This document shows, one piece after another, positions 1-21,415 of a stretch of 21,415 nt of DNA. The position numbers were made by a program, and so were the translations under genes. The notes below the pieces were generated by a model that was not told the origin of the DNA, searched no databases, and saw only the letters and a list, made by a program, of their open reading frames with translations. How positions within the stretch are numbered: the first letter of the stretch is position 1; each line of letters opens with the position of its first letter. Source of the stretch: Candidatus Xenobia bacterium (GTDB taxonomy: Bacteria > Vulcanimicrobiota > Xenobia > Xenobiales > QWHO01); assembly GCA_045863235.1 (NCBI GenBank), contig BTUM01000114.1, positions 1-21,415 on the forward strand, read 5' to 3'.

Positions 1-2
1 TG

Positions 3-131
3 GCCTGCCACCTGCGACTGGTGCACCGGGGCTACCTGCGCATCAGCGGGCAGGCCGGAGAGCTGCGCTTCGAGCGGGCCGGCGAGGTGCTGCTCGGGGA
101 GATGCGCGTGGTGAGCGTTTCCTCTCTTTAG
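3..131 (+). CDS. 3' end of a gene truncated by the window edge; probable C-terminus of an HNH endonuclease-domain protein
   Basis: The frame from base 3 reads ACHLRLVHRGYLRISGQAGELRFERAGEVLLGEMRVVSVSSL* with GC-rich codon usage. CHxxxxH-x-G-x-L-x-I-x-G resembles the end of HNH (DUF222-associated type) proteins. Its TAG (129-131) overlaps the stop of the convergent antiporter gene. Confidence 0.5.
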   Translation, partial: ACHLRLVHRGYLRISGQAGELRFERAGEVLLGEMRVVSVSSL

Positions 132-2191
132 ATCTCCTCGTTCGTGCCCCGGGTCTCCACCAGCAGCGCCTGCAGCTCGGCCTCGGTGAGGGCCAGCTGG
201 CGCGCCATGTCGCCCAGATAGCGAGCTTCCGGCTCGGGCACCTGCTGGTCGCTCCAGGCCACTGCCAGTAAGAGCCGCATGGCGTTCATCCTTCGGCCTT
301 TGTCGAGCAGCTCCAGTTTGGGCCGGCTCCCATCGCGGTAGCGGATCACGCGCTGCTCGAACTCCTGGTGGCTCAAGCCGACCCGGTCAAGGATCTGGCG
401 CACCAGGCTGGTTTCGGCGGGCGACCAGCGCCCATCGGCCCAGGCGAGCTGGATGAGCGCGGTGACCAGCTGCTCACGCTCGTCCATCGGGAGAGTGTCC
501 TCGAAGTGCAGGGGGGCGTCCTTGCGCCCGAAGCCGTCATTCTCGAGCTCGGTGCGCAGCACGTCTTCGTCGGCCGGAAGCCCGAGCGAGAGCAGGCCCT
601 GCTTGGTGAGCTCCAAACCGCACTCGAACTCGGGCCAGAGGGCCATCCGCACGCCGTGCTCTCGCAGGTCGCGGCAGTGCTCCTGGGACACGCCGCGAGC
701 CAGCACCGTCAGGTCGGGACGAGCCTGGTGCAGGATCTCGGCCACGCGGGTGCTGGCCAGGGGGTCGGGCATGGTCAGCACTGCCAGGCGGGCCCGATAG
801 GCGCCACAAGCATCCAGGATGGTCTCCGAGCTGAGGTCTCCGAGTACCACCCGGTGGTTGAACTGGCGTGCCCGACTCAGCACCTCCGGTCGTGGGTCCA
901 CCGCGCAGAAATCGATGCCGGCGGCCGCCAGAGCGCGTGCCAGAACGAAGCCCACCCGCCCATAGCCTCCGATGAGGACGTGCGAGGACTGGGGTGGCCC
1001 GGAGGAGACCGACTCTTCCTCGGGCTGGCCCGAGAAGTGCCTCTTCCACCAGGCGTGGACCCGACCCGCCTGGTAGGAGGTGGCCGGGGTCAGCACCATG
1101 CTGAAGACCGCGGTCACCATCACCAGGTTGTAAAGGCTGGAGGATACGGCTCCGGCCTTGACGCCGACCTGTGCCAGAACGAAGGAGAACTCGCCGATCT
1201 GCCACAGGGTGAGCCCGACCGCCCACGGCACCACCCGGCGGAAGCCGAAAAGCCGCACCACACCCGCAAAGACCAGGCACTTGAGGAGGAACGTCCCTAC
1301 CAGGAGTCCCAGCAGCAGGGGCAGGTTCTCGCTGACGACTCGGGGCTCGATCAACAGGCCCACCGAGACGAAGAAGAGCATGCCGAACAGGTCCCGCAGA
1401 GGCCCCAGCTCGCTCAGGACGTGGTGGGTGTAGTCCGACTCGGCCAGCACCAGCCCGGCCAGGAAGGCCCCGAAGGCGAAGGAGAGGCCGGCCAGGTAGC
1501 TGAGAAAGCCGACGCCCAGGCCTACGGTGACGACGAGCAGGGTGAACAGCTCGCGAGGCGAGTGACTGGCGACGAATCCGAAGATGCGCGGGAGCAGCCT
1601 CCCCCCCACGAACCAGACGACCAGCACCATACCCGTGCCGGTGACCGCCAGGCGGGCCACGCTGGCCATCCCGGCGCTGAGGTTGGCGACTTCGGGCAAC
1701 AAAAGCATCATGGGGATGATGGCCAGGTCCTGCACCACCAGCATGGCCAGCATGACGCGCCCGGACAGCGCTTCACGAAAGCCCTGCGCGTCCAGCACTT
1801 TGAGAGCCACCATGGTGCTCGAAAGAGACAGGGCCGCGCCGAACCAGAGGCCCTCCAGCCAGCCGTAGCCAAACAGATGGAGCATCAGCATGCCCCCCAG
1901 CAGGCAGGCGAGCATCTGCAGGCAGGTTCCGAGCAGAGCAACCCGTTTGAGCTCCGAGAGCCTCGAGAGTGAGAACTCCAGGCCAATCCCGAACATCAGC
2001 AGGGCCACCCCCATCTCGGCCAGGTGCTCGATGTCCTTGATTTCCAGCACCTTGGGTCCGGGGGTGTGCGGGCTCACAAACAGGCCGGCCAGGATATAGC
2101 CCAGCACCAGCGGCATCCGCGCCGCCCGGGCAATGAGGCCGCCGATCAGGGCAGCCACGAAGATCAAGCACAGGTCGTCAACCAGGCCCAT
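128..2191 (-). CDS. Monovalent cation:proton antiporter-2 (CPA2; YbaL/KefB/KefC-like) with TrkA-N (RCK) domain and C-terminal TerB-like domain
   Basis: About 12-13 hydrophobic segments with CPA2 motifs (GVALLMFGIGLEFS, LSLSST, LVVQDL, GAFLAGL, FFVSVG, QIGEFSFVL). RCK Rossmann motif IGGYGRVG. C-terminal LAWADG...VAWSDQQV..PE helical repeat. Strong SD AAGGAGG at 2201-2207. Confidence 0.92.
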   Translation of the reverse strand: MGLVDDLCLIFVAALIGGLIARAARMPLVLGYILAGLFVSPHTPGPKVLEIKDIEHLAEMGVALLMFGIGLEFSLSRLSELKRVALLGTCLQMLACLLGGMLMLHLFGYGWLEGLWFGAALSLSSTMVALKVLDAQGFREALSGRVMLAMLVVQDLAIIPMMLLLPEVANLSAGMASVARLAVTGTGMVLVVWFVGGRLLPRIFGFVASHSPRELFTLLVVTVGLGVGFLSYLAGLSFAFGAFLAGLVLAESDYTHHVLSELGPLRDLFGMLFFVSVGLLIEPRVVSENLPLLLGLLVGTFLLKCLVFAGVVRLFGFRRVVPWAVGLTLWQIGEFSFVLAQVGVKAGAVSSSLYNLVMVTAVFSMVLTPATSYQAGRVHAWWKRHFSGQPEEESVSSGPPQSSHVLIGGYGRVGFVLARALAAAGIDFCAVDPRPEVLSRARQFNHRVVLGDLSSETILDACGAYRARLAVLTMPDPLASTRVAEILHQARPDLTVLARGVSQEHCRDLREHGVRMALWPEFECGLELTKQGLLSLGLPADEDVLRTELENDGFGRKDAPLHFEDTLPMDEREQLVTALIQLAWADGRWSPAETSLVRQILDRVGLSHQEFEQRVIRYRDGSRPKLELLDKGRRMNAMRLLLAVAWSDQQVPEPEARYLGDMARQLALTEAELQALLVETRGTNEEI

Positions 2192-2200
2192 GGAGTGGTT

Positions 2201-2242
2201 CCTCCTTTGAAAGACTGAACGCCAGGCTCAGTCGAGGGGAGG
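2201..2242 (-). promoter_or_regulatory. Predicted mRNA hairpin sequestering the SD of the CPA2 gene
   Basis: On the minus-strand mRNA, CCUCC (2238-2242, in the Pro-Pro codons of the uORF) is complementary to the SD GGAGG (2201-2205). It encloses an 8-bp stem GACUGAGC/GUUCAGUC (2226-2233 with 2213-2220, one G-U pair) with a 5-nt loop. Confidence 0.6.
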
Positions 2243-2521
2243 CCCGCGTCGGGCGATGGGAAAGGCCGGGTTGGCGACCCGAAAGCCCTGGCTTGACGGG
2301 TCGAACCGGTCGAGCGCGTTGGGCCGGGAGAGCGGGTAAGGACTTTCTCTGGTTGGCAACACAGCCAGAGGCCCCACCGGGAGCGGGGCCGGATGGGCAA
2401 CCTCCAGCGTTCCGTGGGGCGCGTTTTGCACTCCCAGGTGCTCCTGCGTCTGACCGGGCCGCGCCCCGAAGAGGCACAGCAAACCGACGAATATCAGCAG
2501 GATGCGGGGCATGGTCTTCAT
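2228..2521 (-). CDS. Small exported/membrane-targeted leader protein ending in RGPP; candidate ribosome-arrest peptide
   Basis: 97 aa with an N-terminal signal-like segment (MPRILLIFVGLLCLFGA), a Pro-rich linker and C-terminal ...FPIARRGPPLD*. It ends 36 nt upstream of the co-oriented CPA2 gene. Alternative ATG at 2512. Confidence 0.65.
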   Translation of the reverse strand: MKTMPRILLIFVGLLCLFGARPGQTQEHLGVQNAPHGTLEVAHPAPLPVGPLAVLPTRESPYPLSRPNALDRFDPSSQGFRVANPAFPIARRGPPLD

Positions 2522-2569
2522 GATGGCATCAAAGCGGACTCTGCTCCTGCCAGATGAGCCAGTTCAAGG

Positions 2570-4525
2570 TCAGGTTCCCGGCAAGACCAGCAGGAACCGC
2601 GAGCCCTTCCCCGGGGCAGATTCCACAAGCTCCAACCGACCCTGCAGGCTGCGGGCCATGGTGTAGGCCAGAAACAGCCCCATGCCAGTACCCTGGCCCA
2701 CCTCGCGGGTGGTGAAGAAGGGCTCGAAAATGCGCTCCTGCACCTCGGTGGACATCCCGCAGCCGTCGTCGCGCACCTCGACGGCGACCTGAGGCCCCTC
2801 GCGCTGAGCGCTCACCTCCACGCGGCGGGCACCGGCCAGCTGAGCGTTATGGATCAGGGTGACCAGGATCTGCTGCACCTCCTCGGGTCGGGCCAGCACC
2901 GCGAGATCCTCGCCGCGATACTCGATCGGACCTCCCAGGCGGCGCCGCAAGCCATCCACCAGGGGAGCCAGCGGCACGCTGGTGGGCTGACCCACCCCTT
3001 CGCGAGCGAAGCTGAGCAGCTCGCTGGTGATCTGGCGACAGCGCCCCACCGACACCCGGATGCCCTCCAGAATGGCGGTGCGCTCACCCGGGTCGGTCTC
3101 GATGGCCAGCATCTCCGCGTCGGTGCTCAAGGCCATGAGGGGGTTGTTGATCTCGTGGGCCACTCCCGCGGCCAGCTGGCCCACGGCCGACATCTTGCCG
3201 GCCAGCAAGAGCTGGCCCTGGGCCTCTTGCAGCTCGCGGTGGCGGGCAGCGTTCTCGAACGACAGGGCGGCCAGCGAGCCCAGCAAGCAGAGCGCGGTCA
3301 GCTGGTCGCGGTTGAACCCCTGGCCCGAGAGCACCAGCAGACCCACGCCGCAGGGGGCTACCAGCAGGTTGTCCTCCACCCGGGGGCCCTCCAGCGAGGG
3401 CGGCTCGAAGGGGTCGCCCCAGCGGCGGCTCACCGCTCCGTCGCGCCAGAAGAGCCCGCCGCGGTGCTCGACCAGGTTGCGGGAGGCGTTCTCCAGGCCA
3501 GCTTCCAGGGAACGGTCGTCCAGGCTGCCAGCCAGCAGGCGCACTCCTTCCAGCAGGCGCGTGAGCAGCTCGAAGCGCTGCCGAGCGCGCAGCAGGCTCT
3601 GGTGCTCGCCTGCCGAGAGCAGGGCTCGGGCGGCCAGGGGGGCCAGGCGCGAGAGGCGCTCGAGCACCTCGGGGGAGAAGTCGTCGGCTTGCGGGCGTCC
3701 CATGTAGAGCACCCCCACCTCGCCCAGGGGCAGGGCGATGGCCGGGGCTTCGTCTGGGAAGAGACGCGCTCCCTCGAGCTGCACGCGGTGCAGGGGCTGG
3801 CTGCGCTGATAGGCTTCCTGGACGATGGGCTCGGGCAGATCCAGCGAGAGGCGCTGGCGGAAGGGCGTGCGGGCGGCCACCGGCACCAGCTGGCCCCGGT
3901 CGGCCAGGAACAGGGCCACGGTCTGGCAGGGTTGCTGGGTCAGGGCGATCTCCAGGATCACCTGGGAGGGCTCGGGTGCCTCGAGCAGGCGGCTGGTCCA
4001 ATGGCCCACGTCGTCCAGGCGGCCTGCGGCGCGAGCGAGCTGCTGGCGGGCCTCCTCGATCAGCTCGGGTGGATCCTCGCGGGGAGCAGACAGGGGCCAG
4101 GCCAGCGCCACCGAGGCCAGCAAGAGCAGCACCAGGGTTGGGGGGTCGGAAGACCAGACCATGACCCAGGCCAGCAACCCCTGGCCCAGAGCCGGGAGAA
4201 CGGCGGGCCAGTGGAGCAGGGCGTAGATCAGGGCGGCCGGACCGGGAAAACCCAGGCCGCTGACCAGCACCGAGGCCGGCAGGGCCACCGAAGGACGGGT
4301 CACCCGCCTTCGCCAGATCAGGGCGGCCAGCGCGGCCAGAGCGGCCAGGCCGGGGCTCTGGCTGGCCACCCAGATCAGGCCCGCCGCCGGAGGCGTGGGC
4401 AGCAACGCCGCCAGGGGGACACAGCCCAGCGCCACCGCCAGCACCAGCGGGTCGTTCAGGAAGCGGCCCAGGGCCAGCGAGGCCAGCGTGAGCAGCAGGC
4501 AGGCGGCCAGGTAGAGCTTCTTCAC
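2570..4525 (-). CDS. Membrane-bound sensor histidine kinase with GAF-like region(s), NtrB-like kinase core
   Basis: Multi-TM N-terminus, H-box AGVAHEINNPL, N-box QQILVTLIHNA, G1 DDGCGM, F-box IFEPFFTT, G2 GTGMGL. Start placed at GTG 4525 (VKKLYLAAC); the ORF track's TTG at 4564 is the alternative. Confidence 0.88.
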   Translation of the reverse strand: MKKLYLAACLLLTLASLALGRFLNDPLVLAVALGCVPLAALLPTPPAAGLIWVASQSPGLAALAALAALIWRRRVTRPSVALPASVLVSGLGFPGPAALIYALLHWPAVLPALGQGLLAWVMVWSSDPPTLVLLLLASVALAWPLSAPREDPPELIEEARQQLARAAGRLDDVGHWTSRLLEAPEPSQVILEIALTQQPCQTVALFLADRGQLVPVAARTPFRQRLSLDLPEPIVQEAYQRSQPLHRVQLEGARLFPDEAPAIALPLGEVGVLYMGRPQADDFSPEVLERLSRLAPLAARALLSAGEHQSLLRARQRFELLTRLLEGVRLLAGSLDDRSLEAGLENASRNLVEHRGGLFWRDGAVSRRWGDPFEPPSLEGPRVEDNLLVAPCGVGLLVLSGQGFNRDQLTALCLLGSLAALSFENAARHRELQEAQGQLLLAGKMSAVGQLAAGVAHEINNPLMALSTDAEMLAIETDPGERTAILEGIRVSVGRCRQITSELLSFAREGVGQPTSVPLAPLVDGLRRRLGGPIEYRGEDLAVLARPEEVQQILVTLIHNAQLAGARRVEVSAQREGPQVAVEVRDDGCGMSTEVQERIFEPFFTTREVGQGTGMGLFLAYTMARSLQGRLELVESAPGKGSRFLLVLPGT

Positions 4526-4595
4526 GACCGCCCACCCGGCCTGAGCGCACAGCCAGACGCGCAAGGCTCCCCAGGCGGGGCACTGCGCACGGACA

Positions 4596-6929
4596 TCACG
4601 TGAGCAGCTGGTGATACAGCCGCACCGCCTCCGGCCCGGGGCTGAGGCCCAGCTCGCGCTGCAGGATGCGGCAGTAGTCGTTGTAGCGGCGCACGGCGGT
4701 ATCGCGCAACCCCTGGCCGGCCAGGCAGCGCATCTGGCCGAGCTGGGCTTCCTCGCGGCAGGGATCGAGATCCAGCATGCGCTGGTAGTGCTGGGAGGCC
4801 TCCACGAAGCGGCCCTGGCTCTCCTGGTCGCCGGCCAGAAGATGCAGCAGGCTGAAGACCTTCTCGCTGACGGTGCGTCGCAGCTCCACCACCCACTCCG
4901 ACCACAGCCCCTCCAGGAGCTCGCCGCGATAAAGGGCCACGGCTTGCTCGCCGGCCTGGCGGGCAGCCTGGCTGAGGCGTCCCGAGGCGTCCGGACGGCA
5001 CTGCTCGGCCAGGCGCTCGAGCCGGGCGTAGTCCGAGTCGATCGACAGGGCCGGGTCGAGCGAGAAGAAGCTGCGCTCGAAGACCACGATGGGGCCGGGG
5101 AGGGCGCGCAGGGCCCGGCGGGCGCGCGAGGCGGCGGTGTTGAGGCTCTTGCGGGAGATGTCCGGATTGTCAGGCCAGAGCAACGAGGCCAGTCGCTCGC
5201 CCGGCACCGGGCGGCGGTGGATCACCAGGTACAAGAACAGCTCCAGCGCCTTGCGGCTGGCCCACTCGCCGGCCGGTACGGGTTTGCCTTCCAGCAGCAC
5301 CTCGGGCGGTCCAAAGCAGAGCACCTCCACCGTGGCCTGGGCCGGGGCAGGTTTGGCCGCGGGTGCCACGGCGCCGAGCTGCGGAAAGCGCTCGCGCAGG
5401 GCCTGCAGGGCCTCGCGCTCCAGACCCTGATCCCAGGCAGCCTGCAGCACCGGCGTCAGGTCGCGCACCTCGTGAGGCGAGAAGGGCTCCACCCGGTGGG
5501 CCGCCAGCGAGAGCCATTCGCGCAGCGACTCGGACCACTCGTCGGGCGGCAGCAGCTTCAATCGCAGCGCCAGCAGGCTCTGCAGCCCGGTCAGGTCGCG
5601 CTGGGCGCGGGCCAGGGCCAGGCCCCGCTCGATCAGCTCGCGGGCCATGGGGGCGCGCTCCAGGGCCAGGTAGGTGCGGGCCGCCCGCTCGTACAGGGCG
5701 GGCGCCTGCGAGCCTTCCAGCCCGGCGCGCACCCGGCCCAGCCAGCGCAGAGCCTCCTCGGGGCGTTGGCGCGAAGCCTCCAGCGAGGCCAGCTCGACCA
5801 GCACCTCCAGGTTGTCCTCGCCGTGGACCTGGCGGCACATCTCCCCGGCTTCCAGCAGGGCCTGGCGGGCCGGCTCGTGCTGACCGCCCTGGGCCAGCAT
5901 GGCCCCCAGCCGCAGCAGCGTGCGCCAGCGGCTCTCCTGGGGTCGGGGCGCGGTGCGGGGGGGCTGGCCCTCCTGTCCGGCCAGGGCCAGGCAGACCGAC
6001 ACCACCTCGGGATCGAAGGCCGCTCCGGCCTGAGAGCGCAGCTCCTGGGCGGCTTGCTCGAAGCTCAGGGCCGGGCGGTGGGGGCGCGGGTGGCGCAGGC
6101 TGTCCCACACCTCGGCCACCGTCAGCACCCGCGACTCGATGGGGATCTCGGCCCCCTTCATGGCGCGCGGATAACCGCTGCCGTCGTAGCGCTCGCGCAG
6201 GTTGACGAGCAGGGGAGAGAGCTCGCGCAGGTCGGGCAGGTCTTCCAGCAGGGCCCGCAGGCGGGCCGGATGCTGATCCAGGAGAGCGCGCTCCTCGGGC
6301 GTGAGCACCCGGTTCTGCTGCAGCAGCTCGCGCTCGATCAGGGCCAGGCCCAGGTCGTGCAGCCAGGCGGCCAGCTCGAGCTGATCCAGCTGGTGGGCCG
6401 ACAATCCCAGCTCCACGCCCAGATCCACCGCCAGGGCGGCCACTCTGCCCGCGTGCTCGTAAAGCCAGGGGTCCTTCTCCCAGAACACGCTCACCAGCGA
6501 GGAGATGAGCCGCAGGTAGCGCCCGCGCAGCTCGTCCAGAGCCCGGCGGCCTTCCTTCTCGATCCGGCACAGCTCGGCCGAGTGGCGCACGCTGGCCAGC
6601 AGGCGATCGAGCGGCACGGGCTTGAGCAGGTAGTCGTCCACCCGGTTCTGGATGGCGCGAATGGGAGCATCCTCGCTGGCGTAGCCGGTCATGACGATGC
6701 TGCGCAGCCCCTCCTGCAGGGTGCGCAGGCTGGCCAGCGCCTCCAGCCCGTCCACCCCGGGCATGCGCACGTCGCACAGGATCAGGTCGAGCGGCCGCGA
6801 GCGCGCGATCTCGAGGGCCTCGGAGGCGTTGAGGGCCACCTCCACCTGGTAGCCCTGGGCCTTGAGGGCGCGCTCCAGGCTGCGGGCCACCTGCACGTCG
6901 TCTTCCAGGATCAAGAGGCTGACTTCCAC
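4596..6929 (-). CDS. Multidomain response regulator: REC + degenerate HD-GYP + TPR-like helices + SARP-type winged-HTH/BTAD
   Basis: Intact REC (LEDD, CDVRMPG, MTGY, LLKP). HD-GYP motifs EHAGRV, LHDLG, ERYDGSGYP, IPIESRV, FDPEVV. C-terminal CFGPPEV...RKALELFLYL...LLWP and BTAD LYRGELL...DPCREE...ELGLSPG. Confidence 0.88.
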   Translation of the reverse strand: MEVSLLILEDDVQVARSLERALKAQGYQVEVALNASEALEIARSRPLDLILCDVRMPGVDGLEALASLRTLQEGLRSIVMTGYASEDAPIRAIQNRVDDYLLKPVPLDRLLASVRHSAELCRIEKEGRRALDELRGRYLRLISSLVSVFWEKDPWLYEHAGRVAALAVDLGVELGLSAHQLDQLELAAWLHDLGLALIERELLQQNRVLTPEERALLDQHPARLRALLEDLPDLRELSPLLVNLRERYDGSGYPRAMKGAEIPIESRVLTVAEVWDSLRHPRPHRPALSFEQAAQELRSQAGAAFDPEVVSVCLALAGQEGQPPRTAPRPQESRWRTLLRLGAMLAQGGQHEPARQALLEAGEMCRQVHGEDNLEVLVELASLEASRQRPEEALRWLGRVRAGLEGSQAPALYERAARTYLALERAPMARELIERGLALARAQRDLTGLQSLLALRLKLLPPDEWSESLREWLSLAAHRVEPFSPHEVRDLTPVLQAAWDQGLEREALQALRERFPQLGAVAPAAKPAPAQATVEVLCFGPPEVLLEGKPVPAGEWASRKALELFLYLVIHRRPVPGERLASLLWPDNPDISRKSLNTAASRARRALRALPGPIVVFERSFFSLDPALSIDSDYARLERLAEQCRPDASGRLSQAARQAGEQAVALYRGELLEGLWSEWVVELRRTVSEKVFSLLHLLAGDQESQGRFVEASQHYQRMLDLDPCREEAQLGQMRCLAGQGLRDTAVRRYNDYCRILQRELGLSPGPEAVRLYHQLLT

Positions 6930-6990
6930 GCTGGCGGCTTTCGCGCAAGGACAGGACCCGTCCCTGCGGGGCGGAGAAGAGGGGGATCCC

Positions 6991-8145
6991 GTGCAGTTTC
7001 AGTATCGAGCCGTCGATCCCCGGGGCGAGCGCCGCGAGGGCGCCCTGGAGGCGCCTTCGCGCGAGGCGGCCCTGGCTCGCCTGCACGGCCAGGGGCTGGT
7101 GGTCTGGAAGCTCGCCTCGTCTGCCTCCGAAGAGCCCGAGTTGCGCCTCGGAGGCCGCGACCGGGCCCGCTTCTTCCTGCAGCTCTCGGTCATGCTCGAA
7201 AGCGGGCTGGGGCTGGTGCGCGGGCTGGGGGTGCTCTCGCGGGGGGACCCGCCGCTGGGGCCGGTGGCCGCCTGTCTGCAGGCCAGTATCGAGCGCGGTC
7301 AGCGCTTCTCGGTGTCCCTGGGCCAGTTGCCGGAGTGCTTCACTCCCACCTGGGTGGGACTGGTGCGGGTGGGGGAGGAGACCGGCGCCCTGGCGCAGAT
7401 CCTGCGCCGCCTCTCCGAGCACCTCGAGCGCCGCGAGCACCGGCGGGGACGGTTGCTCTCGGCCCTGGCCTACCCCTGTTTGACCCTGCTGGGAGCCCTG
7501 AGCGTCTGCGCTCTCATGGTCTACTGGATGGTGCCCCGCTTCGTAGGGCTGATCGAGCCCGGCGGGGAGCTTCCCGGCCCGACCCGCCTGTTGCTGGCCA
7601 TCAGCCAGCCGGGCGTGTTCTGGGGCCTGGTCTGGCTCTCGCTGGTGGCCGGTGGGCTGGCCTACCTGCAGCGCCGGAGGCTGCTGGCCCTGCTTTGGAG
7701 AGCTCCCGTGCTGGGGCGCTGGCTGCAGCTGGGAGCCACCGCCGAGCTGTGTCGCAACCTGGCCTTGATGCTGGACTCAGGCCTGCCCCTGGCCCAGGGC
7801 CTCAAGCTCTTGCGGATGAGCCCTCAGAACCCCTTCCTCGAGCTCGCCCTGCAGCGCCTGGAAGAGCGTCTGCGCCAGGGGGAGGAGCTGCAGGCCGTCT
7901 TTCAGGGCAGCGGCCTTTCTCCGTTTCTGGTGCAGCTGGCCACGATCGGGGCCGAGCTGGGACGTCTCCCGCCCATGCTCGATCGCTGCGCCGGCCTGCT
8001 CGAGGATGAGGCCGAGGGCCGGCTGGACACGCTGATGGTGCTGCTCGAGCCCATGCTGATCGGCTTTTGCGGGCTGGTGGTTGGGTTCGTGCTGATGGCC
8101 GCCTTCTTGCCCGCCTACGGATTGCTGCTGGAGGTGGGGCTGTGA
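6991..8145 (+). CDS. Type II secretion system F family / type IV pilus platform protein (PilC/GspF-like)
   Basis: FQYRAVDPRG...G.LEA N-terminus, QLSVMLESGL, VRVGEETGAL, SALAYP, second repeat LALMLDSGL...IGAELGRL...LLEP. GTG start after a purine-rich RBS (GGAGAAGAGGGGG). The ORF-track start at 6862 overlaps the divergent gene and is unlikely. Confidence 0.92.
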   Translation: MQFQYRAVDPRGERREGALEAPSREAALARLHGQGLVVWKLASSASEEPELRLGGRDRARFFLQLSVMLESGLGLVRGLGVLSRGDPPLGPVAACLQASIERGQRFSVSLGQLPECFTPTWVGLVRVGEETGALAQILRRLSEHLERREHRRGRLLSALAYPCLTLLGALSVCALMVYWMVPRFVGLIEPGGELPGPTRLLLAISQPGVFWGLVWLSLVAGGLAYLQRRRLLALLWRAPVLGRWLQLGATAELCRNLALMLDSGLPLAQGLKLLRMSPQNPFLELALQRLEERLRQGEELQAVFQGSGLSPFLVQLATIGAELGRLPPMLDRCAGLLEDEAEGRLDTLMVLLEPMLIGFCGLVVGFVLMAAFLPAYGLLLEVGL

Positions 8146-8660
8146 GGGGGCACCTGCGGTCGGGGCACTCTCTGGCCGAGGTGCTGGTGGCCGCTTGCCT
8201 CTTTGCCGCCCTGCTCGTGACCTTGAGCTGGATCTACGTGCAGATGACCCGCAGCCAGCGCCAGGCCGATCCTCAGGCCGAGGCCGCCCGCACCGCCGTG
8301 CTGGCCCTCGAAAGGACGCGCGCCGAGCTGCGCGACGCCCTGGTGCTGGATGTGCCCCGCCAGGCCGGCCAGGTGCGCTATCGCAGCGTTCTGCGCGACG
8401 CTGAAGGGCGGCCGGTGACCGGGGCCAGCCTGAGCCTGGAGTACGGGCCCGAGCGCAGGATGCGGGTCGATCGGGGCGTGCTCGAGCGCCTGGAGGACGG
8501 CCAGGATCCCCAGCTGCTGGCCCGCCTGGGCGAGGGAGGCAGCGTCACCTTCGACCGCCCCGCCGGACAGCTCGACCTGCTGCAGATCACGGTGCGGGCC
8601 GTGGTCAACGGGCGCGAGCACCAGGTGGCCGGGGCCGTCCTGCTGGGCCAGCAGCGCTGA
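8142..8660 (+). CDS. Prepilin-like protein (minor pilin/pseudopilin, PulJ/PilW-like)
   Basis: GTG overlaps the upstream TGA (GTGA). Class III signal MRGHLRSG|HSLAEVLVAACLFAALL has Gly at -1, Glu at +5 and a hydrophobic helix; the +1 residue is an atypical His. Confidence 0.72.
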   Translation: MRGHLRSGHSLAEVLVAACLFAALLVTLSWIYVQMTRSQRQADPQAEAARTAVLALERTRAELRDALVLDVPRQAGQVRYRSVLRDAEGRPVTGASLSLEYGPERRMRVDRGVLERLEDGQDPQLLARLGEGGSVTFDRPAGQLDLLQITVRAVVNGREHQVAGAVLLGQQR

Positions 8661-8695
8661 GATCTGGAGCGCGAGATTTCATGCAGCTTGTTACC

Positions 8696-8753
8696 TCTGT
8701 ATCCGGTCTGTATCCGCTCTGGATCCGATCCTGAAACCGCCCCCGGGTATTCT
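8696..8753 (+). promoter_or_regulatory. Putative activator-dependent promoter: three 11-bp-phased direct repeats plus -10 box
   Basis: TCTGTATCCG (8696-8705), TCTGTATCCG (8707-8716), TCTGGATCCG (8718-8727) and a degenerate CCTGAAACCG (8730-8739). TATTCT at 8748-8753. No recognisable -35. Confidence 0.6.
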
Positions 8754-8784
8754 GGCGATGTCAGCAAGCGCCAGGAGGACAAAA

Positions 8785-8865
8785 ATGCAGGGAGCCATCG
8801 TCTGGTTGATCGAGAGCGAGCCCGCCCCTTCCGGCGCAACGACCGTATGGATCGAACGGAGGTAG
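8785..8865 (+). CDS. 26-aa upstream ORF MQGAIVWLIESEPAPSGATTVWIERR (not in the ORF track)
   Basis: SD AGGAGG (8773-8778) lies 6 nt before ATG 8785. TAG at 8863-8865 ends 3 nt before, and in frame with, the precursor ATG. Confidence 0.5.
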   Translation: MQGAIVWLIESEPAPSGATTVWIERR

Positions 8866-8868
8866 CCA

Positions 8869-9888
8869 ATGGACGCCATCAGCAACTTTAACGGACTGCA
8901 GCAGTTTCAAACCATCTCCCGCCCGGTGGGAGCATTCCAGGGCTCAGCCCCGGCCGATCAGAACGGCGCCGTCTCCTTCGGGGGGATGAACCTGCAGGTC
9001 GTGCTCGCTCAGATGGTCCAGTCGCTGGACAAGCTGAACCTGGGCTGGAACAGCCTCAACGGTAGCCAGCCCGAGCGTCCGCTGCCCTTCTTCGCCCAGC
9101 TGCTCGAGGGCCAGAACCGCCAGCCGGCCGGTCCCATCGCGGTCACCCAGGCCTATCCCTCCGACAACGAGGACGGTGGCGGGGTGGATCCGAGCCCGCC
9201 CATCGCGGTCACCATGGCCTACCCTTCGGACAACGAGGACGGCGGCGTCGACCAGCCCCCGGTCACCACCGCCAAGTATCCTTCCGACGCTGAGGACGGC
9301 GGGGGCTCGATCCCTCCCCGCCCCGACGGGCCGCCGATGGTCACCATGGCCTACCCGTCCGACAACGAGGACGGCGGCATCGACCAGCCCCCGCCCATCG
9401 CGGTCACCATGGCCTACCCCTCGGACAACGAGGATGGCGGCATCGACCAGCCCCCGGTCACCACGGCCAAGTATCCCTCCGACAACGAGGACGGTGGAGG
9501 CAGCATCCCGCCTCGGCCCGACGGCCCGCCGGTGAACCGTCCCCCGGTCGGCATCCCGCCTCGGCCTGATGGACCGCCGGTCGACCGTGACCCCCGCTTG
9601 ATCGGGCCTCCTGTGGGCGGGCCGATCACCGAGAAGTATCCCTCCGACAACGACGACGGCGGACCGCGCCTCATCGGGCCCCCGGTCACCGAGAAGTACC
9701 CTTCCGACAACGAGGACGGTGGCGTGAGCCCCGGCAACCCGGGCCGCCCCGGCCGTCCCGGAGTCATCCCGGGCAACCCGGGCCGTCCGGGCGGGATCGG
9801 GGGCGTGAGCCCCGGCAATCCGGGTCGCCCCGGCATCCAGATCACGATGAAGTTCCCCTCCGACCAGGAGGACTGGCGCTCGGCCTGA
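8869..9888 (+). CDS. Multi-core microviridin/marinostatin-family (group 1 graspetide) RiPP precursor with 9 cores
   Basis: Leader motif PFFAQLL (9085-9105; cf. the microviridin PFFARFL motif). Nine cores at 9145 TQAYPSDNED, 9211 TMAYPSDNED, 9268 TAKYPSDAED, 9343 TMAYPSDNED, 9406 TMAYPSDNED, 9463 TAKYPSDNED, 9628 TEKYPSDNDD, 9688 TEKYPSDNED and 9844 TMKFPSDQED. SD GGAGGT at 8858-8863. Confidence 0.88.
   Translation: MDAISNFNGLQQFQTISRPVGAFQGSAPADQNGAVSFGGMNLQVVLAQMVQSLDKLNLGWNSLNGSQPERPLPFFAQLLEGQNRQPAGPIAVTQAYPSDNEDGGGVDPSPPIAVTMAYPSDNEDGGVDQPPVTTAKYPSDAEDGGGSIPPRPDGPPMVTMAYPSDNEDGGIDQPPPIAVTMAYPSDNEDGGIDQPPVTTAKYPSDNEDGGGSIPPRPDGPPVNRPPVGIPPRPDGPPVDRDPRLIGPPVGGPITEKYPSDNDDGGPRLIGPPVTEKYPSDNEDGGVSPGNPGRPGRPGVIPGNPGRPGGIGGVSPGNPGRPGIQITMKFPSDQEDWRSA
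9136..9873 (+). repeat. Intragenic coding repeats: core cassettes, duplicated two-core block, IPPRPDGPP and PGNPGRPG units
   Basis: The block PIAVTMAYPSDNEDGG(V/I)DQPPVTTAKYPSD(A/N)EDGGGSIPPRPDGPP occurs twice (about 9199-9336 and 9394-9531). PRLIGPPV occurs twice and PGNPGRPG three times. Differences are mostly at third codon positions. Confidence 0.9.
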
Positions 9889-9902
9889 GGCCGGTGACGG
9901 GC

Positions 9903-9939
9903 GGGCCCGGGGCTTTCCAGGGAGGAAGGTTCCGGGCCC
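9903..9939 (+). terminator. 16-bp GC-rich hairpin between convergent genes (probable terminator/mRNA stabiliser)
   Basis: GGGCCCGGGGCTTTCC-aggga-GGAAGGTTCCGGGCCC. The three non-Watson-Crick positions are G-U pairs on the + strand. No U-tract. Confidence 0.65.
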
Positions 9940-9949
9940 CGCGGCGCTC

Positions 9950-10723
9950 TCAGGCCAGAAAGCGCCGCCCCAGCCTGCGGACCGCGAAAAACGAGAGAGC
10001 CAGACCCACCACCGCCAGGTAGAGGGCGTTCAGCCCCACCCCGTCCCACTCGCCCCGCACGATGCCGCGCATCATGTGCACCGCGTTGTAGAGGGGAGTC
10101 AGCTCGGCCACTGTGATCAGGGCGGGTGGGAAGCGCTCCTCGATGGGGAAGAAGATGCCCGAAAAGACGAAGGACGGGGTCACGAACAGCGTCCAGAAGT
10201 AGGTATAGAGGTCGATGCTGTCGATCAGCGAGGTGAAGGCGGTGCCGATGGCCGCGAAGCAGAAGCCGATCAGGGGCAGGGCCGCCAGGGCCAGCAGCAG
10301 CCGGGGGGTCAGGGGCACCCCGAAGAACAGGGTGATGGCCAGGAAGGCCGTCCCGTACAGGGTGGCCCGGGTGACGGCCCACAGGATCTCGCCCGCGGCC
10401 ACGTCCTCGAAGCTGAGCGGGGTGGCCACCATGGCGTCGTAGATCTTGGAGAAGTGCAGCTTGACGAAGATGTTGTAGGTGGTCTCGAAGATCCCCCCGT
10501 TCATGGCCGAGGCGGCCACCAGCCCGGGGGCCACGAAGGCCGTGTAACCTCCCTCGAACTGTCCGCCGGCGGCCACATAGGCCCCCAGCCCCACGCCCAT
10601 CCCCAGCAGGTAGAAGACGGGCTCGAAGAAGTTGGGCAGGATGTTGTAGACCCAGCGCTTGCTGTAGACCCAGAGATTGCGCTCCCACACCCGGGTGGCG
10701 CCTCGCAGGCTGAGGCGCCTCAC
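9950..10723 (-). CDS. ABC-2 type exporter permease (NodJ-like)
   Basis: VWERNL...FEPVFYLLGMGVGLG, YTAFVAPGL, YDAMVATPL, GEILWA, FSGIFFP, TPLY; six TM segments. GTG start at 10723 overlaps the ATPase stop. The ORF-track extension to 11119 is shadow sequence. Confidence 0.9.
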   Translation of the reverse strand: MRRLSLRGATRVWERNLWVYSKRWVYNILPNFFEPVFYLLGMGVGLGAYVAAGGQFEGGYTAFVAPGLVAASAMNGGIFETTYNIFVKLHFSKIYDAMVATPLSFEDVAAGEILWAVTRATLYGTAFLAITLFFGVPLTPRLLLALAALPLIGFCFAAIGTAFTSLIDSIDLYTYFWTLFVTPSFVFSGIFFPIEERFPPALITVAELTPLYNAVHMMRGIVRGEWDGVGLNALYLAVVGLALSFFAVRRLGRRFLA

Positions 10724-11643
10724 TGGCGCAGCGTCCGTCCGGTGAGCTTCAAGAACAGATCCTCCAGGTTGCCCGGCCGGATGTAAGCTCCATTCAAGAA
10801 CAGCCCCCGGCGCTCGAGCTCTTCCAGCGTCTGGCGACCGTCTTGCACGAACAGGCTGACCCGGTTGACGGCCGGCAAGAGCTCCACCCCCAGCTCGGCG
10901 CAGGCCTTTTCCAGCGGCTCGAGCTCTCCCTCGAGTCGGGCTTCGATGACCTCGGCGGTCACCTGCTCGGCGATCAGCTCGCGGGGCGGCCCCTGGGCGA
11001 TGACGTGGCCGTGATCGAGGATCACCAGGCGGTCGCAGAGCCGTTCGGCCTCGTCCATGTAGTGGGTGGAGAGCAACAGGGTGACGCCGCGGCCACGCAG
11101 CTCGGCCAGCTTGTCCCACAAGAGGATGCGCACCTGGGGGTCCAGGCCCGTGGTGGGCTCGTCCAGGATGAGCAGGCGCGGCTCGTTCATCAGCCCCCGG
11201 GCCAGCGTCAGGCGGCGCTTCATGCCTCCCGAGAGCTCACGGATGCGGTCCTTGGAGCGAGCCGAGAGCTCGAGAAACTCGAGCAGCTCCAGGGCCCGCT
11301 TGCGGGCCAGGGCGCGGTCCAGCCCGTAAAAGCGGGCGTAGACGAGCAGGTTGTCGAGCACCGACAGCTCTTCGTCCAGGTTGTCCATCTGGGGCACCAC
11401 CCCCAGCTGGCTCTTGATGGCCCGGTCGTCTCGCCCCGCCTCCAGGCCGAAGACGCGCAGGCTGCCCGAGGTGAGGGCGCTGACCCGGTAGATCATGCGC
11501 ATGGTGGTCGACTTGCCGGCCCCGTTGGGCCCGAGCATGCCGAAAACCTCGCCGGGGTGCACCTCGAGATCGACGTGATCGACCGCCACCAGGGCGCCGT
11601 AGCTCTTGGTCAGGCCGCGGGCTTCCACCACCAGCTCGGACAT
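10720..11643 (-). CDS. ABC-2 type exporter ATP-binding subunit (NodI/DrrA-like)
   Basis: Walker A GPNGAGKST, Q-loop GVVPQMDNLD, signature LSGGM, Walker B LLILDEPT, H-switch STHYMDEAE, C-terminal LEDLFLKLTG. Confidence 0.95.
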   Translation of the reverse strand: MSELVVEARGLTKSYGALVAVDHVDLEVHPGEVFGMLGPNGAGKSTTMRMIYRVSALTSGSLRVFGLEAGRDDRAIKSQLGVVPQMDNLDEELSVLDNLLVYARFYGLDRALARKRALELLEFLELSARSKDRIRELSGGMKRRLTLARGLMNEPRLLILDEPTTGLDPQVRILLWDKLAELRGRGVTLLLSTHYMDEAERLCDRLVILDHGHVIAQGPPRELIAEQVTAEVIEARLEGELEPLEKACAELGVELLPAVNRVSLFVQDGRQTLEELERRGLFLNGAYIRPGNLEDLFLKLTGRTLRQ

Positions 11644-11650
11644 GGGGGGC

Positions 11651-11679
11651 AGTATAGTGCTCCGGGCTCATGCAAGCAA
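11651..11679 (-). promoter_or_regulatory. Sigma70-type promoter predicted to give a leaderless mRNA for the ABC exporter
   Basis: Minus strand reads TTGCTT (11679-11674), 17 nt, TATACT (11656-11651), 7 nt (GCCCCCC), ATG (11643). No SD is present. Confidence 0.7.
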
Positions 11680-11751
11680 GCTCATTCACGGACATGCCGG
11701 CCGGCACATGGGCGGGCAATTCCCCGGCATTCGGACCCTGCAGGAGAGCGG

Positions 11752-13896
11752 TCAAGTCTTTGTTGAGGTTGGTGGCTTTCCATTCTTCTCTCGAAGCCAT
11801 GCCTCTACGTCGGAGCGGAGCACCCAGTAGCGCCGCATCCCCAGTTTCCCGGGAGTGGTGACAAAGGTCAACCTTCCCTTGCTTATGGCCCATCTGATGG
11901 GTTGCGTCGAGGCCGCTCCTATCAGCTCCTGAATTTCGATCAGTGACATGTGCTCCGGCGACGGGCGCTGCTTCTCCCATAAGGGACGCTTCCGCATTTG
12001 GAGCCAGGCCTCCAACTCGTCCGGCTTGATATAGAGGATTGGTTGGCCCCTCACCATGAGCTTGTGTGCCTGCAGATTCCCGCTCTTGTAGGCGGAAAAG
12101 AGGGTCGCGGCGGGGATGCCCCTCGATTTCGCGGCTTCACGGAGACTGAGCATACCTTCCGTATCGGGATTGCGTTCTTCGTTCCAACGTCGAACGTCCG
12201 CCACGTCAACCCAGAGCTGATCGATCACCCTGATGGCCGAAATCTCCTGGCGGTGGATGGCATTGTACAGCTGGGACAGGCCGACGCCGGCGGCTCGTGC
12301 CGCTTCTTCCGGACGGACCCAGCCCGGGGGAGCTTTGCGGATTTTCCTTTCGGGTCGGGGTTTCTTCTCGGGCCGGGAGGCCCGGAACGTCCGATAAGGC
12401 TGGCCCTCAGCTTGGCGAGTCCTCCGAGGCTTTGGGCGGGACATCGGCCGTGGCTGTGGCTGCTGGGAGAGGCCCCACCAGTTCTCCAGATCGTCGGTGC
12501 GGATCCAGTATGTCTGCTTGGGTTTGATCGCGGCCAGTTGCCCGCTATGGACAGCCGCCGTGATGGTATCGGGGGGGGCCTTGAGTCGGCTCGCAGCCTG
12601 GGCGATCGTCACCATGTCGGGTCCCGGAGCCGGTTCGCTCCCCTGCCAGGTAGATCTTGACTCCAGCCAGCTGCTCAGCTCTTCCTCATGGACCCAGATT
12701 TGGGCAGGGACGGTCTGGTTCGGCTGCCGCTCGCGTCTCAAGCAAGGGAGCTTCCTGGCCAGGCAGGCCTCGCGCAGGATAACCGAGCCCACTCCGCTCA
12801 GACGTGATGCCTCTCGGATCGTAAGGTAACCCGAGCCCGGCCGGTCGGTGCGAGAATCGAGCAGGTGTGACCAGATCCATGCGTTGAGATCGACTCGCAG
12901 AATCCACCAACGAGGTCCGAAGGGTCCATCCGTGTAGAGCGAAGCCAGCTCGCCGGAGGCCACGGCCTTCCGCAAACGTTCTGTCCATTTGAGGGACGCG
13001 GCCACGGCCGCCTCCTTCAAATTGACGTACCCGGGGCCAGGCCGGCCGATATCGCGCTCGCGCAGGCGTTCTCTGGCATCGGGGAACTCCTGATGCCAGG
13101 CCTGCAATTCTGAGAGCTCGATTCCATAAAACCAGCGCCGTCGGTAGCGTCGATGCGCCGGGAACTCACCCGCCCGCACCAGGCGATTGACCTCCTCGAC
13201 CGTATCCAGCCCCAGAAAATCTCGCGCTTGCTCGGCAGTGAGCAAGGCGCTCTTTTTGGAAGTGGGCTGGCCTCTCAACAGCTCCAAATCCTGCTCGCGT
13301 ACCGCTTGCTCGGCAGTGAGAAAGGAACTCTTGTGGGAAGTGGGCGGGCCTCCCCACTGCTCGAGATCCTGCTCGCGCACCCACCATTGGGGCCTCGGAA
13401 TCGAGGGCGTCTTGCGAGCTGGGAGTTGGCCCGTCTTGATGGCATTGAGTAAGGTCCCCCGAGAACGCAGACCAAGCCGATCCGTGGCTTCCAGCAGGCT
13501 GAGATAATCGGGGCCCGGTCGCCCCAGGTCGACCAACCCTTGCTCCTCGCGTTGCCGGAGATAGTCTTCCAGGTCCTCCGGTAGGATCCAACTTCGCCCG
13601 TTGGGCGTTCGAGCCGATTTGAGGTAGCCGTTTTTCACAGCCCTGAAGATCGAATTCACGGGCAGACCGGCGCGCTGCGCAGCCTCCTTGCAGCTCATGT
13701 GCTCGGGGCCTGGCTGAAAGCCGAGGGTCACCCCTCGCGACACCAGCCATCGATCCAGGTCGTCCTGATCGACCTCCTTGCGTCGGAGGATCTTGTTCCA
13801 TCGGGCAGTCAATTTGCCTTTGGCGATGTGTCGCTCGAGAGTTGACCTGGTCAGGCAGAGCAATGCGGCAGCTTTGTCGAAATCAATCCAGGCCAT
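11752..13896 (-). CDS. Protein of ten tandem excisionase/MerR-like (HTH_17-type) helix-turn-helix domains, 714 aa
   Basis: Ten units of about 50 aa follow the pattern (L/M)(S/T)xxEAAxxxG...xxxAxxxGxL.A...(W/Y)(I/V)xxxDLxxW, many joined by (R)PGP(D/G/E) linkers. Start set at ATG 13896 (MAWIDFDKAA); an in-frame ATG at 13983 is an alternative. Confidence 0.82.
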   Translation of the reverse strand: MAWIDFDKAAALLCLTRSTLERHIAKGKLTARWNKILRRKEVDQDDLDRWLVSRGVTLGFQPGPEHMSCKEAAQRAGLPVNSIFRAVKNGYLKSARTPNGRSWILPEDLEDYLRQREEQGLVDLGRPGPDYLSLLEATDRLGLRSRGTLLNAIKTGQLPARKTPSIPRPQWWVREQDLEQWGGPPTSHKSSFLTAEQAVREQDLELLRGQPTSKKSALLTAEQARDFLGLDTVEEVNRLVRAGEFPAHRRYRRRWFYGIELSELQAWHQEFPDARERLRERDIGRPGPGYVNLKEAAVAASLKWTERLRKAVASGELASLYTDGPFGPRWWILRVDLNAWIWSHLLDSRTDRPGSGYLTIREASRLSGVGSVILREACLARKLPCLRRERQPNQTVPAQIWVHEEELSSWLESRSTWQGSEPAPGPDMVTIAQAASRLKAPPDTITAAVHSGQLAAIKPKQTYWIRTDDLENWWGLSQQPQPRPMSRPKPRRTRQAEGQPYRTFRASRPEKKPRPERKIRKAPPGWVRPEEAARAAGVGLSQLYNAIHRQEISAIRVIDQLWVDVADVRRWNEERNPDTEGMLSLREAAKSRGIPAATLFSAYKSGNLQAHKLMVRGQPILYIKPDELEAWLQMRKRPLWEKQRPSPEHMSLIEIQELIGAASTQPIRWAISKGRLTFVTTPGKLGMRRYWVLRSDVEAWLREKNGKPPTSTKT
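13225..13380. repeat. In-frame 78-bp tandem duplication within the multi-HTH gene
   Basis: 13225-13302 vs 13303-13380 are 66/78 identical by manual alignment. They encode VREQDLEQWGGPPTSHKSSFLTAEQA / VREQDLELLRGQPTSKKSALLTAEQA. Confidence 0.92.
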
Positions 13897-13961
13897 GGGC
13901 GGGAGTTTCGAACCTGGCCCGGTTCGCTCCTTGCTCCTGTGAAACCCGCTGGGTGGGCAGG

Positions 13962-14039
13962 GCCACTCGACTGGATCACGCATGCTACACCAGGTGACCG
14001 GGTCACCCGCCGGTACCATGCGTGCTCCACCCGAGTGGC
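13962..14039. repeat. 78-bp imperfect inverted repeat (long hairpin)
   Basis: Paired blocks GCCACTCG/CGAGTGGC, TGGA/TCCA, CACGCATG/CATGCGTG, TAC/GTA and GGTGACC/GGTCACC are centred on 14000. It starts immediately after the stop codon of the 14040..14585 gene. Confidence 0.85.
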
Positions 14040-14585
14040 TTAGCTGGCCGAGCGACGAACCGAGCGGGTGGACGAGGGTACGCGCCGCACCCGGCTCTCC
14101 AGCCCGCTGCGCGAGATGGCCCGTGGGACGGGCAGAACGGCACTGGTCAAGGGTTGCGCAGGCGCGCTCTCGAGCCGGGTTGCCTGGCAGGCCTTGAGGT
14201 GCTCGAGCAACTGACGGCGCTGCTCGGCGTCGGGGTGAAGCTGCAGCTCGCCGCGATAGATTCGCCGGCACTTCTCGATGCGCAGCACGGTGGCCAGCAC
14301 GCTGACCGGGCCCGAGGCGGTGTAGAGCTTGACGGTCAGAATCTCGCCCAGGTTCAGCTCGCGGTCGCTGGAGAAGACGACGCGCTGGCTGCTCATCTCC
14401 CGGCTGCCGAGCCGGGCGCTCTGACCGCAGGAGCGCAGGGCTTCCAGGTTCTGGCACAGGGGCAGGACGCGCACCGCATCCTCGGCGACCACCACGGCCG
14501 GACGCTCGACGGCGGGAGCCGGCGGGCGCTTGAAGAGCCGCGAGGCCCACAGGGTGATGTTGGTCATTCGGAGCACGTTTTCCAC
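14040..14585 (-). CDS. Hypothetical protein with degenerate PilZ-like beta-barrel
   Basis: The pattern EMSSQRVVFSSDRELNLGEILTVKL...VLATVLRIE...YRGELQL matches PilZ strand order but lacks RxxxR and [D/N]xSxxG. SD GAGGTG precedes the GTG. Confidence 0.6.
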   Translation of the reverse strand: MENVLRMTNITLWASRLFKRPPAPAVERPAVVVAEDAVRVLPLCQNLEALRSCGQSARLGSREMSSQRVVFSSDRELNLGEILTVKLYTASGPVSVLATVLRIEKCRRIYRGELQLHPDAEQRRQLLEHLKACQATRLESAPAQPLTSAVLPVPRAISRSGLESRVRRVPSSTRSVRRSAS

Positions 14586-14708
14586 GGGTCACCTCGCTGG
14601 AGTCGTCTGGGTCAACCCCAGCTTAGCAGGTCGCCCCGGCCCCGGTCTGTTAGCTGGCTCACAAAACGCGAGGAAGGTTCGTTCGCCAGGGGCTGCGAAC
14701 GGGGGGGC

Positions 14709-15161
14709 GTGTCGCAGGACTGGATACCTCAATGGCGCAGCCAGCTGGCTGCGCGCTGGGCTGAAGAGTGGGATGAGCTGACGCGCGCGCGGGCGGCTCG
14801 CCTCTTGCATCAGCCGCTCACCAGTGGAGACGAGCCGGCCCCGGCCCTGGAGGCCGTGGAAGGGCTGCAACCGCCCCCGCTCGAGAACCATTCGCTGCAT
14901 GAGCTGGCCGCGCTCGGCCATGGCTTTGTCTTCGAGCTGGAGCAGGCCCTCGAGCAGAGCACCGACCCCGAGGTCATCGCTCGGCTCGAGGCGGTGCGCG
15001 ACGACCATCTGTCCTGGCTCGCCCAGCGTCGCCAGGCCCTGAAGCAGTTGTCCGAGGTGGCCAGCTCGCTCGAGCAGCTTCAGCACCTCGTGCACACCGA
15101 GGCCGGCCTGGCCCTGGGCGGTCCCCAGGCCGTCAAGCTGCGCCTGGAGCGCTGGATCTGA
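14709..15161 (+). CDS. Hypothetical helical protein (150 aa), first gene of a 4-gene operon
   Basis: Typical GC-rich codon usage from GTG 14709 (MSQDWIPQW), after a G-rich RBS. Ends 2 nt before the next start. The ORF-track extension to 14022 overlaps the opposite-strand gene. Confidence 0.65.
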   Translation: MSQDWIPQWRSQLAARWAEEWDELTRARAARLLHQPLTSGDEPAPALEAVEGLQPPPLENHSLHELAALGHGFVFELEQALEQSTDPEVIARLEAVRDDHLSWLAQRRQALKQLSEVASSLEQLQHLVHTEAGLALGGPQAVKLRLERWI

Positions 15162-15163
15162 CC

Positions 15164-16555
15164 GTGCTGGCCGTCTTCGTCCTGCTCTTGACCCTGCCCG
15201 CCCTGGCTCAGGGAAGCGCCGCTCAGGAGAGCGCTCTGACCGGGCTGGGTGCGGCCGTGGCCGCCCTCCTCATCGTCTGGCGCCGTCGCTGCCGGGTCTT
15301 GCCCCAGTACCTCCCGGGCGACCTGCGGGCCGAGCTCAAGCCGGCCCCCGGGCGCAAAGCTCCCCCGCCCTCGCCCCTGACCGAGCGTCCCCCCGTCCCG
15401 GAGGAGACCGCAGTCCGGGAGCCAGAGCCCGCACCCGACCTGGAGTTCGCCCCTGCGCCGGCCCCCCCTGAGGAAGACCTGGTCTTCGAGACCCCGATCA
15501 TCCCCCCCGGGGTGGTGCCGATGGACGTGCCCGTCATCGACCCGGCCAGGCTCGAATCCGACCTGCTCGAGCTGCAGGGTCAGTTCGAGGCCATGGCGGG
15601 CGAGCTGGCCGCCAAGCTGGAGGCTCAATGGCACCGGCTGGTGGAGTTTCTCGAGCAGGCCCGGGCCAACCTCACGGGCGGCGTGCTGCCCGAGGAGCCC
15701 GCCCCGATGGGGCCTGAGAGCCTGGGCCCCGAGCTGGTGACGCACGCCCTGTTGACCGACCCCCCGGCCGAGCTGGATGGCCAGGGCTGGAGCGAGCCCG
15801 GCGAGGGGGGCGTGCGCTCGCGCACCCTGGGCGAGCACGGCGAGTTCCTGGGGCCGCTGGCCAACCCCGAGGCCCCGGCCGGGGCTGAGAATCCTCGTGC
15901 CTTCTATCGCGAGCGCCGAGTCGAGCAGGACGGACTGGCATTCCGCGAGATCACGCGCGGGGTGGTGGCCGGACGCCGCCTGCAAATCCTCGAGTGCGCC
16001 CGTTATCCCGAGCACGGCCTGGATAGCCTGCTGGCCGTGCACCGGGCCCGGGCCGAGGCGGCCGGAGTGCCGGTGGGCTACCGGGTCTTCCTGACCCGCT
16101 CGCACTCCATCCGTCTGTTCGCCACCCTGCCCCAGGTGCATCGCCTGGAGCCTGTTCTGCTCGGTCTGCCGCAGGTGGTGCGGGAACGTCTGGGCGACCT
16201 TCTGATCGCCCCCGACCTGGGCGGGCGGGTCGACTGGGAGGGCCGCTACGCTCAGGACGAGGCCGGCCGGCCGGCCACCCATGCCGTGCTGGTGGGCTCG
16301 GGCATGCTGGCTCTGCGGGCCGATCTTCTGACCGACGGCAACTTGACCCGCACCGCCCTGGGCCACGGGTTGGGCCATTTGCTCGATGCAGGACGCTCGC
16401 AGTCGTCTCCGTGGGGCGAGCCCCCCTTTGTCTCGGCCCGAGCCGCCGCCAACGCCCAGGAGGACTTTGCCGAGACCCACCGCGTGCTGCTCGAGCAGTG
16501 GGACGATCCGGTGCTGGAGAAAGTGCGCCGCCTGAAGGGAGAGCTGTATCCGTGA
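15164..16555 (+). CDS. Membrane-anchored protein with Pro-rich linker and C-terminal degenerate zincin-like (ATLF/MPTase-like) domain
   Basis: Signal peptide, then a TM segment followed by WRRR, then a Pro/Glu-rich linker. C-terminal HGLGH (16364-16378) and FVSARAAANAQEDFAE. Confidence 0.65.
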   Translation: MLAVFVLLLTLPALAQGSAAQESALTGLGAAVAALLIVWRRRCRVLPQYLPGDLRAELKPAPGRKAPPPSPLTERPPVPEETAVREPEPAPDLEFAPAPAPPEEDLVFETPIIPPGVVPMDVPVIDPARLESDLLELQGQFEAMAGELAAKLEAQWHRLVEFLEQARANLTGGVLPEEPAPMGPESLGPELVTHALLTDPPAELDGQGWSEPGEGGVRSRTLGEHGEFLGPLANPEAPAGAENPRAFYRERRVEQDGLAFREITRGVVAGRRLQILECARYPEHGLDSLLAVHRARAEAAGVPVGYRVFLTRSHSIRLFATLPQVHRLEPVLLGLPQVVRERLGDLLIAPDLGGRVDWEGRYAQDEAGRPATHAVLVGSGMLALRADLLTDGNLTRTALGHGLGHLLDAGRSQSSPWGEPPFVSARAAANAQEDFAETHRVLLEQWDDPVLEKVRRLKGELYP

Positions 16556-16887
16556 GCGACTGGTTGGACATCGACCTGGGCGAGCACCGTCTGCGTCTGA
16601 CGGCCGAGGGGGATCTCTTCCTGCCCCCGGCCAGCGATGCTCGCCTTCGCTCCTTCTTGCTCGAGCCGGTCTGCACGGTTAGCCTTGGTGGGAAGGCTGA
16701 GGCTGGCTACTTCTTCGACGAGGTGGAGGGATACCAGGCCGGCTCGCTGCCAGCGCTGCGCCTGCTGCTGGACGAGAAGCTGCCCCAGCTGGGCCTGGCC
16801 GGTCGGGCCGAGCCCGCCCTGCCTCCCCCCGAAGCCGGGCCCGGAGCCTGTGGCGATCTCACCCAGGACATGAGCTTCGGTGGCTGA
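16552..16887 (+). CDS. Hypothetical protein (111 aa)
   Basis: GTG overlaps the upstream TGA, and the end overlaps the next start by 8 nt. Reads MSDWLDIDLGEHRLRL with normal codon usage. Confidence 0.65.
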   Translation: MSDWLDIDLGEHRLRLTAEGDLFLPPASDARLRSFLLEPVCTVSLGGKAEAGYFFDEVEGYQAGSLPALRLLLDEKLPQLGLAGRAEPALPPPEAGPGACGDLTQDMSFGG

Positions 16888-18388
16888 CTTTCTGCTCTGG
16901 GCGGGAGGCAGCTACCTCCTCTTCTCGCTGCTGGCGCCGGGGGCCACCCTGACGCAGGCCAACCGGCTGGTGCTGACCCTGGGCGGGGCCCTGATCGGGC
17001 TGCTGGGGGCCCCTCTGGCCTTGCAGCTGGGTAATCCGGCCCACACCGCCGACCTGATTCCCCGGCTGGTCTCCATCCTGCTGACCTTCGCCCTGCTTTT
17101 GATCCCCGCCCTGGCCGTGCTCGATGGGCCCCAGCGTCCCCGGTTGAGCGCCGCCGACGGCTTTTTGCTGGGCTTTCTGCCCGGCTTTGGCTTTGACGCC
17201 CTGGCCGCCTTCCTGAGGGTTGCAGCCGGTCAGGAGGCGACCTTCAGCTGGCTGCCCCCGGCCACACTGGCCGGTTGGGCTGGTTATGGTTACTGGTGCG
17301 GCCTGATCACCCTGGCCTGGACGGCCGCCTATCGGCTCAGCCAGCTGGAGGGCCACGCCCAGTTCTGGTCGCTGACCGCCCTCCTGTGGGCGACCTTCGA
17401 CCGGTTGGCCGCCAGCGGACCGCCGAGCTGGTTGCTGCCCTACGTCCGGCTGACCTTCGAGGGCCGGCTCTTTCCCTGCGTAACCCTGGTGCTGCTCTTC
17501 TACCTGGCCTATCGCGAGGACCACTGGGTGCGCCGCTCGCCCGGCATGCGCCAACTCGAGAACCTGGCCCAGCTGCGCGTTCCTTCCCTGGGCCAGGCCG
17601 GTGCGGGGGGCTTGCTGGCGCGCGAGCGAGCTCGCGGCCTGCGCCGCCAGCTCTTCCTCGAACGCACCGAGCAACTCGAGCGGGGTCGCACCTCGATGGG
17701 AGAGATCCCGACCGCTTACACCCGCAATCCTTTCTTCCCCGACCCCATCGGCTGGGGCCTGCGCCTTTTATCGCTGGCCATGGCGGCCTTCTTGTTGCTC
17801 GACCCGATCGGCAAGCTTTCCCTGCCCCTGGCTCTGGCTGCCTCGGCTCTGATTCTGGCCCAGTTCCTGCGGGCCACCGCCCTGGACCTGGGAGACGCCA
17901 ACAGCGAGGTGGCCACCCTGGCCCAGGCGGTGGCTCTGAACGGCGGGCTGGCGGCGGCTCTCTTCGCCCTGTGCTTCTCCAGCTTTACGCTGGGATTTCC
18001 CCCCATGACGGCCTTTGGTGCCCTCGAGAAAGGCTTTGGCCCCGGCACCCTGGCCGGCGTGGCCCTGGCCCTGGCGCTGCTGGCTGCCAGCCTGCAAGAC
18101 CCTTCCCGGCGCGAGTGGCAGCTCTTGCTCGAGCCCGGCCAGCGGCGCGTTTCGGCCGTGCACCGGGGTCTGACCGTGCTGTTCACGGTGCTCCTGGCGG
18201 TGGCCGGGGCCTGGCTTTACGGTCCCTGGCAGGCCTCCCTGCAGGGAGTGTTGGCCGGCAAGGGCCAGCCCGGCCTGCTCGTCCACTTCACCGCCGTCCT
18301 CAGCCTGGGCTGCCTGCTGGCCCTGGCCGCCTCCCTGCTCGGGCGGGGCGCGGGCTTGCTGGAGGAAGCCCTGGAGCGTCGGGGCTGA
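16880..18388 (+). CDS. Polytopic membrane protein, N-terminal half resembling a degenerate PrsW-family protein
   Basis: More than 10 hydrophobic segments. LSAADGFLLGFLPGFGFDALAA resembles the PrsW DGxxxGxxxGxGFxxxE helix without the Glu. The CDS itself is solid; the family assignment is tentative. Confidence 0.6.
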   Translation: MADFLLWAGGSYLLFSLLAPGATLTQANRLVLTLGGALIGLLGAPLALQLGNPAHTADLIPRLVSILLTFALLLIPALAVLDGPQRPRLSAADGFLLGFLPGFGFDALAAFLRVAAGQEATFSWLPPATLAGWAGYGYWCGLITLAWTAAYRLSQLEGHAQFWSLTALLWATFDRLAASGPPSWLLPYVRLTFEGRLFPCVTLVLLFYLAYREDHWVRRSPGMRQLENLAQLRVPSLGQAGAGGLLARERARGLRRQLFLERTEQLERGRTSMGEIPTAYTRNPFFPDPIGWGLRLLSLAMAAFLLLDPIGKLSLPLALAASALILAQFLRATALDLGDANSEVATLAQAVALNGGLAAALFALCFSSFTLGFPPMTAFGALEKGFGPGTLAGVALALALLAASLQDPSRREWQLLLEPGQRRVSAVHRGLTVLFTVLLAVAGAWLYGPWQASLQGVLAGKGQPGLLVHFTAVLSLGCLLALAASLLGRGAGLLEEALERRG

Positions 18389-18473
18389 TCAGGACGCCCC
18401 GGGCCATCCTGAGTGGGCCGCCAGCTTCTGAACAAGGTGAACTTCAAGCTCGTGGCGAAAAGACCGGCCGCCC

Positions 18474-19226
18474 ATGCTGAGTTTCCTCCGCGGCAATAAC
18501 GCCGGACGCGACCGCAAGTCGTTTCTCAAGTCTCCCCCCCGCGAGTTCTTCTGTTACTACGGGCCTCCCGAGAACCTGGTGGGCAAGCTAGGCAAGGTGC
18601 AGATGGCTTTCGTCGAGCTGATGCACGGGGGCGGGGACATCGCCAAGACCCTGGCCGGCGAGGTGGATTACCTGATCGCCTACTGCAGTTGCGGCGAGGC
18701 GGTCGGCGACCTGATCCCGAAACTGCCCAAAGAGGCCAACATGGGCCACAACCGCTACGGTTGGGAGAGCTACTACGGCGATCCGGCCAACCCGACCTGG
18801 GCCCGCATCCTGATCGAGCATGCCAACAACCTGCTCAGCAAGGGGGCCGATGGCTTGCTGCTCGACACGGTGGACACGGTGGACATCTTCCCCCAGATCC
18901 ACCAGGGGATGGTGCAGCTGATCCGCAACCTGCGCAAGCGTTTCCCCAATCGGGTGATCATCCTCAATCGGGGGTTCAAGGTGTTCGCCGACGTCCAGGA
19001 CGTGGTGGACGGCGTGATGTTCGAGAGCATGATGCACAAGGACTTCAGCGCCGCTGATCGCGACTGGGTGGAGGGGATGTGCGGCAAGCTCAAAAAGAGC
19101 GGCTTGCCGATCTTCTCGATCAACTATCTCGATTGTTGTGACCCGGAGGAGTGCCGCCAGATGGCCGAAGAATATGGGTTTTACCTGCACATGGCTCCCG
19201 ACCGCAGCCTGATGAACCTGCCGTGA
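18474..19226 (+). CDS. Endo-alpha-1,4-polygalactosaminidase-like glycoside hydrolase (GH114/GH166, PelA-hydrolase/TM1410-like)
   Basis: CYYG, IAYCSCGE, DPANPTW, KGADGLLLDTVD, IILNRGF, DGVMFES, IFSINY. No signal peptide is evident. Confidence 0.85.
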   Translation: MLSFLRGNNAGRDRKSFLKSPPREFFCYYGPPENLVGKLGKVQMAFVELMHGGGDIAKTLAGEVDYLIAYCSCGEAVGDLIPKLPKEANMGHNRYGWESYYGDPANPTWARILIEHANNLLSKGADGLLLDTVDTVDIFPQIHQGMVQLIRNLRKRFPNRVIILNRGFKVFADVQDVVDGVMFESMMHKDFSAADRDWVEGMCGKLKKSGLPIFSINYLDCCDPEECRQMAEEYGFYLHMAPDRSLMNLP

Positions 19227-20620
19227 AGAAGCTCTTGCTCGGTCTTTGCCTGGGCCTGTCGCTCATGGCTCCCCTTCCGGCTCAGGATGCTCGCCAGCAG
19301 AAGTTCCAGGCCGCTGTCGACAGTTACACCCGACAGCTCGAGAAGAGCCCCAACTCGCTCGAGGCCCTGAGAGGGCGCTCGCGGGCCTACCTGGGGCTGG
19401 GTCAGATCGATCTCGCCCTGGCCGACATCCAGCGCGCCCAGGAGATGGCTCCCAAGAATGCTGGCATCCTGGCCGAGCGCTCCGAGGTGCTGTCCAAGAT
19501 CGGGCGCCTGAAGGATGCCCTGGCTGACATCCAGCGGGCCATCGTGCTCGAGCCGCGGGTGGCAGCCCACCACCTGGCCGAGAGCTATCTCTATTCCGAC
19601 CTGCGCGAGTACAAGCACGCCGTGGCCAGCGCCAATCAGGCCCTGGCCCTGCAGCCCGGCTACGCCCTGGCCTTCTGTGCCCGGGCCCTGGCCTCGAGCG
19701 AGCTCTCCGACTTCGGCCAGGCGGTGGCCGACTGCAACCAGGCGCTGGCCCTTCAGCCCGGGCTGCCCACCGCCTACCAGGTGCGAGCCTTTGCCTACAC
19801 GCTCATGGAGAACTATCCCCAGGCCCTCGATGACTACAAGGTGGCGCTTCAGGCCGATCCTGACAACGTGTACATCTACTCCGGGCGCGGCTACACCTAC
19901 GAGAAGATGGCTCAGTGGCAGGACGCTCTGCAGGACTATAACCGGGCTATCCAGCTCGATCCGGGGAGAGGGCTCACCTACGTTTCCCGGGGGGGCGTCT
20001 ACCTGCAGCTGCAAGACTACAATCAAGCCTTCGCCGACTACGACCAGGCCGTCCAGCTTCTGCCCCAGGAGCCCCGGGCCTATTGCGGGCGGGGCTTTGC
20101 CCAGAACGGCCAGGGCCGTTTCGAGGCCGCCCTGGGCGACTTCAACACCGCGGTGGCCCTCGACCCCACGCTGGCCGAGTCTTACTATGGGCGAGGCCTG
20201 GTCTACTTCTCGCACGAGTGGTATGGCGAGGCGCTAAAGGATTACAACAAAGCCCTCGAGCTGAACCCCGAGTACGTGGCCTGCTACGCCTCGCGGGCCC
20301 ACCTCTACGAGGAGACGCGTCGCCCCGAGCTGGCCATGCAAGACTACAACTCGGCCATTGGCTTGAGCCCGAAGGCAGCCGAGCTCTACATCGATCGGGG
20401 CCGTCTCAAGAACGATCAGGGGGATCGAGAGGGGGCTCTGGCCGACATCGCGACCGCTCAAGGACTCGTGCGCTCAGAAACGGTTTCTCGCGAACTGCAG
20501 GCGTTGATCGCGGAGGTAGAGAATCCTGATCAACAGCCGCCTGAGTCAGGCCCGGGGGAGGGCCCAGAAGAGCGCAGCCTTCCCAGGCCGCAATCTCCTG
20601 GCGTTTACGACCGTCGCTGA
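19223..20620 (+). CDS. Exported tetratricopeptide-repeat protein (about 11 TPRs)
   Basis: GTG overlaps the upstream TGA. Signal peptide MKKLLLGLCLGLSLMAPLPA. Eleven consecutive 34-aa units (e.g. AYCGRGFAQNGQGRFEAALGDFNTAVALDP). Confidence 0.92.
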   Translation: MKKLLLGLCLGLSLMAPLPAQDARQQKFQAAVDSYTRQLEKSPNSLEALRGRSRAYLGLGQIDLALADIQRAQEMAPKNAGILAERSEVLSKIGRLKDALADIQRAIVLEPRVAAHHLAESYLYSDLREYKHAVASANQALALQPGYALAFCARALASSELSDFGQAVADCNQALALQPGLPTAYQVRAFAYTLMENYPQALDDYKVALQADPDNVYIYSGRGYTYEKMAQWQDALQDYNRAIQLDPGRGLTYVSRGGVYLQLQDYNQAFADYDQAVQLLPQEPRAYCGRGFAQNGQGRFEAALGDFNTAVALDPTLAESYYGRGLVYFSHEWYGEALKDYNKALELNPEYVACYASRAHLYEETRRPELAMQDYNSAIGLSPKAAELYIDRGRLKNDQGDREGALADIATAQGLVRSETVSRELQALIAEVENPDQQPPESGPGEGPEERSLPRPQSPGVYDRR

Positions 20621-20631
20621 GGTCCCCCCCA

Positions 20632-21099
20632 TTGCGCAGTACAGATCGCATCCAGAGTCCCAAGGGTAAAGAGCGCCGTTCCGACAATGGCGAACGTTCG
20701 GGCCGTGACCGTCGGGTCTTCCACCGAGCCCACCGGGTCCTGCCCGTCTGGTATCGCCACGAAGGCAAGTTTCGCCAGGGTTGTGCCCTGGATCTGAGCA
20801 AGGAAGGGGCCGCCCTGATCACCGAGGTCGAGTTCGACCCGGGGGATCAGTTCGAGTTCACAGTTCAGGTGGAGGTCGACTGGGAGATTCGGGCCACGGC
20901 CACGGTGCTGTGGCGCGAGTCGGCGCCCGACAACATGACTCACATGATCGGGGTCAGCTTTCGCACCGAGCGGCCTGGCGACAAGAGCCTGCTCGGTCCC
21001 TGGATCCATCGTAACACCGAGCGCAAGAAGAAGACGGATGGGCTCGATTCCGGGGAGACGCCCAGGAAGCTCATCGCTCCGCCTCCGGACGAATTCTAA
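20632..21099 (+). CDS. PilZ-domain protein, probable c-di-GMP receptor
   Basis: Intact DRRVFHR (RxxxR) and DLSKEG ([D/N]xSxxG), followed by ATVLWR...IGVSF. The TTG start is uncertain. Confidence 0.85.
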   Translation: MRSTDRIQSPKGKERRSDNGERSGRDRRVFHRAHRVLPVWYRHEGKFRQGCALDLSKEGAALITEVEFDPGDQFEFTVQVEVDWEIRATATVLWRESAPDNMTHMIGVSFRTERPGDKSLLGPWIHRNTERKKKTDGLDSGETPRKLIAPPPDEF

Positions 21100-21137
21100 A
21101 GCGCCGCTCATGGGGGCAACGCGAACGAATCCGCTCA

Positions 21138-21386
21138 ATGGAGGAAATCGCGCCGTTTAAACGGAACCCGCATGACAGCGCAGTGAGCACGACCCGCCTC
21201 GAGCTCGGTGGGAATCTCTCGGTTCGCCTCAAGCAGGCGCGTTCGGACTTTCCCGGGCACACCTGTATCCAGCTCGAGTTCAGCGACGGGTATCTGAGCG
21301 ACCTGGTCCAAGAGCACGGTTGGTCCGAGGACCAGTGCCGGAAGTTGCCCGAGCAGCTCTGTGAGCTTTCGGCAAGCCAACCTTGA
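21138..21386 (+). CDS. Small hypothetical protein
   Basis: 82-aa ORF co-oriented with the upstream genes and with plausible codon usage in its 3' two-thirds. No motif recognised; start uncertain. Confidence 0.35.
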   Translation: MEEIAPFKRNPHDSAVSTTRLELGGNLSVRLKQARSDFPGHTCIQLEFSDGYLSDLVQEHGWSEDQCRKLPEQLCELSASQP

Positions 21387-21415
21387 AAAAAATTCTGAGT
21401 TCGGCAAGGTACTGA

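Follow-up and report, generated by a model that had tools for sequence, protein, structure and literature searches.

The closest described systems are (i) the SecM/ApdA/ApdP/RQH-family Sec monitors, which combine a signal, a RAPP-like motif and a stem-loop over the downstream Shine-Dalgarno (SD) sequence (PMC10987492), (ii) the exported copper-sensing leaders CruR (DUF2946, PMC9426467) and CutF (PMC9973294), which carry a C-terminal Pro-rich stall motif and serve non-Sec targets, and (iii) the small secretory proteins with RAPP or RGPP motifs catalogued by Fujiwara et al. 2025 (PMC12992588), which are shorter than 300 aa and have an N-terminal signal and a C-terminal motif. CutF operates through the melting of a stem-loop at the SD (PMC9973294), and CruR acts via Rho (PMC9426467). 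According to PMC12992588, RGPP gives the most robust arrest across contexts and all seven Streptomyces leaders of this anatomy arrested (7/7), while RAPP-like motifs alone are insufficient for arrest. The authors pose two questions: whether the non-Sec genes are regulated by arrest, and where the force that releases the ribosome comes from.

Antiporter-linked arrest leaders are already catalogued. The source table of Fig. 4B in PMC12992588 lists “cation:proton antiporter” among 30 classes enriched downstream of RAPP leaders (75 RAPP vs 81 AAPP, 3.6-fold, adjusted p 1.66e-12), and the uORF list contains at least 90 occurrences of “antiporter”, at least 7 rows for “Kef family” K+ transporters and at least 15 SulP rows. 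The word “antiporter” occurs 0 times in the available main text of that paper, and the leader described here may itself be among the paper's RGPP entries. The original prediction that control of a CPA2 antiporter by such a leader may be new is thus not sustained. No ion-transporter case is named among the tested targets in the available portion of PMC12992588, and an open-licence literature search turned up no study in which an ion transporter was tested behind a leader of this type; an experimental test of regulation for such a transporter would appear to be new.

The locus described here lies in the window, i.e., the whole 21,415-nt stretch of Candidatus Xenobia bacterium DNA that was analyzed (source genome G000; G001-G004, L053, etc. 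denote related genomes and loci). It is a real, genus-restricted RGPP leader that precedes a Kef-type antiporter. Like the Sec monitors, it joins a signal and a RAPP-like motif; predicted RNA structure over the downstream SD is strong in three orthologues and weak in the allele of the window and in long folding spans. Unlike SecM, ApdA and ApdP, its target is a CPA2 antiporter instead of secA, secDF or yidC, which places it outside the Sec monitors and leaves no direct feedback on the translocon. It shares with CruR and CutF the exported leader, the C-terminal Pro-rich motif and a non-Sec target, but it does not head a metal gene, and with neither a CXXC motif nor a DUF2946 match it falls outside the CruR/DUF2946 family. 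The likeness is greatest to the small secretory proteins of PMC12992588 with a same-strand antiporter target; in contrast to the antiporter rows of the RAPP catalogue, the motif is RGPP, the phylum is different and the profile search gave no sequence homologue outside the genus.

Anatomy and coding evidence of the leader

The features of the locus are collected in Table 1. The original prediction described a 97-aa ORF with a signal-like N-terminus, an unstructured linker and an RGPP motif two codons before the stop, and all of these elements are found. The C-terminus reads PIARRGPPLD, such that RGPP is followed by Leu, Asp and the stop codon, and in 4/4 orthologues the motif lies near the end of a short (<300 aa) protein. 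A codon model trained on the source genome scores the leader at +8.2 and the two overlapping frames at -25.8 and -17.6. The G002 leader lacks the first ATG, and the leader in the window may, as in G002, start at Met4 (2512).

Table 1. Features of the leader-antiporter locus, with positions in the window unless another contig is given
Feature	Position	Strand	Evidence or remark
97-aa leader ORF	2228..2521	minus	ORF call; codon score; 3 orthologues aligned
Sec-type signal-like segment, residues 1-26	2444..2521	minus	Hydropathy; hydrophobic stretch kept in 4/4 orthologues
RGPP candidate arrest motif, residues 92-95	2237..2248	minus	4/4 orthologues; synonymous changes
CCUCC anti-SD inside Pro-Pro codons	2238..2242	minus	SD-pairing P 0.01-0.42 in window allele
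Inner 8-bp stem-loop over leader stop	2213..2233	minus	Arms 2233-2226/2220-2213
GGAGG Shine-Dalgarno of antiporter	2201..2205	minus	Present in 4/4 orthologues
CUCC local competitor, allele-specific	2192..2195	minus	Pairs with SD independently of leader, P 0.66-0.98
5′ arm of predicted 17-bp long-range helix	2263..2281	minus	Partner: antiporter codons 1-7 (2189-2171)
CPA2 Kef-type antiporter, 687 aa	128..2191	minus	Pfam Na_H_Exchanger + TrkA_N (RCK) + C-terminal TerB-like
Seven further signal + R[AG]PP leaders	G000 C32:74566, C17:90253, C15:23748, C5:49490, C13:118407, C87:13481, C56:24731		

The N-terminal localization signal is assigned on hydropathy: residues 7-20 are hydrophobic, and the hydropathy of 11-residue segments reaches 2.84, with the top segment beginning at residue 9. 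A signal cleavage site is putative. The hydrophobic stretch gives way to a linker with 20% Pro, and what would be the mature protein is rich in Pro, varies among the orthologues and is predicted to be disordered (pLDDT 0.33). The leader has a single Cys, located in the signal, and two invariant His residues (His28 and His43); no ligand-binding motif is evident in the alignment of the four orthologues.

Searches with the leader return 0 Pfam families at E 0.01, DUF2946 included, and no NCBIfam match. A profile search of 50-170-aa proteins yields three matches, all from the leader’s own orthologue set, and no sequence homologue was found outside the genus. The ESM Atlas features score 0.95 to unnamed clusters of 97-101 aa and 0.93 to SecM_small, which serves as a lead only.

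Directly upstream on the leader’s strand, 48 nt away, lie a GAF histidine kinase and a receiver-HD-TPR-BTAD regulator (2570-6929, minus). This flank with the GAF kinase and the BTAD regulator is not common to G002 or G004.

Conservation upstream of the antiporter

A first comparison covered 42 antiporter loci from 41 related genomes among more than 150 matches listed, most of which are single-domain. An ORF with signal and RGPP ends within 300 nt upstream of the antiporter in three of the 42 loci: that of the window and those of G002 and G004 (antiporter identity of 95 and 79%, respectively). It is absent from all five same-genus paralogues (~67% identity) and from 33 loci of other families, one of which has masked upstream DNA. 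A second comparison drew 160 loci from two collection scans, with 151 testable (six had no upstream DNA and three no N-terminus). The leader is present in all three testable loci at ≥78% antiporter identity (L053, plus G002 and G004 found again). Thus, the expected conservation of signal and RGPP before orthologous antiporters holds in 4/4 intact orthologues and does not extend to more distant antiporters, with the leader in 0 of the 148 testable loci below 78% identity.

Identity to the window’s leader is 83, 56 and 33% for the other three orthologues, and RGPP is the sole invariant block among the four aligned sequences. The RGPP codons of G004 carry three synonymous differences that keep the motif, the indels in the G000/G002/L053 leader alignment are multiples of three, and the DNA upstream of the leader diverges among G000, G002 and G004. 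The leader is linked to the antiporter on the same strand by a short conserved distance, with spacings of 36, 36, 29 and 143 nt from leader stop to antiporter. A quick tree groups the four antiporters that carry a leader into a single clade (SH-aLRT 93), sister to the leaderless paralogues; this placement suggests that the leader was recruited after duplication. The four leader loci are close kin and thus non-independent.

In the leaderless paralogue (L004, L005, L031, L032, L042), a GTG start overlaps the end of the upstream ORF, and the DNA of this junction is near-identical in five genomes. G001 (C109:94047-95072; L033, L045) has the leader’s first ~76 codons joined in frame to antiporter residue 432 onward; this in-frame deletion drops RGPP and all membrane helices and retains the RCK tail and the TerB-like domain. 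A matching deletion joint, from 891 to 2290 of the window, appears on one contig of the RNA-library run X4.

RNA folding around the antiporter SD

The original prediction held that CCUCC in the Pro-Pro codons pairs with the GGAGG SD around an 8-bp inner stem. The three elements are present, and the 8-bp stem is in the minimum-energy fold of all three folding spans that contain it whole, but the CCUCC:GGAGG helix is not favored in the allele of the window, with P of 0.42, 0.29, 0.01 and 0.01 in four spans of increasing size. This low probability arises because CUCC at 2195-2192 closes a local SD hairpin and because of the 17-bp long-range helix. A CCUCC:GGAGG hairpin as the dominant fold of the window is therefore rejected in favor of a minority fold. 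The 131-nt fold with the 17-bp helix has a z of -2.61; the helix is partly kept in G002 and absent from the G004 and L053 folds. The inner stem is likewise kept in G002 and absent in G004 and L053, so it was rejected as a conserved element. It was also rejected as an intrinsic terminator, with 0 terminator-like sites in 1900-2900. The same interval has 0 promoter-like sites, and the window has 0 Rfam matches to a riboswitch or known RNA.

SD sequestration, as originally proposed, finds its support in the orthologues and is weak in the window’s own allele. In folding spans that run from 15 nt ahead of RGPP to 12 nt past the antiporter start, the predicted P of pairing between SD and stall region is 0.96 (G002), 1.0 (G004) and 1.0 (L053) across different spacers. 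The anti-SD of G004 is formed by the Ser-Leu-Leu-Thr codons past RGPP, and the pairing in L053 spans a 143-nt unrelated spacer. The locus adds comparative RNA evidence to the catalogued class, in that the stall site supplies a rebuilt anti-SD each time despite spacers of three different kinds. Against a background of 200 of the 295 gene pairs with a GGAG SD, pairing exceeds 0.9 in 5, 0.5 in 27 and 0.3 in 42. In the longest spans, SD-stall pairing is 0.49-0.82 (G002), 1.0 (G004), 0.31 (L053) and 0.23 (the variant read in RNA contigs, see below). Synonymous randomization reaches the observed pairing in 32, 14, 28 and 2 of 150 trials for the four loci, so that selection on the anti-SD codons is not significant in three of the four; much of the SD pairing is a by-product of the C-rich Pro-Pro codons.

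A stalled ribosome was modeled by blocking a footprint of assumed size (2257-2230) in a register taken from the CruR toeprint. In this model, the cost of opening the SD falls from 7.5 to 2.6 (G002), 8.3 to 2.9 (G004) and 10.0 to 3.2 kcal/mol (L053). The window allele responds little or in the opposite direction (6.8 to 6.4, 7.0 to 5.1 and 7.3 to 8.6 kcal/mol without vs with the ribosome), the local CUCC hairpin keeping the SD closed in the model whether the ribosome is present or absent. Over the whole 30-nt initiation region, the modeled gain is only 1-3 kcal/mol.

The competitor that weakens the proposed switch depends on a single base. RNA contigs X1, X2 and X3, from near-identical strains, read UUCC where the window has CUCC at 2195-2192, and their base at 2195 is that of G002 (three RNA runs from three studies, one contig each, depth 3-4). 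With the variant base, the CCUCC:GGAGG helix has P of 0.95, 0.83, 0.23 and 0.23 in the four spans. Either a tighter variant or an error in the assembly could account for the base that the window has at 2195. Two of these contigs (X1, 1979-2708; X2, 1951-2405; depth 3-4) run across the junction of leader and antiporter; since X1 covers 29/30 bins and may be of DNA origin, the junction contigs prove neither transcription nor an operon.

RGPP in the genome and sister leaders

RGPP is depleted in the source genome: it occurs 7 times in 6,935 called genes vs 57.5 expected (0.12), compared to 68 vs 78.4 (0.87) for AGPP. In the same proteome, the observed/expected ratio is 0.11 for RAPP and 1.39 for AAPP, and KGPP is also low at 0.18. 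A six-frame survey finds 43 frames with a terminal R[AG]PP no more than 250 nt from a gene; eight of these frames have a hydrophobic N-terminus. In this crude survey, signal-bearing ORFs show no clear excess over frames ending in other X[AG]PP motifs (8/43 vs 33/276, p 0.22) or in A[AG]PP (8/43 vs 2/40, p 0.09), and the case for the motif consequently rests on conservation and depletion.

The targets of the eight leaders are three outer-membrane efflux operons, a CNNM/CBS protein, a SulP transporter, a universal stress protein, one unknown and the antiporter. PIARRGPP is likewise the ending of the SulP and universal stress protein leaders, which have counterparts in G002 or G003. As a DNA pattern, PIARRGPP occurs in 6/301 genomes of the phylum at 11 places, seven of which are the genus leaders before antiporter, SulP and universal stress protein genes. 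The other four were rejected as leaders: L220, L221 and L227 are mid-frame, and L222 is a startless 19-codon frame before a panB-like gene. No leader precedes the SulP homologues at six loci outside the genus (0/6). CCT is the first Pro codon in 5/8 leaders vs 22.8% (p 0.019), a post hoc comparison. In the C13 leader frame, RGPS lies just ahead of RGPP.

The downstream antiporter

The antiporter ORF begins 36 bases past the leader stop on the same strand. Its best solved relative is KefC (PDB, E 5.6e-57), and residues Q154-D155, S124/T126 and K304 align with Q155-D156, S125/T127 and K307 of KefC. These QD, Ser/Thr and Lys positions are tied to electroneutral K+/H+ exchange (PMC11150392). With the QD motif, the Ser/Thr positions, the TM11 Lys and the RCK domain all present, the protein has the traits of a Kef-type CPA2 and is a probable potassium/proton exchanger, as judged from sequence. 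It differs from Escherichia coli KefC and YbaL-type CPA2 proteins by an extra C-terminal TerB-like domain and scores below all curated equivalog cut-offs of NCBIfam (KefC, 281 vs 752; KefB, 267 vs 804; YbaL, 267 vs 700 bits). The TerB-like domain corresponds to 128-500 (minus) of the window, and stand-alone TerB-like proteins are numerous in the same order.

Proposed mechanism and alternative explanations

The anatomy, the conservation and the published tests of the class argue well for the RGPP leader as the candidate arrest peptide of the original prediction. By analogy with that class, the ribosome very probably stalls at RGPP, with a register predicted from the CruR toeprint that puts the P-site Pro at 2242-2240 and the A-site Pro at 2239-2237. 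The leader probably controls translation of the antiporter. In the proposed cycle, a ribosome translating the leader would stall at RGPP as the signal peptide engages the Sec translocon and would cover the Pro-Pro-Leu codons and the stop, which would otherwise pair with the antiporter SD, so that prolonged stalling would raise antiporter translation. The pull of export would then free the ribosome, termination would follow two codons on and the SD would refold; both the stalling and the release by pulling are carried over from established knowledge of arrest peptides. Regulation of the antiporter by stalling is what we infer from these elements, and our best guess for the sensed signal is the export rate as a proxy for membrane energization or ionic stress (K+, pH, proton motive force). 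The switch as a whole, a cis-acting arrest peptide of the RAPP/RGPP class recruited in the genus before one Kef-type paralogue, is moderately probable.

Tethering of mRNA is known for SecM and VemP, and a similar role could be imagined here. The leader might provide fixed translational coupling, in which pausing and termination over the anti-SD set the antiporter level and no condition is sensed, or it might keep the transcript of this polytopic membrane protein at the translocon. The leader stop lies two codons past RGPP, so any terminating ribosome would also cover the anti-SD; moreover, the leader has no evident sensor motif, and the targets of 5/8 leaders in the genome are genes for membrane transport or various efflux systems. 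Yet, the leaderless paralogues and homologues evidently do without a leader, and in a tested secDF leader the arrest-dead mutant stays at basal output, which indicates that arrest itself drives induction (PMC10987492). Such coupling or tethering is unlikely. Transcription attenuation of the CruR type, in which the stalled ribosome shields a C-rich rut site and its release permits Rho termination before the antiporter, would explain the weak SD switch of the window allele. C exceeds G over ~2400-2203 (C 0.40-0.45, G 0.23-0.27), similarly in three orthologues, the rho gene is present and the mechanism is shown for CruR (PMC9426467). However, Pro-rich coding is C-rich in any case, the structure predicted for this region is at odds with the unstructured nature of rut sites (PMC9426467), and the orthologues rebuild SD pairing with different sequences, which together make attenuation quite improbable. 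Lastly, the leader could simply be a small secreted protein that shares a transcript with the antiporter, with RGPP and the pairing incidental. The share of background pairs above P 0.3, the value of the window allele, fits this view (42/200), and of the 15 R[AG]PP sites in called proteins, 13 lie elsewhere than at a small protein’s end, so that the motif can evidently be tolerated. Against it, the tail alone is conserved as a block while the mature part is divergent and predicted to be disordered, and the genome holds seven more leaders of the same build, two of them ending in PIARRGPP; we regard this reading as very improbable.

If export speed sets the level of the K+/H+ antiporter through the proposed arrest switch, the leader would let the ribosome gauge the energetics of the membrane. 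The locus is a reasonable test case for the antiporter sub-class of arrest leaders, and it comes with natural controls, namely, the leaderless paralogue, the one-base fold-shifting allele and the deletion allele. A broader and rather doubtful reading is that the leader and its two PIARRGPP sisters before SulP and the universal stress protein make up a small regulon for ions and pH in this genus, with the Sec export rate as the gauge of membrane energization or external pH/K+, perhaps with sensing through the invariant His28 and His43. Were this so, an arrest peptide would govern monovalent-ion homeostasis with neither a metal ligand nor Sec feedback.

Other genes in the window

A 339-aa RiPP precursor of the microviridin/marinostatin type is encoded at 8869-9888 (plus), with PF12559 and NF033738 above cut-off. 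It has a motif, PFFAQLL, that resembles a leader motif, and roughly nine core repeats of the Tx-x-YPSD type. It adjoins an ABC transporter pair on the opposite strand (9950-11643). At 11752-14592 (minus), a 946-aa protein matches HTH_17 in 4 stretches (139 bits), with several helix-turn-helix repeats like those of excisionases.

Follow-up and report, generated by a model that had tools for sequence, protein, structure and literature searches.

P0001, a 339-amino acid protein encoded on contig C114 of a bacterial genome (G000), belongs to the microviridin/marinostatin precursor family, as judged from family models, its leader, and its cores, and has a single leader and nine microviridin-type cores. 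Orthologs are found in three congeners, with six (L045), seven (L044), and at least eight (L043) cores, and, judged by its substitution pattern, P0001 is an orphan under purifying selection in these congeners. Taken as a whole, our reading is that a pair of ligases encoded on contig C57 probably closes the rings of P0001 in trans, which would yield a serine-protease inhibitor of multiple specificities, with a slight lean toward an uncleaved chain.

The P0001 gene and its host

The DNA analyzed here (the window) is the whole of contig C114, 21.4 kb, from a genome of 8.36 Mb with 65.8% GC and 97.6% completeness. The host probably belongs to the phylum Eremiobacterota (Vulcanimicrobiota at NCBI), for which the labels conflict. 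In a genome search, G000 and the genomes with P0001 orthologs formed one genus, which sits in a class of 44 genomes that we take to be Xenobia, within a phylum in which one other large family predominates. Close strains of the host come from wastewater, soil, bioreactor, and sludge runs.

The gene (8869..9888, + strand) begins shortly after a Shine-Dalgarno-like GGAGG. A sequence-only reading had described the 339-codon frame, a PFFAQLL leader, and nine cores, eight of them followed by GG, and all of these were recovered; the check that it proposed against precursor models gave scores well above cut-off for both NF033738 (129.9 bits, cut-off 26) and PF12559 (89.5 bits, cut-off 21). The ligase-recognition motif PFFAQLL (residues 73-79; 9085..9105, + strand) has Gln in place of the Arg of cyanobacterial leaders. 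Among the 72 residues that precede it is a conserved, probably helical stretch (residues 41-60; 8989..9048, + strand), which leader alignment and blastp show to be common to the ligase-linked paralog on contigs C53 and C57. A hydrophobic signal peptide was not found in P0001.

The nine cores follow the pattern T-x-[K/A]-[Y/F]-P-S-D-x-[E/D]-D, with Lys at position 3 in five and Ala in four; the consensus TxKxPSDx(D/E)(D/E) is thus fully matched by five, the others having Ala for Lys. Along the + strand they are core 1 (9145..9174; predicted P1 Gln, Ala3, at most bicyclic), core 2 (9211..9240; P1 Met, Ala3), core 3 (9268..9297; P1 Ala, Lys3, which can be tricyclic), core 4 (9343..9372; P1 Met, Ala3), core 5 (9406..9435; P1 Met, Ala3), core 6 (9463..9492; P1 Ala, Lys3), core 7 (9628..9657; P1 Glu, Lys3), core 8 (9688..9717; P1 Glu, Lys3), and core 9 (9844..9873; P1 Met, Lys3, Phe4). 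The predicted P1 residue is therefore Met in four cores, Ala in two, Glu in two, and Gln in one. GG directly follows every core except the last, after which the protein ends in WRSA-stop, the Trp coming directly after the core. Residue 10 is acidic in all nine cores, as in those of the C53/C57 precursor, and in none of the seven cores of a precursor on contig C84. When the protein was shuffled 100,000 times, two or more cores never arose and a single core arose twice. The spacers had been called long and rich in Pro and Gly: the composition is right (55% Pro plus Gly), but the length holds for only two of the eight (45 and 42 amino acids), the other six having 9-15.

The 16 other window ORFs scanned include a cation antiporter, a two-component pair, a GspF/PilC-like protein, an ABC-2 pair, and HTH, PilZ, GH114, and TPR proteins. 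A profile scan of these 16 for ATP-grasp, GNAT, and peptidase families returned no matches, which bears out the earlier statement that no ligase, acetyltransferase, or peptidase lies near the gene. The NodI/NodJ-like ABC-2 transporter, which that reading had passed over, lies immediately downstream and is convergent. As a dedicated exporter this pair is unlikely, given its orientation and the presence of the pair (79-83% identical) without an adjoining precursor in the congener G004. Further along, a region of lower GC (62-63%) with multiple HTH_17 (excisionase-like) domains (window 11752-14000, - strand) is missing from the orthologous loci L044 and L045 and is a recent insertion.

Ligases and other precursor loci in the genome

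A search of G000 with TIGR04184 and TIGR04185 gave four strong matches, all below the curated cut-offs. On C57, an MvdD-type ligase (1967-2908) has MdnC as its best solved relative (5ig9, E 2.8e-83), and an MvdC-type ligase (1020-1952) has MdnB (5ig8, E 5.7e-73). The two score 384 and 291 bits against equivalog cut-offs of 475 and 425, respectively, and both keep the ATP-binding/catalytic K,K,D,E,N columns intact. The sequence-only reading had made itself dependent on such ligases being present somewhere in the genome, and the C57 pair supplies them; its picture of a stand-alone multi-core precursor in a high-GC lineage likewise held, with the ligases encoded elsewhere.

The C57 pair belongs to the main cluster (G000:C53:54602-55043 and C57:1-2959), in which a precursor, split between two contigs (end of C53, start of C57; 55-nt overlap), is followed directly by the MvdC- and MvdD-type genes. 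This precursor has at least 17 Lys cores and poly-Gly spacers, and its orthologs have 17 (G001), 15 (G004), and 19 cores by the strict or 20 by a looser pattern (G003). No GNAT, peptidase, or transporter was found among 19 ORFs scanned around the intact cluster of G001. P0001, which had been called unusually large, is so relative to the five cores described for class II microviridin precursors but not within its lineage, where the same genome reaches at least 17 cores and congeners 15-20.

Two further loci lie beside ligase-like genes. The C84 locus, with a 7-core Arg/Ala precursor and one MvdD-type gene, looks like a marinostatin type. On C156 and C148 (G000:C156:2-1000 with C148:8243-9211, - strand, 55-nt overlap; similar in L106 and L108), a precursor with four Ala cores and GIEAPEP repeats stands before a divergent MvdC-like gene in which the ATP-binding lysines are missing and which is followed in G000 by what appears by eye to be a phosphoribosyltransferase-like gene. 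Short orphan precursors in which a twin-arginine-like N-terminus precedes the PFF leader are encoded at G000:C93:28869-29276 and G000:C33:24442-24804 (- strand), and further ones at L060 (G019:C181) and L107 (G001:C33). The C93 and C33 types carry a second PFF/PFW motif at the C-terminus; their twin-arginine-like N-terminus recurs in three other G000 proteins without cores, and TatC is encoded in the genome. In all, the microviridin-type precursor loci of G000 number at least six; three adjoin ligase-like genes and three are orphans, two of the latter with the Tat-like N-termini.

Other repeat proteins were seen in the course of this survey. The precursor at G000:C53:43250-44940 (+ strand; ortholog in L053) adjoins its own MvdD-like ligase and has a different core type, AKHETDRDE, repeated three times; its leader is PFFGRFL, and it ends with a motif that again resembles a leader. 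Long Glu-Lys repeat proteins at G000:C45:59337-62646 and C108:21494-23828 (both - strand) each lie directly upstream of two ATP-grasp-like genes; these loci possibly represent an undescribed lactam-rich graspetide class. A V-x-x-G-V-x-V-x-basic motif is C-terminal in 40 G000 reading frames (e.g., C84:29433-30155 and C156:2658-3962) and internal in 7, and is possibly a lineage-specific C-terminal sorting signal. One gene with this ending stands between the C84 precursor and its ligase.

Proposed modification and form of the product

In the reading that we favor, the PFFAQLL helix would dock on C57 MvdD, which would close Thr1-Asp7 and Ser6-Glu/Asp9 lactones on each core, after which C57 MvdC would close a Lys3-Asp10 lactam on the five Lys cores. 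P0001 would thereby lose at most 23 waters and become a mix of bicyclic and tricyclic units. The ring chemistry applied here is that of PMC5934393 and PMC13039773, cited, like the other articles below, from the portions available to us. The residue after Thr (Gln, Met, Ala, or Glu) would be the P1 residue of each core and, as it varies, the product would be a serine-protease inhibitor with several specificities; in the mature microviridins J and L, position 5 sets specificity (PMC7823629). The product would be trimmed of its leader and would otherwise be uncleaved, or randomly clipped, as a multivalent chain.

The same modification in trans could also be followed by cutting at the GG after each core and trimming, to give a cocktail of single microviridins, an outcome that we consider quite possible though short of probable. 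As expected of a cleavage signal, GG follows all 38 non-terminal cores in the orthologs, and class II precursors have been described with double-glycine sites and C39 transporters (PMC13039773). Also present in the genome are two C39 domains in frames of their own and one frame bearing M1 aminopeptidase motifs, and LEGQ after the P0001 leader motif resembles the LEEQ/LAEQ site of NosP, which is encoded 0.8 Mb from its cluster (PMC13039773). On the other hand, the genome has no peptidase-fused (C39-ABC) transporter, its two C39 matches being confined to frames of 226 and 283 amino acids away from the precursor loci, and a double-glycine leader consensus was not found in P0001. Moreover, GG directly after the core goes with Lys-type precursors: none of the 53 cores of non-Lys precursors has it there, though in some GG comes two residues further on, and in the C53/C57 precursor it lengthens to runs of 4-8 Gly. 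It thus looks like a flexible spacer, and the P0001 spacers are Pro-rich besides. Among 57 homologs, 13 hold their cores between an N-terminal region and a C-terminal region of 114-197 amino acids, and P0070, P0071, and P0076 carry leader and cores within proteins of 603-948 amino acids. Because there is no peptidase-fused transporter and no double-glycine leader site, and because homologs hold cores in large proteins, we judge an uncleaved multivalent chain and dedicated release of single cores to be about equally likely, with a slight lean to the chain.

As an observation apart, cores lie inside proteins of 440-950 amino acids in P0010, P0030, P0049, P0066, P0070, P0071, and P0076, some of which have no PFF leader. 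An Atlas search with a myxobacterial accessory domain gave no usable match. The long Ser/Asn/Gln-rich N-terminus of P0001 might serve to direct export through the flagellar apparatus. Export by an injectisome was considered and set aside, as only the flagellar FliI and FlhA pass cut-offs in the genome; besides flagellar flhA, contigs C80, C3, C1, C106, and C107 of G000 hold five partial matches to FlhA/FHIPEP, most of which cover the C-terminal half of the model.

Candidate ligases for P0001

By blastp, the P0001 leader is closest to that of the C53 paralog (E 4e-13), followed by those of C84 (5e-4) and C156 (0.04); the leader tree is mostly unresolved, including the branch that joins P0001 and C53. 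On this leader similarity, P0001 is a paralog of the main microviridin precursor of the genome (C53/C57).

Lys cores and MvdC-type genes go together across the class. Three or more Lys cores occur in 12 of the 44 genomes, 10 of which have a full MvdC-type gene, while the other two are G003, with an MvdC fragment at a contig end, and G002 (65% complete), with none; in five genomes with an MvdD-type gene only, Lys is found in 0 of 31 cores. These counts, like those for covariation below, overstate independence because the genomes are kin. A gene was taken as MvdC type when its TIGR04185 score exceeded its TIGR04184 score, in agreement with the ligase tree. Left out of the count were G033 (one stray match, no ligase), single stray non-Lys matches, G021 (one ligase, no cores found, 75% complete), and G098 (two ligase matches of unassigned type, no cores).

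A second line of evidence comes from the leader and its docking site. Arg17 of the MdnA leader contacts Glu191, Asp192, and Asn195 of MdnC (PMC7823629). Among MvdD ligases paired with an Arg/Lys leader, all 9 have Asp at the Asp192 position, against 1 of 10 paired with another, the exception being G027; two of these 19 pairings (G015 and G005) span contigs, and, with kin among the genomes, nominal p-values are given no weight here. C57 MvdD has Ser at this position, as does its G004 ortholog (77% identical), which is beside a Gln leader. Structure prediction for P0001 residues 36-106 with the MvdD dimer gave a score of 0.74 (best control, 0.06) and an interface at residues 70-84; among solved pairs 51 of 78 reach the score mark used, as do 2 of 108 mismatched ones, and passing it does not tell which family member binds. 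The pLDDT of the partner was 43-45, and contact agreement between runs was at least 37%. Because the model resembles the solved MdnC-leader complex, we take it as a likeness rather than as binding. Paralogy, Lys-core/MvdC co-occurrence, and leader/ligase covariation lead us to favor modification of P0001 in trans by the C57 pair.

The C84 MvdD, which also has no Asp at the Asp192 position, could be the enzyme for P0001. Were P0001 served only by a lactone-forming ligase, whether this one or C57 MvdD, all cores would be bicyclic and marinostatin-like and the Lys residues would not be cross-linked. Four of nine cores without Lys, and Asp rather than Glu at position 10, would suit such an outcome. 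We nevertheless find it unlikely: Lys cores are kept in every ortholog (four or five each), Lys together with an acidic residue 10 accompanies MvdC-type genes across the class, and the published consensus allows either Asp or Glu at position 10 (PMC5934393).

Conservation of the orphan gene

The three orthologs sit behind the same two-component, GspF, and pilin-like genes, the same ABC pair lies downstream in both loci that extend far enough to include it, and none has a ligase gene beside it. Versions of P0001 with 7 and 6 cores come from two of five metagenome loci, and L092 is apparently identical to L045 in this gene. Against five orthologous sequences, pN/pS is 0.05-0.21 over codons 1-104. 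Core number differs among the orthologs while the ring-forming residues stay invariant: across the 43 cores of six orthologous sequences, Thr1, Pro5, Ser6, Asp7, and Asp10 never change, with synonymous variation present.

This pattern bears on whether P0001 is modified at all. It might be, or have become, unmodified: a disordered acidic protein, a decoy for titrating the ligases, or what is left of a duplicated cluster. There is no ligase on the contig; contigs from RNA runs (4 of 16 runs, each overlapping part of the window and none half of it) cover P0001 and its unrelated neighbors at similar low depth; and no ortholog was found in the 97%-complete G004, where the flanking genes are on separate contigs. 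Yet the invariance of the ring-forming residues and the low pN/pS speak against disuse, as does an upstream region of 180 bases that is 90-97% identical in congeners, and nine intact cores would be superfluous in a decoy, for which the leader is what matters. We regard an unmodified P0001 as very unlikely. That the orphan position is an assembly artefact, with the ligases really adjoining the gene, is hardly credible: other large precursors are indeed broken at repeats (C53/C57 and C156/C148, with their 55-nt overlaps), but this gene lies inside its contig with flanks of 8.8 and 11.5 kb, and its neighbors recur in L044, in L045, and, on the upstream side, in L043, a synteny across independent assemblies that contradicts such an error.

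Candidate regulatory elements around the gene

An unannotated 26-codon ORF with its own AGGAGG site (8785..8865, + strand) ends within the ribosome-binding site of P0001. Its peptide is identical in seven of seven sequences, the three differences in L044 all being synonymous, and it has no paralog in the genome; the arrangement suggests translational coupling to P0001. Farther upstream, three 11-bp direct repeats (CTGTATCCG-type; 8697..8729, + strand), conserved in congeners, precede a possible -10 hexamer (8748-8753) and are a candidate activator site. Allowing one mismatch, the repeat has one other site genome-wide, against one match for the control. A sigma-70 scan found no promoter upstream of P0001. 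A response regulator with HD, winged-helix, and BTAD domains, encoded near the gene (window 4596-6929, - strand), is a candidate reader of the repeats.

In our reading P0001, which sits apart from the enzymes, has a regulatory region of its own. Two further ideas were dropped: a shared regulon, as neither the C53 nor the C84 precursor is preceded by the 11-bp repeat and clear matches to the upstream region were confined to the four orthologous loci among the 44 genomes, and a structured RNA upstream, as there was no Rfam match near the gathering score and 0 of 35 predicted pairs covary. Between the gene and the convergent ABC permease lies a GC-rich hairpin (9886..9955; -44.7 kcal/mol, a value without a shuffle control), a possible transcript end that a terminator scan did not call.

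Distribution and relation to known systems

A tandem-core DNA pattern was found in 15 of 401 genomes of the phylum, all within the 44 of the class. G013, an assembly of 20 contigs, has two orphan precursors, with no ligase match in the ca. 38-40 kb around each and one MvdD-type gene elsewhere; precursor dispersal thus recurs in another family. Among 57 database homologs, 6 have 10-15 cores, and an MvdD-like gene adjoins the precursor in five of six distant loci.

The prochlorosins (ProcM/ProcA) are a known case of dispersed precursor genes that share a single modifying system; they differ in their lanthipeptide chemistry and single hypervariable cores, those of P0001 being conserved and in tandem.

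Among the closest described systems are the class II microviridins, such as AMdnA of Anabaena PCC 7120 with AMdnC and AMdnB, which share with P0001 one PFF-type leader and tandem TxKxPSDx(D/E)(E/D) cores, and with its host a genome that encodes MvdD- and MvdC-type ligases. Up to five cores are described for class II (PMC13039773), and AMdnC processed up to four distributively (PMC5934393). P0001, in contrast, has nine cores, mixed Ala/Lys cores, 72 residues before the leader motif, and Gln for Arg within it; it comes from a different phylum, lacks the double-glycine site and C39 transporter characteristic of the class, and, unlike precursors of canonical clusters, has no ligases beside it on C114. 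The marinostatin-type bicyclic graspetides share with P0001 what its four Ala cores can form, namely two lactones only, and absence of the lactam ligase leads to bicyclic products (PMC7823629). P0001 differs from them in the bicyclic and tricyclic cores predicted on one chain and in having no ligase beside it. A precedent for a multi-domain product is plesiocin, a group 2 graspetide with several bicyclic cores, four core motifs in one molecule (10.1101/2021.03.09.434688), although its core motif is TTxxxxEE and it has a single ligase.

For Ca. Eudoremicrobium, which belongs to the phylum named in the label of ortholog L045, Paoli et al. (2022) list "Microviridin" and "Glycosylated Microviridin" regions, as predicted clusters of the antiSMASH type only, and propose a predatory lifestyle (PMC9259500); the available text gives no account of core number, orphan precursors, or products for these clusters. 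In the literature found, orphan microviridin precursors or ones with more than five cores are not described, although the supplements of Ahmed 2017 and Lee 2020 may list such; nor did we find anything joining microviridins with Eremiobacterota or with the twin-arginine system, Tat export of a graspetide being undescribed there. The accessible portions of PMC12848669, PMC11626197, and PMC12838216 contain nothing on a P0001-like architecture. The survey of Makarova et al. kept precursors of at most 150 amino acids beside an ATP-grasp gene and, in the part available, did not address trans connections (PMC8939145). P0001 fails both filters; long, dispersed precursors may therefore have been missed.

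Implications

The chemistry is known, but the literature found offers no description of precursors on this scale (9-20 cores), of their dispersal, or of the form in which the rings might be displayed on a protein. For this lineage and the myxobacteria-like ones together, we tentatively suggest, while holding it to be somewhat doubtful, that the rings serve as a protein modification and not as a way to small peptides: one or two ligase sets would act on dispersed long precursors, which would be exported whole as multivalent protease-inhibitor chains of several specificities, with copy number evolving through repeat expansion, and might, for example, shield a contact predator from the proteases of prey or grazers. 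Gln and Glu at P1 could mean targets outside those of the variants described in the sources at hand. Ligases that process 9-20 cores, together with leaders that have no canonical Arg, would extend the enzymology past the four cores of AMdnC and would provide a scaffold for multivalent protease inhibitors. With three genes in E. coli, the system would also allow a direct test of whether, and how, multi-core microviridins are released.
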